Shown piece by piece: positions 1 through 64,000 of a stretch of DNA of 64,000 nucleotides (its first letter is position 1; each line of letters opens with the position of its first letter). The notes under the pieces were generated by a model. That model was given only the letters and a program-made list of their open reading frames with translations, was not told the origin of the DNA and did not search any database. The stretch is from the NCBI GenBank assembly GCA_965219955.1, contig OZ244799.1, forward strand, positions 640,001-704,000, in the 5' to 3' direction. This DNA is from a bacterium. Its GTDB lineage: Bacteria > UBA8248. The position numbers and the translations under genes were made by a program.

Positions 1-1
1 T

Positions 2-595
2 TTGGGCGTGCACGTTTTCGCCGAGCACAACCTCACGGTCAGCGTCGGGGTGGGATACGTGTTCGGCAGGGATGAATCGGACAGCAGCGGCCTCAGGGGT
101 ATGGGCGATATCGATGACGCCGCTGCCGCCAACCTCAAAATAAAATACGCCATCGGACCGGTTACGCCCTTCATCGGCGCTTCCAGACATTTGGGAGATA
201 TCGACGGGACTTTGGTGGAGGTAGGAGTCGGGGGCATCGTGCCGCTGGCTCTGATGACCGGAGGGATGAATTCGCCAGGCATGGGCGCCGGCGGGCTGAA
301 AGGACCGGCGCTGCAACTCGGCGTATCCGCAACCTGGGCTGACGGCGACTACATGGAAGGCTACTTCGGCGTGAATCCGGTACAGTCCGCCGCCTCGGGC
401 TACGCCCGATACGATGCGGAATCCGGATTCAAATCGGTGGACTTCAAGTTCGGCGTCATCTATCCATTTGCGGAAAACTGGGCGGTGAACGCCCGGGGCG
501 GGTACTCACGATTGCTGGGCGATGCCGCCGACAGTCCAATCGTCAGGGACGATGGCCGCTTTTCCGGCGGTTTGTTTCTGTCTTACCGTTTCTGA
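2..595 (+). CDS. MipA/OmpV family outer-membrane protein (5' truncated by window)
   Basis: YMEGYFGV..QSAASGYARYDA..G and LLGDAADSPIV motifs; C-terminal aromatic YRF typical of beta-barrels. Confidence 0.85.
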   Translation: MGVHVFAEHNLTVSVGVGYVFGRDESDSSGLRGMGDIDDAAAANLKIKYAIGPVTPFIGASRHLGDIDGTLVEVGVGGIVPLALMTGGMNSPGMGAGGLKGPALQLGVSATWADGDYMEGYFGVNPVQSAASGYARYDAESGFKSVDFKFGVIYPFAENWAVNARGGYSRLLGDAADSPIVRDDGRFSGGLFLSYRF

Positions 596-1036
596 TTCAT
601 CGGGTCAATTTTTGAATCGAAGAGCAGCTATTCCACCCTGATGGGTCGGAAGCGTGTGCGTATCTGCTTCATACTTCAGCGCGCGTGGAAACCGGGGGCC
701 GGCATCCGGAGGCGGCGACGATGATGGGTATCTGAAGGATAATGAGAAAAGACCCGGCCCGACGCATCGAGATGTTCGGCAAAGGACCCGAAAAAACAAA
801 GCCGCATTTCCCCGCAGTTGCGGTTGCCGGGTTTTCGTGCGCGTGAGGGAAAATCGCGCGCGGGAAAGAAATCGTTCCCGGCAGCTGGAGGAGGGGAGAA
901 AATGGAGAAGGTGATTCGGCTTGAGGGGCGCGGTCGGCGACCCGCGGATCGGAAAACGCAGTCTTCCCCTCCCCGGGAAAGCCTGACTCTCCCCGGTCGG
1001 AATGGAGTGAGAAAAAATCGATAAAAAGGCTGAAAC

Positions 1037-1070
1037 AATTCGATAAAATAAGATAAATTCACGGGGTTTT
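1037..1070 (+). repeat. 34-bp repeat, inverted copy at 18580-18613
   Basis: AATTCGATAAAATAAGATAAATTCACGGGGTTTT is the exact reverse complement of 18580-18613. Confidence 0.9.
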
Positions 1071-1181
1071 TCTGTAAATTTCCGAAAATTAAATGCGGCG
1101 ATATGCCATAATTGCGCCTGAAAAACGATGGGAAGAGGGGGGCGTACGCTCCCGAACCGATGGCGCAAAAGGAGGCGCGAG

Positions 1182-1625
1182 ATGGGTCTTGTGAGCATCA
1201 ACCATACGAGTTTCACGGTGTCCGACGCCCGGGCGATCGCCGAGTGGTACTGTGAAACCCTTGATTTTACTATCGTTTCGGTCGACACCCGGCCACAGGA
1301 CTACAGCGAGAAGGTGACGGGCATCGCAGGCGCCGACCTTCGCATCGTCTATATTCTGGGTGGAGGCTACCACATCGAGCTGGTCGAATACACCGGCGCG
1401 CCGGGGGTGAAGATAGACACGGCCACGAACAACGTGGGCAGCGCGCACATCGCCTATAACGTCAATGATCTCAAAGGGATGTACGAGGCGTTAGCGCCGA
1501 AGGGGGTGCGGTTCGTCTCGCCGCCCGTGCCCGTCACGCAGGGCCCCAACAAGGGCGGCTTCGTCGTCTATCTCGAAGATCCGGACGGCAACACGCTCGA
1601 ACTCATCGAGAGGCCGGGCGCGTAA
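1182..1625 (+). CDS. VOC/glyoxalase family protein
   Basis: NHTSFTVSD, IELVEY, HIAY and YLEDPDGNTLELIE motifs; AGGAGG RBS before ATG 1182. Confidence 0.88.
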   Translation: MGLVSINHTSFTVSDARAIAEWYCETLDFTIVSVDTRPQDYSEKVTGIAGADLRIVYILGGGYHIELVEYTGAPGVKIDTATNNVGSAHIAYNVNDLKGMYEALAPKGVRFVSPPVPVTQGPNKGGFVVYLEDPDGNTLELIERPGA

Positions 1626-1636
1626 TCCCTTAAAAA

Positions 1637-2356
1637 TCATATCGTTACGCTATCGCCGGGCTTTAAGACGATGATTTCCGTATCGAGGCCGCGCTTCTCG
1701 ACTTCCTCGATGAACGCCTCGGGCGTGCCCGTCAGGTGGGGCAGGCTCGAGTGGTGGATGGGCACGACGCGCTTCGCTTCGAGCAACTCGCACGCCAGCG
1801 CCGCCTGCCGCGCGCCCATGGTGGCCCTGTCCCCGATGGGCAGGCAGCACAGATCAGGCGCGTAGAGGTCGGCGATGATGCGCATATCGCCGAAAACGGC
1901 CGTATCCCCCGCATGATACAGGCGTTTGCCGTCCTCGAAAGTGAGAACGAGACCGCAGGGCTCGCCGGTGTATTTCAGTTCCGGTCCGTAGGCGCCCCCG
2001 TGAAAGGCGTGGGTGAGGGTGAGCTGGACGCCGCCGAAATCGACCGTGCCGTCCTTTCCCATGGGGGTGGCGTGGGCGCCCAGGTCGTATTCGGCATTGA
2101 TGGTGCGGATGAGGTCCATGTGGCCCGCCACCGGGCATGGATTCGCCTCGAAAACGGGGATGACGTCGGCCGTATGGTCGAAATGGCCGTGCGTGAGGCA
2201 GATGAGGTCCGCCTTTTGCGGTGTTTTGAGTTCCGGCGGGCAGACGGGGTTCTTCTCGAGCCAGGGGTCGATGTAGATGGTCTTGCCCCCGTCGGTTTTG
2301 ACCAGAAACGTGGATTGTCCATGAAATATCAGCGTGGCGCCCATGTTTCGCATCAC
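1637..2356 (-). CDS. Metal-dependent hydrolase, metallo-beta-lactamase fold (UPF0173-like)
   Basis: THGHFDH, YHAGDT, LPIGD and PIH motifs. Confidence 0.9.
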   Translation of the reverse strand: MMRNMGATLIFHGQSTFLVKTDGGKTIYIDPWLEKNPVCPPELKTPQKADLICLTHGHFDHTADVIPVFEANPCPVAGHMDLIRTINAEYDLGAHATPMGKDGTVDFGGVQLTLTHAFHGGAYGPELKYTGEPCGLVLTFEDGKRLYHAGDTAVFGDMRIIADLYAPDLCCLPIGDRATMGARQAALACELLEAKRVVPIHHSSLPHLTGTPEAFIEEVEKRGLDTEIIVLKPGDSVTI

Positions 2357-2386
2357 CTCCCATGTGTTTGATTTAGCGAGGGAAAC

Positions 2387-3277
2387 CTATAAATGCTCCC
2401 GGAACCAGGCCGTCGTCTCCTTCAAGGCCATATCGAAGAGATCCGGGTTGTTCACCTGGTAGACGTCGTTGTGGCGTCCCCTGGGAAGCATGACGAGCTT
2501 TTTCGGTTCTCCGCAAGCCGCGTAGCAGGCGTGCGCTTCAGACGGGGGAACCATGACGTCCTCTTCTCCGTAGATGAACAGGACGGGCCGGGGCGAGATT
2601 TTCCCGGCCACCCATTCGGGGCGGTATCGAAAACACGCCTCCACGCTTTCGAGGTCGAGTTCGAGCACTTCCTCGGAACCGTGCTCCTCCAGCGTCATCG
2701 GGGGTTTGGGGTTGTCCGGGTCGTCGCTGTAAATATCGTGGCGGATGATGGTTTCCCGCTCATTGGCCGTGACGCGCTTTTGGGCGGCTTCCTGGACACG
2801 GGACTTGAAGGCGAGCCATTCATAAGGCCTTCTCAATGTTTTCAGCCAGCGTTCGCCGTCGTGAACCCCCACCGCGGAGACGGTCGCCTTCACCCTCTCG
2901 TCGAACGCCGCGGCCCAGATGGCGTGTGCGCCGCCGAAACTCGTGCCATACAGGCCGATTCGCTCGGGGTCCACGCCCTCAACCGTTTGGAGATAGGTGA
3001 TTCCGTCGTAGGTGTCCTGGGCCTGCTCCAGGGGGCGGTGACGCCCGCGAACGCCCTCGCTCACGCCATAGCCGCGATAATCGGGCGCCAGGGTGAAAAA
3101 ACCCGCTTTGCTCAAGTGGATGGGCATGTCGATCGTGGCCAGGTTCTTTCGGCCGCTGTATCCCGTGACGCAGACGATCGCCGGCCGGGGCGGGTCGCCG
3201 GGCCGCCAGTCATCGGGACGATACAGGTGAGCGGCGATTTTGAGACCATCACTGAAATAGGTGATATTTTCGAGCAT
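2387..3277 (-). CDS. Alpha/beta hydrolase (X-Pro dipeptidyl-peptidase/S15-like)
   Basis: DYRGYGVSEG, GTSFGG nucleophile elbow, downstream Asp (GEEDVMVP) and His (GRHN). Confidence 0.85.
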   Translation of the reverse strand: MLENITYFSDGLKIAAHLYRPDDWRPGDPPRPAIVCVTGYSGRKNLATIDMPIHLSKAGFFTLAPDYRGYGVSEGVRGRHRPLEQAQDTYDGITYLQTVEGVDPERIGLYGTSFGGAHAIWAAAFDERVKATVSAVGVHDGERWLKTLRRPYEWLAFKSRVQEAAQKRVTANERETIIRHDIYSDDPDNPKPPMTLEEHGSEEVLELDLESVEACFRYRPEWVAGKISPRPVLFIYGEEDVMVPPSEAHACYAACGEPKKLVMLPRGRHNDVYQVNNPDLFDMALKETTAWFREHL

Positions 3278-3488
3278 TCCCCTTTCCTTTTTGAAGTATT
3301 CAATTATAGTTTATCGGAGCATACCGGGTTTTTGACACAAGGGGCCACCGCTGATAGGAGTAAAGAGGCATACAATGCACGCTCCTTCCTGAAATTTTCG
3401 AGAAACCGGGAGCCTCGTATAATGGTTTCCGAGGGTTTCATCACGGGAATCATCGCACCGCCGCTGAAGAGAGGATGCTGACAACATA

Positions 3489-4817
3489 ATGTCCCGGCAA
3501 AAAGTTTTCATCATTTTCGCCGTTTTGGTTCTTGTAATTGGCGCAGGCATCACCAAGTGGCTGATTGAAAATCGACCCAAACCCCAGGTTGTGAATCCTC
3601 CCGCACCCCGCCGACTCGTTCGAACCATGCTCTTGAAGAAGCAAGACAAGACGTTCTGGGTGAAGGGGTTCGGAACCGTGCGGCCCAAAACCGAACTTTC
3701 CATCGTGCCCGAAGTGTCCGGGAAGGTGATTGAGCGCTCGCCCGGATTCAGGACCGGCGGCTTCATCAAAAAAGGGGATTTGCTGTTTCAAATCGACTCG
3801 GCGGATTACAAACTCGCCATCGATCGGCGCAAGGCGGAAATCGCGCAACTCAGAGCCGATATCGCACGATTGAGGCAGGAGGAGAAGAATCACCGGGCCG
3901 ATCTGGACATCGCCGAGCTCCATATGGAATTGGTTTCTCAGGAAATGGAGCGCAACGAAAGATTGAGAAAACAAGGCGTGATCTCGTCTGGCCAATACGA
4001 TCAGTCGCAACAAAATTTTCTCAGGCAGGAAAGAACAGTCCAGTCAATCAAGAACGTTTTAGCGCTACTTCCCGTACAGTTAAGGCAGAAAAGTGCGGCT
4101 CTCAATGCGAGCCGCTCGGAACTCAAGAGGGCGGTATTGCAGTTATCGCGCACGAAGCTCGTGTCTCCATTCGATGCGCGGGTGCGGGAGACGAGTTTGG
4201 ACGTTGGAGATTTCGCCAGTGCGGGGAAATCCGTGGGAAAGATTTATGACGTGTCGGTGCTTGAGGTTCCGGTTTCCCTCCCCGTCGAGGATGCGCGCTG
4301 GGTGTTTCGCCGCAACCAGGGGACGGCGTTTCCGCGCAGCCAGGAGGAGGTGAAACCCTTTTTGCCCACGGCCCGTGTATCGTGGGGTCAATTTGGAGAG
4401 AAGGTTGAATGGCGAGGGCGGGTGTCGCTGGTCGATTCTGGCCTGGATGAGTCCACCCGCGCGCTCACGCTGGTGGTCGAAATTCCCGAGCCCATGAAGA
4501 ATTGGGTGCCCGGGGAGCATCCTCCCCTTTTCGTGGGAATGTTCGTGGAAGTGAAAATAAAAGGCATCACGATGCCTGACGTGTTTGTTATTCCGCGCGC
4601 CGCATTGCGAGAACGGGATCTTGTGTATTTGTTGGACGAGGAGGGGAAACTCAGAATCCAGAAGGTGGGAGTCATTCGGAAAGATCAGGATGGCGTCATA
4701 ATCAAAAATGGAGTGAACGAAAACGCCCGCATCATTCTTTCCGCGATCCCCGACCCCGTTTCCGGCATGAGACTCGATGAACAAGACGGGATTGCCGGAG
4801 GGGCTTCCGCGCAATGA
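3489..4817 (+). CDS. RND efflux periplasmic adaptor (MFP) subunit
   Basis: N-terminal TM anchor, PEVSGKV lipoyl half-motif, long coiled coil, SPFDARV; overlaps the next gene (ATGA). Confidence 0.9.
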   Translation: MSRQKVFIIFAVLVLVIGAGITKWLIENRPKPQVVNPPAPRRLVRTMLLKKQDKTFWVKGFGTVRPKTELSIVPEVSGKVIERSPGFRTGGFIKKGDLLFQIDSADYKLAIDRRKAEIAQLRADIARLRQEEKNHRADLDIAELHMELVSQEMERNERLRKQGVISSGQYDQSQQNFLRQERTVQSIKNVLALLPVQLRQKSAALNASRSELKRAVLQLSRTKLVSPFDARVRETSLDVGDFASAGKSVGKIYDVSVLEVPVSLPVEDARWVFRRNQGTAFPRSQEEVKPFLPTARVSWGQFGEKVEWRGRVSLVDSGLDESTRALTLVVEIPEPMKNWVPGEHPPLFVGMFVEVKIKGITMPDVFVIPRAALRERDLVYLLDEEGKLRIQKVGVIRKDQDGVIIKNGVNENARIILSAIPDPVSGMRLDEQDGIAGGASAQ

Positions 4818-7800
4818 AGCAAATTCTGGATTGGTCTGCACGTCATACTGTTTTCGCCAACCTTCTCATGGGGATAATGCTGATCATCGGTGTTGTCGCC
4901 GTTTTTCAAATCCGCAGCGAGTTGCTCCCTCAATTCGCCCTCGATCGGGTGAGCGTCAACGTGGCGTGGGAGGGCGCGAGTCCTGCGGAGGTGGAAGAGG
5001 GTATTTGCATCAAGATCGAAGAGGCCCTGACCGGCGTCGAGGGGGTAAAAAAAATCACTTCGGTTGCTTATGAGGGTCGCTGTGAAATTGCCGTGGAACT
5101 ATATAGCTGGATCAAGAACTCCCGAGATTTGATGGAAGATATCCGGAGCGAAATCGATCGTATCAAGACATTGCCCGAGGACATAGAAAGGCCTGTCGTT
5201 TCGGAGGTGAAGCGCATAAATCAAGTAGTCCGTCTTTCCTTGTTCGGCAATGTGTCAGAAGAAGTCCTGAAACGAAAATCCACGGAGATCAAAGATGATT
5301 TGCTGGATTTGCCCAACATTTCAAAGGTGGTTCTGAGCGGCTTGAGAGATTGGGAAATTTCAATCGAAGTCTCTGAGGAGATGTTGCGCCGCTATGGTCT
5401 GACGTTTGATCGGGTGGCGAATATCATTCGCAAGAATGTGCTGGAACTCTCAGGCGGGGATATCCGTTCTGTGGAGCGGAGAATCAGAATCAGGACGTTG
5501 GGAAAGCGTTACACGGGCCCGGAGTTCGAGCGGCTTGAAATACTGACCCAAAAAGACGGGGCCATTCTAAGACTTGGCGATATTGCACGTGTGGTCGACG
5601 CTTTTGAGGATAGCGATACATCGGGCCGATTCAACGGGAAGCCGGCTGCGCTCATCATGGTGTATCGAACCGATGAGGAAGATGCGCTTTCGATTTCGAA
5701 AACGGTAGTTGAATATGTCAAGAGAAAGCGAAAAGAACTGCCCGAAGGATTGGAACTGGCCCATTGGGCGGATACCTCGCGTTTGATACAGGACCGGCTC
5801 GATCTTTTGTTGAGAAACGGTCGCGTCGGACTCGTTTTGGTTTTCCTCTCCATGTGGCTGTTTTTGAACATTCGCCTTTCGTTTTGGGTGGCTATGGGAA
5901 TTCCCGTCTCCCTGTTGACGGCTTTGGGTTTTTTGAACTTTTCCGGCAGCACGCTCAACATGCTCTCGATGTTCGCCTTCATCATGGTTTTAGGGATACT
6001 GGTGGATGACGCCATCGTAGTGGCTGAAAACATCTATTCGCATATGGAAAGAGGAAAGAATCGCGTTCAGGCGGCAATTGACGGCTGTTATGAAGTCGCC
6101 CTGCCGGTTATCGCCACTGTTATGACATCCATTGTGGCTTTCGCTCCCTTGCTGATGGTGGCAGGAACGGTAGGAAAATTCATGGCGGTGCTTCCGGCGG
6201 CCATCATCGCCGCGTTAATCGCTTCTCTCATCGAATCGTTATTCATTCTGCCGGCTCATCTGGGACATTGGGTGCGGCCTCCCAGGGCGGGTGGACTCTC
6301 ATCTCGTATGAGAAACACCATCGATAGAGGCATAAACTGGCTCATCCATCGATTTTATGCGCCAATTCTGGAATTTTGCCTCAACGCCAGGTATCTGGTC
6401 ATCGCCCTGGCTTTGGTGGTTTTTATGGTGACGGTAGGTTTGGCGGTTGGCGGGCATGTGAGGTTTTTGTTTTTCCCAAAAATCGATTCCGATTGGGTGC
6501 ATGTGAAAATTCTGTTTCCGCTGGGAACCCCGATTCGGCAAACGAAAAACGCGGCGCAAAAGATTGAGCAGGCAGCCGTTGCTCTTGACGAGGTTGTTCG
6601 CTCGAAAACGGGTGAACCGGTCGTCAAGCATGTATTTACAATACTGGGTGAGAATATCGACCCGGGCGGCGGGCGCATCGTGGGAGGGAGCCATATGGCG
6701 CAGGTGATCCTCGAGATGCTGCCCTCGGAAGCCAGGGGAATCAGTTCTGAGGAAATCATCAACCGCTGGCGTGAGAATACAGGAGAAATTCCCGATGTAA
6801 CGAGCCTTACTTTCAGTACAGGAGGAGCCGGTCCGCCCGGTGGCAAACCTATAGATGTGCAGTTTTATGGTGATGACATCGGGACTTTGAGAAGAGTAGC
6901 TCAGGAGTTCAAGAGAGAGTTAACCAAATATCCCGGCCTTTATGATGTTCAAGATGATTTCCGGCCCGGGAAGCTTGAGTTCCGAACATCATTGAAGCCG
7001 CAGGCCCGCGTTCTGGGAGTGAATCTGGATGACCTGGGGCGTCAGTTGCGCGCGCGCTTTTTCGGGCTGCAAGTCCTGCGTCTGCAGCGTGGCCGTGATG
7101 ACGTGAAGGTCAAGCTTCGCTATCCATCCGAGGAAAGGCGTTCTCTGGAAGATATCAGGAAAATGAGGGTCAGGACGTCCTCAGGAGCGGAAATTCCTTT
7201 CTATGAGGTGGCGGAAGTCGAGATGATTCAAGGTCTTGATGCAATAAGACGAGTAGCCAGAGCTAGGGCGATTAACGTAACGGCCGAAATCGACCAGGAC
7301 CACGCCAATCCCACCGAGGTTCTGAACGACTTGAATGCGAATTTCTTCCCCAAGCTCCTGAACCGCTATAACGGGGTAGGTATCAGATTCGAGGGTCAGG
7401 CCAAAGAGACGAGTGAATCATTCGCCAGCCTGTTTCGCGCTTTTGCGCTTGCAATGGCCGTTATTTTTGCGATTTTAGCCACTTTGTTCAGAAGCTATTT
7501 CCAGCCCTTTATTGTCATGAGCGCCATTCCGTTTGGGGTCGTTGGCGCAATATGGGGGCATATTGTCATGGGTTTCGATATCTCCATCTTGAGCATGATG
7601 GGGATTTTGGCTCTTACCGGTGTTGTGGTGAACGACTCTTTGGTGCTTTTGGATTTCGCGAACCGAAGTATCAGAGACGGGATGCCTATAGAAGACGCAC
7701 TGCAGCAGGCCGGTGTCGCAAGGTGGAGAGCTATTGTTCTGACGACATTGACGACCGCCGCAGGCTTGGGGCCGATGTTGTTCGAGAAAAGTTTTCAGGC

Positions 7801-7999
7801 GCAATTCTTGATTCCCATGGCAATTAGTTTATGTTTTGGACTGCTTTTCGCCACGGTGATCACACTCGTTCTCGTTCCAGTCATTTCTTTGATAGGCAAC
7901 GACGTCGGGCGTTTTTGGTGGCGCATCTGGACGGGCAGATGGTTGACGAGAGAAGAAGTAGATGTGCATTCTCCTCACAAAGAAGAGATAAGCGTTTAA
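4814..7999 (+). CDS. RND efflux permease (AcrB/AcrD/AcrF family)
   Basis: 1061 aa; GILVDDAIVVAENIY, GVVVNDSLVL and RAIVLTTLTT motifs. Confidence 0.95.
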   Translation: MKQILDWSARHTVFANLLMGIMLIIGVVAVFQIRSELLPQFALDRVSVNVAWEGASPAEVEEGICIKIEEALTGVEGVKKITSVAYEGRCEIAVELYSWIKNSRDLMEDIRSEIDRIKTLPEDIERPVVSEVKRINQVVRLSLFGNVSEEVLKRKSTEIKDDLLDLPNISKVVLSGLRDWEISIEVSEEMLRRYGLTFDRVANIIRKNVLELSGGDIRSVERRIRIRTLGKRYTGPEFERLEILTQKDGAILRLGDIARVVDAFEDSDTSGRFNGKPAALIMVYRTDEEDALSISKTVVEYVKRKRKELPEGLELAHWADTSRLIQDRLDLLLRNGRVGLVLVFLSMWLFLNIRLSFWVAMGIPVSLLTALGFLNFSGSTLNMLSMFAFIMVLGILVDDAIVVAENIYSHMERGKNRVQAAIDGCYEVALPVIATVMTSIVAFAPLLMVAGTVGKFMAVLPAAIIAALIASLIESLFILPAHLGHWVRPPRAGGLSSRMRNTIDRGINWLIHRFYAPILEFCLNARYLVIALALVVFMVTVGLAVGGHVRFLFFPKIDSDWVHVKILFPLGTPIRQTKNAAQKIEQAAVALDEVVRSKTGEPVVKHVFTILGENIDPGGGRIVGGSHMAQVILEMLPSEARGISSEEIINRWRENTGEIPDVTSLTFSTGGAGPPGGKPIDVQFYGDDIGTLRRVAQEFKRELTKYPGLYDVQDDFRPGKLEFRTSLKPQARVLGVNLDDLGRQLRARFFGLQVLRLQRGRDDVKVKLRYPSEERRSLEDIRKMRVRTSSGAEIPFYEVAEVEMIQGLDAIRRVARARAINVTAEIDQDHANPTEVLNDLNANFFPKLLNRYNGVGIRFEGQAKETSESFASLFRAFALAMAVIFAILATLFRSYFQPFIVMSAIPFGVVGAIWGHIVMGFDISILSMMGILALTGVVVNDSLVLLDFANRSIRDGMPIEDALQQAGVARWRAIVLTTLTTAAGLGPMLFEKSFQAQFLIPMAISLCFGLLFATVITLVLVPVISLIGNDVGRFWWRIWTGRWLTREEVDVHSPHKEEISV

Positions 8000-8124
8000 T
8001 TTGGTACTTGGTAGGATGGCCGACGAAACAGTTTGCGGGAAAGTTTGTAATTTTTTCCAAGCAAGATTGCATTCATTCCCAATTTATAATTCCGTGAACA
8101 GATGAAGAAAGAGGATACAGTTTT

Positions 8125-9225
8125 ATGTCTTCACAATTCGATGTGCGCTACGGCGAAGAAATAGGAGACAAGATGGAAGCGGTTGTGATGACCGCGCCCG
8201 AAAAGCTTGAAATTCAATCCGTTCCTGTTCCGGAGCCGGATATCGGAGAAGTGCTTGTCAAAGTGGAGTGTACTACGATTTGTGGTACTGACATCGAAAT
8301 TATCAAAGGCGGACACCTCCCCAATTGGCCACCCAAACTTCCAGCTATCCTGGGGCATGAGTGGGCCGGCAGGATCGTGGCAATGGGTCCTATGACAGAG
8401 GGATTCGGTCTTGAGATGGGTGATGCCGTGGCGGGTACGAGCCATGCTGGATGCGGAGCCTGTCGCATGTGTCTGATCGGACGCTATAACCTTTGCTATA
8501 ATTATGGGAATACAGTCACAGGCCACAGGCAGTATGGGCATATTACGCAGGGTTCGTATGCCGAGTACGTGACAAACAACATACGCGCGTTGCACAGGAT
8601 GCCGGAAAACATGTCTTTTGAATATGGTTCTGCCGTGGATCCCGCTGCTTGTGGTCTCTGGACGGCGAAACGCGCGGGTATCAACCCCGGCGATACTGTT
8701 GTAATTTTAGGTTCTGGACCAATAGGTGCTTTTGCTTATGAATCAGCAAAGGCGATGGGCGCAGGGCGCGTGATTGTCGTGGGTGGTGGCCGGAGACTGA
8801 AAATATTAGAGGAACAAGGCGCTGAAGTTGTAAGCTATCGAGATGGGGGCGTGCCGCAGCGGATAGATGAAATGACGAGCGGGAGAAAAGCCAACGTGGT
8901 GCTGGAGACGGCTGGAACCACGGATAGCTTCAAGTGGAGTGTGGATTGTGGTGGTAAAGGCGCGCGAGTCGCTATTACCGGAATACCGGAAAACATCCCT
9001 GACATGGCATGGAAACGCGTTGTGCTCGAAGAGATGGATATTTTTGGCGTTCGAGCGAATCCCAATTGCGGAGATGAGGTATTATCACTCATTCATGCCG
9101 GTAGAATGAAAGTGGACCCGTATATCACCCATCGTTTTCCTCTCAGGGAATACCAAGAAGCACACGATACGTTTGTAGCTCGAAAGGACGGTGCCTTGCT
9201 CGTGAACCTGACTCCTGGAGAATAA
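8125..9225 (+). CDS. Zinc-binding medium-chain alcohol dehydrogenase (Tdh/sorbitol DH-like)
   Basis: ICGTD, GHEWAG, CGACRMC..C structural Zn site, GSGPIG NAD motif; start could be ATG 8173. Confidence 0.9.
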   Translation: MSSQFDVRYGEEIGDKMEAVVMTAPEKLEIQSVPVPEPDIGEVLVKVECTTICGTDIEIIKGGHLPNWPPKLPAILGHEWAGRIVAMGPMTEGFGLEMGDAVAGTSHAGCGACRMCLIGRYNLCYNYGNTVTGHRQYGHITQGSYAEYVTNNIRALHRMPENMSFEYGSAVDPAACGLWTAKRAGINPGDTVVILGSGPIGAFAYESAKAMGAGRVIVVGGGRRLKILEEQGAEVVSYRDGGVPQRIDEMTSGRKANVVLETAGTTDSFKWSVDCGGKGARVAITGIPENIPDMAWKRVVLEEMDIFGVRANPNCGDEVLSLIHAGRMKVDPYITHRFPLREYQEAHDTFVARKDGALLVNLTPGE

Positions 9226-9632
9226 TGGAAATGTCTCAAGACGAGATGAAGTATGGCGCGAGGATGATAGCGGAGGCGGCACTCGAGGCTGTTCCGAATC
9301 CTTCACAGGAGCGAGATTACGTTGTCGATTTCACGATTCCCGAATTCACTTGCCTTTGTCCGATCAGCAATTTTCCCGACTTCGCAACGATTCGCATCAA
9401 ATACATTCCTGGAGACAAGATCGTAGAGTTGAAATCCCTGAAGCTCTACATCAATAATTACCGGGACCGGGAAATATTTCATGAACAAGTGGTCAGCACC
9501 ATCCTTGATGACATGGTTGAAGTTTGTGAACCGAAGTGGATTTGGATTGAAGGCGATTTTAATGTGAGGGGAAATATCAAAACGAAAATTAGGGCTACTC
9601 ATGGTGTAAGACCACAAGATGTTCCAGAATAG
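9225..9632 (+). CDS. queF: preQ0 (7-cyano-7-deazaguanine) reductase QueF
   Basis: PEFTCLCP..PDFA, ELKSLKLY, FHE and RGNI motifs. Confidence 0.93.
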   Translation: MEMSQDEMKYGARMIAEAALEAVPNPSQERDYVVDFTIPEFTCLCPISNFPDFATIRIKYIPGDKIVELKSLKLYINNYRDREIFHEQVVSTILDDMVEVCEPKWIWIEGDFNVRGNIKTKIRATHGVRPQDVPE

Positions 9633-9731
9633 GCAAATTGCCGATCGAATTTGTACGTTGCGTGGTTAAAGCTATAACAGATTGTCGAATGACAAATAAA
9701 ATTCAGTGGTTTAAGCCATATTTTCTCTGAG

Positions 9732-11987
9732 GTGGAAATGACAGACTATAAAGTGGCAGGTATGGGCCTCACCCGGATCGATGCCCCGGACAAAGTAGCT
9801 GGAAGTGCCAAATATGCGGCTGATGTCCCATCGAGCCGCGCACTTATCGGGTTGGTCTTGGGCAGCCCGCATCCGTATGCAAAGGTATTAAGCGTGGATG
9901 TTTCTACGGCGCGTAGGATACCTGGCGTCCGTGCTGTCTTGACTCGCGATGAAGCTCCCCGCATTCGATTCGGTGCCAACATCAAGGATCAGAGTTGGTT
10001 TGCGCAGGATGGTTTCGTTCGCTATGGCGGAGAACCGGTGGCTGCCGTGGCCGCAGAAAACATCGATGCCGCCCAGACAGCCATCGAATCGATTCGTGTG
10101 GAATATGAAGTTTTAGAACCGATAGTAAGCGGCTTGGATAGCCGGGCCGGCAAAGGTCTCGCTGTTCATGAAGATTGGAGAGCGTTGGGACTTGGCCCGG
10201 ATGCGAACAAAAACATCATTGCCCGCTTTGAAAAAGAAATAGGAGATGTCGACGCTGGATACGAAGAAGCGGATCGCATTTTTGAGCATACTTTTTCCAC
10301 GCCGTTCGTACATGCCGGCTATATCGAACCTCACGCATGCACTGCCGAGGCAGGTGCCGACGGAAAAGTCACAATCTGGACGACCACGCAGGATGCGTGG
10401 GCCATTCGTGCGGATGTGGCCGAGGCACTTGGGTTTCCGGCAACACAGGTTCGAGTGATTCCGACTGAAATCGGAGGAGGTTTTGGCGCCAAGCTGAAGA
10501 GCACTTACGAGCACATCGCCGCTCTTTTGGCTTTAAGGACAGACCAGGCTGTTCGTATGGAGATGACTCGCGAGGAAGATCATATCGGAGTGAATCCGAG
10601 ACACCCTCATTTCATCACGATACGCACGGCGGTGAAGAATGACGGTACGTTTGTCGCTCGCGAACTTGATGTCACGATGGATCATGGAGCCTATGGCCGT
10701 GGCGCGCCGTTCCAGTGCAGTAGCAAGATGCTGATGGGTTCATGCTCATATCGGATTCCCAACGTCAGAATTCGCGCATGTACGGTATATACCAATGGCC
10801 CTGTTTGCGGTCCCGTGCGTGCTCCTAGCGGCCCCCAATATCACTTTGCCACCGAAGTGCAGATGGACATCATCGCGCGCGAAATGGGGGTCGACCCACT
10901 CGAAATTAGGCGAATTAACTCCCTCCGGCCCGGAGATGTGACGCTGGCCGGGAAAGAGGAGGCACCGTCCATGCGTAGCGTTCTCGACTCAACGGCCGTG
11001 GAGGGGGATTGGGGGGAGAAGATTGAGGCGAACGGAGAACTCGAGGGCGAGGGGTGGAAACTCGGCCGCGGCATAGCTTGTGGGTATTGGCCGGGACCGG
11101 GGGAGGCGTCTAGTTGTACGGTTCGCCTGAATCAGGACGGTACCGTTCAAGTGATAGCGGGAACGGTGAACCTCACGGGTATGAGTACTTCCATATGCCA
11201 ACTCGCTGCAGAAGAATTGGGCGTAAGTTTGGATGAAGTGCGTTACACGAACGGAGATACGGATTCAGTACCTGAATCATCGGCGGCATCAGGTAGTAAG
11301 GCGACGCGTGCGGTGGGGATGGCTAGCTTGAGTGCTGCGCGCGATTTGCGAGACAAGATTTTGAATGTGGCGAGTATAAAGCTCGAAGCCGCTCCGGACG
11401 ATCTGGTATTGGAAGATGGTCAAGTCAGGGTAGCTTCAGCGCCCGACCGGGCTCTTACACTTGCGCAGGTGGCCAAAGCGGCGCCTGAAATTCAGGGATT
11501 TTTAATAGGACAAGGGGAAAGCGCGAAGCCGCCGCCATGTCCAATACATACCGGACAGATAGCGGATGTGGCTGTCAATCCCGAACTCGGCGAGATCAGG
11601 GTTTTGCGCCTCACATGTGTCCAGGATGTGGGATTCGCCATCAATCCATTATCCGTTGTGGGTCAGATTGAGGGCGCCATGCTCCAGGGTCTCGGATTGG
11701 CTCTCATGGAAGAACAACCCCGGCGGCCGGATGGAAATTTGCATGGCGATACCTTCCATGAATATTTAATACCTACCAGCATGGATATGCCCGAACTGAA
11801 AGCCGTTTTGTATGACAACCCGGCCGAGGGCACACCCTATGGGATGAGGGGTGTGGGTGAACCGCCCATTGTGGCGACTGCAGCGGCGATCGTGAATGCC
11901 ATACAAGACGCAGTGGGAGTACCTGTTTTTTCACTGCCAGTCGGGCCACACCACATTCGTGAGGCTTTGGCGACGAGCAGCGTCTAA
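9732..11987 (+). CDS. Xanthine dehydrogenase/CoxL family molybdopterin-binding subunit
   Basis: KVAGSAKYAAD, IGGGFGAK, GQIEGA and RGVGEPP motifs. Confidence 0.92.
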   Translation: MEMTDYKVAGMGLTRIDAPDKVAGSAKYAADVPSSRALIGLVLGSPHPYAKVLSVDVSTARRIPGVRAVLTRDEAPRIRFGANIKDQSWFAQDGFVRYGGEPVAAVAAENIDAAQTAIESIRVEYEVLEPIVSGLDSRAGKGLAVHEDWRALGLGPDANKNIIARFEKEIGDVDAGYEEADRIFEHTFSTPFVHAGYIEPHACTAEAGADGKVTIWTTTQDAWAIRADVAEALGFPATQVRVIPTEIGGGFGAKLKSTYEHIAALLALRTDQAVRMEMTREEDHIGVNPRHPHFITIRTAVKNDGTFVARELDVTMDHGAYGRGAPFQCSSKMLMGSCSYRIPNVRIRACTVYTNGPVCGPVRAPSGPQYHFATEVQMDIIAREMGVDPLEIRRINSLRPGDVTLAGKEEAPSMRSVLDSTAVEGDWGEKIEANGELEGEGWKLGRGIACGYWPGPGEASSCTVRLNQDGTVQVIAGTVNLTGMSTSICQLAAEELGVSLDEVRYTNGDTDSVPESSAASGSKATRAVGMASLSAARDLRDKILNVASIKLEAAPDDLVLEDGQVRVASAPDRALTLAQVAKAAPEIQGFLIGQGESAKPPPCPIHTGQIADVAVNPELGEIRVLRLTCVQDVGFAINPLSVVGQIEGAMLQGLGLALMEEQPRRPDGNLHGDTFHEYLIPTSMDMPELKAVLYDNPAEGTPYGMRGVGEPPIVATAAAIVNAIQDAVGVPVFSLPVGPHHIREALATSSV

Positions 11988-12019
11988 ATCACGTATCCGA
12001 TATTTTTAAGGAGAATCCA

Positions 12020-12685
12020 ATGTCTGTGGACGACAAAACCAGTTTGCCGGATAGTCTTGGCGTGACCGATGAGATGATGGCATGTCCTTTGCCAAGGTTG
12101 CCTTTCGTCGATCCTGACGATATTCCTGACGAGCTTAAGGAGGAACTCACCCCGCTCTATGACTGGTCGAAGCGGATGTGGGGCACCGTCCCGCGTTTTT
12201 TGCAGCTTTTGGGAAATTCACCTCCCACGGTGGAAGGATGGATGTTGCTCGACCAGAAGCTCCGCACGAATCGATTGAAGACGGAGTCCGATTATATCCG
12301 TCTCATGGAGCTGGTTATCGTCAAAACGGCTATATTGACCGAGTGCAACAACTGAATCGGGCACAATGTGGAGCTCGGTCGGGCTCTGGGTCTTAGCCAG
12401 GATCAGATCAATCTACTTGAAGGCGATGATTGGAAAGACAGCGATTTGTTCGACGATAAGGAAAAAGCCGTTATCCGTTGGGCGGATGAAGTGTCGAAGT
12501 TCAGGGCGAAGAAAAACGACTTCGCATTCAGTGAAATGAAGAAGTATTTCTCCGATCGGCAGATCGTGGAACTCACTTTTATCTGTGGCATGTGGCATCT
12601 TTCCGGGAGGCTGGCCGAAGCGCTTCACTTGGTGGTGGAACCGCCGGGAGGACGCATCGAATTTCAAGCGGAAGACATGGCCTAG
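12020..12685 (+). CDS. AhpD/carboxymuconolactone-decarboxylase-like selenoprotein (CxxU; Sec at TGA 12353-12355)
   Basis: ORFs 12020-12355 and 12368-12685 are in one frame, joined as ECNN-TGA-IGHNVELG; both halves look like one CMD/AhpD domain; hairpin follows the TGA. Confidence 0.85.
12369..12388 (+). promoter_or_regulatory. Putative bacterial SECIS hairpin
   Basis: GAGCTC-GGTC-GGGCTC stem-loop; loop G is 22 nt after the UGA. Confidence 0.65.
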
Positions 12686-12921
12686 ACACAGGCCTGTTAC
12701 CTGAAACATTAATCGGGCGCGGACGAGCTTTCTGGCGTTTTGTGCAGGCTCGGTGTTCGCGCGCGCATACAAATAATATCCCAGATATGGTCATCTGAAA
12801 CGCATCTTTCCGGCCTCCTTGAAAAGTTAGCTTCGCGGGTACTCCCGGTAAAAATGTGAGAATTTGCTTTGAATAGCATATTTTATTGTTTGAAAAATAA
12901 GGACTTAGATATAAAAAAAAG

Positions 12922-12949
12922 TTGCTTTTTTTAACAATTTCTGTATACT
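12922..12949 (+). promoter_or_regulatory. Sigma70-like promoter for the small ORF at 13024
   Basis: TTGCTT-N16-TATACT preceded by an A/T-rich tract. Confidence 0.6.
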
Positions 12950-13023
12950 TTCCCGCTTTGTGGTGTCGCCTGTGGCAAAGCCCGGGCAAATTCGTATCAG
13001 GCCGCCCGTAGGATGAGGATGAA

Positions 13024-13191
13024 ATGATCGAGTTAAGAGATAGTGATGTCGTTTTGGATCACGAGTTTTTTGCAGAATCCGGAGATGTGCTGCCAAGCGA
13101 TGTGGACTATGATGTGTCTGACAAAGGTGTAGCTGATGATTTCTATATTTTGAGTGACGGCGAAGGGGGGAATGCTCCTGCTGAACAATAG
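13024..13191 (+). CDS. Small acidic protein, 55 aa (not in the ORF track)
   Basis: MIELRDSDVVLDHEFFAESGDVLPSDVDYDVSDKGVADDFYILSDGEGGNAPAEQ; GAGG RBS, upstream promoter, downstream terminator. Confidence 0.6.
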   Translation: MIELRDSDVVLDHEFFAESGDVLPSDVDYDVSDKGVADDFYILSDGEGGNAPAEQ

Positions 13192-13213
13192 TGTTCCTTC
13201 CAAGAAAGAAATC

Positions 13214-13249
13214 AACGCCCGGTTGAAGTATCGGCCGGGCGTTTCTTTT
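13214..13249 (+). terminator. Intrinsic terminator
   Basis: AACGCCCGGTTGA-AGTA-TCGGCCGGGCGTT followed by TCTTTT. Confidence 0.8.
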
Positions 13250-13303
13250 GTCCTGAAATTTTTGCAGGATATGTGTTTTGCTTCATGAATCGGGAAAGAA
13301 AAT

Positions 13304-14152
13304 GTGATGGCTACGGACGAACAGACGATTCACCATGAAGACGTGCGGGGGCGTATCCTCTCAGCGGATTCGATGACATATTTTGACGAAAGGGCAGGGA
13401 AGAGGGACGTTCTCATTGCAGGTTCTTACGCTGCGCGAATGACGATTGCCTGGGCAATGCGGCTGGGTGCGAGAGCAATTGTTGCCCATGCGGCGGGGGT
13501 AGGGATGGATGATGCCGGGATCAGCGGTCTCCGCTTGGCTCAGGATTATCATGTGCCTGCATTGGCCTGTGAGACCATGTCCGCGAGGCTCGCTGTTGGA
13601 GAATCCGTGTATGAAGGCGAAGTCGGTCATGCGAATCAAGCGGCTAAAAACCTTGGTGTTGAAATCGGTCAGTCCATAGCTGATGCTTCGGATTGTTTGC
13701 TCGATGCCGAAATGGGCCGGAAAGTAATTGTCGAGGAAAGTCTTGACGATAGGATTTATGAGCTGGAGCTTTTGCCTCATGGTAATATACGCGCTTCATG
13801 GGGTATTCCCGTCCTGCGTTCCATCAAAGAACCAAGACCGGATGACGTCTTTATCCAGGCTTCACATTGCGGACTTACCCTCATCCCGCATGTTGTGAAG
13901 CTCAATCTAAAGGGTGTTGTTGCGAATGATGCGGGGCGGGGAAAAGATGATTCCGGTATCGCATCTTTTCCTTATCTGGCGCGAGAAGGTATCGCGGCGG
14001 CTGCGGTCGGCGCCATGAGCGCGCGCATTGGTGATGTGATGAGCACATGGGAAGACGGCGTGATTTCATGCATGAATGAAGTGGCGGAAAAGCGCGGAGT
14101 ACGAGAAGGCATGAGAACGCGAGAGGCGGCTCAAGCCATGCTCAATCCTTAG
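13304..14152 (+). CDS. Conserved hypothetical protein with two tandem homologous domains
   Basis: Repeated xAGxGxDDxGI...SAR...N..A...GV..G motif in both halves. Confidence 0.75.
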   Translation: MMATDEQTIHHEDVRGRILSADSMTYFDERAGKRDVLIAGSYAARMTIAWAMRLGARAIVAHAAGVGMDDAGISGLRLAQDYHVPALACETMSARLAVGESVYEGEVGHANQAAKNLGVEIGQSIADASDCLLDAEMGRKVIVEESLDDRIYELELLPHGNIRASWGIPVLRSIKEPRPDDVFIQASHCGLTLIPHVVKLNLKGVVANDAGRGKDDSGIASFPYLAREGIAAAAVGAMSARIGDVMSTWEDGVISCMNEVAEKRGVREGMRTREAAQAMLNP

Positions 14153-14174
14153 GGTTTAACTCAAGCAACTGCTC

Positions 14175-14250
14175 TGGTGGAGGTGAGGGGATTCGAACCC
14201 CTGACCTCGTGGGTGCGATCCACGCGCTCTCCCATCTGAGCTACACCCCC
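14175..14250 (-). tRNA. tRNA-Ala(CGC)
   Basis: GGGGGTGTAGCTCAG...CGTGG-ATCGCAC-CCACG...GGTTCGAATCC...CACCTCCACCA; G3:U70 pair; encoded CCA. Confidence 0.96.
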
Positions 14251-14264
14251 ACAAAAGGAATATG

Positions 14265-14293
14265 AAGGTAGGCGAAGGAGCCCTGGGTGTCAA
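14265..14293 (-). promoter_or_regulatory. Sigma70 promoter of tRNA-Ala
   Basis: TTGACA-N17-TACCTT on the minus strand, 14 nt before the tRNA. Confidence 0.75.
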
Positions 14294-14303
14294 GTGAAAA
14301 AGG

Positions 14304-14586
14304 GAGAGCCGATGAAGAACTCCCCCTAGGAGACTTCACCGGCTCTCGACCTGCCGCAGAGTCCGCCCGTTTCCCCCGCAGCAGGGAATTCCGCTCGATT
14401 TGAAGTGGGAGCCGAAGACTCAACCCCCGAGGTGTATTATCCCCGGCTCCCGATCCTGCTGCAGAGTCCGCCCGTTTCCCCCGCAGCAAGAGAATTCACT
14501 TTGGTGAGAGTCGGGGAAAAACCCTCCGAGGATTCTCCCCCGACTCTCGTCCCGTCGCAGAGTCCGCCCGTTGCCCCCCCGACGGG
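14304..14586 (-). ncRNA. Three tandem two-hairpin structured units (about 100-nt period), unknown family
   Basis: Units 14304-14385, 14407-14490 and 14506-14586; invariant AACGGGCGGACTCTGC core; compensatory stem changes; G-U pairs on the minus strand. Confidence 0.65.
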
Positions 14587-14600
14587 TAACAACTGATTTT

Positions 14601-17600
14601 TTAAGAACATCCACTCGTCGCACCGCAAGTCATGCATTTCAGGCAGGTACCGTTTCTTACCAGGGTGAATAAACCGCAATCGCCACATGCCTCACCCTCA
14701 TATCCTTTGGCGCGGGCTTCTTCGATACGCGAATCGAGGGCGGAGCCTGCTTCTGCGATAGGCGTCAACGAAGCGAAGGTGGATTCTTTCTCATAATTCA
14801 GACTTATCCGGTCACTACGCGGTGCGCTTGCATCTGGTCCCGGGAATATGGTTTGAATCTCCTCTTCTTCCTCGGTGTCGAATTCGGGGATCTCTTCCTG
14901 AGGGCGCCCAATGGTATCGCTCCTCAGGTCCTCCGACACCACTTGCGCAAGGTCGTGGCGTCCGAGATATGAGACTGCCAACTCACGGAAGATGTAATCG
15001 ATGATGGATGTGCTCATCTTGATGTGCGGGTTGCCTGAAACCATGCCCCCGGGCTCGAAGCGCGTGAAAACAAATGCATCCACAAATTCATCCAGAGGGA
15101 CGCCATGTTGTAACCCCAGGGAAATGGCGATGGCGAAACAGTTCATAAGGCTTCTGAAGGCAGCGCCTTCTTTGTGCATATCTATGAAAATTTCACCAAT
15201 CGAACCATCCTCGTATTCCCCGGTTCTAAGATACACTTTGTGCCCGCCGATGACGGCTTTTTGGGTGTATCCACCGCGGCGGGTAGGCAACTTGCGTCTT
15301 CTGGATTGGTAAATAATCCGGCGCACAATCTGCTGGGCTACGTGCACGGGTGCGCTTTGGGTAGCTGGTTCTTCTTCACTGATGTCAGCGAAGATTTCCG
15401 CTTCGCTTAGCGCGGAAAGTGGCTGGCTTAGTTTCGAACCATCACGGTAAATCGCAATGGCTTTGGTCATCCGCTGCCACGATTCGCGGTAGATATCCAA
15501 GATGTCTTGAATTGTGGATTCTGATGGCATGTTGATGGTTTTGCTGATAGCGCCTGATATAAAAGGCTGCGCCGCCGCCATCATCCGAACATGGGCCATT
15601 GGGCTGATGAAGCGCTTGCCTTCGCGTCCGCATTTACTGGCGCAATCAAAAACAGCTAGATGTTCTTCTTTTAGGTGGGGCGCGCCTTCCAGCGTCATTT
15701 TACCGCAAACGAAATCATTCGCTTCGCTGATTTGCTCCGGGGTGAAACCAATGGCTTCGAGCAGATTCAGGTTCCAGTCGGCAATTTGCGCTTCATTGAA
15801 CTCTAATTGTTCACGGCAGAAGTCTTCTCCAAGGGAGTATTTGTTGAAGGCGAACTGGATTTCAAATGCCCCCTCAAGCGCGGCTTCCACCTTTTCGAGG
15901 GCCTTGCTGGTGAACCCTTTTGCGTGTAGAGATTCTGGATTGATGTGAGGCGCATTCGTGAGGGTGCCCCGCCCCCGGCAGTAGGCGACGATTTCGCGGA
16001 TTTCTTCGTCATCATAACCCAGATGCCGCAAGGCAAGAGGAACGGACTGGTTGATGATCTTGAAGTAACCGCCCCCCGCCAGTTTTTTGAATTTCACCAA
16101 AGCAAAATCAGGCTCGATTCCGGTTGTGTCGCAATCCATTACCAAGCCAATAGTGCCCGTCGGTGCGATGACAGTAGCTTGCGCATTCCGGTAGCCGTTT
16201 CGATAGCCGATGGCCAAAGCGTCATCCCACGCCTCTCGCGCCGCCTGGAGAAGATAATGGGGACAGGTTTCCGCATCGATTCCTTTTGGCGCTTTAGAGA
16301 GCATTTCGTATTCGGCTTCAGGCACTGAATAAGCTGCGCGGCGGTGGTTTCGCAGAACGCGCAACATGTGCTCTTGATTGCCTTGATACCTGACGAAAGC
16401 GCCCAGCTCTCCGGCCATCTCGGCGCTTGTGGCGTACGAGCAGCCTGTCATGATGGAGGTGAGGGCCCCGCACCACGCTTCCGCTTCCGGTGAATCGTAA
16501 GGGATGCCGAGAACCATCAACAAGGTGCCCAGATTGGCGTATCCAAGCCCCAAGGTACGATACTCGAATGAGCGTTTGGCTATTTCGGGACTGGGGAATT
16601 GCGCCATCAGCACTGAAATTTCGAGGACGACTGTCAATAGACGGATAACGTGGCGATAGTCTTCTATCTGGAAATGGTTCTTTTCAGTATCCAAGAATTT
16701 CATGAGATTCATCGACGCCAGATTGCATGCGGTGTCATCCAGGAACATGTATTCCGAGCAGGGATTAGAGCCGTTGATGCGCCCATCGGTGGCGCACGTG
16801 TGCCAGTCGTTGATGGTCGAATCGAATTGAAGGCCGGGATCTGCGCAACACCACGCCGCGTATCCAATCTGCTCCCAAAGCTCTTTCGAGTTGAGGGAAC
16901 CGGCGATTTCACCATCGGTGCGCCGAATCAGGTTCCAATCCGTATTTTTCTCGCTGGCTTTCATGAATTCGTCTGAAACACGTATGGAATTATTCGAGTT
17001 TTGCCCGGACACCGAGGTGTAGGCCTCGCCTTCCCAATTCGTGTCGAATTCCTCGAACTCGATTTCGGTGATTCCTTGCCGCGCGAGTTGAAGGGTTCGA
17101 TGAATATAATTGTCCGGAACACCGGCTAGCCTTGCGGCGCGTATCGCTTTGGCGAGTGATGGGTTCTTATCCGGCTGATGGAGGTTGCCGTTCAACCCCG
17201 GGTTTTCCCCCTCCTGGCAAGCCACGAGAATAGCGTTCATATGCCGGTTGCACATCTTGCTGCCCGAAACCAGGGCAGCCACTTTCTGTTCCTCGTTCAC
17301 CTTCCAGTTGATGAATTCCTCGATGTCGGGATGATCGATGTCTAGCGTGACCATCTTCGCTGCCCGGCGTGTCGTGCCGCCCGACTTGATGGCGCCCGCG
17401 GCGCGGTCCCCAATCTTGAGGAAACTCATGAGGCCGGAGCTTTTTCCGCCTCCCGAGAGGGATTCCCCCTCCGCTCTCAAGCTCGAGAAATTCGTGCCGG
17501 TGCCCGAGCCGTATTTGAAGATGCGCGCCTCGCGCGTCCATAAATCCATGATCCCGCCCTCGTTGACGAGATCGTCTTTCACCGATTGGATGAAGCACGC

Positions 17601-18191
17601 ATGCGGCTGGGGACGTTCATAGGCGTTGGTGGAGCGGAGTATTTCCCCGGTTTCGGGGTCGCAGTAGAAATGGCCCTGGGCGGGGCGCGTAATGCCGTAA
17701 GCCCAGTGGAGGCCCGTATTGAACCACTGAGGCGAGTTGGGAGCCGCCATCTGGCTCGCAAGTATGTATAAAAGTTCCTCGTAAAACGCCTTGGCGTCCT
17801 CTTCGGTGTGAAAATAACCGTGTTTCCAGCCCCAATACGTCCAGCATCCCGCCAGGCGGTGGAAAACGTCCCGTGCGTCTTGCTCGCTTCCGTATTGCTC
17901 ATCCTCGGGCAGGGATTCGAGTTTTTCCGTGTCAGGTTCCGAGCGCTGCAGCCACTCGGGCACGCCGTCTTCGGGAACCTTTTTCAAATGGGCGGGGACG
18001 CCGGCTTTCCGGAAGTATTTTTGCGCCAGGATGTCGACGGCCACCTGAGACCAGCTCTCGGGCGCCAGGATGTCCTTCGCTTCGAAGACGAGCGAGCCGT
18101 CCGGGTTCGTGATGCGCGAGGTGCGCGGCGCGAAACCGACCTCGCCGTACGCATCGTCTCCAGCCCGGGTAAAACGCCTCGTCAACTCCAC
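14601..18191 (-). CDS. nrdJ: Vitamin B12-dependent (class II) ribonucleotide reductase
   Basis: [28 protein letters not shown] and IAPTGTI motifs; C-terminal Cys cluster; GGAGGAGG RBS before GTG 18191. Confidence 0.96.
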
Positions 18192-18227
18192 TTTCAGCCT
18201 CCTCCGCAAGGGCGCCCCGCTGTGCCG

Positions 18228-18361
18228 GGGACATATTTAGTATGGCGCAATCAAACCGTAACACTAAATGTAGTATGCTTTGCCCTCGTCTGTCAATACC
18301 CTAAAAACAGATATACACAAAATATATGAACTTACCCACACCTTATCCCCAAATGTTGTGC
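18228..18361 (-). promoter_or_regulatory. NrdR boxes overlapping the nrdJ promoter
   Basis: ACACTAAATGTAGTAT (18261-76) and TCCCCAAATGTTGTGC (18346-61); weaker copies at 18228 and 18315; TTGACA on the minus strand at 18291-96. Confidence 0.75.
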
Positions 18362-18423
18362 TTTCCTGTGGATAACCGGCGCAAGCAGGGAACGGAGGGC
18401 TGAAACCCGCCCGGTTATCCACC
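18311..18423. promoter_or_regulatory. DnaA-box cluster
   Basis: Perfect TGTGGATAA at 18367-75; one-mismatch boxes at 18311, 18332, 18343 and 18415. Confidence 0.65.
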
Positions 18424-18579
18424 GCCGCCTCGTTTCCAGAAGCGGCGGCGCGCCCTTCATGGACGCTCCGGAGCGCCTGAATCCGGAGAGCGCGGCCGCT
18501 GTCCGGCGCGCCGGTATCGCGTAAGAACGCCCGCAAAAACGTCTCGGATGCGCCCGGAAAAGCATCGTTAATTTATCGG

Positions 18580-18613
18580 AAAACCCCGTGAATTTATCTT
18601 ATTTTATCGAATT
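18580..18613 (-). repeat. 34-bp repeat, inverted copy of 1037-1070
   Basis: AAAACCCCGTGAATTTATCTTATTTTATCGAATT. Confidence 0.9.
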
Positions 18614-18991
18614 TTCCGGAATTGTTCAGGAAAGATTGGCCTCGATTTCGCCGCCCGGCGCCCGCCTCGATGACTCCGCTCTCCCGCATGGTCTGGTCCC
18701 TCGATAAGAGATTCTTCAAACGGGCCGTCCTCCAGGCGGCGACCCGCGGTTTCAAGATCGAAGACCGCGCGTCGAGCAGGGGGAGGATACACCCTCCCGG
18801 AACGCGCTCCTGCGGGGAAATGCGTGCTTCAGCCCCGACTGACGGGAGGGAGGGTTCACGCTTTTCCGCAGAAAGTGGGCTTGGGACAGGTCAACTCGAC
18901 CAGGCGGTGAGTCTTGACGGAACGTATATGCAATTGCTATACAAATCAGAGCGGAGATGAACTCATGCTCAAGAGCCGGGGAGAATGACGA

Positions 18992-19249
18992 ATGGGCCAG
19001 ATGAATCTGAGAGTGAAAGACGAGCGGCTTGCACTGATCGACAGGGCCGCGGAGATCCGGGGCGTAACGCGCACCGAGTTCGTGCTCAGGGCGAGCGAGA
19101 CGGCGGCGATAGATGCGTTGAACGAGCGTCCCGTCATCACGCTCGACGATGAAGCGTACGATGCGTTTCTCGCAGCCCTCGATGCGCCTGCCGAACCCGA
19201 CGAGCGCTTGAGAGAGCGCTTCGCGCGCAGGCCGCTGTGGGAGAGATAA
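18992..19249 (+). CDS. DUF1778 RHH antitoxin (TacA/AtaR family)
   Basis: MNLRV..LIDRAA...TRTEFVL...LDDEAYDAFLAALDAP; directly upstream of a GNAT gene. Confidence 0.9.
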   Translation: MGQMNLRVKDERLALIDRAAEIRGVTRTEFVLRASETAAIDALNERPVITLDDEAYDAFLAALDAPAEPDERLRERFARRPLWER

Positions 19250-19740
19250 ACGGACCGGAGCCGCTCGGCGCGCATCACGACGTATCAGGGTTTGACTCCG
19301 GCGCGGAGAGTCTCGACGCCTGGCTGAAAAGCAAGAGCCGCTTGAACGAAGCGAAAGGCGGCGCGCGGACGTATGTCGTCTGCGAGGGCGAGCGTGTGAT
19401 TGCCTTTTACAGCCTCGCGGCCGGAGCGGTGGAAAGGCGCAGGGTTTCCTCGCGCGTCGGAAGAAGCATGCCCGAACCGATTCCGGTGATTCTCTTGGGA
19501 CAACTCGCGGTGGACCTCGGCTATCAGGGCAGGGGCCTGGGAGGCGATCTGATCGTAGACGCGAGCTGGAGAGCCCTGGCGGCGGCCGACCTCATCGGCG
19601 CGCGCGCCCTCATCGTCCAGGCGCTCGATGAGAGAGCCGGGAATTTCTACGAGCGCTTCGGCTTCCGACGATTCTCGGATCAGGAACCGCTGATGTTGCT
19701 CCTCAGGATATCGGACTTGAGAGCCGCGTTTGAAGGTTAG
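19237..19740 (+). CDS. GNAT acetyltransferase toxin (TacT/AtaT family)
   Basis: HDVSGFDSG..LDAWL, PIPVILLGQLAVD..YQGRGLG and FYERFGF motifs. Confidence 0.9.
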   Translation: MGEINGPEPLGAHHDVSGFDSGAESLDAWLKSKSRLNEAKGGARTYVVCEGERVIAFYSLAAGAVERRRVSSRVGRSMPEPIPVILLGQLAVDLGYQGRGLGGDLIVDASWRALAAADLIGARALIVQALDERAGNFYERFGFRRFSDQEPLMLLLRISDLRAAFEG

Positions 19741-19897
19741 GGGAGGCGTGGGGCAATCCAGGTGCTCAATCGGAGCGGCTCGTTCTCCTCGGAAACGCGG
19801 TCTTCGAAATCATTCCCCCTCAAGAGGGTAGAACTAACAGCCAGTCCGTCTTCGGGAAAAGTCCCCGCGGCGGCATCTGAGCGCGGCAGCGCTCCGC

Positions 19898-20263
19898 TCA
19901 GTCCTGCTCGAGGAGGACGGCCAGCTTTTCGAGCGTCTCGCCCACCACGCGCGGCGGAGCCTTGGACGCCGGACGCGCCTTTCGCGCACGCCAGTCGAGG
20001 CTCTTCACCTGGTCGGCGAGAACCACGCCCGTAACGGGGCCATCGGCGGGGAGCGCCACCTCGAAGGGATAGCCCTTGACTCTCGAGGTGATGGGGCAGA
20101 GCAGCGCCAGACTGCTTTTCTCGTTATAGCTTCGCGGGCTGACGACCAGCGCGGGGCGGCGGCCGGCCCCCTCGTGCCCGGCCTGGGGGGTGAAGGAAAG
20201 CCAGACGACCTCGCCTCTGCCCGGAACGTAGTCCGCGCCGGAAACCTCCCGCCTCGCTACCAC
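19898..20263 (-). CDS. mazF: MazF/PemK endoribonuclease toxin
   Basis: YVPGRGEVVWLSFTPQAGHE.AGRRPALVVSP..YN, CPITS..KGYPFEV and DQVKSLDW..R. Confidence 0.92.
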   Translation of the reverse strand: MVARREVSGADYVPGRGEVVWLSFTPQAGHEGAGRRPALVVSPRSYNEKSSLALLCPITSRVKGYPFEVALPADGPVTGVVLADQVKSLDWRARKARPASKAPPRVVGETLEKLAVLLEQD

Positions 20264-20496
20264 GCCTCTGCGCCCTGCGCCGGACCAGCGTCTTGCTCGG
20301 CGTGCAGGTTGTCCGCGTTTATTTCGGCGAGCATGTCTGCCAGTCGGTAGCCTCTCTTTCTCATCACCACCCGGTCGCCGCGCGCGTTCATCTCGATGGC
20401 CGAACCCTCGCGCACGCCCCATTGCTCGGCGATGGGCTTCGGGATGCGGACGGCCAGGCTGTCCCCCCATTTGGAGATATGCGATTTCGCGCCCAT
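20257..20496 (-). CDS. mazE: MazE/AbrB family antitoxin
   Basis: KWGDSLAVRIPK and C-terminal G.E.W; overlaps the mazF start. Confidence 0.9.
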   Translation of the reverse strand: MGAKSHISKWGDSLAVRIPKPIAEQWGVREGSAIEMNARGDRVVMRKRGYRLADMLAEINADNLHAEQDAGPAQGAEAW

Positions 20497-20673
20497 GCAG
20501 TTATCCTCCTCTTGAGAGATTATATCTATAATATATATCTGTATATTGCCCTTGTCGAGGAGGAACGGGATTTTGAAAGAAACAGGCCATGATGAGGCCT
20601 TGACAGGCGAATGTACGAACGCATACATCTGCGCCGGGATGGACCCATGCCACCGAAACTGGAGAGATTGTAA

Positions 20674-20847
20674 ATGAGCCGAATGAATTTACGAGGGAAA
20701 GACAAACTCTTAGTGCTGATCGACCGCCCCGTCATCGAGCTTGATGATGAGGCCTACGATGCGTTTATAGCAGCCCTCGATGCGCCCGCTGAACCGAACG
20801 GGCGCCTGAAAGAACGTCTCAATCGGAAGCCGTTGTGGGAGAGATAA
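20674..20847 (+). pseudogene. Internally deleted DUF1778 antitoxin copy (57 aa, open frame); the following toxin copy decays after about 10 codons
   Basis: Aligns to 18992-19249 with a precise 28-codon in-frame deletion; TTGACA at 20600. Confidence 0.75.
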
Positions 20848-20920
20848 TCGGGTCTGAGCCGCTCGTGATGATTTGTCAGGGGGTCTTGGTGGGAGTGTAT
20901 CGAACAGTAGGACTTTTACA

Positions 20921-21592
20921 ATGAATATTAATTTGCAAGATGAGAATTCAAGGGATCAGCTAGGCCGTGATCTTAGAAGACTAGCTGAAGCTGAGAAACA
21001 ACGCGGACATTCCGGGTTTTATGCCGTTCCAAAAGATGATCCGCAATTGGGTGAAAAACGTGGGCATTGGCGGGAAATTCAGGAATCCGGTTGTGTGCAG
21101 GATTTTGCTAAGTCACTATCTGCTGAATTTGGAATTGAGATATCAGAGATTGAATCCAACCCTAATGATCCTCCGGATTGTTTTGCCAAGCGGGCGGGTG
21201 AAAAGATAGGTATCGAAGTTACTGAATTGGTGAAATCAGAAATTTTAAGTCGTTTTGCTCAAGCTCGGATGGGGAGAATGCAATATCCACCTGGTGAACA
21301 ACTCTCGGATGAAGAGTGGACCCAGGAAGAGTTCACAAAAAAGGTCGGGGAGTTAATCGCTCAAAAAGATGCAAAAGCCCAAAAGAAAGACGTAATTTTT
21401 AATGTAGTACTAATATACACCGATGAAGGTGGTTTGACCCCGGAGTGCTTAGAGGATTGGTTGTCTAATGAGAAATTTTCGGCGACCAACATCAAAGAAG
21501 TGTTTCTGCTTCGTTCTTATTGGCCGGGCTACAAGGAGCACGCACCACTATTTAAGCTGAATATCGAACGTAGTGAGGATTCTGCGGAGTAG
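20921..21592 (+). CDS. Hypothetical protein, PD-(D/E)xK nuclease-like
   Basis: DPPDC...IGIEVTEL motif; low GC. Confidence 0.6.
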
Positions 21593-22319
21593 TTTTTAAT
21601 GGTCTGATACCGAATGTTTGCGGCATCTCGTCCCACGTTCTGCCGTCAAGCACACGCCCCGTCTTCTTCTTGAACACGCCGCCCCATTGCTTGAAGAAAA
21701 AGGGCGTGCCGCTGTTCACACAGTTGTCGCGAATCTCCCTCACCCAGTCCGCCTCCATCGGCCTCGCGCCCGGCCCGGACTCCCCGCCGACGATCACCCA
21801 GTCGATGTCTGTAAAGTCTAAGTCCGGCAAGGGACCCAATAACGGTTCAAGAGAGAGAAACTTCGTCTGAGCATTGCATTCACTAAGCAAGACGAGGCGA
21901 TCCACCCAATCCTCGGATTCGATGCTGACGCCAAGCCATATGTTGGTCGTCCAGTTCAGTTTCTTGAGCGAATCGACGCGTTCTGGGCGCTTGGTTAGAA
22001 CCTGGAAAGTATGTTTGCTTGCCTTGTTCATCACATCGAAAACGGCCTCAATGAAGTCGTCTGGCACTTCTTCGTGGAAGAGGTCTGACATTGAATTGAC
22101 GAAAACGATTCTTGGTTCTTTCCATCGAAAGGGTTCATTGAGCGAATAGTCGTGCGTAACGACAGAAAACCCCTCCCGATACTTTTTCATGCCCATGGCT
22201 TGGAGCCGATTCGCCATTCTCTCGGCGTAACAGTGTTTACAGCCAGGGCTGATCTTCGTGCATCCCGTGACCGGGTTCCAAGTTGTTTCCGTCCATTCGA
22301 TATTGGAATTTTGGGCCAT
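21552..22319 (-). CDS. DUF5131 / phage Gp37-Gp68 family three-Cys radical-SAM-like protein
   Basis: [40 protein letters not shown] and FFKQWGG. Confidence 0.93.
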
Positions 22320-22321
22320 GA

Positions 22322-23182
22322 CTATATTTTCTTCAGCAGACGAGTTGCAATTTCTTTTGCTCTCAAAATGGCTTTCGCGCTTGGGCTGCCGACGCAAAAG
22401 ATAAACTCGTACAAAGGTACACCATTCGAATTTTTGAGAGTTTTAGATAGTTCGAGAAATCTTTCACCAAATAAACAATTTAGCTTTTCTTTGTACGCAG
22501 AAACCAATCCACCAGCCCCGGAATCTCTTTCCGGCTCTCCAAATAGATTCGGTTGTTTCGGTTCCTGATAAAGAGTTTCCCAGCTATTATCACCGAACAC
22601 CTTCGTAATGGGACGTCTCCATTCGGTGAATACTTCATCAGGCATTTTTAACTTCGGTAATTTTCGCAAAAGTGTGGCAGTCGGAAATAAAATCCAAGTA
22701 TCCAACATTTTAAGTTCAGCTATTTTTTCAATGGTTGCCCACTCTACTTGTGCGCCATACGGATCTAAAAAGAGAACGCCGCGCCAATTTGATCTAACTG
22801 GATGCGCACGTTGTAAAATCTGATTCGCGTCGGAGTTTATTACTTGAATCTCTCTATTTGGATGCGCTACACGCAAAGAGTCCAACTCTCGACATCGGTC
22901 AGCGTCTTTTTCGATAAAGAGCAATTTGTCGAATGGCCTATTGTCAATATCAATCGCTCGCTTTGTCGAGCCGCTTATAAAATCATAAGGAAGTGTAATT
23001 TTCCCCGTCCCAGCGAAAGCATCGATATACATAATTTTGAGCGTTGTCTGATTCCTGAAAACATTCGTATAGGCGTCGAGATATTTTTCCAGTATCTCAA
23101 GCTTTATTTCCGTCCATCTCCCCCCAAAATCATGAGGTTGTGGCACAGTGTTTTTATGGTTCCCTCCACTAATTTCTAACAT
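22322..23182 (-). CDS. tcmP: Three-Cys-motif partner protein TcmP (SAM-methyltransferase-like)
   Basis: [21 protein letters not shown] and FLDPYG; adjacent to DUF5131; start uncertain. Confidence 0.88.
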
Positions 23183-23436
23183 GTTGTAAATCCTATAAGA
23201 TATGTGTAAAGAATAGCAATGCAAAAGTATGACCTATGATTCAATCCCCCTGCTTAGTCATGCAAAAAGTACTCGAAAATTACAGATTTTCAACATGCGA
23301 TTGTCAGTAAAACATAAATAATACGAAAGTAGATGTCGAACGTCAACGTATTTGGTTGGTTGCATATAAACTTCCTGGAAATCCCATTACCAAAAACGCG
23401 AGTCCACACTCTTGTAAGAAAAAATCTACTTCGCTC

Positions 23437-23560
23437 AACCCTCCCCCATTCGGCATGAGCGCGGAACCTCGGTCTAATGAGCGCGGTTTATCGCTTTTTG
23501 AGCGCCTAATCTGAAGGAGGAAACATGGCGGCGTATGACGTGGCGGTTGTTGGCGGTGGC
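23437..23560 (+). repeat. Diverged direct repeat of the lpdA upstream region and first 12 codons (other copy about 24597-24722)
   Basis: GGCATGAGCGCGGAACC...GAAGGAGGAA.CATGGCGGCGTATGACGTGGCGGTT in both; this copy stops after MAAYDVAVVGGGSST. Confidence 0.85.
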
Positions 23561-23671
23561 TCTTCGACTTAGACAGGATCAAAGCGAGGTGGAGGAATTG
23601 CCATATCGAGGAGCGCCGTCGCCTCCTCACATCAGACAAAGCCGTATGGCAAGCGCTCGTCAATGAACGCA

Positions 23672-24109
23672 TCAAATGCTGAGAATGAATTCGTCCTTGT
23701 ACATGGTAAAGTGAACTTCCGAAAGAAAATCCATGCCAAGCAATACGTCAAAATTTTCAGGCTGGAACGGAAGCAGGGAAACTTCGATTTCCTTGCCTCG
23801 CAGATTGAGCCATGGGCCGGCTCCTCCCCCCGGTGTCTCCAGTTGATCTCCAATCGGGATATCGACCCTGACCCTGTATTTTTCAGTTTGGATTGGGTCC
23901 CCGCTGACGGGGATGATATCGGTAAAACCGATGCTGGACAGTTTCCCTTCGTCGACCACCTTCTGAGATATCATGGTGCCTTGCGCTCCCGTATCCAGTA
24001 TTGCCGGATAACTTTTGGGCTCTGTCCGCACCGACGGCGGGCTCCCGATCGAGATGGCGACGAACAGGCGGATTTCCCTGTTCTCCACTCGCCCTCGAAA
24101 CGTAGGCAT
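23672..24109 (-). CDS. Retropepsin-like (clan AA) aspartyl protease
   Basis: AILDTGA and VLLGMDFL motifs. Confidence 0.85.
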   Translation of the reverse strand: MPTFRGRVENREIRLFVAISIGSPPSVRTEPKSYPAILDTGAQGTMISQKVVDEGKLSSIGFTDIIPVSGDPIQTEKYRVRVDIPIGDQLETPGGGAGPWLNLRGKEIEVSLLPFQPENFDVLLGMDFLSEVHFTMYKDEFILSI

Positions 24110-24126
24110 TCAGGGTTTTGTCGACT

Positions 24127-24369
24127 TCAGGATTTGGGTAGGCACATGGTGAAAACGCCAAGGGATATCGGCGGTTCACCAATATTTTCGATTGAAAAAT
24201 TGCCGAGACCGAATTTCTCACAACCTATCGCATATGCGTCACCGCTATCGTTATAAATTTCAACAATTTCCCCGTCATGGAGCAATGCCGCCCGTCCGAA
24301 GTGTTCGGCCTCCATTTCTTCCTTTATGGCGATGTAGGCAGCCCGGTTCTTGTGAAGCTGTGAGTTCAT
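24127..24369 (-). CDS. Small DUF5678-like protein
   Basis: EHFGRAALLHDGEIVEIY...DAY..G.EKFG; upstream of the retropepsin gene. Confidence 0.65.
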   Translation of the reverse strand: MNSQLHKNRAAYIAIKEEMEAEHFGRAALLHDGEIVEIYNDSGDAYAIGCEKFGLGNFSIENIGEPPISLGVFTMCLPKS

Positions 24370-24686
24370 CTTCCTGCCCTCCCGCAAGCAGGCGAATATC
24401 AACTGCCAAGGGATTGAAAATCATGGCACATATTGAGCCGGATGTTAAGTCTGTAAATATGGATGACTGCCCCGGTCGCCAGGGACAAGCGCCGATGCCC
24501 GCCGGAATTATCCGCATCGCCAAAATGTAAAGCCTCCACCAATACACGACCACTCCCACCAGCCTCCGCGCGAAGCAAACCCCGCGTAAACGTCCCAACC
24601 CCTCCCCCCATTTGGCATGAGCGCGGAACCTTGGTCTAATGGGCGCGGTTTTTGGTTCTTGGAACGCCTTACCCGAAGGAGGAAGC

Positions 24687-26093
24687 ATGGCGGCGTATGA
24701 CGTGGCGGTTATCGGCGGGGGGCCTGCGGGCTACGTGGCGGGTGTGCGCGTGGCCCAGAGCGGGGGAAGCTGCGTGGTCATCGAGCGCGACGAACTGGGC
24801 GGCACCTGCCTGAATTGGGGCTGCATCCCCAGCAAGAGCCTCATCGCCGCTGCGGAAGTCTACCGCAACATCAAGAACGCGGACGCCTACGGCATCGAGG
24901 TCACGGGCGAGGTGCGCGCGGACCTGGCCGCCATGGTCGAGCGCAAGGACAAGATAGTCGCAGGCCTGGTAAAGGGAATCGGCGGGCTGTTCAAGGCCCA
25001 CGGGGTGGACCACATGGCGGGCGACGCCGAGATTCTCGAGATGGGCAAGATTTCCGTGCTCGGAAAAGACGGCGAGTACGAGGTGGTCGAGGCGGGCAAA
25101 ATCATCATCGCCACGGGTTCGCGGCCCGCGCAGATTCCCGCCTTTCCCATCGACGGCGAAAAAATCATCTCATCCGAGCAGGCCGTGCACCTGAAGAATC
25201 TGCCCGAGCGGGTGCTCATCGTGGGCGCGGGCGTCATCGGCTGTGAGTTCGCGTGTCTCTATAGAGAGCTGGGGGCGGAGGTCACGATGGTGGAACTGCT
25301 GGGCCGCGTCCTGCCGCTGGGGGATGAGGACGTCTCGAAACTCATGGCGCGCGAGTTGAGAAAGCAGAAGATCAAGGTGCGCCTGAATGAGAAGATAACG
25401 GGCGTCTCGCACAAGCGAGGGGAGTTGGTCGCCGGCTTCGAGGGTTCGGATGATGAGGAGCGCGCGGATCTGGTGCTCGTCTCCGTGGGCCGGACGATGA
25501 ACACCGACGGCCTGGGTCTCGAGCGAATCGGCGTCGAGCTCGGTCCGCGCGGCGAGATCAAGGTGAACGATTTGATGGAGACGAACGCCCCCGGCGTCTA
25601 TGCGGCGGGCGACGTGGTGGGCGAGCCCATGCTCGCGCACGTGGCATCGGCCGAGGGGGTCGCCGCTGCGGAAAACGCCATGGGCGCAGAGATACGGATG
25701 GATTACCGCGCGATTCCGGCGGGCATCTTCACCCATCCCGAGATCGGCGTCGTCGGCATGGCCGAGCACGAGGCGGAGGAGGCGGGGCACGCGGTGCGCG
25801 TGGGCAAATTCTCCGTTCGCGCCTTGGGCAAGGCGCAGGCCGAGCGCGCGCTGGAGGGGGAGGTGAAGGTGATCGCCGACGCGGGGGATGACGCCATTCT
25901 GGGCGTTCACATCGTGGGCGCCCACGCCGCGGACATCGTGCACGAGGCCGCCGTCGCCATGCAGCACCGCGTCACCGCCTCGGACCTGGCCGGCACCATG
26001 CACGCCCACCCCACGATCTCGGAAGCCGTCATGGAGGCGGCCTTCGACGTCCACGGCGAGGCCATCCACGCGCCACCCAAGAAACGTTCGTAG
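24687..26093 (+). CDS. lpdA: Dihydrolipoamide dehydrogenase
   Basis: GGGPAG, GGTCLNWGCIPSK and HAHPTISE motifs. Confidence 0.96.
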   Translation: MAAYDVAVIGGGPAGYVAGVRVAQSGGSCVVIERDELGGTCLNWGCIPSKSLIAAAEVYRNIKNADAYGIEVTGEVRADLAAMVERKDKIVAGLVKGIGGLFKAHGVDHMAGDAEILEMGKISVLGKDGEYEVVEAGKIIIATGSRPAQIPAFPIDGEKIISSEQAVHLKNLPERVLIVGAGVIGCEFACLYRELGAEVTMVELLGRVLPLGDEDVSKLMARELRKQKIKVRLNEKITGVSHKRGELVAGFEGSDDEERADLVLVSVGRTMNTDGLGLERIGVELGPRGEIKVNDLMETNAPGVYAAGDVVGEPMLAHVASAEGVAAAENAMGAEIRMDYRAIPAGIFTHPEIGVVGMAEHEAEEAGHAVRVGKFSVRALGKAQAERALEGEVKVIADAGDDAILGVHIVGAHAADIVHEAAVAMQHRVTASDLAGTMHAHPTISEAVMEAAFDVHGEAIHAPPKKRS

Positions 26094-26870
26094 GGGGTTG
26101 TTGGAAAAGTTCTTGCTATTCAGTTGGGATTCCACCGTAGGGGCCGCATACATGCGGCCCTCCCCGTCCGGCCTGCGGGTCGCATGTATGCGACCCCTAC
26201 ACCCAGAACACGGAATGATGAAACACTGCTGTGGATTCACCCGCATCCGCAAATGGATTCCGGACAATCCCTCCCTCCTCGGTCGGCATTGATTGCCGGA
26301 ATGACGAACGAAAAACAGCAAGGAGCGGCAACGGAGACCGGCCCGGCGCGGCTGCCGAATTCGCTCTCGAACAGCATTGCCATCCGACGAGATAAAAGGG
26401 CGAGTTAAGAGAGAAACACTCCGCCTTGAGGGTTGTTGATAAAGCCTTTCTCGCTCGGAATGACGAACTAAACCGCACCGCCTCTTTCTTCACCCTGAGT
26501 AGCCGCCGTAGGCGGCGTATCGAAGGGCGAAATTCGTGTCCGCTGCAGAAATGCGCCCCCCATCCTTCGATACGGCGCTTGCGCGCCTACTCAGGATGAG
26601 GTTTTGTGGCCGCCTGCGCGGTAGGGTAGGAAGGAGGACCGCCGTAGGGGCGGCCCTCCGTGGCCGCCCGTATTGAATATGTCAATTGCCGTGGTTGCGC
26701 TTCGTAGGACAGGCACGGAGGCCTGTCCCTACAAACCTTCTGTCGGAAGGATTCCCATACCGGCTTTTTCAACAGCCCTGACAAGGGGGGGTAGGGGGGG
26801 TTGGTTTTCAAGGCGAGAGGGCATCCTTCGATACGCGGCTTCGCCGCTACTCAGGATGAGGCGGAGAGGA
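26094..26870. repeat. Mosaic REP/MITE cluster
   Basis: GTAGGGGC..GCCC pairs (26137-26200, 26644-26732); CCTGAGTAG..TCGAAGG pairs (26490-26601, 26821-26861); TTTTTCAACAGCC end. Confidence 0.85.
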
Positions 26871-26928
26871 ATTCTTCCAACATCCCACCAAAGAGGCCGT
26901 CGAAACGGCCTTGCGGGCCTCGGGCCGG

Positions 26929-27915
26929 CTAATACGGCACGTCGATGAGCATCCCCTCACCCGAGCGCATGTCCTCTTCCAGAAGCTCGCGCATCGCCTT
27001 GGTCACCGGGCCGGGCTTTCCGTCCCCGATGACCTGATCGTCCCACTGCACGACGGGGGCGACGTATATCGAGCTTCCGATGAGCATCATCTCGGCGGAC
27101 GCCTTGGCCTCGGCGACGGGGATGTCGTCCACCACCACGTCGGCGATGACGCCTTGATCCACGAGGCGGCTCGCGAGTTCCAGGAGCCGCTTCACGGTGC
27201 AGCCGGAGAGGATGTTCTCGAATTTCGGGTGCCGCAGCACGCGATCGTTCGTCACGAAGGCGCAGTTCATGTTCGAGCCCTCGCCCACGTTCCCCGCCTC
27301 GTCCACGAAGATGCCGTTGTCGAGGCCTTGTTCCTTCGCCTCCATCTGCATGAGGGTGTTGGGCAGGTAGTTCGTGCTTTTTGTGACCGCGTAGAGCGGC
27401 GGCTTGATGGGGTAGGTTGTCGTCATCACGCGCATCCCCTCGGCGTAGTAGCGCTCGGGGTAGTCGAGGCCGCCGAAGATCATCACGAAAAAGGCGGGCT
27501 TGGCGTCGCCTGCGGGGATGAGCCCCAGGTTGCCGGTTCCGGAAGAAGCCCAGTAGCGAATCGATCCCTCGCGGCGGCCCGAGAGCGCGCTCGTGCGGAT
27601 GACGATCTCGCGCATCTCCTCGCGGCTCGGCAGTTCGAGCTTCGACGCCTCCGCCGAGCGGATGAAGCGGTCCAGGTGGTTTTCGAGATCATATATCTTC
27701 CCCTCGATGATGGCCGCGGTGTCGAAGATGCCGTGGCCCCGGTGGACCATGTGGTCGTCGAAGGGAATGACCATGAGGGCGGGGTCCGTCACCACGCCGC
27801 CCAGGTGGCTCGAATAAAACGCCGAATAATCGACCTCCTGCGCCGCGCGCAGGTTCTTGAGGCTATCGAGTATGTCCTCTCTCGTGAGGACGCCTATGCT
27901 TTCCGTCATGGTCAT
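26929..27915 (-). CDS. Class IV PLP aminotransferase (D-amino-acid transaminase/ADC lyase-like)
   Basis: DDHMVHRGHGIFD, HLDRF, KSTNYLPN, EGSNMN and LSGCT motifs. Confidence 0.9.
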   Translation of the reverse strand: MTMTESIGVLTREDILDSLKNLRAAQEVDYSAFYSSHLGGVVTDPALMVIPFDDHMVHRGHGIFDTAAIIEGKIYDLENHLDRFIRSAEASKLELPSREEMREIVIRTSALSGRREGSIRYWASSGTGNLGLIPAGDAKPAFFVMIFGGLDYPERYYAEGMRVMTTTYPIKPPLYAVTKSTNYLPNTLMQMEAKEQGLDNGIFVDEAGNVGEGSNMNCAFVTNDRVLRHPKFENILSGCTVKRLLELASRLVDQGVIADVVVDDIPVAEAKASAEMMLIGSSIYVAPVVQWDDQVIGDGKPGPVTKAMRELLEEDMRSGEGMLIDVPY

Positions 27916-28086
27916 CTCCTTATGCCTTACAGCATCACCCCGAAATTTCAGGGGATCATCCCGGTGGGTGGATCCGTATTTTTCGATTTCATCCGCATGA
28001 TGCCGCTTAGGTGATTTTCGGGCAAGGCCCTGCTACATTATCGCCCGGATGATTTGATTTTACGGAATGAACCGGAGGCATGCTTG

Positions 28087-29229
28087 ATGCAGGATGGTGC
28101 TTTCTTGAATGACGAGCAGAAAATGGTGCGCCAGATGACGCGCGATTTCTGCGAACGCGAGATCGCCCCCCGGGCGGCGGAGATAGATGAGGGCCGCTTC
28201 CCGGCGGAGGTCGTCAAGAGCATGGGCGAGCTTGGCCTCATGGGTCTCACCGTGCCGGATTCCTACGGCGGAGGGGGTGCGGACCCGGTCTCGATGGCGC
28301 TGGCGACCGAAGAAGTCGCCGCCGCGTGTCCTTCGACGAGCGCGATTTTCGCCGCGCACAACTCCCTGGTCTGCGAACCCGTGCATCGCTTCGGCAGCGA
28401 GGGGCAAAAAGAAAAATACTTGAAGGGCCTGGCGAGCGGCTCGTGCATCGGCGCCTTCGCGCTGACGGAGCCGGGCGCGGGCTCGGACGCCGCCTCGCTC
28501 ACCACGAGCGCGGTGCGCGAGGGGGACGCCTACCGCATCAACGGCGTCAAGCGCTTCATCACCAGCGGCAAGCAGTCGGGCCTGTGCCTTCTCTTCGCCG
28601 TGACGAATCGCGCCATGCGCCACAAGGGGCTGAGCGCCTTCCTGGTGCCGCGCGACGCCGAGGGCTTCGAGGTCGTGCGCAGCGAGGACAAGATGGGGAT
28701 GCACGGCTGTTCGATATCGGAGCTTCGCTTCGACGCCGTGGAACTGCCCGAGGCGAACCGCATGGGGGAGGAGGGGCAAGGCTTCGAACTCGCGATGCGG
28801 ATCCTGGATTCGGGGCGCATCATCGTCGCGGCCCAGGGGCTCGGCTTCGCGCGGGCGTGCCTCGACGCCTCGGTGGCCTATGCGCGCGAGCGCGAGACGT
28901 TCGGCGTCCCGATAAAGGATCACCAGCCCGTGGCGTGGAAGCTCGCCGACATGGCCGTTCGCGTCCACGGCGCGCGGCTGTTGACTCTCAAGGCGGCGCG
29001 GCTCAAGGCGGCGGGCGCGCCCTATTCGGCCGAATCCGCAATCGCCAAGGTCTTCGCCACCGACGCCGCCCAGCGAAACGCCGAAGAGGGCGTCCAGCTA
29101 CACGGGGGCAACGGCTACATGCGCGAGTATCCCGTGGAGCGCTTCTACCGGGCTTCGAAGGTGACGCAGATCTACGAGGGGACGAACGAGATCCTCCGCC
29201 AGGTCATCGCCAAGCACCTGCTCAACTGA
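28087..29229 (+). CDS. Acyl-CoA dehydrogenase
   Basis: FALTEPGAGSDA, QLHGGNGY and IYEGTNEI motifs. Confidence 0.95.
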   Translation: MQDGAFLNDEQKMVRQMTRDFCEREIAPRAAEIDEGRFPAEVVKSMGELGLMGLTVPDSYGGGGADPVSMALATEEVAAACPSTSAIFAAHNSLVCEPVHRFGSEGQKEKYLKGLASGSCIGAFALTEPGAGSDAASLTTSAVREGDAYRINGVKRFITSGKQSGLCLLFAVTNRAMRHKGLSAFLVPRDAEGFEVVRSEDKMGMHGCSISELRFDAVELPEANRMGEEGQGFELAMRILDSGRIIVAAQGLGFARACLDASVAYARERETFGVPIKDHQPVAWKLADMAVRVHGARLLTLKAARLKAAGAPYSAESAIAKVFATDAAQRNAEEGVQLHGGNGYMREYPVERFYRASKVTQIYEGTNEILRQVIAKHLLN

Positions 29230-29309
29230 TACGAGAGCCGCCCTTGCTTGGGGTTATTCATAAAGCCTTATGAACGAAGGCTTGACGCGCCCGATGAATG
29301 AGCAAGAAT

Positions 29310-29552
29310 TACTCCTCCCTTGAGGGGGCTGTTGAAAAAGCCGAGCGTTTTGTGCGAAGGCTGACTCGGTGGGGGTAAAATGCGTTTTATCGCCATTCCG
29401 GATTATACCCCCCACCGAATCGCTTTCGGGCTTGCGCCCTCAGCTCTTCGACTCCCCCTCAAGGGGGGAGTGATTTTTCTCTCTCGTCGGTCGGTTACAT
29501 ACGACAAATCCAGAGTTCCAGGGTTTTTCAACAGCCCCCTCCAGGGGGGAGT
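29310..29552. repeat. MITE-like unit with GGCTGTTGAAAAA...TTTTTCAACAGCC ends inside ACTCCCCCTCAAGGGGGGAGT-type REPs
   Basis: Inverted ends at about 29326 and 29523-29536; internal palindrome. Confidence 0.75.
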
Positions 29553-29802
29553 GATTGGTTGGCGCTCTGCAAGGGAGGAGTAAGGTTTCATCCCTCTATG
29601 GTCGGCTCCATATGTGGAATCACGAGATCGGGGCTCTATGAACAGCTCCTGCGTATGCTGAGCGCAATCCATGGAAATAGTCGCTTTGTCGCTCACGTAT
29701 TAACAACAAAGTTATTTGCCGCTCACTTTTGGGCGAAAGTGATTGACAAAATCCTTTGCCGTGCATTTATTGACAACAAACGCATCTCCGCCCCCGATTG
29801 AG

Positions 29803-30492
29803 ATGAATGAGCCGATGTCGTTCTCACCCGTTCGCTCGAATGATTCCCGGAAAAAGCGGGCGCCTCGCGCGCGCTTGCGCCGCCATGCCGCCCTGGCCAT
29901 CGCCCTCGCTTTCCTCGTGAGCGGCTGCGTGACGCCCACGCCCAGGCGGCAGGGGAACATCTGCGAGGTGTTCGAGCAGCAGCCCGACTGGTACGACTAC
30001 GCCCGCGCCTCAGAGAAGCGCTGGGGCACGCCGGTGCACGTGCAGATGGCTTTCGTGTGGAAGGAGTCGAGCTTCCAGAGCCACGCGAGGCCGCCCATGC
30101 GGTGGTTCCTGTTCATCCCGCTCGGCCGCCCCTCCACGGCGCTCGGCTATGCGCAGCCCCTGAGCCCGACCTGGGGAGACTACAAGGCGGAGCGCGGCAG
30201 CATATTGAGCAGCCGCACGCGGATGAAGGATGCGCTCGATTTCATCGGCTGGTACAACGCCAAGACCCGGCGCGAACTGGGCATCTCCCTGCACGACGCG
30301 CACAGGCTCTACCTCGCCTATCACGAGGGAAGGGGCGGGTACCGGCGCGGAACGTGGAAGAAAAAGCCGAAACTGCGCCGCGCCGCGCGGCGCGTGGCCG
30401 AGACCGCCCGGCGCTACAAGGCCCAGCTCGCGCGATGCGATGCGAGGTTCCGGTGCGATTCCTGGTATCAGATCTGGCCCTTTTGCCGCTGA
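29803..30492 (+). CDS. SLT-like transglycosylase lipoprotein
   Basis: LVSGC lipobox; ESSF..ARPP, A.GYAQ and YLAYHEG.GGY motifs; start uncertain. Confidence 0.8.
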   Translation: MNEPMSFSPVRSNDSRKKRAPRARLRRHAALAIALAFLVSGCVTPTPRRQGNICEVFEQQPDWYDYARASEKRWGTPVHVQMAFVWKESSFQSHARPPMRWFLFIPLGRPSTALGYAQPLSPTWGDYKAERGSILSSRTRMKDALDFIGWYNAKTRRELGISLHDAHRLYLAYHEGRGGYRRGTWKKKPKLRRAARRVAETARRYKAQLARCDARFRCDSWYQIWPFCR

Positions 30493-30505
30493 TGAGGTGT
30501 TCTGA

Positions 30506-31186
30506 ATGTTTTCTTACCGTTTTCGTAGATTCCCCATGGTTGTCTTCGGTTTTTTGATCGCGCTTTTCGTCCTCGCGCCCGGCGTCGCCCAAGCGCAGGA
30601 GAAGGTGCTCGGCCGCTTCTCGGCGGGCGACCTCACGGGCTGGGAGCCCAAGAGCTTCGAGGGCGAGACCCGCTACCGCCTGACCAGGGACGGCGATGGC
30701 CAAACCGTGCTCGAAGCGGTGAGCAAGGCCGCTGCGTCCGGCCTCGTGTACGAGCGGAAGATCGACCTCACGAAAACGCCGGTGCTCATCTGGCGCTGGC
30801 GGGTCGAGCGCCCCGTCAACCCGCCGGATGAACTCTCGAAGGGAGGAGACGACTTCGCCGTCCGCGTCTATTTCCTGGCGCCCGGCGCCGGCTGGCTCTC
30901 TTTTCCCGATTCGGTGGTCTACGTCTGGGCCAGCAAACAGCCCGTAGGCTCCGCCTGGCCGAACCCCTACACCAAAAAGGCCCACATGGTCGCCGTCGAC
31001 TCGGGCGCGCGCCACGCCGGGCAGTGGCGCACCCATCGCCGGAACATGCGCGAGGATTTCAAGCGCTATTTCGGCCGCGACATCACCGGGATCACCCACA
31101 TCGCCATCATGACCGACACCGACAACAGCAAGCTCTCGGCCCGCGGCTGGTACGGCGACATCCGCGTCGCTCCCGCAAAGCCGTAA
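30506..31186 (+). CDS. DUF3047 domain protein
   Basis: AASGL, TP.L.WRW.V, GDDFAVRVY and IAIMTDTDN motifs. Confidence 0.85.
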   Translation: MFSYRFRRFPMVVFGFLIALFVLAPGVAQAQEKVLGRFSAGDLTGWEPKSFEGETRYRLTRDGDGQTVLEAVSKAAASGLVYERKIDLTKTPVLIWRWRVERPVNPPDELSKGGDDFAVRVYFLAPGAGWLSFPDSVVYVWASKQPVGSAWPNPYTKKAHMVAVDSGARHAGQWRTHRRNMREDFKRYFGRDITGITHIAIMTDTDNSKLSARGWYGDIRVAPAKP

Positions 31187-31231
31187 GGCGCTTCTCGCCG
31201 GGAAAACTTCCCCGTTTCCGGCGGCGCATGA

Positions 31232-31430
31232 GGGGCTGTTGAAAAAGTCCCCCAAGAGGGTTGTTCCTCCTCCCTCAATCGGGAGTGTTCACCGTCATTC
31301 CGGCGAAAGCCGGAATCCATTTTACGCCTTTTGCCTTTCGTCGGGGTTCCTGCGCATCGTCGGGGGACGAAACGCCGCCGTTCTTCCACCCGCACCCGCA
31401 AATGGATTCCGGCTTTCACCGGAATGACGA
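31232..31430. repeat. REP pair GTCATTCCGGCGAAAGCCGGAATCCA / inverted copy, preceded by GGGGCTGTTGAAAAAG
   Basis: 31294-31320 and 31403-31428. Confidence 0.85.
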
Positions 31431-31568
31431 CAGTGATCCATTTCGGGCGAGGAGCGTTTTTCTCCGAACCCGTCGCGACGCGCCCGGGGCCGTACGACTT
31501 CTGCGGTGATTGTTGTTTTTGGGACGTTCGGCGCCGGCGTGTGTCTTCGGTCGGCGCGGAGCCGCTCG

Positions 31569-32387
31569 CTACTCGCCGGGTTGTTCCTTGTGCTTTTCGA
31601 TGGCCGCCATCGCCTGTTCGCGGTCTTCGGAGTCTTCCACGCGGCCCGCCGTATCCATGGCGGCGTCGATTTGCCCGGCCTCCGCCTGCGCCACGGCGAT
31701 ATCCCGGTAAGCCCAGGAGCGATACAGCGCCTTGCCGATGCCGCTTGCGGAGTTGAGAGCGGCGGGGAAATCTCCCGCCTTCGCCTGGCCCGTGGCGATT
31801 TCCTGCAAGGCCCAGGAGCGCCAGGCGGGGTCGCCGATTTCGCGGGCGTCCTGAACGGCGGCGGTGAAATCCCCCACTCCGGCCATGTCCATGACGCTTA
31901 CCCACGCTTTTTCGGAAAGGCTTTTTTCGTCGCGGATCTCCTCGATCGCCTCCATGGCGGCGTTCATCGCATGGGAGGCGATTGCAGCGGCGGGACCGCT
32001 CTGAACGGCGGAGAAGTGCTTGAGCGCCTCCATCTGATCGTCGGGGTCGTCGATGCGGCGTATCGTCTCGATGGCTTCGCTGATATGCCCCGCCCTCGTC
32101 TGCGCGATGGCGATTTCCCGCAAGGCGGAGGCGTAGAAAAGAGAGCTTCCGATGCCCCGCGAGGTCTCGATGGCGGCGTCGATATCCCCCGCACGAGCCT
32201 GTTCGCCGGCGAGCTGACTCAGATGAATGGAGCGGTTGACGATCTCGCTGAGGAATCGGGTGTTTTCGGCTTCGGGCGTTTTCTCCCGGATTTCAGCGCT
32301 TTCCGGCAGGAATGAAGACGGAGCCGTCTCCTCGGCTTCGCGCGAACCCCCCAGAAATCGCTTGAAACTCCGGAGTAAGTTTTTCAT
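31569..32387 (-). CDS. Helical repeat (TPR-like) protein
   Basis: Repeated AL.EIA..Q..AG....A unit. Confidence 0.75.
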   Translation of the reverse strand: MKNLLRSFKRFLGGSREAEETAPSSFLPESAEIREKTPEAENTRFLSEIVNRSIHLSQLAGEQARAGDIDAAIETSRGIGSSLFYASALREIAIAQTRAGHISEAIETIRRIDDPDDQMEALKHFSAVQSGPAAAIASHAMNAAMEAIEEIRDEKSLSEKAWVSVMDMAGVGDFTAAVQDAREIGDPAWRSWALQEIATGQAKAGDFPAALNSASGIGKALYRSWAYRDIAVAQAEAGQIDAAMDTAGRVEDSEDREQAMAAIEKHKEQPGE

Positions 32388-32631
32388 ACGGCACCTCCCA
32401 TATCCCGTACGGGAGAGGTCGCCATGGTGCCAGGCGAACGTAAATATCACCTCGATATGATTGCATCGCGTTATGAAATCATTATCTTCGCATTTACTTT
32501 GCATTGCAATAAATTAAGGACTTCATCGCTGAAATTACGGATCCTCGCCATGAAAATGGGCGGCAGAATCGAAAAACCCGGAAACCGGCGGCCAACGCCG
32601 CATCCGCAGGGCAGGGGTAATACGCGGCTTA

Positions 32632-34668
32632 CTACTCCTCGATCGCCTCGGCGACGAGCTCTGCGATGTCGGCGGCGCGGATGCTCTTCTCCGGGTCGAG
32701 CGCCTTGAGCGCGTCGTCGAACATCTGCATGCAGAAAGGACACGACACGGCGGCGGTTTCGGCCCCGCAGGCCTTCACGTCGTCCAGCCGCTCGTGGTTG
32801 ATGCGCTTTTGGGGTTCATCGTCCATCCAGGCGTAGCCGCCGCCTGCGCCGCAGCAAAGCGAGCGCGAGCGGTTGCGCTTAAGTTCGGTGAAGCCGCCGT
32901 CCGATATCTGGTGGAGCACTTCGCGCGGGGCGTCGTATACGCCGTTGTGGCGGCCCAGGTAGCAGGGGTCGTGGTAGGTGAGGGAGCCGAGCGATTTCTT
33001 GAGCTTGAGTTTTCCCGATTTTATCAACTCCGCGATGAGCTGCGTGTGGTGCACCACCTCGTAGTTCCCCCCGAAATCGGGGTATTCGTTCTTGTACGTG
33101 TTGAAGCAATGCGGGCAGGTGGTGATGATTTTCTTGACCTCGTAGCCGTTCAGGGTCTCGATGTTCTGCTTCGCGCACATCTGGAAGGTGAATTCGCCCC
33201 CGACGCGCCGGGCCGGGTCGCCCGTGCAGACTTCCTCCGCGCCCAGGATGGCGAAGTCCACGTCCGCGGCTGTGAGAATCTTCACCATCGCCCTCGATAC
33301 CTCGATGTTGCGGTCGATCATCGAACCCGTGCAGCCCACCCAGTAGAGGTATTCCGCCTTCCCGCCGCTGGCGAGGACTTTCACGTCGAGCCCCTCGTAC
33401 CACTCCTCGCGGTTGTGCTGCGCGCCCACCCAGGGGTGGAGCCGCTCGTCCATGGATTTCAGGAACTGGCGCGCGTCCTCGCTCGTCTTCGATTCCATCA
33501 TCACCAGGTAGCGGCGCATGTCCACCATTTTGGGGATGTGCTCGATGAAGACGGGGCACTCCTGCTGGCAGGCCCCGCAGGTGCGGCAGCCCCAGAGCTC
33601 TTCTTCCAGGACAGCCGGATTGTCCGCCGGCTCGCCGAACAGGGGCGGCCTCTCGCTCGCCTCGCCGTTTTCCGCAAGCGCCGCAGGTCCCGCCTCGCTC
33701 AGGTGCGCCTTCATGTCCTGGATCAGCTTTTTGGGGCTGAGCGGCACGCCGCTCATGTAGGCGGGGCAGACGTCCTGGCAGCGGCCGCAGTTCGTGCAGG
33801 CGTCCAGGTCCAGCAGGTTCTTCCAGGTGTATCCCTCGATTTTCTCCACCCCCAGGGTTTCGATGGCCTCGGGGTCGGCTTCCATCGTCGCCTCGATGTC
33901 GATGAAGCTCAGCTTGCCGCTGGGGCCGAGGTTTCTGCAGAACATGTTCAGCAGGCCGTACCAGATGTGGTTGAACTTCCCGAAGCCCATGTAGCCGAGC
34001 AGCACGAACGCGGAAATCGCGTGGAACCACCAGTTGATGCGGTGGAGGAACCGGAGCGTCTCCACGCTCAGTCCCTGGAGGGTCAGGGCGACCGCGTAGC
34101 CGCCCGGCGACCACGGGGCCAGGGACGGGTTGTCCCGTAGTTCCGTCGCCGCGATGCGAAGCCCCTCCACGACGAAGCCCTGCACGAAGACGAGCAGGAG
34201 CAGCCACAGCGCGATGTAGTCGTCGAGCACCGAGTTCATGCGCTCGGGCTTCACCACCAGACGCCGCCAGAGAGCCATCACGATGCCGACGATCCCCAAC
34301 AGCCCGAAGCCGTCGCTCAGCAGCGAGTAGCCCAGGTAGAGGTTTCCCTTGAGGTAGTGGATTCCCGTCCATTCCTGAACGGCTATCATGGAGGTGGCGA
34401 TGAGTTCGGCGAAAAAGCCGTAGAAGATGAACAGATGGATGAGACCGGGGTAGGTATCCCGCAGCATCCGGCGGTGGAGCACCAGTTCGTCCACGACGCC
34501 CCAGAGGCGTTTTGCCGGATTATCGGTTCTGAGCTCCCCCCCGCCCAGGCGCCAGAGGCGCACGCGCTGGTAGATGCCGTAGGACATCACGCCGATGGCT
34601 GCCGCGGCGAAGAGGTAGACCAGGGGGCCTAGGACGATGTTCCAGTAGATTTCCCGGGTGGGTGTCAT
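32632..34668 (-). CDS. Membrane Fe-S oxidoreductase, HdrD/FadF-like with CCG domains
   Basis: N-terminal TM region, two CxxCxxCxxxCP motifs, [19 protein letters not shown] and CPFC. Confidence 0.92.
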
Positions 34669-34839
34669 GTGAGAATCCTGTGGGGCGATTCGTTGCGTTT
34701 TCGTTCATTGCTGATTTCCCGAGGTTACGAAAACTCGGCCGAAAAGTCGATACACGCCCGGGTTCATTTGAAACGTGGTCTTCTTTACTTGATAATCATT
34801 CCTGGAACCTTCAGAAGCACATGGGGAAGGAGGCGGCGG

Positions 34840-35253
34840 ATGAGCGAGAGAAAAATTCGGGTGCTGGTCGGAAAACCCGGCCTCGACGGCCACGACCGGG
34901 GGGCGAAGGTGGTCGCGCGCGCGCTCCGTGACGCCGGCATGGAGGTCATTTACACGGGCATCCGCCAGACGCCCGAGCAAATCGCCTCGACCGCCATGCA
35001 GGAAGACGTCGACTGCGTGGGTCTCTCGATACTTTCGGGCGCGCACAACCACCTGTTTCCCAGAATCCGTGAATTGCTGGATTCGCACGGCATGGACGAC
35101 GTCCTGCTCTTTGGCGGCGGCATCGTGCCGGATGACGACATTCCCTTTCTCAAGGAAAACGGGGTGGACGAGATTTTCACCCCCGGCGCGACGATGGAGG
35201 ATATCGTCGCCTATGTGCGCGAAACGGTGTCCGGGCGCAGGGAGAGCGCCTGA
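34840..35253 (+). CDS. Cobalamin-binding subunit of methylmalonyl-CoA mutase family
   Basis: [24 protein letters not shown] and FTPG motifs. Confidence 0.93.
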
Positions 35254-35355
35254 GGTCGCGGCTTCATTGCGGCGCGAAGGCGCAGTTCGTATACTGCGCG
35301 CTCATGAGCGGGACGGGGCGCTTCCTTCTGAACGGGAAACTCTTGGAGCGGCTGG

Positions 35356-35826
35356 ATGAAGAACTTTTGGTTCATGGGATTGGCGGTCTGCTTGCTGCTC
35401 GTCTCCGCCTGTCAGCAAAAGCCCATCGAAAGGGCGGTGCGCGGTTCTCTTGCCCCTGCGGAGGAGAACGTGGTCGTCACGTCCTACTGCCAGAGTTGTC
35501 ATCTTCACGCGAGTTTCCAGGAGGCGCCCCACATCGAGAAGCAACAGCTTCGCTATGACGAGAAGAGCCCGCTGCGCGCCACCACCCGGTGCCTCGCATG
35601 CCACCTCGTTCGTCCCGAGACGTTCTTCAAGGAAGAGCTGCGCAGCACCACCTTTCCGCACGGCGCGTTGGTCGACATCGCCAAGATACCCAAGCCGAAG
35701 CCCGCGCCCCTCCTGAAAAGAGAGAAAGGGCCGGGGTCTGCGCCCAAGCAAGAGGCTCCCCCCGAAGTCAAGAAGAAAGAGCCCGCGAAGAAGAAAAAGC
35801 GCTGGTATTTCCTTTATCTCTTCTGA
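35356..35826 (+). CDS. Diheme cytochrome c lipoprotein
   Basis: LVSAC lipobox; CQSCH and CLACH; K/P-rich tail. Confidence 0.75.
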   Translation: MKNFWFMGLAVCLLLVSACQQKPIERAVRGSLAPAEENVVVTSYCQSCHLHASFQEAPHIEKQQLRYDEKSPLRATTRCLACHLVRPETFFKEELRSTTFPHGALVDIAKIPKPKPAPLLKREKGPGSAPKQEAPPEVKKKEPAKKKKRWYFLYLF

Positions 35827-36623
35827 GTCGGGTCGAGCAGGTCTCTCAGCCCGTCGCCCAGGATGTTCAGGCCCATGACGGTGAGGGCGATGGCGATTCC
35901 CGGATAAATCGTCAGGTGCGGGGCGACGAGCAGAAAATCGCGCCCCTCGGCCAGCATCGCCCCCCAGCTCGGCTCGGGCGGCTGAATCCCCAGTCCCAGG
36001 AACGAGAGCCCGGATTCGGCGAGGATCGCTCCCGCCATGCCGATGCTCGCCTCCACGATGACCGGGGAGATGACGTTCGCGAGCAGATGGAGGGTGAGGA
36101 TTCGCCCGGGCGTGGCGCCCGCGGCGTGGGCGGCGATCACGAATTCGCGCTCGCGCAATGCCAGCACCTGCGCGCGGACGAGGCGCGCGTAGCCCACCCA
36201 TCCGAACACCGAGAGCGATATGACGATGTTCCACAGGCTCGGCGCGAGCACGGACATGAGGGCGATGGCGAGCAGGATGCCGGGAAAGGCCAGGAACACG
36301 TCGGTGACGCGCATGATCGCCTCATCCCACACACCGCCGAGATAGCCTGCGATTCCCCCGATGATGACGCCCAGCAGCACGGACACCGAGACGGCGGCGA
36401 AGCCCACGGTGAGCGAGATCCTCCCGCCGTGTAAGACGCGGCTCAGGATGTCGCGGCCGAGCTTGTCCCGCCCGAAGGGGTGCGCCGTCTCGGGAGCCGC
36501 CAGCCCTTGCGCCAGTTCCATCTCATAGGGATTTTGGGGCGAGAGGAGGGGAGCTGCCAGGGTGGCGGCCAGCAAGAGGGCGATCATGCCGCCTCCGAGA
36601 TAGATGGACAGCCTGCGCCTCAT
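35814..36623 (-). CDS. Peptide ABC transporter permease (DppC/OppC)
   Basis: HPFGRDKLGRD, REFVIAA.A.GA and PSWGAML motifs. Confidence 0.92.
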   Translation of the reverse strand: MRRRLSIYLGGGMIALLLAATLAAPLLSPQNPYEMELAQGLAAPETAHPFGRDKLGRDILSRVLHGGRISLTVGFAAVSVSVLLGVIIGGIAGYLGGVWDEAIMRVTDVFLAFPGILLAIALMSVLAPSLWNIVISLSVFGWVGYARLVRAQVLALREREFVIAAHAAGATPGRILTLHLLANVISPVIVEASIGMAGAILAESGLSFLGLGIQPPEPSWGAMLAEGRDFLLVAPHLTIYPGIAIALTVMGLNILGDGLRDLLDPTQKR

Positions 36624-37540
36624 GTGAGCCTCACGCGCGGGTCGAGCCAGGCGTAGGCGATGTCTGCCAGAAAGTTCGCGCTCACGTAGACGGCGGCGAT
36701 GAAAAGCACGCAGCCCTGCACGAGGGGGTAGTCGCGAGACGCGATGGCCTGGATCACCAGGCGGCCCACGCCGGGCCAGGCGAAGACGGTCTCGGTGATG
36801 ATGGCGCCCGAGAGCAGGGCGCCGAGCTGGAGGCTCAGGATCGTGATGAGTGGCAGGCACGCGTTCTTGAGCGCGTGGAGCCAGAGCACCTTTTTCTCGG
36901 AAATGCCCTTGGCGCGCGCCGTGCTGATGTAGTCTTGCGGCAGCACGTCCAGCAGGCTCGAGCGCGCCATGCGCATCAGTATCGGCGAGAGCGCGGCGCC
37001 GAGCGTGACGGCGGGGAGGATGAGGCTCAACACTCCCTCCCGGCCCGAGACGGGGAACCAGCCCAGGTTGATGGAGAAGACGATGATGAGCAGCGGCCCG
37101 AGCCAGAAGACGGGCATGCTCGCGCCCGCCACGGCGAGAAAGCCTGCCCCCAGGTCGAGCGCCGTGCCCTGTCGGCGCGCCGCGGCGATTCCCAGCGGGA
37201 GCGAGATGAGCAGCGCCACGGCCATCGAGGCGAGCGTGAGTTCCGCCGAGGCGTAGGTGCGCTCGAAGATGATGGCCGACACCGCTCTTTTCTGGTGGAG
37301 CGAATTCCCTAAGTCTCCGCGCAGGAGACCTCCCATGTAATCGGCGTATTGAACGCCGAGCGGCCTGTCCAGCCCCAGCGTCTTGCGCAGTTGTTCGCGC
37401 TGGGCGGGGCGGGCGGTTTCGCCCAGCATCAGGTCCACCGGGTCGCCCGGCAGCACCTGGGTGACGATGAAGACGAGCGTCATCACCCCCCACAGGACGG
37501 GGATGAGGAGCAGAATGCGTCTCAGGAGGAATTTTCTCAT
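36620..37540 (-). CDS. Peptide ABC transporter permease (DppB/OppB)
   Basis: GLDRPL.VQY, TARAKG and ETVFAWPGVG motifs. Confidence 0.93.
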   Translation of the reverse strand: MRKFLLRRILLLIPVLWGVMTLVFIVTQVLPGDPVDLMLGETARPAQREQLRKTLGLDRPLGVQYADYMGGLLRGDLGNSLHQKRAVSAIIFERTYASAELTLASMAVALLISLPLGIAAARRQGTALDLGAGFLAVAGASMPVFWLGPLLIIVFSINLGWFPVSGREGVLSLILPAVTLGAALSPILMRMARSSLLDVLPQDYISTARAKGISEKKVLWLHALKNACLPLITILSLQLGALLSGAIITETVFAWPGVGRLVIQAIASRDYPLVQGCVLFIAAVYVSANFLADIAYAWLDPRVRLT

Positions 37541-39118
37541 TTATCGCCTCGCCGCCGGGGAGAGGGTGGCTTTCGCGAGCGAGATGAAGTCCGCGTCCGG
37601 GAACACCCGGTAGCCCGATATGCGCCTGTCGAAGACGGCCACGTTCACGCTGTGCCAAAGATTGATGTAGGGAAGCTCGCGGCCCAGGATGCGCTGCACC
37701 TCGCCGTAGATGCGGGCGCGGGCCTCGGGCGCGATGGGTTGGCGAGCTTTCTCCAGAAGCGTGTCGATGCGCGCGTTTTTGTAGAGGCCCCGGTTGAGTC
37801 CGGCCGGAGGGATGAAGCGGCTGTGAAAGATATAGCGGTAGATGTCGGGGTCGGATATGCCGACCCACGTCAGGCTGTAGAGCTGGAAATTCCCGTTTCT
37901 GATGTCGCCGAAAAACGTCCCCCACTCGTAGGAGCGGATTTTCATCTTGATTCCCACGCGGGCGAGCTGATGGCCGAGCACGGTGGCGATGCGGCGTCCC
38001 AGTTCGTTTTGCGAGGTCTTGTAGACGAGCGTGAAACGCGGTTCGGGCCCCGGCCCGTCGGGGTCGGGGTAGCCCGCCGCATCGAGGAGTTTCATCGCCA
38101 GCTCCGGGCGGTGCGCGTAGTCGGGGAGGCCCTTTCGGTGCGCCCAGTGATCCGGCGGCAGCAGGCTGTCCGCCTCCTGGACGAGGCCCTTGTGGATGAA
38201 GCGCACGATGGGCCGCCTGTCGATGGCGTGGGCGATCGCGCGCCGCACCTCGAGTTTGGAGAGAATCGGGTCGCTCATGTTGAAGCCGATGTAGGTGAAG
38301 TTCGTGCCCAGGCGCTTTCGAATCTTGAGCCGCTTGTTCTTGATGAAGCGCGGCAGAATATCGGGCGAAAAAGCGTTCTGGAGAAAATCGACCCCTCCGC
38401 TTTCGAGTTCCAGGACGCGGATGGTCTCCTCCGGCAGAATCCGGAAGATGAGGCGCTCGAAGGCGGGTTTGCCGCCGAAATAGCCGGCGAACGCCTTGAG
38501 GGTGATTCGCTCGTCCGGCGTGAATTCCACGAACTCGAACGGGCCGGTGCCGACGGGTTTTCGGGCGAATCGGCTCCCCGCCTCGCGTGAGCTTTTGGGG
38601 AGAATGCCGATCATGAGGGATTCTGCGAACGAGGCGGAGGGTTCTTTGAGATGAAAGACGACGCTGTGCGGCGTGGGCGTTTCGATGCGCGCGAGTTCAT
38701 TGAGTCCCGCCGCCCTGGGGGAGGCGAGCGAGGGGTCGCGAATGGAGTCGAAAGTGTATTTCACGTCGGACGAGGTGAGGGCTTCGCCGTTGTGGAACCG
38801 CACCCCGCGTTTGAGTTCGAAGCGGTGGACGAGAGGCGTGGGCCGCTCCCATTTCTCGGCGAGTTCCAGGACGATGCGGCCCTCGTGGTCATTCGATATC
38901 AGGCGGCTGAAGATGAAGCGCTGCACCTTGGAGGAGATGGCGTCCTGCGACAGCCTCGGGTCGAGTTGCGTGGGGTTGGTTCCGATGCCGACGACGATGG
39001 CGTCGTTTTTTGGGGAACGCTCCTCCCCGCAGCCGGATAGAAACGCGCACGCGAACGAGAGAACGAGAAGAGCGAGCGATTTATTTCTCATCTGGTCATA
39101 CCGGTGGGCGAGAGACAT
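37541..39118 (-). CDS. Peptide ABC transporter substrate-binding lipoprotein
   Basis: LSGC lipobox; FHNG..LT..DV, PVGTGPF and VRRAIAHAIDR motifs. Confidence 0.92.
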   Translation of the reverse strand: MSLAHRYDQMRNKSLALLVLSFACAFLSGCGEERSPKNDAIVVGIGTNPTQLDPRLSQDAISSKVQRFIFSRLISNDHEGRIVLELAEKWERPTPLVHRFELKRGVRFHNGEALTSSDVKYTFDSIRDPSLASPRAAGLNELARIETPTPHSVVFHLKEPSASFAESLMIGILPKSSREAGSRFARKPVGTGPFEFVEFTPDERITLKAFAGYFGGKPAFERLIFRILPEETIRVLELESGGVDFLQNAFSPDILPRFIKNKRLKIRKRLGTNFTYIGFNMSDPILSKLEVRRAIAHAIDRRPIVRFIHKGLVQEADSLLPPDHWAHRKGLPDYAHRPELAMKLLDAAGYPDPDGPGPEPRFTLVYKTSQNELGRRIATVLGHQLARVGIKMKIRSYEWGTFFGDIRNGNFQLYSLTWVGISDPDIYRYIFHSRFIPPAGLNRGLYKNARIDTLLEKARQPIAPEARARIYGEVQRILGRELPYINLWHSVNVAVFDRRISGYRVFPDADFISLAKATLSPAARR

Positions 39119-39246
39119 CTGGAGATTCGCATACGCCGCGTCTCATCGTCAACGCGGCGCGTCCTCGTGGTTTACAGCCCGTTCCGGGCGGATTAAGATT
39201 CCCCCCGCTGGTGATTATTGACTCGATGATCCGGAGGTTTTCCCCG

Positions 39247-39795
39247 ATGAGATGGAGCAGGTGTCATTTGAAGCGAACTTTGCGCCTGGTGGTGACGGCG
39301 CTCGCTTTCGTATTCATGAGTGTGAGCGTGGCGACGGCCGCGCCATTCGATGAGAATCGCCCCAAGGTGGGGGAGGAGGCGCGTGAGTTCGAAATTCAGG
39401 GCTTCAAGCTGTCCGACCTCAAGGGCAAGAAGAATCTCGTGATGGTTTTCTACCGGGGCCACTTCTGAGTCATTTGCCAGCGGCAACTCGTCGAGTTCCA
39501 GAGATTTTCCGGGAAAATACACGGGCTTCAGACCGAAATCATCGCCGTCAGTGCGGACAATGCGCTTGAAATGAACAGGACGACCCGGGAGTTGGGCATC
39601 CGGTATCTGCTGATCTCGGACCCGAAGAAGCGAATCATTCAACACTTCGGGGTGCTGCATCCCAGAGAAGGGATCGCCCGGCCCGCCACCATCATCATCG
39701 ACAAGAGCGGCGTGGTTCGCTACGTTCACGTGGGCAAATACCCCAGCGACCGCCCCTCGGTTCAGCAGGTGATGCAGGCCCTCGCTTTTTTGTGA
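39247..39795 (+). CDS. Exported peroxiredoxin-like (AhpC/TSA) selenoprotein (UxxC; Sec at TGA 39466-39468)
   Basis: FYRGHF-TGA-VICQRQL reads in frame into IIAVSAD..LISDP..ARPATIIIDK; GGAGG RBS; signal peptide. Confidence 0.88.
39485..39497 (+). promoter_or_regulatory. Putative bacterial SECIS hairpin
   Basis: AACTC-GTC-GAGTT; loop G is 22 nt after the UGA. Confidence 0.55.
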
Positions 39796-39846
39796 GTTGA
39801 ATTCCCGGTACTCCCGCCCCCGCCCGGCGCGTAACGGACACCGAAT

Positions 39847-41652
39847 ATGAGATTCATGAAGCAAGACTCAGCGGGACGGTTTTTGAGATTCTCCCTGTGG
39901 GCGATTGTTTTGTGCCTCACCGCCTTGTGCGCGTCGGACGCCTTCGCCGCAAGAAAAAAGCGCGCTCCGAAAAAAAAGGCCGCTTCCAAAAAGGGCATTG
40001 ATTCCAGGGCCGCCTTCCAGGCCATGGTGAAACGCGCCGTAAAAAGGCAGTGCGTCCGTCCCGGACGTCTCGGTCTTTACATTCGCTCGGTTTCCACGGC
40101 GCAGACGCTGTATTCCCATAACGCTGCTGCAAAGCGGATTCCTGCGTCGAACGTCAAACTCTTCACGGCCGCCGCCGCGCTCGCGCGCCTGGGGCCGGAC
40201 TACCGCTTCGCCACCGATTTTTACGCGAAGGCCAAGGTCCGGGGCGGCGTCCTGCGGGGCGACCTGTATCTCAAGGGCTACGGCGATCCGCTTTTCGTGC
40301 ATGAAAGGATGCGCGACTTCGTGCGCCGCCTCAAGCTGCGCGGCGTCAGGCGCATCGAGGGCGACCTGGTGGCGGACGACACCTTTTTCGATAAGAAAAA
40401 ACATGGGCGCGGGTGGCGCGTGGGCCGCTCCATCCGGCCGTACCTGGCGCCGCACGGGGCATTGTCCCTGAATTTTGGTTCGGCGAACGTGCTCGTGGCC
40501 CCGGGTGACGGGGTCGGTACGCCGGCTATGGCGAATCTCGAGCCGCCCTCGCGCGCGCTTCGTCTCCAGGCGAGGGTGAAGACCTCGCGCAGGAGCTTGA
40601 AAATCCGGCTCGGGCGCAGGCGCTCCAAAGGAAAGGATGTCGTTCAGGTTAGCGGCTTGTTTCCGGCAAGGAGCAGGATGAAGCTGTACCGGGTGCCCGT
40701 TACGGACCCCACCGCCTTCACCGCCGGTGCGGTCGCCGCCGAAATGGAGAGGCAGGGAATCGCCTTGAAGGGCGGAATCCGGCAGGCCGCCACGCCGCCG
40801 GATGCGAAGCTTCTCGCGCGAAACCTCTCGCCGCCCCTGAGCGAGGTGGTGAGCGGGCTCAACAAGTTCAGCAACAATTTCGTGGCCGAGCAGGTTCTCA
40901 AGACGATGGGCGCCGAAACGCACGGCGCGCCGGGTACGGCGGAAAAAGGCCTGCGCGTCGTGCGGGATTTTTTGATCTCCACCGGAGTCTCGGCGAAGGA
41001 GATCGCCCTCGCCGATGGTTCGGGCCTGAGCAGGATGAACCGCTCCTCGCCTCGCGCTCTGGCGACTTTGCTCGAAGCGGCGCACAACGATTTCAGGCTG
41101 AGGCCGGAGTTCATGGCGTCGCTGGCCATCTTCGGGGTTGACGGGACGGTGAGGAAAAGACGCCGCCGGGGGGTCGATTCGCGCCGGGTGCGGGTGAAGA
41201 CGGGCGTGTTGAACGGCGTGCGCGCCTTCAGCGGATATGCGGCTGCCGGAAACGGGGAAATTCTCGCATTCTCTATTCTCATGAACGGAAACGCCTGTCG
41301 GCCCAAAAGCCTCACGGGTGAGGTGATTCGCGCAATGGTTTCGTTGAAGCGGGGCTTTTCGAATCCCGTGAACGCTCATCTCAGGGGGGCTCGCGAGATA
41401 ATGGCGCGCTCCATGCCGAAGCCTTCCATCCGGGACGGATGGCGAAGGCGCTCCTCTCCGCGCGCGGGCCCGGCCGGAGAGGGTGATTTAGATTTAGAGG
41501 TCCTGGGTCCGGGGATCGTTCCGTTCGCCGAATCGCCTCTGGACGATTCCCCCGCCGAATTGTCTTTGGAGGATTCCGAAGAAGCAGCCCCGGCGGAAGG
41601 AGGCGCCGCGTGGCCCTCGAAGAGCGGTCCGGGCGGGCGAAGTCGTGAGTGA
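39847..41652 (+). CDS. dacB: D-Ala-D-Ala carboxypeptidase/endopeptidase PBP4
   Basis: PASNVK, KFSNNF, DGSGLSR and KTG motifs. Confidence 0.93.
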   Translation: MRFMKQDSAGRFLRFSLWAIVLCLTALCASDAFAARKKRAPKKKAASKKGIDSRAAFQAMVKRAVKRQCVRPGRLGLYIRSVSTAQTLYSHNAAAKRIPASNVKLFTAAAALARLGPDYRFATDFYAKAKVRGGVLRGDLYLKGYGDPLFVHERMRDFVRRLKLRGVRRIEGDLVADDTFFDKKKHGRGWRVGRSIRPYLAPHGALSLNFGSANVLVAPGDGVGTPAMANLEPPSRALRLQARVKTSRRSLKIRLGRRRSKGKDVVQVSGLFPARSRMKLYRVPVTDPTAFTAGAVAAEMERQGIALKGGIRQAATPPDAKLLARNLSPPLSEVVSGLNKFSNNFVAEQVLKTMGAETHGAPGTAEKGLRVVRDFLISTGVSAKEIALADGSGLSRMNRSSPRALATLLEAAHNDFRLRPEFMASLAIFGVDGTVRKRRRRGVDSRRVRVKTGVLNGVRAFSGYAAAGNGEILAFSILMNGNACRPKSLTGEVIRAMVSLKRGFSNPVNAHLRGAREIMARSMPKPSIRDGWRRRSSPRAGPAGEGDLDLEVLGPGIVPFAESPLDDSPAELSLEDSEEAAPAEGGAAWPSKSGPGGRSRE

Positions 41653-41731
41653 TAAATGAGCGATGCGCTTGTTCGGAGCCGGCTCTCCAGGCGCTGCGCC
41701 TGCGGACGGCGCAGGGGAGCATAAAGGGCCG

Positions 41732-43522
41732 ATGAGCGATCCCTCAGGCCCGCTCGCCTTTCCCCGCAAGTGGACGCTGCGCCCCGTCGATCAGGAATCC
41801 GCCGATCAGCTTTCCCGGGAACTGAACCTCCCCCCTCTGATGGGAAAACTCCTCGCGCAAAGGGGCATCCAAAGCCCCGGCGAGGCGCGCAAGTTCCTGG
41901 ATGCCCCCCTCGCGGGATTGCACGACCCGTTTCTGATGAAAGGGATGGAAGACGCCGTCTCCCACCTCCTGGGGCAGATAAGAAACCGACGCCCCATCGG
42001 CGTTTATGGGGATTACGACGTGGACGGCATCTCCGCCACGGCGCTCATGTGCCGGTTTCTCTCCCAGGTGGGCGTCAGGGTTCCCTACTACATTCCGAGT
42101 CGCCTGGATGAGGGTTACGGCCTGCACCGCAAGGGCCTGGAAAAACTCAAGGAGGCGGGCTGCGACACGGTGGTGACGGTCGACTGCGGCATCAGCGCGC
42201 ATGCCGCCGCCAGAGAAGCAGAACAGATGGGCGTTCGCCTCGTCATCACCGATCATCACCGCCCGCCGGACGAGTTGCCGCCCTCCGTGGCCGTCCTGAA
42301 TCCCCGCCAGGCGGGTTGTGAATACCCCTTTCGGGGGCTCAGCGGGGTCGGGGTGGCGTTCAAGCTCGTCACCGCCGTGAGAAGGCGTTTGCATGAGGAT
42401 GGATTCGGGGCGCCGCTGCCGAACCTCAAGCAGCACCTCGACCTGGTGGCGTTGGGCACGGTGGCCGACGTGGTTCCCCTGCGGGACGAGAACCATATTT
42501 TCGTGCGCCACGGGCTCGAGATTCTCTCGCCCCCCGAAGTGGCCGAGGGCGGGTTCGAGACCCTGGATCGGCGAAAGGCGGGGATCCGCGCCTTACAGGC
42601 GGCGGCGAACCTCAAGGCCCAGGCGCTCAATGTGGGACACGTCTCCTTCACCCTCGCGCCGAGGCTCAACGCGGCGGGGCGGGTGGGGGAAGCCTCCTTC
42701 GGCGTCGAACTTCTCATCGCCGATGACGAGGGCCAGGCGCGCTCCCGCGCGGAGGTGCTCGAGGAGTGGAACCGTCAACGCCAGGTTTTGCAGCGGCAAG
42801 CCTGGGAGGAGGCGGTGGGCATGATGGAATCATCGGGGGGCGACGCCCGCGATGAGGCCATCGTGCTCGCGAGCGACAAATGGCACCCCGGCGTGGTGGG
42901 CATCGTGGCGGCGAAACTCGTGGAGGAGTATCACCAGCCCTCGGTTCTCATCCACGTCAGGGACGGGGTGGGGAAAGGCTCCGTTCGCTCGGCCATGGGT
43001 CTTCACGTGTACGAGGCGCTCGAGCGCTGCTCGGACTTTCTGATCCAGTTCGGCGGACACAAGGGAGCCGCGGGGCTGAAGGTGGCGGAGGAGAAGATAG
43101 ACGCTTTCAGGGAGCGCTTCTGCGAGGTGATTCGCGGGATGAAAAAAACCGGGCCGGATGAGCGTGAACTCATGCTCGACGCCCGCGTCGATTTTTCCGA
43201 AATGGACGCGCCGCTCTTGGAGCAATTCGAGGGCATGGCGCCTTTCGGGGAGGAGAACCCCCGGCCCGTGTTCTGCGCCTCAGGCGTCGAGGTGGCCGGA
43301 AGCCCGGGCTCCGTGGGCCGCGAAGGGGAGCACCTGAAGCTGAACTTGCGGCAGTTCCGCGAGGTGAGAGAGGCCATCGGCTTCGGCATGGGGGCGTTGC
43401 TCAAGGAGCCGGAACGCTTGCAGGGAAAGCTCGACGTGGCGTTCTCCCCCGGCCTGAACCGCTGGCGCGGAAACACCAGGATGCAGCTCGATATTCGCGC
43501 CATCCGTCCGGCGGGCGGCTAG
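41732..43522 (+). CDS. recJ: ssDNA-specific exonuclease RecJ
   Basis: GDYDVDG, TVDCGI, TDHH, APRLNAAGR and GGHKGAAG motifs. Confidence 0.96.
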   Translation: MSDPSGPLAFPRKWTLRPVDQESADQLSRELNLPPLMGKLLAQRGIQSPGEARKFLDAPLAGLHDPFLMKGMEDAVSHLLGQIRNRRPIGVYGDYDVDGISATALMCRFLSQVGVRVPYYIPSRLDEGYGLHRKGLEKLKEAGCDTVVTVDCGISAHAAAREAEQMGVRLVITDHHRPPDELPPSVAVLNPRQAGCEYPFRGLSGVGVAFKLVTAVRRRLHEDGFGAPLPNLKQHLDLVALGTVADVVPLRDENHIFVRHGLEILSPPEVAEGGFETLDRRKAGIRALQAAANLKAQALNVGHVSFTLAPRLNAAGRVGEASFGVELLIADDEGQARSRAEVLEEWNRQRQVLQRQAWEEAVGMMESSGGDARDEAIVLASDKWHPGVVGIVAAKLVEEYHQPSVLIHVRDGVGKGSVRSAMGLHVYEALERCSDFLIQFGGHKGAAGLKVAEEKIDAFRERFCEVIRGMKKTGPDERELMLDARVDFSEMDAPLLEQFEGMAPFGEENPRPVFCASGVEVAGSPGSVGREGEHLKLNLRQFREVREAIGFGMGALLKEPERLQGKLDVAFSPGLNRWRGNTRMQLDIRAIRPAGG

Positions 43523-44679
43523 CCCGCGAGCGTATCCAGGGACTCCCTGTCGTCGGGCTTCATCGAAAACTCGTCAAAACCGGAGAGCTTCAGGTTTTTC
43601 GACAGCAGCATCACCTTGATGGCCCCGCCCAGACCGGTGGGGTCCATGATGCCCATGAGGGACTGGCGCTCGCGCCGTGTTTTTTCATCATCCTCGCCCT
43701 TCACGTTTTCCAGTGCCCGGGAAATGCCGGCCCCGAGAAGAAAGCGCGTCTGATCGGTGAAGCCCGCAAGTTCCATGCCATGCGGCGCGGCAGCCCGCAG
43801 GATGGAGGTGAAGTCGACGTGGGTGGTGAGGTCGGTCTCCCCCGGCCGTGAGAGCACGTCGCTCACGAGGGTGTGGTTTCTGTAGCCGCGCAGCGCGCCC
43901 TCCATGCGGGTGGGGCCGTAGAGGACGCGCGCGGAGAAGCCGTAGTCGAAGATCAGGACGGCGCCCCGCTCCATCCGGCGCGCCACCTCGCTCACCCAGT
44001 CGAAGGCGCACAGGTTCACCTCGGCCGTCTGATCGGCGGAGAGCCGGACCCCCAAATCGGAGAACCAGCCGTTCAGCCGCTCATCGGAGAGCGCGCTCTC
44101 GCAAAACTCGAGCCTCTCGCCGCGCCGCGCCACGTATCTCTCCTTCAGATACGGCCCTTCCTGGATGAGGGCGTGGATGGGCAGGGCGTCCAGGAACTCA
44201 TGGGCGAGTACGACGCCCTCGAAGCCTGCGGGCGGATACGGGGAAGCGTCGGCGAATCGAACCTCATCGGAGTCCCGGAATTTCTCCCGTATCCGCTTTC
44301 CCGCCTGCGCGCTTTGCTCGGCGAACGTATAGGCGATGGCCCGGTGGAGAGACGCCTGCGAGGAGCGAATCGCCTCGATGATGTCGAAGGCGAGCCATCC
44401 CTCGCCGGGGCCGTACTCCCAAACGGGAAGCGAGGGCGGCTCGCCCATGCGCCGCCGGGTTTTCTCGATTAGCGGCGCAATCATCCGCCCGAGCCAGGGG
44501 CTCTGGTGAGGCGAGGTGTAGAAATCGCCGCCTGCGCCGATGCGCGGGCTTTCCCGGCAATAATAGCCGCCCTCCGGGTGATAGAGGGCGATTTCCATGA
44601 AGCGGCGAAAGGGGATGGGGCCGTCTTCGAGCGCATCCGCCAGGGCCTGGGAGAGTTCGGGGTGAGAGGCGATTTTCAT
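43519..44679 (-). CDS. SAM-dependent methyltransferase, MidA/NDUFAF7 family
   Basis: FMEIALY.P..GYY, GDFYTSP, E.GPGEG, DYG and DLT.HVDF motifs. Confidence 0.9.
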   Translation of the reverse strand: MKIASHPELSQALADALEDGPIPFRRFMEIALYHPEGGYYCRESPRIGAGGDFYTSPHQSPWLGRMIAPLIEKTRRRMGEPPSLPVWEYGPGEGWLAFDIIEAIRSSQASLHRAIAYTFAEQSAQAGKRIREKFRDSDEVRFADASPYPPAGFEGVVLAHEFLDALPIHALIQEGPYLKERYVARRGERLEFCESALSDERLNGWFSDLGVRLSADQTAEVNLCAFDWVSEVARRMERGAVLIFDYGFSARVLYGPTRMEGALRGYRNHTLVSDVLSRPGETDLTTHVDFTSILRAAAPHGMELAGFTDQTRFLLGAGISRALENVKGEDDEKTRRERQSLMGIMDPTGLGGAIKVMLLSKNLKLSGFDEFSMKPDDRESLDTLAG

Positions 44680-44813
44680 GGCGCAGAGTATACACTTGGA
44701 CAAGACGGGCAAGAAGTGCGAGCCGGCCGGAGCATCCCCTTGATTCCGCCGGTTGGAATATCTATCATCCAGGAGTGAAATGACGAATCGCATCATCACG
44801 AATGAGGTATCGC

Positions 44814-45065
44814 ATGAAAGTTCGCGTGAAATGCTTCGCCTGGGCGAAAGAGGTGACGGGCGAGGACGAAATCGACCTGGAAGTCCCCGAGGGCGCTACG
44901 GTGGCCGATCTCAGGATTAGTCTCGCCGAGCGGTTTCCGGTGTTTTCCGGGCGCATGGAGTCCATCGCCGTCTCCGTCAACCAGGAGTTCGCGGGCGAGG
45001 GCACGCCGGTGGATGCGGGCGATGAACTGGCGTTGATCCCGCCCATCAGCGGGGGTTGCGCATGA
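44814..45065 (+). CDS. moaD: Molybdopterin synthase sulfur carrier MoaD
   Basis: VNQEF...GDELALIPPISGG followed by CA. Confidence 0.9.
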   Translation: MKVRVKCFAWAKEVTGEDEIDLEVPEGATVADLRISLAERFPVFSGRMESIAVSVNQEFAGEGTPVDAGDELALIPPISGGCA

Positions 45066-45523
45066 TTTGCCGCATCACCGATTCCCCCATCGACATGGAC
45101 GAGTTGACGGACAGCCTCGATTCCCCCGAACTGGGCGGGCTCTGCACGTTCGTGGGCAAGGTCCGCAACCACAGCGCGGGGCAGGGGGTCACGCATCTCG
45201 AGTACCACGCCTATCCCGAGATGGCGGAGAAGAAGATGCGCCAGGTCGCCGGGGAGATCGAAGAGCGCTTCGGCGTCGCGCACCTGGCGATGGCCCACCG
45301 GGTCGGAACCCTCGCCATCGGCGATATCGCGGTGGGCATCGCGGCGGCCTCCGCCCACCGGGACGCGGCCTTCAAGGCGTGCCGCTACGCGATCGACCGC
45401 ATCAAGCAGATCGTGCCGATATGGAAGAAGGAGTACGGCGAAGACGGCGTGGCCTGGGTGGAGGGCTGCGCGGTGGACGCCGAGACGGCGGAACCTCAAA
45501 AAGCGCAAAATCAGCGCGTTTGA
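45062..45523 (+). CDS. moaE: Molybdopterin synthase catalytic subunit MoaE
   Basis: FVGKVRN, LEYHAYPEMA, HRVG and PIWKKE motifs. Confidence 0.95.
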   Translation: MICRITDSPIDMDELTDSLDSPELGGLCTFVGKVRNHSAGQGVTHLEYHAYPEMAEKKMRQVAGEIEERFGVAHLAMAHRVGTLAIGDIAVGIAAASAHRDAAFKACRYAIDRIKQIVPIWKKEYGEDGVAWVEGCAVDAETAEPQKAQNQRV

Positions 45524-45735
45524 CTTTTTTCCCCTTCAAGCTAGAATTCATCTAAACCTCTAATGAATCGCGTCGCCCGGCGGCGTTAAGCGTCTTTTGC
45601 AATTCTTTTTGTTTCGTGTCTTGTCGATACGTGCAAACAGAGCTTCGATTCATCCTGCTTTGGAAGCATTTGAAGAAAGGGCGAATTTCCGCCGCGAGAT
45701 TCAAGGGTTTTCCCACAGATCAAGGAGGATAGAAA

Positions 45736-46929
45736 ATGAAAGTGGTTCGCATCTTCATTACAATCGCATTTTTGGTGACGACGGCGTTCTTCGCCAGCCC
45801 GGCATTGTCGGCGAATGAAATCCACCTGGGCGGAGCCATCTCCCAGACGGGCCGCTATGCGGAGCCGGCCGGCAGGTTCGTTAATGCCTACAAGCTGTAT
45901 ATCGACCAGCTGAACGCCAAGGGCGGTCTGCTGGGCAAGAAGATTAAAGTCACGCTCCTGGATGACAAATCGGACAAGCAGACCAGCATCAAGCTGTATG
46001 AGAAGCTGATCACGCAGGACAAGGTCGACATCACGCTCGGCCCCTATTCGAGCGGCATCACCGACGCAGTGGCCAACGTTCTCGAAAGATACAAGTACCC
46101 CACGCTGGCGCCGGGCGCCTCCTCGGGCATCATCTGGAAGAAAGGCAGAAAGTACCTTTTCAACCAGAACGCCATCGCCCAGAACTATCAAAGAGGCGCG
46201 ATGTTCCTCGCCAAGGACATCGGCGTGAAGCGGGTCGCCATCGTCGGCGAGGACAGCCTCTTCCCGCGCCAGTCGGCGGAGGGCGCAGTTCACTGGGCGA
46301 AGCATCTCGGCATCAAGGTGGTGCTGAACGAGAACTATACGCGCAAACAGACCGACTTCACCGCGCTGCTCCAGAAGATCAAGGCGCGCCGCGCGGAGGC
46401 GCTCATCTCGAACAGCTACTTCGCGGACGCCGTGGCCCAGATTCGCCAGCTTCGCGAACTGAACATCAACCTCAAGATTTTCGCCGGAACCGTCGGCCCC
46501 GGCCTGCCCAAGTTCGCCAAACAACTCGGCAACACGGCGGAATACGTGCTGGGCTTCAGCCAGTGGGAGCCGCGCCCCGAGATACTGAAATTCCCGGGGA
46601 TGAAGCATTTCATCGACTCCTATGTGAAGCGTCACGGCGTCAAGCCGAACTACCACGCCGGAATCGCCTGGGTGTCGATGCAGATCATGAGCCAGGCGAT
46701 AGCAAAGGCGGGTTCTCATGATCGCCAGAAGGTCTGGCAGACGCTGCGCACCTCTCAGTTCCAGACTGTCATGGGAAAATGGAAAGTGGACGAGAACAAC
46801 CTGAACGATCATGACGGCCTGACCTTCCAGATTCTCGACGGCCAGCGCAAGATCGTCTGGCCGAAGAAGATCGCGGAAGTTCCCTACAAGCTGCCGATGC
46901 CCAAGTGGAAGGACAGGGCCAAGAACTAG
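45736..46929 (+). CDS. Branched-chain amino acid ABC substrate-binding protein (copy 1)
   Basis: Signal peptide; N..GGLLG, DDKSD and GPYSSG motifs. Confidence 0.9.
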   Translation: MKVVRIFITIAFLVTTAFFASPALSANEIHLGGAISQTGRYAEPAGRFVNAYKLYIDQLNAKGGLLGKKIKVTLLDDKSDKQTSIKLYEKLITQDKVDITLGPYSSGITDAVANVLERYKYPTLAPGASSGIIWKKGRKYLFNQNAIAQNYQRGAMFLAKDIGVKRVAIVGEDSLFPRQSAEGAVHWAKHLGIKVVLNENYTRKQTDFTALLQKIKARRAEALISNSYFADAVAQIRQLRELNINLKIFAGTVGPGLPKFAKQLGNTAEYVLGFSQWEPRPEILKFPGMKHFIDSYVKRHGVKPNYHAGIAWVSMQIMSQAIAKAGSHDRQKVWQTLRTSQFQTVMGKWKVDENNLNDHDGLTFQILDGQRKIVWPKKIAEVPYKLPMPKWKDRAKN

Positions 46930-47024
46930 GCAGGTGGCTTGTATGGCGAAAGTTGTTCAACCGTAGCGCGTCGTATTGTGATGGCGGCGCAACCTTTGAG
47001 CTTCCATAAAGAGGAGGATCGGAG

Positions 47025-48221
47025 ATGAAGAAAAGCCTTGTTTTGGTTCTCGGCTTTGCTCTCGCCCTCACGGCCGCTCCCTTCGTGGAGAAAGGCTTTG
47101 CGGCGGACAAGGTCACCCTGGGGATCGCCATTTCGCAGACGGGCCGCTATGCCGAACCCGCCGGGCGTATGGTGAACTCCTACAATCTGTATGTGGACCA
47201 GATGAACGCCAAGGGTGGTTGGCTCGGCAAGAAAATCGATATGATCATCCTGGACGACAAATCGGACAAGCAGACCAGCATCAAGCTCTACGAGAAACTG
47301 ATCACGCAGGACAAGGTGAACCTGACCATGGGGCCCTACTCGAGCGGCATCACCGACGCCGTGGCCAACGTGCTGGAGAGGTACAAGTACCCCACGCTGG
47401 CGCCGGGCGCCGCCTCGGGCATCATCTGGAAGAAAGGCCGCAAGTACCTCTTCGACATCATCGCGGTCGCCCAGGACTACCAGAAGGGCGCGCTCCACAT
47501 CGCCAAGGAAATCGGCGTGAAGCGCATCGCCATCATCGGCGAGGACAGCCTCTTCCCGCGCCAGTCGGCGGAAGGCGCCGTGGATTGGGCGAAGAAGCTC
47601 GGCCTCAAGGTGGTTCTGAACGAGAACTATCCGCGCAAACAGACCGACTTCACCGCGCTGCTTCAGAAGATCAAGGCGCGCCGCGCGGAGGCGCTCATCT
47701 CGAACAGCTACTTCGCGGACGCCGCGGCGCAGATTCGCCAGCTTCGCGAACTCAACATCAACCTCAAGATTTTCGCCGGAACCGTCGGCCCGGGCCTGCC
47801 CAAGTTCGCCAAGCAGCTCGGCAACACGGCCGAATACGTTCTGGGCTTCAGCCAGTGGGAGCCCAAGCCGGAAATCCTCAAGCGGCCCGGCATGAGGGCT
47901 TTCATCGCGGCCTACAAGAAACGCTACGGCGTGGATCCGAACTACCACGCGGGCCAGTCCTATGCGTCCATGCAGGTTTTCGGCGAAGCGGTGAAACGAG
48001 CAGGCTCCATTGACAGGGACAAGGTGTGGAGGACGATGCGCACGATGAGCACCACGACCATCATCGGTCCCTGGAAAGTGGACGACACCAACATGAACAA
48101 CCACGAGGGCTTGACCTTCCAGATACTCGACGGCCAGCGCAAGATCGTGTGGCCCAAGAAGATATCGGAAGTCTCCTACAAGCTGCCGATGCCCAAGTGG
48201 AAGGAAAGAGCCAAGAACTAG
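47025..48221 (+). CDS. Branched-chain amino acid ABC substrate-binding protein (copy 2)
   Basis: Close paralog of copy 1. Confidence 0.9.
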   Translation: MKKSLVLVLGFALALTAAPFVEKGFAADKVTLGIAISQTGRYAEPAGRMVNSYNLYVDQMNAKGGWLGKKIDMIILDDKSDKQTSIKLYEKLITQDKVNLTMGPYSSGITDAVANVLERYKYPTLAPGAASGIIWKKGRKYLFDIIAVAQDYQKGALHIAKEIGVKRIAIIGEDSLFPRQSAEGAVDWAKKLGLKVVLNENYPRKQTDFTALLQKIKARRAEALISNSYFADAAAQIRQLRELNINLKIFAGTVGPGLPKFAKQLGNTAEYVLGFSQWEPKPEILKRPGMRAFIAAYKKRYGVDPNYHAGQSYASMQVFGEAVKRAGSIDRDKVWRTMRTMSTTTIIGPWKVDDTNMNNHEGLTFQILDGQRKIVWPKKISEVSYKLPMPKWKERAKN

Positions 48222-48266
48222 GGACAGAAGAGATAGACAAAGGTTGTGACAGGGCAGCATATCGAC

Positions 48267-48305
48267 TCCCGCCCCGCGTTCGGTTTCGCGCGGGGCGGGA
48301 ATTTT
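48267..48305 (+). terminator. Hairpin/terminator after binding protein 2
   Basis: TCCCGCCCCGCG...CGCGGGGCGGGA followed by ATTTT. Confidence 0.6.
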
Positions 48306-48551
48306 ACCGCAGAGAAAGTTTTTAAGGACGGTATTATAATTTGTTGAATAATTCCCTTTGACATCTGAAGCGATATGCGTATCATAACCGACTGTTCAGC
48401 AAATCTGGTGGTGCGCATCCGGAACTACGCGCGATGATTGTTTATAAGGAATAATCTGATTGAGCGCGTTGTTGCTGGTCATGTGCGAGCAGTAAGTTCA
48501 TTTTTTTGTTACAAGGCAGGATTATTGTTTTCATTAGGAGGAGTGCAAGAA

Positions 48552-49748
48552 ATGAAGAAATGCTTGGTTTTGGCTCTCGGCTTTGCTCTCGCCCTGACGG
48601 CTGCTCCCTTCGTGGAGAAAAGCCAGGCGATGGACAAGGTCACCCTGGGAATCGCTATTTCGCAGACGGGCCGCTATGCCGAACCCGCCGGACGTATGGT
48701 GAACTCCTACAAGCTGTATGTTGATCAGGTGAACGCCGGTAAAGGCTGGAACGGGAAGAAAATCGACTTCAGCATCCTGGACGACAAATCTGACAAGCAG
48801 ACGAGCATCAAGCTCTACGAGAAGCTGATCACGCAGGATAAAGTGAACCTGACCATCGGTCCCTACTCGAGCGGCATCACCGACGCCGTGGCCAACGTGC
48901 TGGAAAGGTACAAGTACCCCACGATGGCGCCGGGCGCCTCCTCGGGCATCATCTGGAAGAAAGGCCGCAAGTATCTGTTCAACATCATCGCCGTCGCCCA
49001 GGACTATCAGAAGGGCGCGATTCACCTCGCCAAGGAGATCGGCGTGAAGCGCATCGCCATCGTCGGCGAGGACAGCCTCTTCCCGCGCCAGTCGGCGGAA
49101 GGCGCCGTGGAGTGGGCGAAGAAGCTCGGCCTCAAGGTGGTGCTGAACGAGAACTATCCGCGCAAGCAGACCGACTTCACCGCGCTGCTTCAGAAAATCA
49201 AGGCGCGCCGCGCGGAGGCGCTCATCTCGAACAGCTACTTCGCGGACGCCGCGGCGCAGATTCGCCAGCTTCGCGAGCTCAACATCAACCTCAAGATCTT
49301 CGCCGGAACCGTCGGCCCGGGCCTGCCCAAGTTCGCCAAGCAGCTCGGCGACACGGCCGAATACGTTCTGGGATTCAGCCAGTGGGAGCCCAAGCCGGCC
49401 ATCCTCAAGCGGCCCGGCATGAAGGAATTCATCGCGGCCTACAAGAAACGCTACGGCGTGAACCCGAACTACCACGCGGGCCAGTCCTATGCGTCCCTGC
49501 AGATTTTCGGCGACGCGGTGGCGAAAGCAGGCTCCGCGGACCGGGTCAAGGTGTGGAAGGCGCTCCGTACCATGAAGACCACGACCGTCATCGGTCCCTG
49601 GAAAGTGGACGAGAACAACCTGAACCAGCATGAGGGCTTGACCTTCCAGATTCTCGACGGCCAGCGCAAGATCGTGTGGCCCAAGAAGATTTCGGAAGTC
49701 TCCTACAAGCTGCCGATGCCGAAGTGGAAGGAAAGAGGCAAGAACTAG
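48552..49748 (+). CDS. Branched-chain amino acid ABC substrate-binding protein (copy 3)
   Basis: AGGAGGAG RBS before ATG 48552; TTGACA-N16-TATCAT at 48358. Confidence 0.9.
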   Translation: MKKCLVLALGFALALTAAPFVEKSQAMDKVTLGIAISQTGRYAEPAGRMVNSYKLYVDQVNAGKGWNGKKIDFSILDDKSDKQTSIKLYEKLITQDKVNLTIGPYSSGITDAVANVLERYKYPTMAPGASSGIIWKKGRKYLFNIIAVAQDYQKGAIHLAKEIGVKRIAIVGEDSLFPRQSAEGAVEWAKKLGLKVVLNENYPRKQTDFTALLQKIKARRAEALISNSYFADAAAQIRQLRELNINLKIFAGTVGPGLPKFAKQLGDTAEYVLGFSQWEPKPAILKRPGMKEFIAAYKKRYGVNPNYHAGQSYASLQIFGDAVAKAGSADRVKVWKALRTMKTTTVIGPWKVDENNLNQHEGLTFQILDGQRKIVWPKKISEVSYKLPMPKWKERGKN

Positions 49749-49879
49749 ACGGGTTGCATTTAGGGCGAAAATGCCATAAACATCTGAACTTTCGCACCGG
49801 GGCTGTTAAAAGCGGCCCCGGCGCGAAAGTGAAAATATCGGACTTTTTTGTGTCTTAGTCTGAGGGGACTCGATCTCTC

Positions 49880-50869
49880 ATGCAGGAAAAAGCGGAAATC
49901 CGTAGCAAATACTGGCTGGCCGTTTTTTTGGTCGCGGCGTATACCATTCCATTCGGTGTTGGTATTTATACGGACAATGTCTTTTTCGATCTTCAGTGGC
50001 TGGCGGACCTGACCACCGTCATCCTGAACGGCATCATGCAGGGCGGTGTGTACGCCATGTTCGCCGTGGGGCTCACGCTCATCTTCGGCGTCATGCGCAT
50101 CATCAACGTGGCGCATGGCGAGCTGGTGATGCTGGGCGCCTACCTGACCTGGATGTTCTTTTTCTATGTGGGAATCGACCCGCTCCTCGCCCTGTTCCTC
50201 ACGCTCCCCATCGCTTTCTGCATCGGGCTCCTCATCCAGAAGCTGCTCTTGAACGCCGTGGTGGGCGGGCCGGAACTGACGCCCTTGCTGATAACCTTCG
50301 GCTTGGGGCTCACGATTATTCATATCGTCGAAGCCATCTTCACCACGGATTACCGCACCATCCCCTATGCGCCCGACGCGTTCCAACTCACCGAGACCAT
50401 CGCGGTGAGCAGGAGCAAGATCATCAGCTTCGTGATGGCCGCCTTTATATCCATCAGCGTCTTTGTTTTTCTGAAACTCCACCGTCTCGGCAAGGCGATA
50501 CGCGCGACGGCGCAAAACGCGGACGTCGCCATGGTCTGCGGCATCAACATTTTCCATATCTACATGATCACCTCGGGACTGGCGGCGGCGCTTGCGGTGG
50601 CGGGCGGCGCGCTCGTGTCGATTCAGTTCGGCTTCAACCCGGAAACGGGCGTCTTGTATACGCTGCAGGCCTTCGCCATCATCGTGCTCGGAGGCAGGGG
50701 CCACTATATCGGTGCGCTCATCGGAGGGGTGATGCTCGCGGTCATCGAGAGCCTCATCTCCTTCATGATCCCCAACGGCACCGCCATGGTGGAAATTGCG
50801 TCCTACGGGATGATGGTTTTCGTGCTGCTTATCAGGCCTCGCGGCCTGATGGGGCCGAAAGAAAACTAG
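49880..50869 (+). CDS. livH: BCAA ABC permease LivH
   Basis: GLTLIFGVMRIINVAHGE and GKAIRATAQN motifs. Confidence 0.9.
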   Translation: MQEKAEIRSKYWLAVFLVAAYTIPFGVGIYTDNVFFDLQWLADLTTVILNGIMQGGVYAMFAVGLTLIFGVMRIINVAHGELVMLGAYLTWMFFFYVGIDPLLALFLTLPIAFCIGLLIQKLLLNAVVGGPELTPLLITFGLGLTIIHIVEAIFTTDYRTIPYAPDAFQLTETIAVSRSKIISFVMAAFISISVFVFLKLHRLGKAIRATAQNADVAMVCGINIFHIYMITSGLAAALAVAGGALVSIQFGFNPETGVLYTLQAFAIIVLGGRGHYIGALIGGVMLAVIESLISFMIPNGTAMVEIASYGMMVFVLLIRPRGLMGPKEN

Positions 50870-50880
50870 GAGAGACCTGA

Positions 50881-51819
50881 ATGGCCCAAAATGAACACCT
50901 CCGCAATTTCGGAATGCTGGCCATACTCATAATCGTCCTGTGCGCGTTGCCGTCGAATATCAATCTGTATCAGCGCTCTGTCATCATGTTCACGATGATG
51001 TACGTCGTTCTCTCCTTGAGCTGGAACATCATCAGCGGCTACACGGGCTACGTGTCGTTCGGCCACGTGATGTTCTACGGCATCGGCGCCTACGCCACGG
51101 GAATTCTTGTGGTGGACTACGGATGGCACTGGATTGCGACCCTTTTCGTAGGCGTGTTCGTATCCTTCGTGGTCTCGTTGATAATCGGGTTTCCGGTTTT
51201 GCGTCTCAAAGGCCCTTATTTCGCCATCGCCATGCTCGGCGCGGCGGAAGGCACGCGCGTGGTGGCCACGGTGTGGGAGGACCTCACCCACGGCGGCGAG
51301 GGAATCGGACTGCCCAACATCGAAAACTCCTTTGAAACGTATTTCGCCATGCTGGTGGTCATGCTGGCCACCATTGTCGTGTCCTATTGGGTGGGGCATT
51401 CGAGGTTCGGGATCCGCCTGAACGCCATACGCGAGGACGAAATCGCCGCGGAGAGCCTGGGCATCAACACCACGTTCTACAAGCTTTCCGCCTTCGCTCT
51501 TTCCGCCATTTTCCCGGCGGCGGCCGGCGGCATTCAGGCGTACAAGGTTCTCTACATCGACCCCGAAACCGAGTTCTTCATCCTCGTCACCATCTACATG
51601 AAGCTCTTCGCCATGTTCGGCGGCAAGGGAACGGTGATCGGGCCCATTCTGGGCACATTCATCTTGTATATCGTTCAGGAAATTACCTGGGTGAAATTCC
51701 CGACGGCTCACCTCATCGCCTTCGGCGTCTTCATCGTCCTCGTGGCCCGGTTCATGCCGCGCGGGCTGATGGGATACGCCATCGACAAGGGCTGGGCGCG
51801 CAAGGGAATGGTTCACTAG
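50881..51819 (+). CDS. livM: BCAA ABC permease LivM
   Basis: GYTGYVSFGH, LRLKGPYFAI and AIREDE.AA motifs. Confidence 0.9.
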   Translation: MAQNEHLRNFGMLAILIIVLCALPSNINLYQRSVIMFTMMYVVLSLSWNIISGYTGYVSFGHVMFYGIGAYATGILVVDYGWHWIATLFVGVFVSFVVSLIIGFPVLRLKGPYFAIAMLGAAEGTRVVATVWEDLTHGGEGIGLPNIENSFETYFAMLVVMLATIVVSYWVGHSRFGIRLNAIREDEIAAESLGINTTFYKLSAFALSAIFPAAAGGIQAYKVLYIDPETEFFILVTIYMKLFAMFGGKGTVIGPILGTFILYIVQEITWVKFPTAHLIAFGVFIVLVARFMPRGLMGYAIDKGWARKGMVH

Positions 51820-51840
51820 GAAACGGAGCAACGCGAGAAA

Positions 51841-52566
51841 ATGGCTGAACCTGAAATCGCTCTCGACATTCAGAACCTGAAAAAGTATTTCGGGGGCATC
51901 AAGGCTGTGGACGGGTGCACCTTCCAGGTGCCCAAGGGTCAGATATCGGGCCTGATCGGACCGAACGGCTCCGGCAAGACCACCACGTTCAACCTGCTCA
52001 CGGGCGTTCTCGAAGCGGACAGCGGCGAGGTGCTCTACAACGGAGAGAACATCGTGGGCTTGAGGCCCTATGAAATTTTCAACAGGGGCATCAGCCGGAC
52101 CTTCCAGATTACGCGCATCTACCGCGAGATGACGGTGTTCGAGAACATGCTCTCCGCATCGAGCATGAAGATACCCGTGCGCGAGGCGCGCGCTCGCGCG
52201 GAGCAGTTGATGGAGTTCGTCACGCTCACGAAACTTCGCGGCGAATATGGCGGAAACCTCTCCTACGGACAGCAGAAACTCCTCGAATTCGCGCGCGCCC
52301 TGATGACGGACCCCGACCTCATCCTCCTCGATGAGCCCGCGGCCGGGGTCAACAGAACCCTGCTCAACAACCTGCTCGACCATATTCACCATCTTCAGGA
52401 AGACCAGGGGAAGACGGTTCTCATCGTGGAGCACGACATGAACGTCATCATGAACCACTGCGAAAAAGTGTTCGTCCTGGACTACGGCGTGAAAATCGCC
52501 GAGGGCCTGCCCGAGGACATTCAGGCGAACGAAGACGTTATCGAAGCATATTTTGGACACAGATAA
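51841..52566 (+). CDS. livG: BCAA ABC ATPase LivG
   Basis: [22 protein letters not shown] and EAYFG motifs. Confidence 0.92.
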
Positions 52567-53280
52567 ATGTCACTATTAGAACTCAAGGACATCAATGCGG
52601 GGTACGGCAGAATCCAGATACTCCACGACGTCTCGCTCCACGTGAACGAAAAAGAGGTAGTGGCCGTTATCGGGCCGAACGGCGCGGGAAAATCCACGAC
52701 TTTCAAGATCATCATGGGCTTCATCAACTATCTCGGCGGCGAGATCGAGTTCGACAGCCAGAACATCGTGGGCTTCCGCCCGGATCAGATTCTGGGCCGG
52801 GGGCTGGGCTACGTGCCGCAGGGCCGCATCGTCTTCAATCAGATGACGGTCAAGGAAAACCTGGAGATGGGCGCCTACATCGAGCGCGATCAGAAGAAGA
52901 TCAACGACGCGATGGATTACGTCTTCACGCTCTTCCCGCGCCTCGGCGAGCGGCAGAAGCAGTTGGGCGGCACGATGAGCGGCGGCGAGCAGCAGATGCT
53001 GGCCATGGGCCGCGCCCTGATGACGAGGCCCAAGATGATCATGCTCGACGAGCCGTCCCTGGGCTTGAGCCCCCGATTCGTAACGGAGGTGTTCGAGAAA
53101 ATCGTGAGCCTCGCCAAGGAAGGGCTGACGATCATGCTCGTCGAGCAGAACGCCGCGCGCGCTCTCGAGATTTCGGACCGTGGCTACGTGCTGGAACTCG
53201 GCAGGAACCGCTATGAGGGCGGCGGCCACGAACTCCTGAACAACCAGGAAGTCAAGATGATGTACCTGGGCGGCGGCTAG
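52567..53280 (+). CDS. livF: BCAA ABC ATPase LivF
   Basis: GPNGAGKST, MSGGEQQM, DEPSLGL and YLGG motifs. Confidence 0.92.
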   Translation: MSLLELKDINAGYGRIQILHDVSLHVNEKEVVAVIGPNGAGKSTTFKIIMGFINYLGGEIEFDSQNIVGFRPDQILGRGLGYVPQGRIVFNQMTVKENLEMGAYIERDQKKINDAMDYVFTLFPRLGERQKQLGGTMSGGEQQMLAMGRALMTRPKMIMLDEPSLGLSPRFVTEVFEKIVSLAKEGLTIMLVEQNAARALEISDRGYVLELGRNRYEGGGHELLNNQEVKMMYLGGG

Positions 53281-53399
53281 CGCCCTCTCATCCCCCGGCA
53301 GTCGTATCCTCTCAAAGCCTGAAACGCTCTCCGGCCTTTCTGTCCGGTGAAATCTCTCCACTTCGTTATACCCATGTCGCCCAAACGGCATCCTTCGGG

Positions 53400-54057
53400 A
53401 AGTGTTGAAAAACCCCCTGAAAGGGAAACCCCATAAAGGCACCCCCCCTACCCCCCTTGTCGGGGCTGTTGAAAAAGTCTTCACATCTCCCTCATCCTGA
53501 GTAGCGGCCCCTCGACTCCGCTCGGGACAGGCTCCGCCCCCACCTTCCTCATCCTGAGTAGCCGCCGAAGGCGGCGTATCGAAGGTCAAACGCGATTGAT
53601 GAATGAGTGTTTGCTCTCGCCCGGCGCGAGACGTTCGACTCCCCCCGCCCTTCGATACACCGCCTTCGGCGGCTACTCAGGGTGAGGAAAGAGGTGTTGG
53701 CGGTTTGCGGGGGTCGCAGACGGGCTTTTTCAACGGTCTCTTGTCAGGGGGCAAGAAATACCCCTCGCTTTGCTTGGGATTGACCTTCGCCTCCGCTCGT
53801 CATTCCGGCGAAAGCCGGAATCCATTTTCGCCTTTATCTTTGGCCTTTCGCCCGGACCTCCTCTCTCCCAACCGGGGAAGATACGGGCGCCGCCATATAT
53901 ATCCGCCTCATCCGTTCCGGATTTGGGCGCGCCGCTCTCTCCCGCGAGTCGGAGTCAAATGCGAAAACGAAAGCAAAAATCATAAAATGGATTCCGGCTT
54001 TCGCCGGAATGACGGCGGGAGGGTTTGCGGTTTTCGTAGGGGTCGGACATATATGTC
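53400..54057. repeat. Mosaic REP/MITE cluster
   Basis: GGCTGTTGAAAAA...TTTTTCAACGGTC ends; CCTGAGTAG..TCGAAGG REPs; GTCATTCCGGCGAAAGCCGGAATCCA pair; GTAGGGGTCGGAC REP. Confidence 0.85.
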
Positions 54058-54069
54058 CTATATGGACGC

Positions 54070-54330
54070 CCACGAGAATGCAAGCGGTTTTTGGGGAGGG
54101 TTCGGCGCAAAGCGGTTCGGCTCAGTCGTATATCCGGCCTCTTCGTTGCGGCGCTTTACTCTGGCCGCGGGCCCGTATGGAGATAGGTGGACCGGGTCCA
54201 AATCGACCTGGTGAGCTCGGTGGCTCTGGACACGCATCTGGTTTTCCCGGTCCCGTCTCGATGACCGTTTGCCCTTACCCTTCCTCCGGCCTGCTCACAT
54301 TCCTCCCGGCTCTATCCGTGCGCCCGCCGC
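54070..54330 (-). ncRNA. Probable bridge/seek RNA region
   Basis: 3' non-coding region of an IS1111 element; contains segments matching the target and the element ends. Confidence 0.6.
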
Positions 54331-55356
54331 TCAGGCGAGGGGCGCCGGCTCCCTGTAGACATCCTTGTTCCGCATCAGCGCCCACGCGATGCGCGCCATC
54401 CGGTTCGCCAGCGCCACCGCCACCACCTTCCTCGGCTTGCGCGCCAGCATCCGCGCCAGCCACGGACACGGCGGCTTCCGGCGACGCCCCGCCCAGCGTA
54501 TCTCCGACATCGCGCCCGATATCAACAGACGCCTCACGTCGCGCTGGCCCATCTTCGACATGCCCCCCAGACGGGGCTTGCCCCCCGTGGAGTGCTGCCG
54601 GGGAACCAGACCCAGCCAGGCCGAGAAGTCACGGCCCCGACGGAAGTTCTCCACCGGCGGCGCGAACGCCCGGATCGCCGACGCCGTAATCGGACCAACA
54701 CCCGGGATGCTCATCAGACGCCGCGCCTCCTCGTCCGCGTATGCGCTCGCCCGGAGCCGTCCGGTCAACTCCCGGACCTTCGCATCGAGGCCGCCAATCT
54801 GGGCGAGCAGAATCCCGCCCAACTCGCGGACCTCCTCGGGCAGGCCCGATTCCGCTCCCCGAACCGCCGCCGCCAGCCGTGTGAGGCCCACGGGCCCTTG
54901 CCGCTCGACGACCCCGAACTCCGCCAGGTGGCTGCGCAGCGCGTTGCGCGCCTGCGTGCGCTGACCCACCAGCAAATCCCGCGTGCGGTACTCCATCCCA
55001 CACCCCTGCTGCGCTTCGCTCTTCACCGCCACGAAGCGCATCGTCGCCCGGGTGGCCGCCTCGCAAATGGCCTCCGCATCCGCCGCGTCGTTCTTGTGGC
55101 GCTTCACGTAGGGCTTCACGTAGACCGGCGGCATGAGCCGAACCTCATGGCCGAGCTTGCCGACCTCGCGCCCCCAGTAGTGCGCGCTCGCGCACGCCTC
55201 CATCGCCACCACGCATCGAGGCTGCGACGACAGAAACTCCAGCACCTTCGCCCGCGTCAGCTTCTTGCGGAACGCGACCCGCCCGTCCGCCCACGCGCCG
55301 TGGAGTTGAAAACTGTGTTTCGCCAAGTCGACCCCGATGATGTAGACTCCTCCCAT
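54331..55356 (-). CDS. IS110 family DEDD transposase/recombinase
   Basis: GVDLAK, AMEAC, KNDAADA, WLGLVP..HSTGG and ALANRMAR motifs. Confidence 0.96.
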   Translation of the reverse strand: MGGVYIIGVDLAKHSFQLHGAWADGRVAFRKKLTRAKVLEFLSSQPRCVVAMEACASAHYWGREVGKLGHEVRLMPPVYVKPYVKRHKNDAADAEAICEAATRATMRFVAVKSEAQQGCGMEYRTRDLLVGQRTQARNALRSHLAEFGVVERQGPVGLTRLAAAVRGAESGLPEEVRELGGILLAQIGGLDAKVRELTGRLRASAYADEEARRLMSIPGVGPITASAIRAFAPPVENFRRGRDFSAWLGLVPRQHSTGGKPRLGGMSKMGQRDVRRLLISGAMSEIRWAGRRRKPPCPWLARMLARKPRKVVAVALANRMARIAWALMRNKDVYREPAPLA

Positions 55357-55608
55357 GGTCGTCTCCTTCCGGGCGGTGTGTGACGTCGTCTCGCCACATT
55401 CTAATCCGCCGGAAGGAGGCGTCCACCCCATCGACTGTGTGTTCTCCCGTTTTCCGTGTTCTCGTCCGAGCGATTGGGCGGACACGCAGGTCCGCCCCTA
55501 CATATCGAACCCGATGGAGCAGGGCTTTTTCAACAACCCCCTTTGCGCTAGGCTTGCGCTTCGACTCTATGCTATAAATGCTTGCTCCGCTCGGGAGGGT
55601 TTCGCGAC

Positions 55609-56259
55609 ATGATCCGCGTGAAGATCTGTGGGGTGACGACGGTTCAGGATGCGGAATTCGCCCTGGAAGCAGGCGCTGACGCCCTGGGGCTGAATTTCGT
55701 TCCGGGCACTCCCCGGTGCCTGGAGGTGGCGCAGGCGAAGGAGATTGCCGAGGCGCTGCCGCCGTTCGGGACGCGGGTCGGCGTTTTCGTGAACGAACCC
55801 CCCGAGCATGTGATGGAAATCGCGCATCGCGTCGGTCTGGACGCGGCGCAGCTTCATGGCGATGAAACGCCGGAGGATTGTTGTTGGCTGATTGAACGGG
55901 GCTTGCGCGTGATCCGGGCCTTGCGGGTGAAGGGGCCCGAGACGATAGCGCAGATAGACGCGTTTACCGGTTGCGCGATATTGCTGGACGCCTACGTGAA
56001 GGGCGCGCTCGGAGGCACGGGCGAGACTTTCGATTGGGAATTGGCCCGGCAGGCGGCCGTTGCGAGACCCATCATCCTCTCGGGTGGCCTCAAGCCCGGG
56101 AACGTGGGCGAAGCGGTGAGGAGCGTTCAGCCCTACGGCGTGGATTCGAGCAGCGGGGTAGAGGGCGCGGTTCCGGGCCGAAAAGACCCCGAGCGGACTT
56201 TAAGTTTCATCGAAAACGCGCGCGCGGCGGTATCCGAGTTAGAGGAAATGAAAAGATGA
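55609..56259 (+). CDS. trpF: Phosphoribosylanthranilate isomerase
   Basis: [20 protein letters not shown] and VDSSSGVE motifs. Confidence 0.95.
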
Positions 56260-57473
56260 GCGAAATGGTTTCTAAAGGAAGGTTCGGTCGATTCGGGGGG
56301 CGCTATGTCCCGGAAACCCTCATGCCCGCTCTCGAGGAACTGGAAGTTGCCTACGAGGAGGCCCGCGGCGACCCGGCGTATCATGAAGAACTCGCCTATT
56401 ATCTGAGTGAATTCGTGGGCAGACCCACGCCGCTGTATCTGGCGGAGCGCCTCTCCGATCATCTGGGCGTGCTGCGGGTCTATCTCAAGCGTGAAGACCT
56501 CTGCCACACGGGCGCCCACAAAATAAACAACACGCTCGCCCAGGTTCTTCTGGCCAGGAGGCTGGGGAAAACGCGCATCATCGCGGAGACGGGAGCGGGC
56601 CAGCACGGGGTGGCCACCGCCACGGCGGCGGCGCTCTTTGGTCTCGATTGCGACGTCTACATGGGCGAGGAGGACATCGGGAGGCAATCGCTCAACGTGT
56701 TCCGAATGCGCCTTCTGGGCGCGCGGGTGATCCCGGTCACCTCGGGCAGCAAGACCCTGAAGGACGCCACGAACGAGACGCTGCGCGACTGGACGGCTTC
56801 CGTGCGGACGACCCACTACATCATCGGCTCAGTGGTGGGGCCGCATCCGTTCCCGGAGATGATACGCGATTTCCAGTCCGTCATCGGGCGCGAGGCGCGC
56901 GCGCAGATTCTCGAGGCCGAAGGCCGGCTCCCCGACGCCTGCGTGGCCTGCGTGGGAGGGGGCAGCAATTCCATCGGCCTGTTCCATCCCTTCGTGAATG
57001 ACGAAGACGTCGAACTCATCGGCGTGGAAGCCGGGGGCCGGGGCCTGGACACCGAGGAGCATGGCGCGTCCCTGACCGCCGGCCGCGTGGGCGTTCTGCA
57101 CGGCTGCGAGACGTTTTTGCTCTATGACGATGACGGCCAGATCATCCCCGCCCATTCGGTGTCCGCTGGTCTCGATTACCCCGGCGTGGGGCCCGAGCAC
57201 GCCCATTTGAAGGATTCCGGGCGCGCGCGCTACGTGACGGTCGAAGACCACGACGCGCTCAAGTCGTTTCAGAAGCTCTCCGTGCTGGAGGGTATCATTC
57301 CCGCGTTCGAGAGCGCCCACGCGATTTCCTGGCTGGATCGCCTGGCCGAGGAGACGAGAGAAGCCGGCGGGATGAAGACCGTGGTCCTTTGCCTCTCCGG
57401 ACGGGGGGACAAGGACGTGCATCAGGCGGAGGGCCTTTTGACGGAAATGCTCGATGACGAGGAAGTGCGCTGA
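56256..57473 (+). CDS. trpB: Tryptophan synthase beta chain
   Basis: [23 protein letters not shown] and [10 protein letters not shown] motifs. Confidence 0.97.
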
Positions 57474-58291
57474 TGAACCATAGACTGGAAGCGTGTTTCG
57501 ACCGTTTGCGTACTGAAGGCCGGGCCGGTCTGTTCCCGTTCGTCACCGCGGGCGACCCGGATCTGGGCTTCACCCGCGAGTTGCTGCCCCTCATGACGGA
57601 GGCGGGAGCGGATGGGTTCGAAATCGGGGTTCCCTTCAGCGATCCCCTGGCGGACGGCCCCACCATCCAGCGATCGAGCATGCGCTCGCTTGCGAAAGGA
57701 ACCCGCCTGAGCGGCGTCCTGGAGATGGTGGGCGAGGTCCGCGCGGATATACCGGATACGCCGCTGGTGCTGATGACGTATTACAACCCCATCATCGCCA
57801 TGGGCCTGTCGGAATTCGTGCGCGGCGCATCGCAGGTGGGGGCCGACGCCGTCATCGTGCCCGACCTGCCGCCCGAAGAAGCGGGCGCCCTCCTCGGGAT
57901 CATGAACGATTACCCGCTCGAGACCGTCTTCATGCTCGCGCCCACGAGCACGCAGGAACGCATCGAACTGGTGAACGACGTGGGCGGCGGCTTCATCTAC
58001 TACGTCGGGCAGATGGGGGTGACCGGCGCGCGCGACGCCCTGGATTCGGATTTGGGCGCCACGCTGGGGCGGATCAACCGGGTGAAGGACCGGCCCGTTC
58101 TCGTGGGGTTCGGCATCAAGACGCCCGAGCAGGCCGCGGAGGTGGCCGGGCACGCCGATGGCGTCATCGTGGGCAGCGCCCTGATAGACGTCATGGAGGC
58201 GGAAGCGTCGCGTGAGGACAAGATGCGCGCGGCCTGCGATTACATCGCCTCTTTGCGGGAAGGCCTCGATCGCTCAAAAACGGTTTCTTGA
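57473..58291 (+). CDS. trpA: Tryptophan synthase alpha chain
   Basis: EIGVPFSDPLADGPTIQ, GVTG and VGFGI motifs. Confidence 0.96.
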   Translation: MNHRLEACFDRLRTEGRAGLFPFVTAGDPDLGFTRELLPLMTEAGADGFEIGVPFSDPLADGPTIQRSSMRSLAKGTRLSGVLEMVGEVRADIPDTPLVLMTYYNPIIAMGLSEFVRGASQVGADAVIVPDLPPEEAGALLGIMNDYPLETVFMLAPTSTQERIELVNDVGGGFIYYVGQMGVTGARDALDSDLGATLGRINRVKDRPVLVGFGIKTPEQAAEVAGHADGVIVGSALIDVMEAEASREDKMRAACDYIASLREGLDRSKTVS

Positions 58292-58346
58292 CATTCAATT
58301 TCAACATGACGCGTAAGAATCTGTAGATTATTTCGAGGGTAATGCC

Positions 58347-59759
58347 ATGTCGAAAAACACGCTCTACGATAAGGTCTGGGATTCCCATACCGTGGCCAGA
58401 CTCGATTCGGGCCAGGACCAGATTTTCATCGGCCTGCACCTCATCCACGAGGTCACCACGCCCCAGGCGTTCGGGATGCTCAAGGAAATCGGCGCCGGCG
58501 TCGCTTTCCCCGACCGCACGATGGGGACGGTGGACCACATCATCCCCACGCTGAGCCAGATAAGGCCCTACGAGGACGAGCAGGCCGAGAAGATGATGGC
58601 CGCCCTGGAGCAGAACGTGGACGAGTTCGGCGTCCGCTTTCTGCACCTGGATTCCGGCAAGCAGGGCATCGTCCACGTCATCGGGCCGGAACTGGGACTC
58701 AGCCAGCCCGGCATGACCATCGCCTGCGGCGACAGCCACACGAGCACGCACGGCGCGATGGGCTCTCTGGGTTTCGGCATCGGCACGACCGAGGTGGGCC
58801 ACGTCCTGGCGACGCAGACCCTGGCGCTGAACCGTCTGAAGGTGAAGCGAATCGAGGTCACGGGCGCTCTCGGCCCGGGCGTGACGCCCAAGGACGTGAC
58901 CTTGCGGGTCATCCACGATCTGGGCATCAAGGGCGGCCTGGGCTTCGCCTATGAGTACGGCGGCGACGTTTTCGACGCCATGTCGATGGAAGGGCGCATG
59001 ACGGTCTGCAACATGAGCATCGAGGGCGGCGCCCGCATCGGCTATGTGAATCCGGACGAGACGACGTTCGAATATCTCGAGGGCCGCGAGTTCAGCCCCG
59101 AGGGAGAAGCCTGGGAGAGGGGCCTCGCGTACTGGCGGGAGATCGCCTCGGGCGATGACGCGGAATATGACGACGTCTACGAGATTGCGGGCGAATCCAT
59201 CGAGCCGATGGTCACCTGGGGCATCAATCCGGGGCATTCGGTCGGGATTTCACAGCCGCTCCCCGATGTGGACAGCTTCGCGGGCGAGGACAGGAAAACG
59301 GCGGAACACGGCTATGATTTCATGGATTTGAAGCCCGGCGAGGCGCTATCGGGCACGAAGGTCGACGTCGCCTTCCTGGGTTCGTGCACGAACTCGAGAA
59401 TCTCAGACCTGCGCGAGGGCGCACGTCTGATGAAGGGCAACAAGGTGCACCCGGGGGTCAGGATGCTGGTGGTGCCCGGCTCCCAGCAGGTGAAGCAGCA
59501 GGCCGAAGAAGAGGGATTGCACGAAATTTTCACCGAAGCGGGTGCGGAGTGGCGCGAAGCGGGATGCTCGATGTGCCTGGGGATGAACCCGGATCAACTC
59601 GTGGGAGCGGAGAGGAGCATTTCCTCCTCGAACCGCAATTTCATCGGGCGTCAGGGCAGCCCGCGCGGAAGAACGCACCTGGGCAGTCCGGCCGTTGTCG
59701 CCTCATCGGCGATTGCGGGCTGCATCGCGGACCCCAGAGAGATGGGAGAATCAGCATGA
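58347..59759 (+). CDS. leuC: 3-isopropylmalate dehydratase large subunit
   Basis: [29 protein letters not shown] and NRNF.GRQG motifs. Confidence 0.96.
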
Positions 59760-60364
59760 GCGCGAATCGAATCGAAAAAATCGTGGGCAAGGCCATTCCC
59801 ATACCCCGTGACGACATCGATACCGACAGGATCACGCCGGCCCGGTTTCTCAAGTCCATTACCTTCGAGGGCATCGAGAAGGCCCTGTTTTGCGATGAGC
59901 GCGAGAACACGCCCGACCATCCCGTCGACAACCCGGCCCACAAGGGGGCCAACATGATGTTCGTGGGCAAGAACTTCGGTTCGGGCTCCTCGCGCGAGCA
60001 CGCCCCGCAGGCGCTCAAGCGCTTCGGGGTCGAGGTGCTCGTCGGGGTATCGTTCGCCGAGATTTTTGCGGGAAACTGCTTCGCCATCGGCGTGCCGCTC
60101 GGCGTGGCGTCGGCGGATGACGTGAATGAGCTGATCAAGCAGGCGCAGGAAGAGCCGGAGACGCGCTTCACCGTGGACATCAGGAATTCCGCGGTCAGCT
60201 TCGGGGAGCGCGTCATCCCCATCGACATCCAGGAGACGCGCAAAAACGCATTTTTATCCGGCACCTGGGACATGCTCGCCAATTTGCGGGGCAATCTGCC
60301 CCGGGTCGAGGAAGTGGCGCAAAGCCTGCCTTACGTCACGAATTTCGAGAGCGAAGCGGAATAA
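59756..60364 (+). CDS. leuD: 3-isopropylmalate dehydratase small subunit
   Basis: DIDTDRI.PARFL and [11 protein letters not shown] motifs. Confidence 0.95.
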
Positions 60365-60382
60365 GAAAGAGAGGAGTTTTCA

Positions 60383-61471
60383 GTGAGCAGTTACCAGATA
60401 GCCGTATTGCCGGGCGACGGCATCGGCCAGGAGGTGGTGGCGCAGGCGCGCTCCGCACTTGAGGCGGCGGGCGCTCGCTTCGGCGCGGAATTCGGGTTCG
60501 AAGAAGGCCTTTGCGGCGGCGCGGCTTATGACGCGACGGGCGAACCCCTGCCCGAGGAAACCCTCGCCCTCTGCCGCAGGAGCGATGCCGGCCTGTTCGG
60601 CGCCGTGGGAGGTCCCCGGTGGGATGAACTGCCGCGCGACAAACGCCCCGAGCAGGCCATCCTCGGCTTGCGGAAAGAGTTGAACCTCTTCGCCAATCTA
60701 AGGCCCGCCGTCATGTTCGACCCTCTGGTGGAAGCCTCCTCGCTCAAGCCCGAGGTGGTGCGCGGACTCGACATGCTCGTCGTGCGCGAGGGCGTGAGCG
60801 GCATATATTTCGGCCAGCCGAGGGGCATCGAGCGGCTCTCGGCGGATGAGGAAAAAGCGGTCGACACGATGACGTACACCACGGGCGAGATTCGCCAGAT
60901 CGTCCGGCTCGCGTTCGAGTTGGCGTCCGTGCGCGGGAAAAAACTCTGCTCGGTCGACAAGGAGAACGTTCTCGACAACAGCCGCCTTTGGCGCAGGGTC
61001 GCCGCGGACGTGGCCGGGGAATTCCCGGAAGTCGAAACCAGCCACATGTACGTCGACAACGCGGCGATGCAACTGATCCGCGACCCGCTGCAATTCGACG
61101 TCATCGTCACGGGCAACATGTTCGGCGACATCCTGAGCGACTGCGCCTCCATGCTCACGGGCTCCATCGGCATGCTCGCCTCGGCGAACCTGAACGAGAC
61201 CGGCTTCGGCTTGTATGAGCCGGTGCACGGCACGGCGCCCGACATCGCCGGCCAGGACAAGGCGAACCCGATCGCGGCCATCATGTCGGCGGCCATGCTG
61301 TGCCGCTATTCGCTAAAGCGCGTGGACGTGGCCGAAGCCATCGAGGCGGCCGTGGCCGCGGCGCTCGATGAGGGTCTCAGGACGTCCGACATCCACACGC
61401 CCGGCGCTGTGGCTGTGGGTTGCGCCGAGATGGGCGCGCGCATCGCCGCCCTGGCGGGAGGAGCCTCGTGA
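60383..61471 (+). CDS. leuB: 3-isopropylmalate dehydrogenase
   Basis: LPGDGIG, NMFGDILSD and EPVHGTAPDIAG motifs. Confidence 0.96.
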   Translation: MSSYQIAVLPGDGIGQEVVAQARSALEAAGARFGAEFGFEEGLCGGAAYDATGEPLPEETLALCRRSDAGLFGAVGGPRWDELPRDKRPEQAILGLRKELNLFANLRPAVMFDPLVEASSLKPEVVRGLDMLVVREGVSGIYFGQPRGIERLSADEEKAVDTMTYTTGEIRQIVRLAFELASVRGKKLCSVDKENVLDNSRLWRRVAADVAGEFPEVETSHMYVDNAAMQLIRDPLQFDVIVTGNMFGDILSDCASMLTGSIGMLASANLNETGFGLYEPVHGTAPDIAGQDKANPIAAIMSAAMLCRYSLKRVDVAEAIEAAVAAALDEGLRTSDIHTPGAVAVGCAEMGARIAALAGGAS

Positions 61472-62481
61472 TGCGCGTCGCCGTCGCCGGCGCCACGGGC
61501 GCCGTGGGCCGGGAGATGCTCAGGATTCTGGAGGAGCGCAAGTTTCCCGCCGATGAGGTCGATTTGCTCGCGAGCGAGCGCAGCGCGGGCCGGAAAATCC
61601 CGTTTCGGGGCTCGGAGCTTACGGTGAGCCGGCTCACGCAGGATGCGTTCTGTGGCGTGGACCTGGCGCTTTTTTCCTGCGGCGCTTCGCGCTCGATCGA
61701 GTTCGCGCCCGCGGCCGTCAAATCCGGCGCGGTCGTGGTGGATAATTCCAGCGCCTTCCGCATGGATGAGAGCGTTCCCCTCGTGGTGCCGGAGGTGAAC
61801 CCGGACGCGATGGCCGCTCACCAGGGGATCATCGCCAACCCGAACTGCTCCACCATCCAGCTCGTGGTGGCGCTCAAACCCCTGCACGACGCCGCCCGCA
61901 TCAGGCGAGTCGTGGTCAGCACCTACCAGGCGGTGAGCGGGGCGGGGCAGGCCGCGGTAGACGAGATGCAGGCGCAAGTCGAGGGCGACGCCTCGGCGCC
62001 AGAGAAAATGCCCCATGAGATCGCCTTCAACTGCCTGCCCCATATCGACGTCTTTTTAGAGGGCGGCCATACCAAAGAAGAGAAGAAGATGGTCGATGAG
62101 ACGCGGAAGATCATGGGTGCGCCTCATCTGGCCGTCAGCGCAACCTGCGTGCGGGTGCCCGTTTACAACGCGCACTCGGAATCCGTGAACGTGGAGTTCG
62201 AGGAGTCCGTTTCCCCCGGGGAGGCGCGGGAATTGCTGGCGCGCGCGCCGGGCGTTGAGGTGGTGGATGACGTGGAATCGTTCTCCTATCCCATGCCCAA
62301 GGACGCCGACGGTGAGGACCCGGTGTATGTCGGGCGCATCCGCCGGGACGATTCCCGCGAAAACACCCTCAACCTGTGGGTGGTTGCCGATAATCTCAGG
62401 AAAGGCGCCGCCCTGAACGCGGTGCAGATAGCCGAGGCGCTGATAGAGAAGGGAATGCTCCGGGCGGCCCCGGTGAAATGA
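61471..62481 (+). CDS. asd: Aspartate-semialdehyde dehydrogenase
   Basis: GATGAVG, ANPNCST, YQAVSGAG and DNLRKGAA motifs. Confidence 0.96.
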   Translation: MRVAVAGATGAVGREMLRILEERKFPADEVDLLASERSAGRKIPFRGSELTVSRLTQDAFCGVDLALFSCGASRSIEFAPAAVKSGAVVVDNSSAFRMDESVPLVVPEVNPDAMAAHQGIIANPNCSTIQLVVALKPLHDAARIRRVVVSTYQAVSGAGQAAVDEMQAQVEGDASAPEKMPHEIAFNCLPHIDVFLEGGHTKEEKKMVDETRKIMGAPHLAVSATCVRVPVYNAHSESVNVEFEESVSPGEARELLARAPGVEVVDDVESFSYPMPKDADGEDPVYVGRIRRDDSRENTLNLWVVADNLRKGAALNAVQIAEALIEKGMLRAAPVK

Positions 62482-62501
62482 TGTCGAACGAGGTTATATA
62501 A

Positions 62502-63359
62502 GTGTCTGATGCGAATATCGGAGTCATCGGCGGCAGCGGCCTCTACGAGATGGCGGAGTTGGGCGATGTGGAAGAACGCGCGCTCGATACGCCCTACGGC
62601 GCGCCCTCGGCCCCCTACGTTCTGGGCACGCTCTCCGGCAAGCGGATGGCGTTTCTGCCCAGGCACGGACGCGGGCACGTACTTCTGCCGCATGAGATTC
62701 CCTTCCGCGCCAACATCCACGGATTCAAGCAGTTGGGCGTGGAGTGGCTCATATCCGTCAGCGCGGTGGGCAGCCTGAAAGAAAACATCCATCCGGGCGA
62801 CATCGTGATTCCCGACCAGTTCATCGACCTCACCAAAACGCGCATCGCCACGTTTTTCGGCGACGGCGTCGTGGCCCACGTTTCCATGGCGGACCCGGTA
62901 TGCGGAGACTTGAGCGGGATACTGATGGGCGCGGCCCTCCGGGCGGGCGCGACGGCGCACGCGGGCGGGACGTACGTCTGCATGGAAGGTCCCCAGTTCA
63001 GCAGCCGGGCGGAGAGTTTCCGCTACCGCGATTGGGGCGCTTCGGTCATCGGGATGACGAACATGCCCGAGGCCAAGCTCGCGCGCGAGGCGGAGATGAG
63101 CTACGCCACCATCGCGCTGGCGACGGACTATGACTGCTGGCACGAGGAGGAGGAGGCGGTGAGCGTGGAGGCCGTGATCGCCCAGGTGATGAGCAACGCG
63201 GCCCTCGCGCAGGAGATCATCAGGGAAGCGGCGCCCGAGATCGATGGTCACAGCCCCTTCGCAGGCTCTCTGGCGACGGCCCTCATGACCGACCCGGCCC
63301 GCATGCCGGGCGAGACGAAGGAACGCCTGCGTCATTTGATAGGAAAATACATAACGTGA
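62502..63359 (+). CDS. mtnP: S-methyl-5'-thioadenosine phosphorylase
   Basis: IGGSGLY, RHG, EGPQFS, GMT..PEA and TDYDCW motifs. Confidence 0.93.
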
Positions 63360-64000
63360 ACCGGCCCAAATCCGAGGAACTCTTCGCGCTGGCGCAAAAC
63401 CGCATCCCCGGCGGGGTGGATTCCCCCGTCCGCGCGTTCCGGGGCGTCGGCGGCACGCCTTTTTTCGTCGAAAAAGGGGAAGGCGACCGGATCCGGGACG
63501 CCGACGGCAACGCCTACATCGACTACGTGCTCTCCTGGGGGCCGTTGATTCTGGGACACGCCCACCCCCGCGTGGTGCGCGCCATTCAGGAGGCGGCGGC
63601 GCGAGGCACGAGTTTCGGCGCGCCCACGGCCCTCGAGACCGAACTGGCGGAACTGGTGAACGCGGCATACCCCTCCATGGAGTTGCTGCGGTTCGTGAAC
63701 TCGGGCACCGAGGCGACGATGTCGGCTATCCGCCTGGCGCGGGGCTTCACGGGCCGCGACGTGATCGTCAAGTTCGAGGGCTGCTACCACGGCCACGCCG
63801 ACGGGCTGCTCGTCAAGGCGGGCAGCGGCGGCGCCACCCTGGGCGTGCCGGACAGCGGGGGCGTTCCGGGCGATTACGCGCGGAACACGGCCACGCTTCC
63901 CTTCAACGACGTCGAGGCGGTCCGGGATTTCTTCGCCCGGCGCGGCGCGGACGTGGCCGCCCTCATCATCGAACCGGTGGCCGGCAACATGGGGCTGATT
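63356..64000 (+). CDS. hemL: Glutamate-1-semialdehyde 2,1-aminomutase (3' truncated)
   Basis: [35 protein letters not shown] and EPVAGNMG motifs. Confidence 0.95.

Follow-up and report, generated by a model that had tools for sequence, protein, structure and literature searches.

A tandem two-hairpin RNA module behind the nrdJ gene of Nitrospinaceae: a candidate element of the mRNA 3′ end

Introduction

Several protein-binding hairpins arrayed in the 3′ UTR can set the half-life of an mRNA, as the iron-responsive elements (IREs) of the transferrin-receptor mRNA do, and mammalian ribonucleotide reductase (RNR) mRNAs also carry stability elements in their 3′ UTRs. In the MALAT1-mascRNA system, RNase P forms the 3′ end of an RNA at a tRNA-like structure. 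Many 3′-UTR-derived sRNAs end in a hairpin followed by a U-tail, and the L17 downstream element is a structured RNA motif located downstream of its gene. To our knowledge, few conserved RNA families with a clear structure work from the 3′ UTR of bacterial mRNAs, and we know of no bacterial precedent for a riboswitch situated behind its gene. In Escherichia coli, a stem followed by 3′-RCCA suffices for RNase P cleavage at the junction between single- and double-stranded RNA (PMC4693268). Very small aptamers embedded in terminators exist (PMC6478431).

The locus described here lies in a 64,000-nt stretch of bacterial DNA (the window; assembly GCA_965219955.1, contig OZ244799.1, positions 640,001 to 704,000) and consists of three tandem two-hairpin units directly behind nrdJ. 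The array is structured at the RNA level on the minus strand, is under strong purifying selection, is linked exclusively to nrdJ and carries tails that depend on the position of the unit.

Results

All three units share one layout, in which a 36-nt hairpin with a 12-nt loop (hairpin 1) is followed by a gap of 2-3 nt and then by a 43-45-nt hairpin (hairpin 2). Unit 1 begins 14 nt past the nrdJ stop codon (14603-14601), the start-to-start spacings are 96 and 105 nt, and the units are 66-76% alike over 67 nt. A first-pass annotation had already placed a three-unit array here; its coordinates, the 14-nt gap and the minus strand were all confirmed, and the stem, loop and cap sequences that it quoted are all present. 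The features of the locus are as follows.

14601..18209 (start codon provisional), minus strand: nrdJ, class II (B12-dependent) ribonucleotide reductase, a 1202-codon ORF
14304-14586, minus strand: array of three two-hairpin units, each of 81-84 nt
14586-14506, minus strand: Unit 1, with hairpin 1 at 14586-14551 and hairpin 2 at 14548-14506
14551..14586, minus strand: Unit 1 hairpin 1, with a 12-bp stem (8 covarying pairs plus GGGG/CUCU) and a 12-nt loop
14570-14563, minus strand: Unit 1 octamer CGGGCGGA, the invariant 3′ eight bases of the hairpin 1 loop
14506..14548, minus strand: Unit 1 hairpin 2, a helix of ~19 bp, G-C closed, with a CCU-N-GG-R-GG apex; inverted repeat detected
14502..14505, minus strand: ACCA directly 3′ of Unit 1 hairpin 2, resembling a tRNA acceptor end and followed by an A/U-rich single-stranded linker
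14407..14490, minus strand: Unit 2, with hairpin 1 at 14490-14455, octamer at 14474-14467 and linker AUC; covariance-model score 84.5 bits
14451-14407, minus strand: Unit 2 hairpin 2, with an internal loop
14304..14385, minus strand: Unit 3, with hairpin 1 at 14385-14350, octamer at 14369-14362 and linker UC; covariance-model score 92.0 bits
14347-14304, minus strand: Unit 3 hairpin 2; inverted repeat detected
14297..14301, minus strand: five-T run 3′ of Unit 3 hairpin 2, reached through CC; together with hairpin 2 a putative nrdJ terminator

The loop of hairpin 1 comprises four variable bases followed by CGGGCGGA and is predicted to be unpaired over its invariant part in the minus-strand fold. 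Hairpin 2 has a variable, covarying stem that is G-C closed and a conserved apex, CC-U-N-G-G-R-GG, which we take to resemble a pyrimidine-U-N-purine U-turn loop. Between units, A/U-rich linkers are predicted to stay single-stranded. Two details of the first-pass annotation fell on closer comparison. It had read the loop tetramers GAAA and GCAA as GNRA, and these four positions vary freely in relatives (GUAA, GACA, ACUA, AAAU, AGUU, CAAA); it had also described the units as lacking U-tracts, and hairpin 2 of the last unit leads into CC and five T (14301-14297).

A 21-nt core of the unit occurs in 3 copies in the window, where none of 100 shuffles gave any match, and in 3 copies in the 4,283,615-bp genome, all at the nrdJ locus; a fourth genomic match to a 16-mer lies in coding sequence and has no hairpin. 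The covariance model R1, which represents the whole unit and was built from a 64-unit MAFFT alignment (A1), likewise retrieves the three array copies only from the own genome, with the next matches at E 0.47 and 2.5. The minus strand of the array folds with -160.9 kcal/mol (z -7.24; 0 of 100 shuffles as good) and the plus strand with -116.1 kcal/mol (z -4.35).

Base pairs were counted over 136 model-aligned units, of which 82 are distinct, and RNAalifold was run on the MAFFT alignment. Standard pairs fill 98.4% of 2038 cells, and both sides of the pair have changed in a compensatory manner at 18 of the 25 pairs (290 cells). None of 500 shuffles reached any of five covariation measures, and sliding the partner columns as a control lowers pairing to 46-61%. 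An alignment fitted to a model is biased towards structure; the independent MAFFT alignment with RNAalifold gave the same pairs. Covariation among homologues is strong, in keeping with the compensatory changes that the first-pass annotation had noted in three units. G-U pairs are frequent, with dozens of cells at some positions (e.g. 81 and 66 at two of the pairs). As the first-pass annotation had said, only the minus strand accommodates them; on the plus strand they would be A-C mismatches. The GGGG/CUCU extension of hairpin 1 is backed by one-sided changes and by a variant in g8, GGAG/CUCC, in which all four pairs are kept.

The stems vary and the 3′ part of the hairpin 1 loop does not: the octamer CGGGCGGA and the 9-mer CGGGCGGAC are identical in 81 of 81 distinct units. 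Third-codon identity of nrdJ at conserved residues is only 0.42-0.50 between the window and other genera, so synonymous sites are saturated between genera and the frozen loop reflects selection rather than recent ancestry. Inspection of the alignments by eye revealed no conserved G-quadruplex, K-turn, triplex or pseudoknot with linker or tail, nor a conserved alternative pairing between hairpin 1 and hairpin 2. A coding role of the units was rejected, since their spacings in relatives are not multiples of three.

The comparison with described families was made at two levels of stringency. Across the whole window, the 4227 models of Rfam 15 at gathering thresholds match a tRNA only; at E<=10 over 14100-14800, the best match on a unit is a plant miRNA model with 20.6 bits, against a gathering score of 128. 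The family that the first-pass annotation could not recognise therefore has no Rfam match at either level. Its exclusion of a CRISPR array also holds, given that the units are 66-76% alike with two hairpins each and that a tandem repeat finder reported no array. In the literature, no description of such an element linked to nrdJ or to Nitrospinota was found among the papers listed by full-text search, and the main texts of genome-wide motif surveys do not contain Nitrospin-, nrdJ or ribonucleotide reductase; these main texts could miss a candidate listed in a supplement only.

The genome also contains an abundant REP-like family of ~190 copies, which start with GTAGGGGCGG and form a short hairpin with several arm variants (e.g. 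G000:C1:636895, 666643). The family is abundant in many, not all, genomes of the genus. It has the 8-mer GGGCGGAC in common with the array loop, and some REP arms are complementary to the loop over 12 nt. Assignment of the array to REP, BIME or MITE repeats was rejected, as the first-pass annotation had anticipated: the array has three genomic copies, all at one locus, versus ~190 copies of a different unit. A link between the REP family and the array was rejected as well, the REP word being at control level in g2, g4, g5, g7, g8 and several g1 carriers.

Several candidate partners were tried and set aside. CsrA (PF02599) is found in 0 of 22 g1, 0 of 4 g5, 0 of 2 g8 and 0 of 1 g4 carriers, nor does the own genome (g1) have it; with the protein lacking in most carriers, the array cannot serve to sequester CsrA. 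RRM proteins occur in just 3 of 51 genomes and were rejected as a partner. Repeats of the ToxI kind (type III toxin-antitoxin) do not fit, because the array is followed not directly by a toxin gene but by a tRNA, a convergent gene or an ORF without a Pfam family. A search of four g5 genomes for conserved mRNA targets with at least 9 nt of complementarity to the loop returned none; shorter or imperfect seeds would be compatible with this result. In these four AT-rich genomes the 9-mer occurs 16 times, of which 4 are the element and 12 lie in coding contexts that are unrelated by eye. Sites complementary to the loop occur in the own genome at chance frequency.

Of 41 further genomes from the family of the source genome, which the record titles name Nitrospinaceae/Nitrospinota, 36 carry 1-4 tandem copies according to the R1 model, each at one locus only. 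The five same-family genomes with no match are metagenome-assembled genomes (MAGs) of 280-560 contigs that are 79-93% complete. The covariance-model search that the first-pass annotation had proposed thus returns single-locus copies in the own genome and in its relatives. A model of hairpin 1 by itself, applied to 42 genomes, scores array copies at 39-69 bits and gives nothing above 26.8 bits outside the arrays, so that a wider regulon of isolated hairpin 1 copies was rejected for these genomes. R1 finds no copies in 9 genomes from the three other families of the phylum, and three of these nine have a shorter NrdJ followed by ordinary short terminator-like hairpins.

A broader survey used an exact 26-position pattern on one genome per species from 185,579 species and matched 31 stretches. 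R1 confirmed 30 of these, the exception being a chance match in a MAG titled Pseudodesulfovibrio; across the species scanned, the module was seen in this group alone. The titles of the 30 confirmed records read Nitrospinaceae (4), Nitrospinota (5), Nitrospinae (1), 'Candidatus Tectomicrobia' (2) and plain 'bacterium' (18). A metagenome collection added 16 further stretches, and a viral contig collection gave 0 matches. The first hairpin begins at most 28 nt past the stop codon of a typical NrdJ C-terminus in 68 of 76 fetched loci, many of which are the same genomes fetched twice. The remaining 8 comprise one chance match, one locus cut at its end, and others in which an additional 100-400 nt separates the array from nrdJ; in g9 loci this interval contains an 83-aa ORF.

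What follows the array differs among groups: a tRNA in g1, a convergent gene in g5 and an unannotated ORF of 80 aa in g9. In genus g5, whose genomes are streamlined to 2 Mb, a single unit lies between convergent genes; it can therefore only belong to the 3′ end of the nrdJ transcript, with no gene on its downstream side that it could regulate. The linker between the hairpins in g5 (L030-L032, L034, L106, L107, L114) is AAAA and not AC or UC. On the opposite strand, the complement of hairpin 2 thereby gains a U-run behind it, and transcription of the convergent gene may end at this hairpin as well. In g9 (L118:8218-8469 and L118:8908-9150; also L005, L006, L059, L063, L109), paralogous small ORFs of 83 and 80 aa flank the array. 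They match no Pfam family, and their 5 database homologues are all 'hypothetical'. Because a small ORF follows and the last unit has no U-tract, the g9 array may also serve as a 5′ leader of the downstream ORF. The middle unit has lost hairpin 1 and kept hairpin 2 in L010, L017 and L018, three genomes of the genus with a unit spacing of 162 nt; this is a natural deletion variant of the array.

Tails were tabulated over 34 distinct arrays, one of them partial and one lacking the first hairpin 1. First units have N-CCA immediately behind hairpin 2 in 25 of 29 cases and single units in 4 of 5; for inner units the figure is 5 of 28 and for last units 2 of 29. The base before CCA is C or G, not the purine A, in some of the first units. 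U-rich tails show the opposite distribution (23 of 29 last, 1 of 28 inner and 0 of 29 first units). The last unit, with a U-tract behind its hairpin 2, looks like a terminator, and the combination of a G+C-rich hairpin and a U-tract that defines an intrinsic terminator is found in the last unit only. In the window, hairpin 2 of Unit 3 with its five T looks like the intrinsic terminator of the nrdJ transcript. A G-C-closed helix followed by A-CCA is the pattern of a tRNA acceptor end. No cloverleaf or L-shape was detected in the array by ARAGORN or the Rfam tRNA, tmRNA and mascRNA models, which match only 14175-14250. First units have the sequence features of a minimal stem-RCCA substrate of RNase P (Unit 1: ~19 bp, G-C, ACCA at 14505-14502), described as a helix of ~13-16 bp or longer with a single-stranded 3′-RCCA and a single-stranded 5′ leader (PMC4693268). 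The own genome encodes a class A RNase P RNA (323.6 bits).

The gene adjacent to the array on its downstream side is a tRNA-Ala(CGC) at 14175-14250, identified by ARAGORN and Rfam. Between the two (14251-14293, minus), a TTGACA at 14293-14288 is followed 17 nt on by TACCTT. The first-pass annotation had credited the tRNA with its own promoter. In favour of this, the TTGACA is conserved before the tRNA in most genomes of the genus; against it, the -10 is weak and a consensus scan called no promoter.

The product of nrdJ matches the Pfam families Ribonuc_red_2_N (5.7e-44), Ribonuc_red_lgC (1.1e-124) and TSCPD (1.8e-10) and aligns with PDB 7b9p, a solved long-type enzyme, over residues 8-933. The own genome, a single contig that is 94% complete, has one PF02867 locus only and no PF00268 (class I small subunit) or PF13597 (class III). 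With no other RNR locus detected in the genome, the array forms the trailer of the only RNR found. A lineage-specific RNA-binding insertion in NrdJ was considered and rejected, given that the segments missing from the shorter NrdJ of family f4 are present in 7b9p. A TACO1/YebC_N match in NrdJ is weak and below the cut-off, and in these comparisons nothing links NrdJ itself to RNA.

Upstream of nrdJ, at 18231-18276 (minus), lie two A/T-rich imperfect palindromes, ATACTACATTTAGTGT and ATACTAAATATGT, at ~31 nt centre to centre. The pair sits just downstream of a TTGACA at 18296-18291 and resembles a pair of NrdR operator boxes. Further upstream, an ORF at 19898-20470 (minus) has a PemK/MazF-like toxin domain (4.4e-24) and stands among small accessory genes (GNAT, DUF5131). 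These neighbours (GNAT, the MazF-like protein, DUF5131 and others) gave no clue to the function of the array.

Of the words sampled from 14100-15600, 52% and 37% are present in two metatranscriptome runs. Contigs assembled from RNA libraries cross the nrdJ stop codon into the array (X1 14365-16261, X2 14543-15192, X3 14576-14800); they derive from strains 90-99% alike, cannot show strand, ends or processing, and may include DNA carry-over. Transcription through the stop codon, which the first-pass annotation had assumed, is therefore indicated weakly, by presence in libraries only. No contig covers 18212-18500, and almost none covers 14208-14361. In X2, the word depth of the array contig is greater than that of the nrdJ contigs, a comparison in which contigs cannot rank depth. 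The predicted RNase P site lies close to 14543, where one X2 contig stops, and contig ends are not transcript ends.

Discussion

These results support the first-pass reading that the nrdJ 3′ trailer contains a series of structured RNAs with a function, in that the units have no Rfam match, no dispersed copies and strong covariation. The function put forward here is that of a cis-acting module for the 3′-end processing and stability of the sole-RNR mRNA, read by a dedicated factor; it is the favoured reading and a tentative one, somewhat short of probable. Hairpin 1 would present CGGGCGGA above a G-U-rich helix as a docking site for a dedicated trans-acting factor, most likely a protein. In the first module, the G-C-closed hairpin 2 with its ACCA could lead to RNase P cleavage or to a protected 3′ end of the CCA type, and in the last module hairpin 2 with its U-tract would terminate transcription. 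We infer binding of the factor, RNase P cleavage or 3′ trimming, and control of 3′-end formation or half-life of the mRNA. RNase P cannot explain every unit, because the inner units of g1 and of g9 have no CCA. A protein dedicated to one mRNA is unusual unless it is autoregulatory.

Two of the rival explanations also assign a role to the invariant loop. The units might be cut from the nrdJ transcript and act in trans as 3′-UTR-derived sRNAs or as a sponge, with the loop as seed or binding site. This is on the unlikely side: the A/U-rich single-stranded linkers, the hairpin and U-tail of the last unit, a copy number of 1 to 4 and the predicted unpaired state of the loop would suit it, but no conserved complementary target was found and own-genome sites are at chance frequency. 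In addition, CsrA is absent in g1, g5, g8 and g4, RRM proteins are found in 3 of 51 genomes, and the single unit of g5 would be a poor sponge. Alternatively, hairpin 1, alone or docked with the loop of hairpin 2, could be a small aptamer that senses adenosylcobalamin or a (deoxy)nucleotide and acts from the 3′ UTR on termination or decay. The locus has some features of a riboswitch, namely linkage to a single gene, invariant unpaired bases and a conserved hairpin followed by a terminator-like hairpin; very small terminator-embedded aptamers exist (PMC6478431), and nrdJ is the sole RNR found and depends on B12. An aptamer is nevertheless rather improbable, given that the module sits behind its gene, which is an atypical position, that just 8 loop bases are invariant with no multi-helix junction, that the inner copies of hairpin 2 have no U-tracts, and that no alternative pairing of hairpins 1 and 2 is conserved by eye.

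Three further rivals were considered. Stacked hairpins that only terminate transcription and block 3′ exonucleases, like REPs or terminators, would account for the very stable fold, for the terminator-like last unit and for the AAAA linker of g5, which supplies a U-tract for the convergent gene on the other strand. Such a passive structural end would not need an invariant 9-mer, a conserved pentaloop and N-CCA across genera with saturated synonymous sites, and in relatives from outside the family nrdJ is followed by ordinary short terminator hairpins; this explanation is thus judged improbable, and a plain exonuclease barrier in particular is disfavoured because it would not require an invariant octamer. 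Self-cleavage of the nrdJ trailer by a new kind of ribozyme is very improbable: invariant bases in two loops that could dock and the presence of tandem copies speak for it, whereas no Rfam ribozyme matches even at E<=10, no cleavage site suggests itself and nothing in the data requires catalysis. An element acting at the DNA level, either a REP/MITE-type repeat or a protein-binding site, is barely credible. The loop 8-mer GGGCGGAC that the REP family has in common with the array would favour it, but all three array copies stand together at the nrdJ locus, many carriers show the REP word at control level and the G-U pairs fit one strand only.

A bolder form of the favoured cis-acting reading is quite unlikely as a whole. 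In it, the mRNA of the sole B12-dependent RNR would carry a tRNA-acceptor-like 3′ end, made by an RNase P cut at the junction of hairpins 1 and 2 or by trimming to CCA, and the CGGGCGGA loop would act as a switch for stabilisation that responds to a protein or a metabolite (B12, nucleotide). The module would then be a bacterial counterpart of MALAT1-mascRNA combined with sensing in the 3′ UTR. A still more speculative variant would have the loop sequence ACGGGCGG pair with the CCGCCCGU stretch of the own 16S rRNA just after the stop codon. The match between ACGGGCGG and its complement CCGCCCGT in the 16S gene of the genome spans 8 nt, or 7 where the preceding A varies. This complementarity is within chance (a rough estimate of 10-30% for some rRNA site) and serves as a speculative lead. 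A resemblance between Unit 1 and the 16S segment ACGAGAGTCG was dropped, since the units do not conserve it.

The Nitrospinaceae are major marine nitrite oxidisers, and all dNTP synthesis in the genome studied appears to depend on one B12-dependent enzyme. The module is kept behind nrdJ throughout the family, even in 2-Mb genomes, with its loop frozen, which points to a new layer of post-transcriptional control over the supply of DNA precursors. If the proposed function is true, the 3′ end of an mRNA would be formed or protected here in a new way, by an invariant recognition loop joined to an end like that of a tRNA acceptor.

Comparison with known systems

The array resembles intrinsic terminators and REP stabiliser hairpins in placing stable G+C-rich hairpins right behind a gene, the last with a U-tract, and protection of the 3′ end is plausible in both. 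Unlike them, it occupies a single locus across a whole family and has invariant loops, covarying stems, two-hairpin units and N-CCA on the first units. With minimal RNase P substrates, first units have in common a G-C-closed helix, A (sometimes C or G) plus CCA and a single-stranded 5′ leader, and as in MALAT1-mascRNA the module lies at the 3′ end of a long RNA. It differs from both in having no cloverleaf or T-loop and no CCA on inner and last units.

Repeated invariant-loop hairpins in the 3′ UTR of one mRNA also recall the IREs, and nrdJ, like the mammalian mRNAs with 3′-UTR stability elements, encodes an RNR. Those elements are eukaryotic and unrelated in sequence to the nrdJ module. In its proposed function, the module comes closest to such sets of hairpins bound by proteins and to 3′ ends defined by RNase P, both analogies being drawn from eukaryotes. 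The CsrB/RsmZ sponges are similar in carrying several hairpins with GGA-containing loops in one transcript; in contrast to them, the array is an mRNA trailer, its conserved sequence is much longer than GGA, and CsrA is mostly absent from its carriers. With gene-associated motifs such as riboswitch candidates and the L17 downstream element, the module has in common a definition by covariation and a constant linkage to one gene, and it differs in occurring as tandem copies and in matching no model of Rfam 15. On these comparisons, it appears to be a new RNA family, confined to one family of Nitrospinota, of a general kind that is already known: the gene-linked structured RNA motif.
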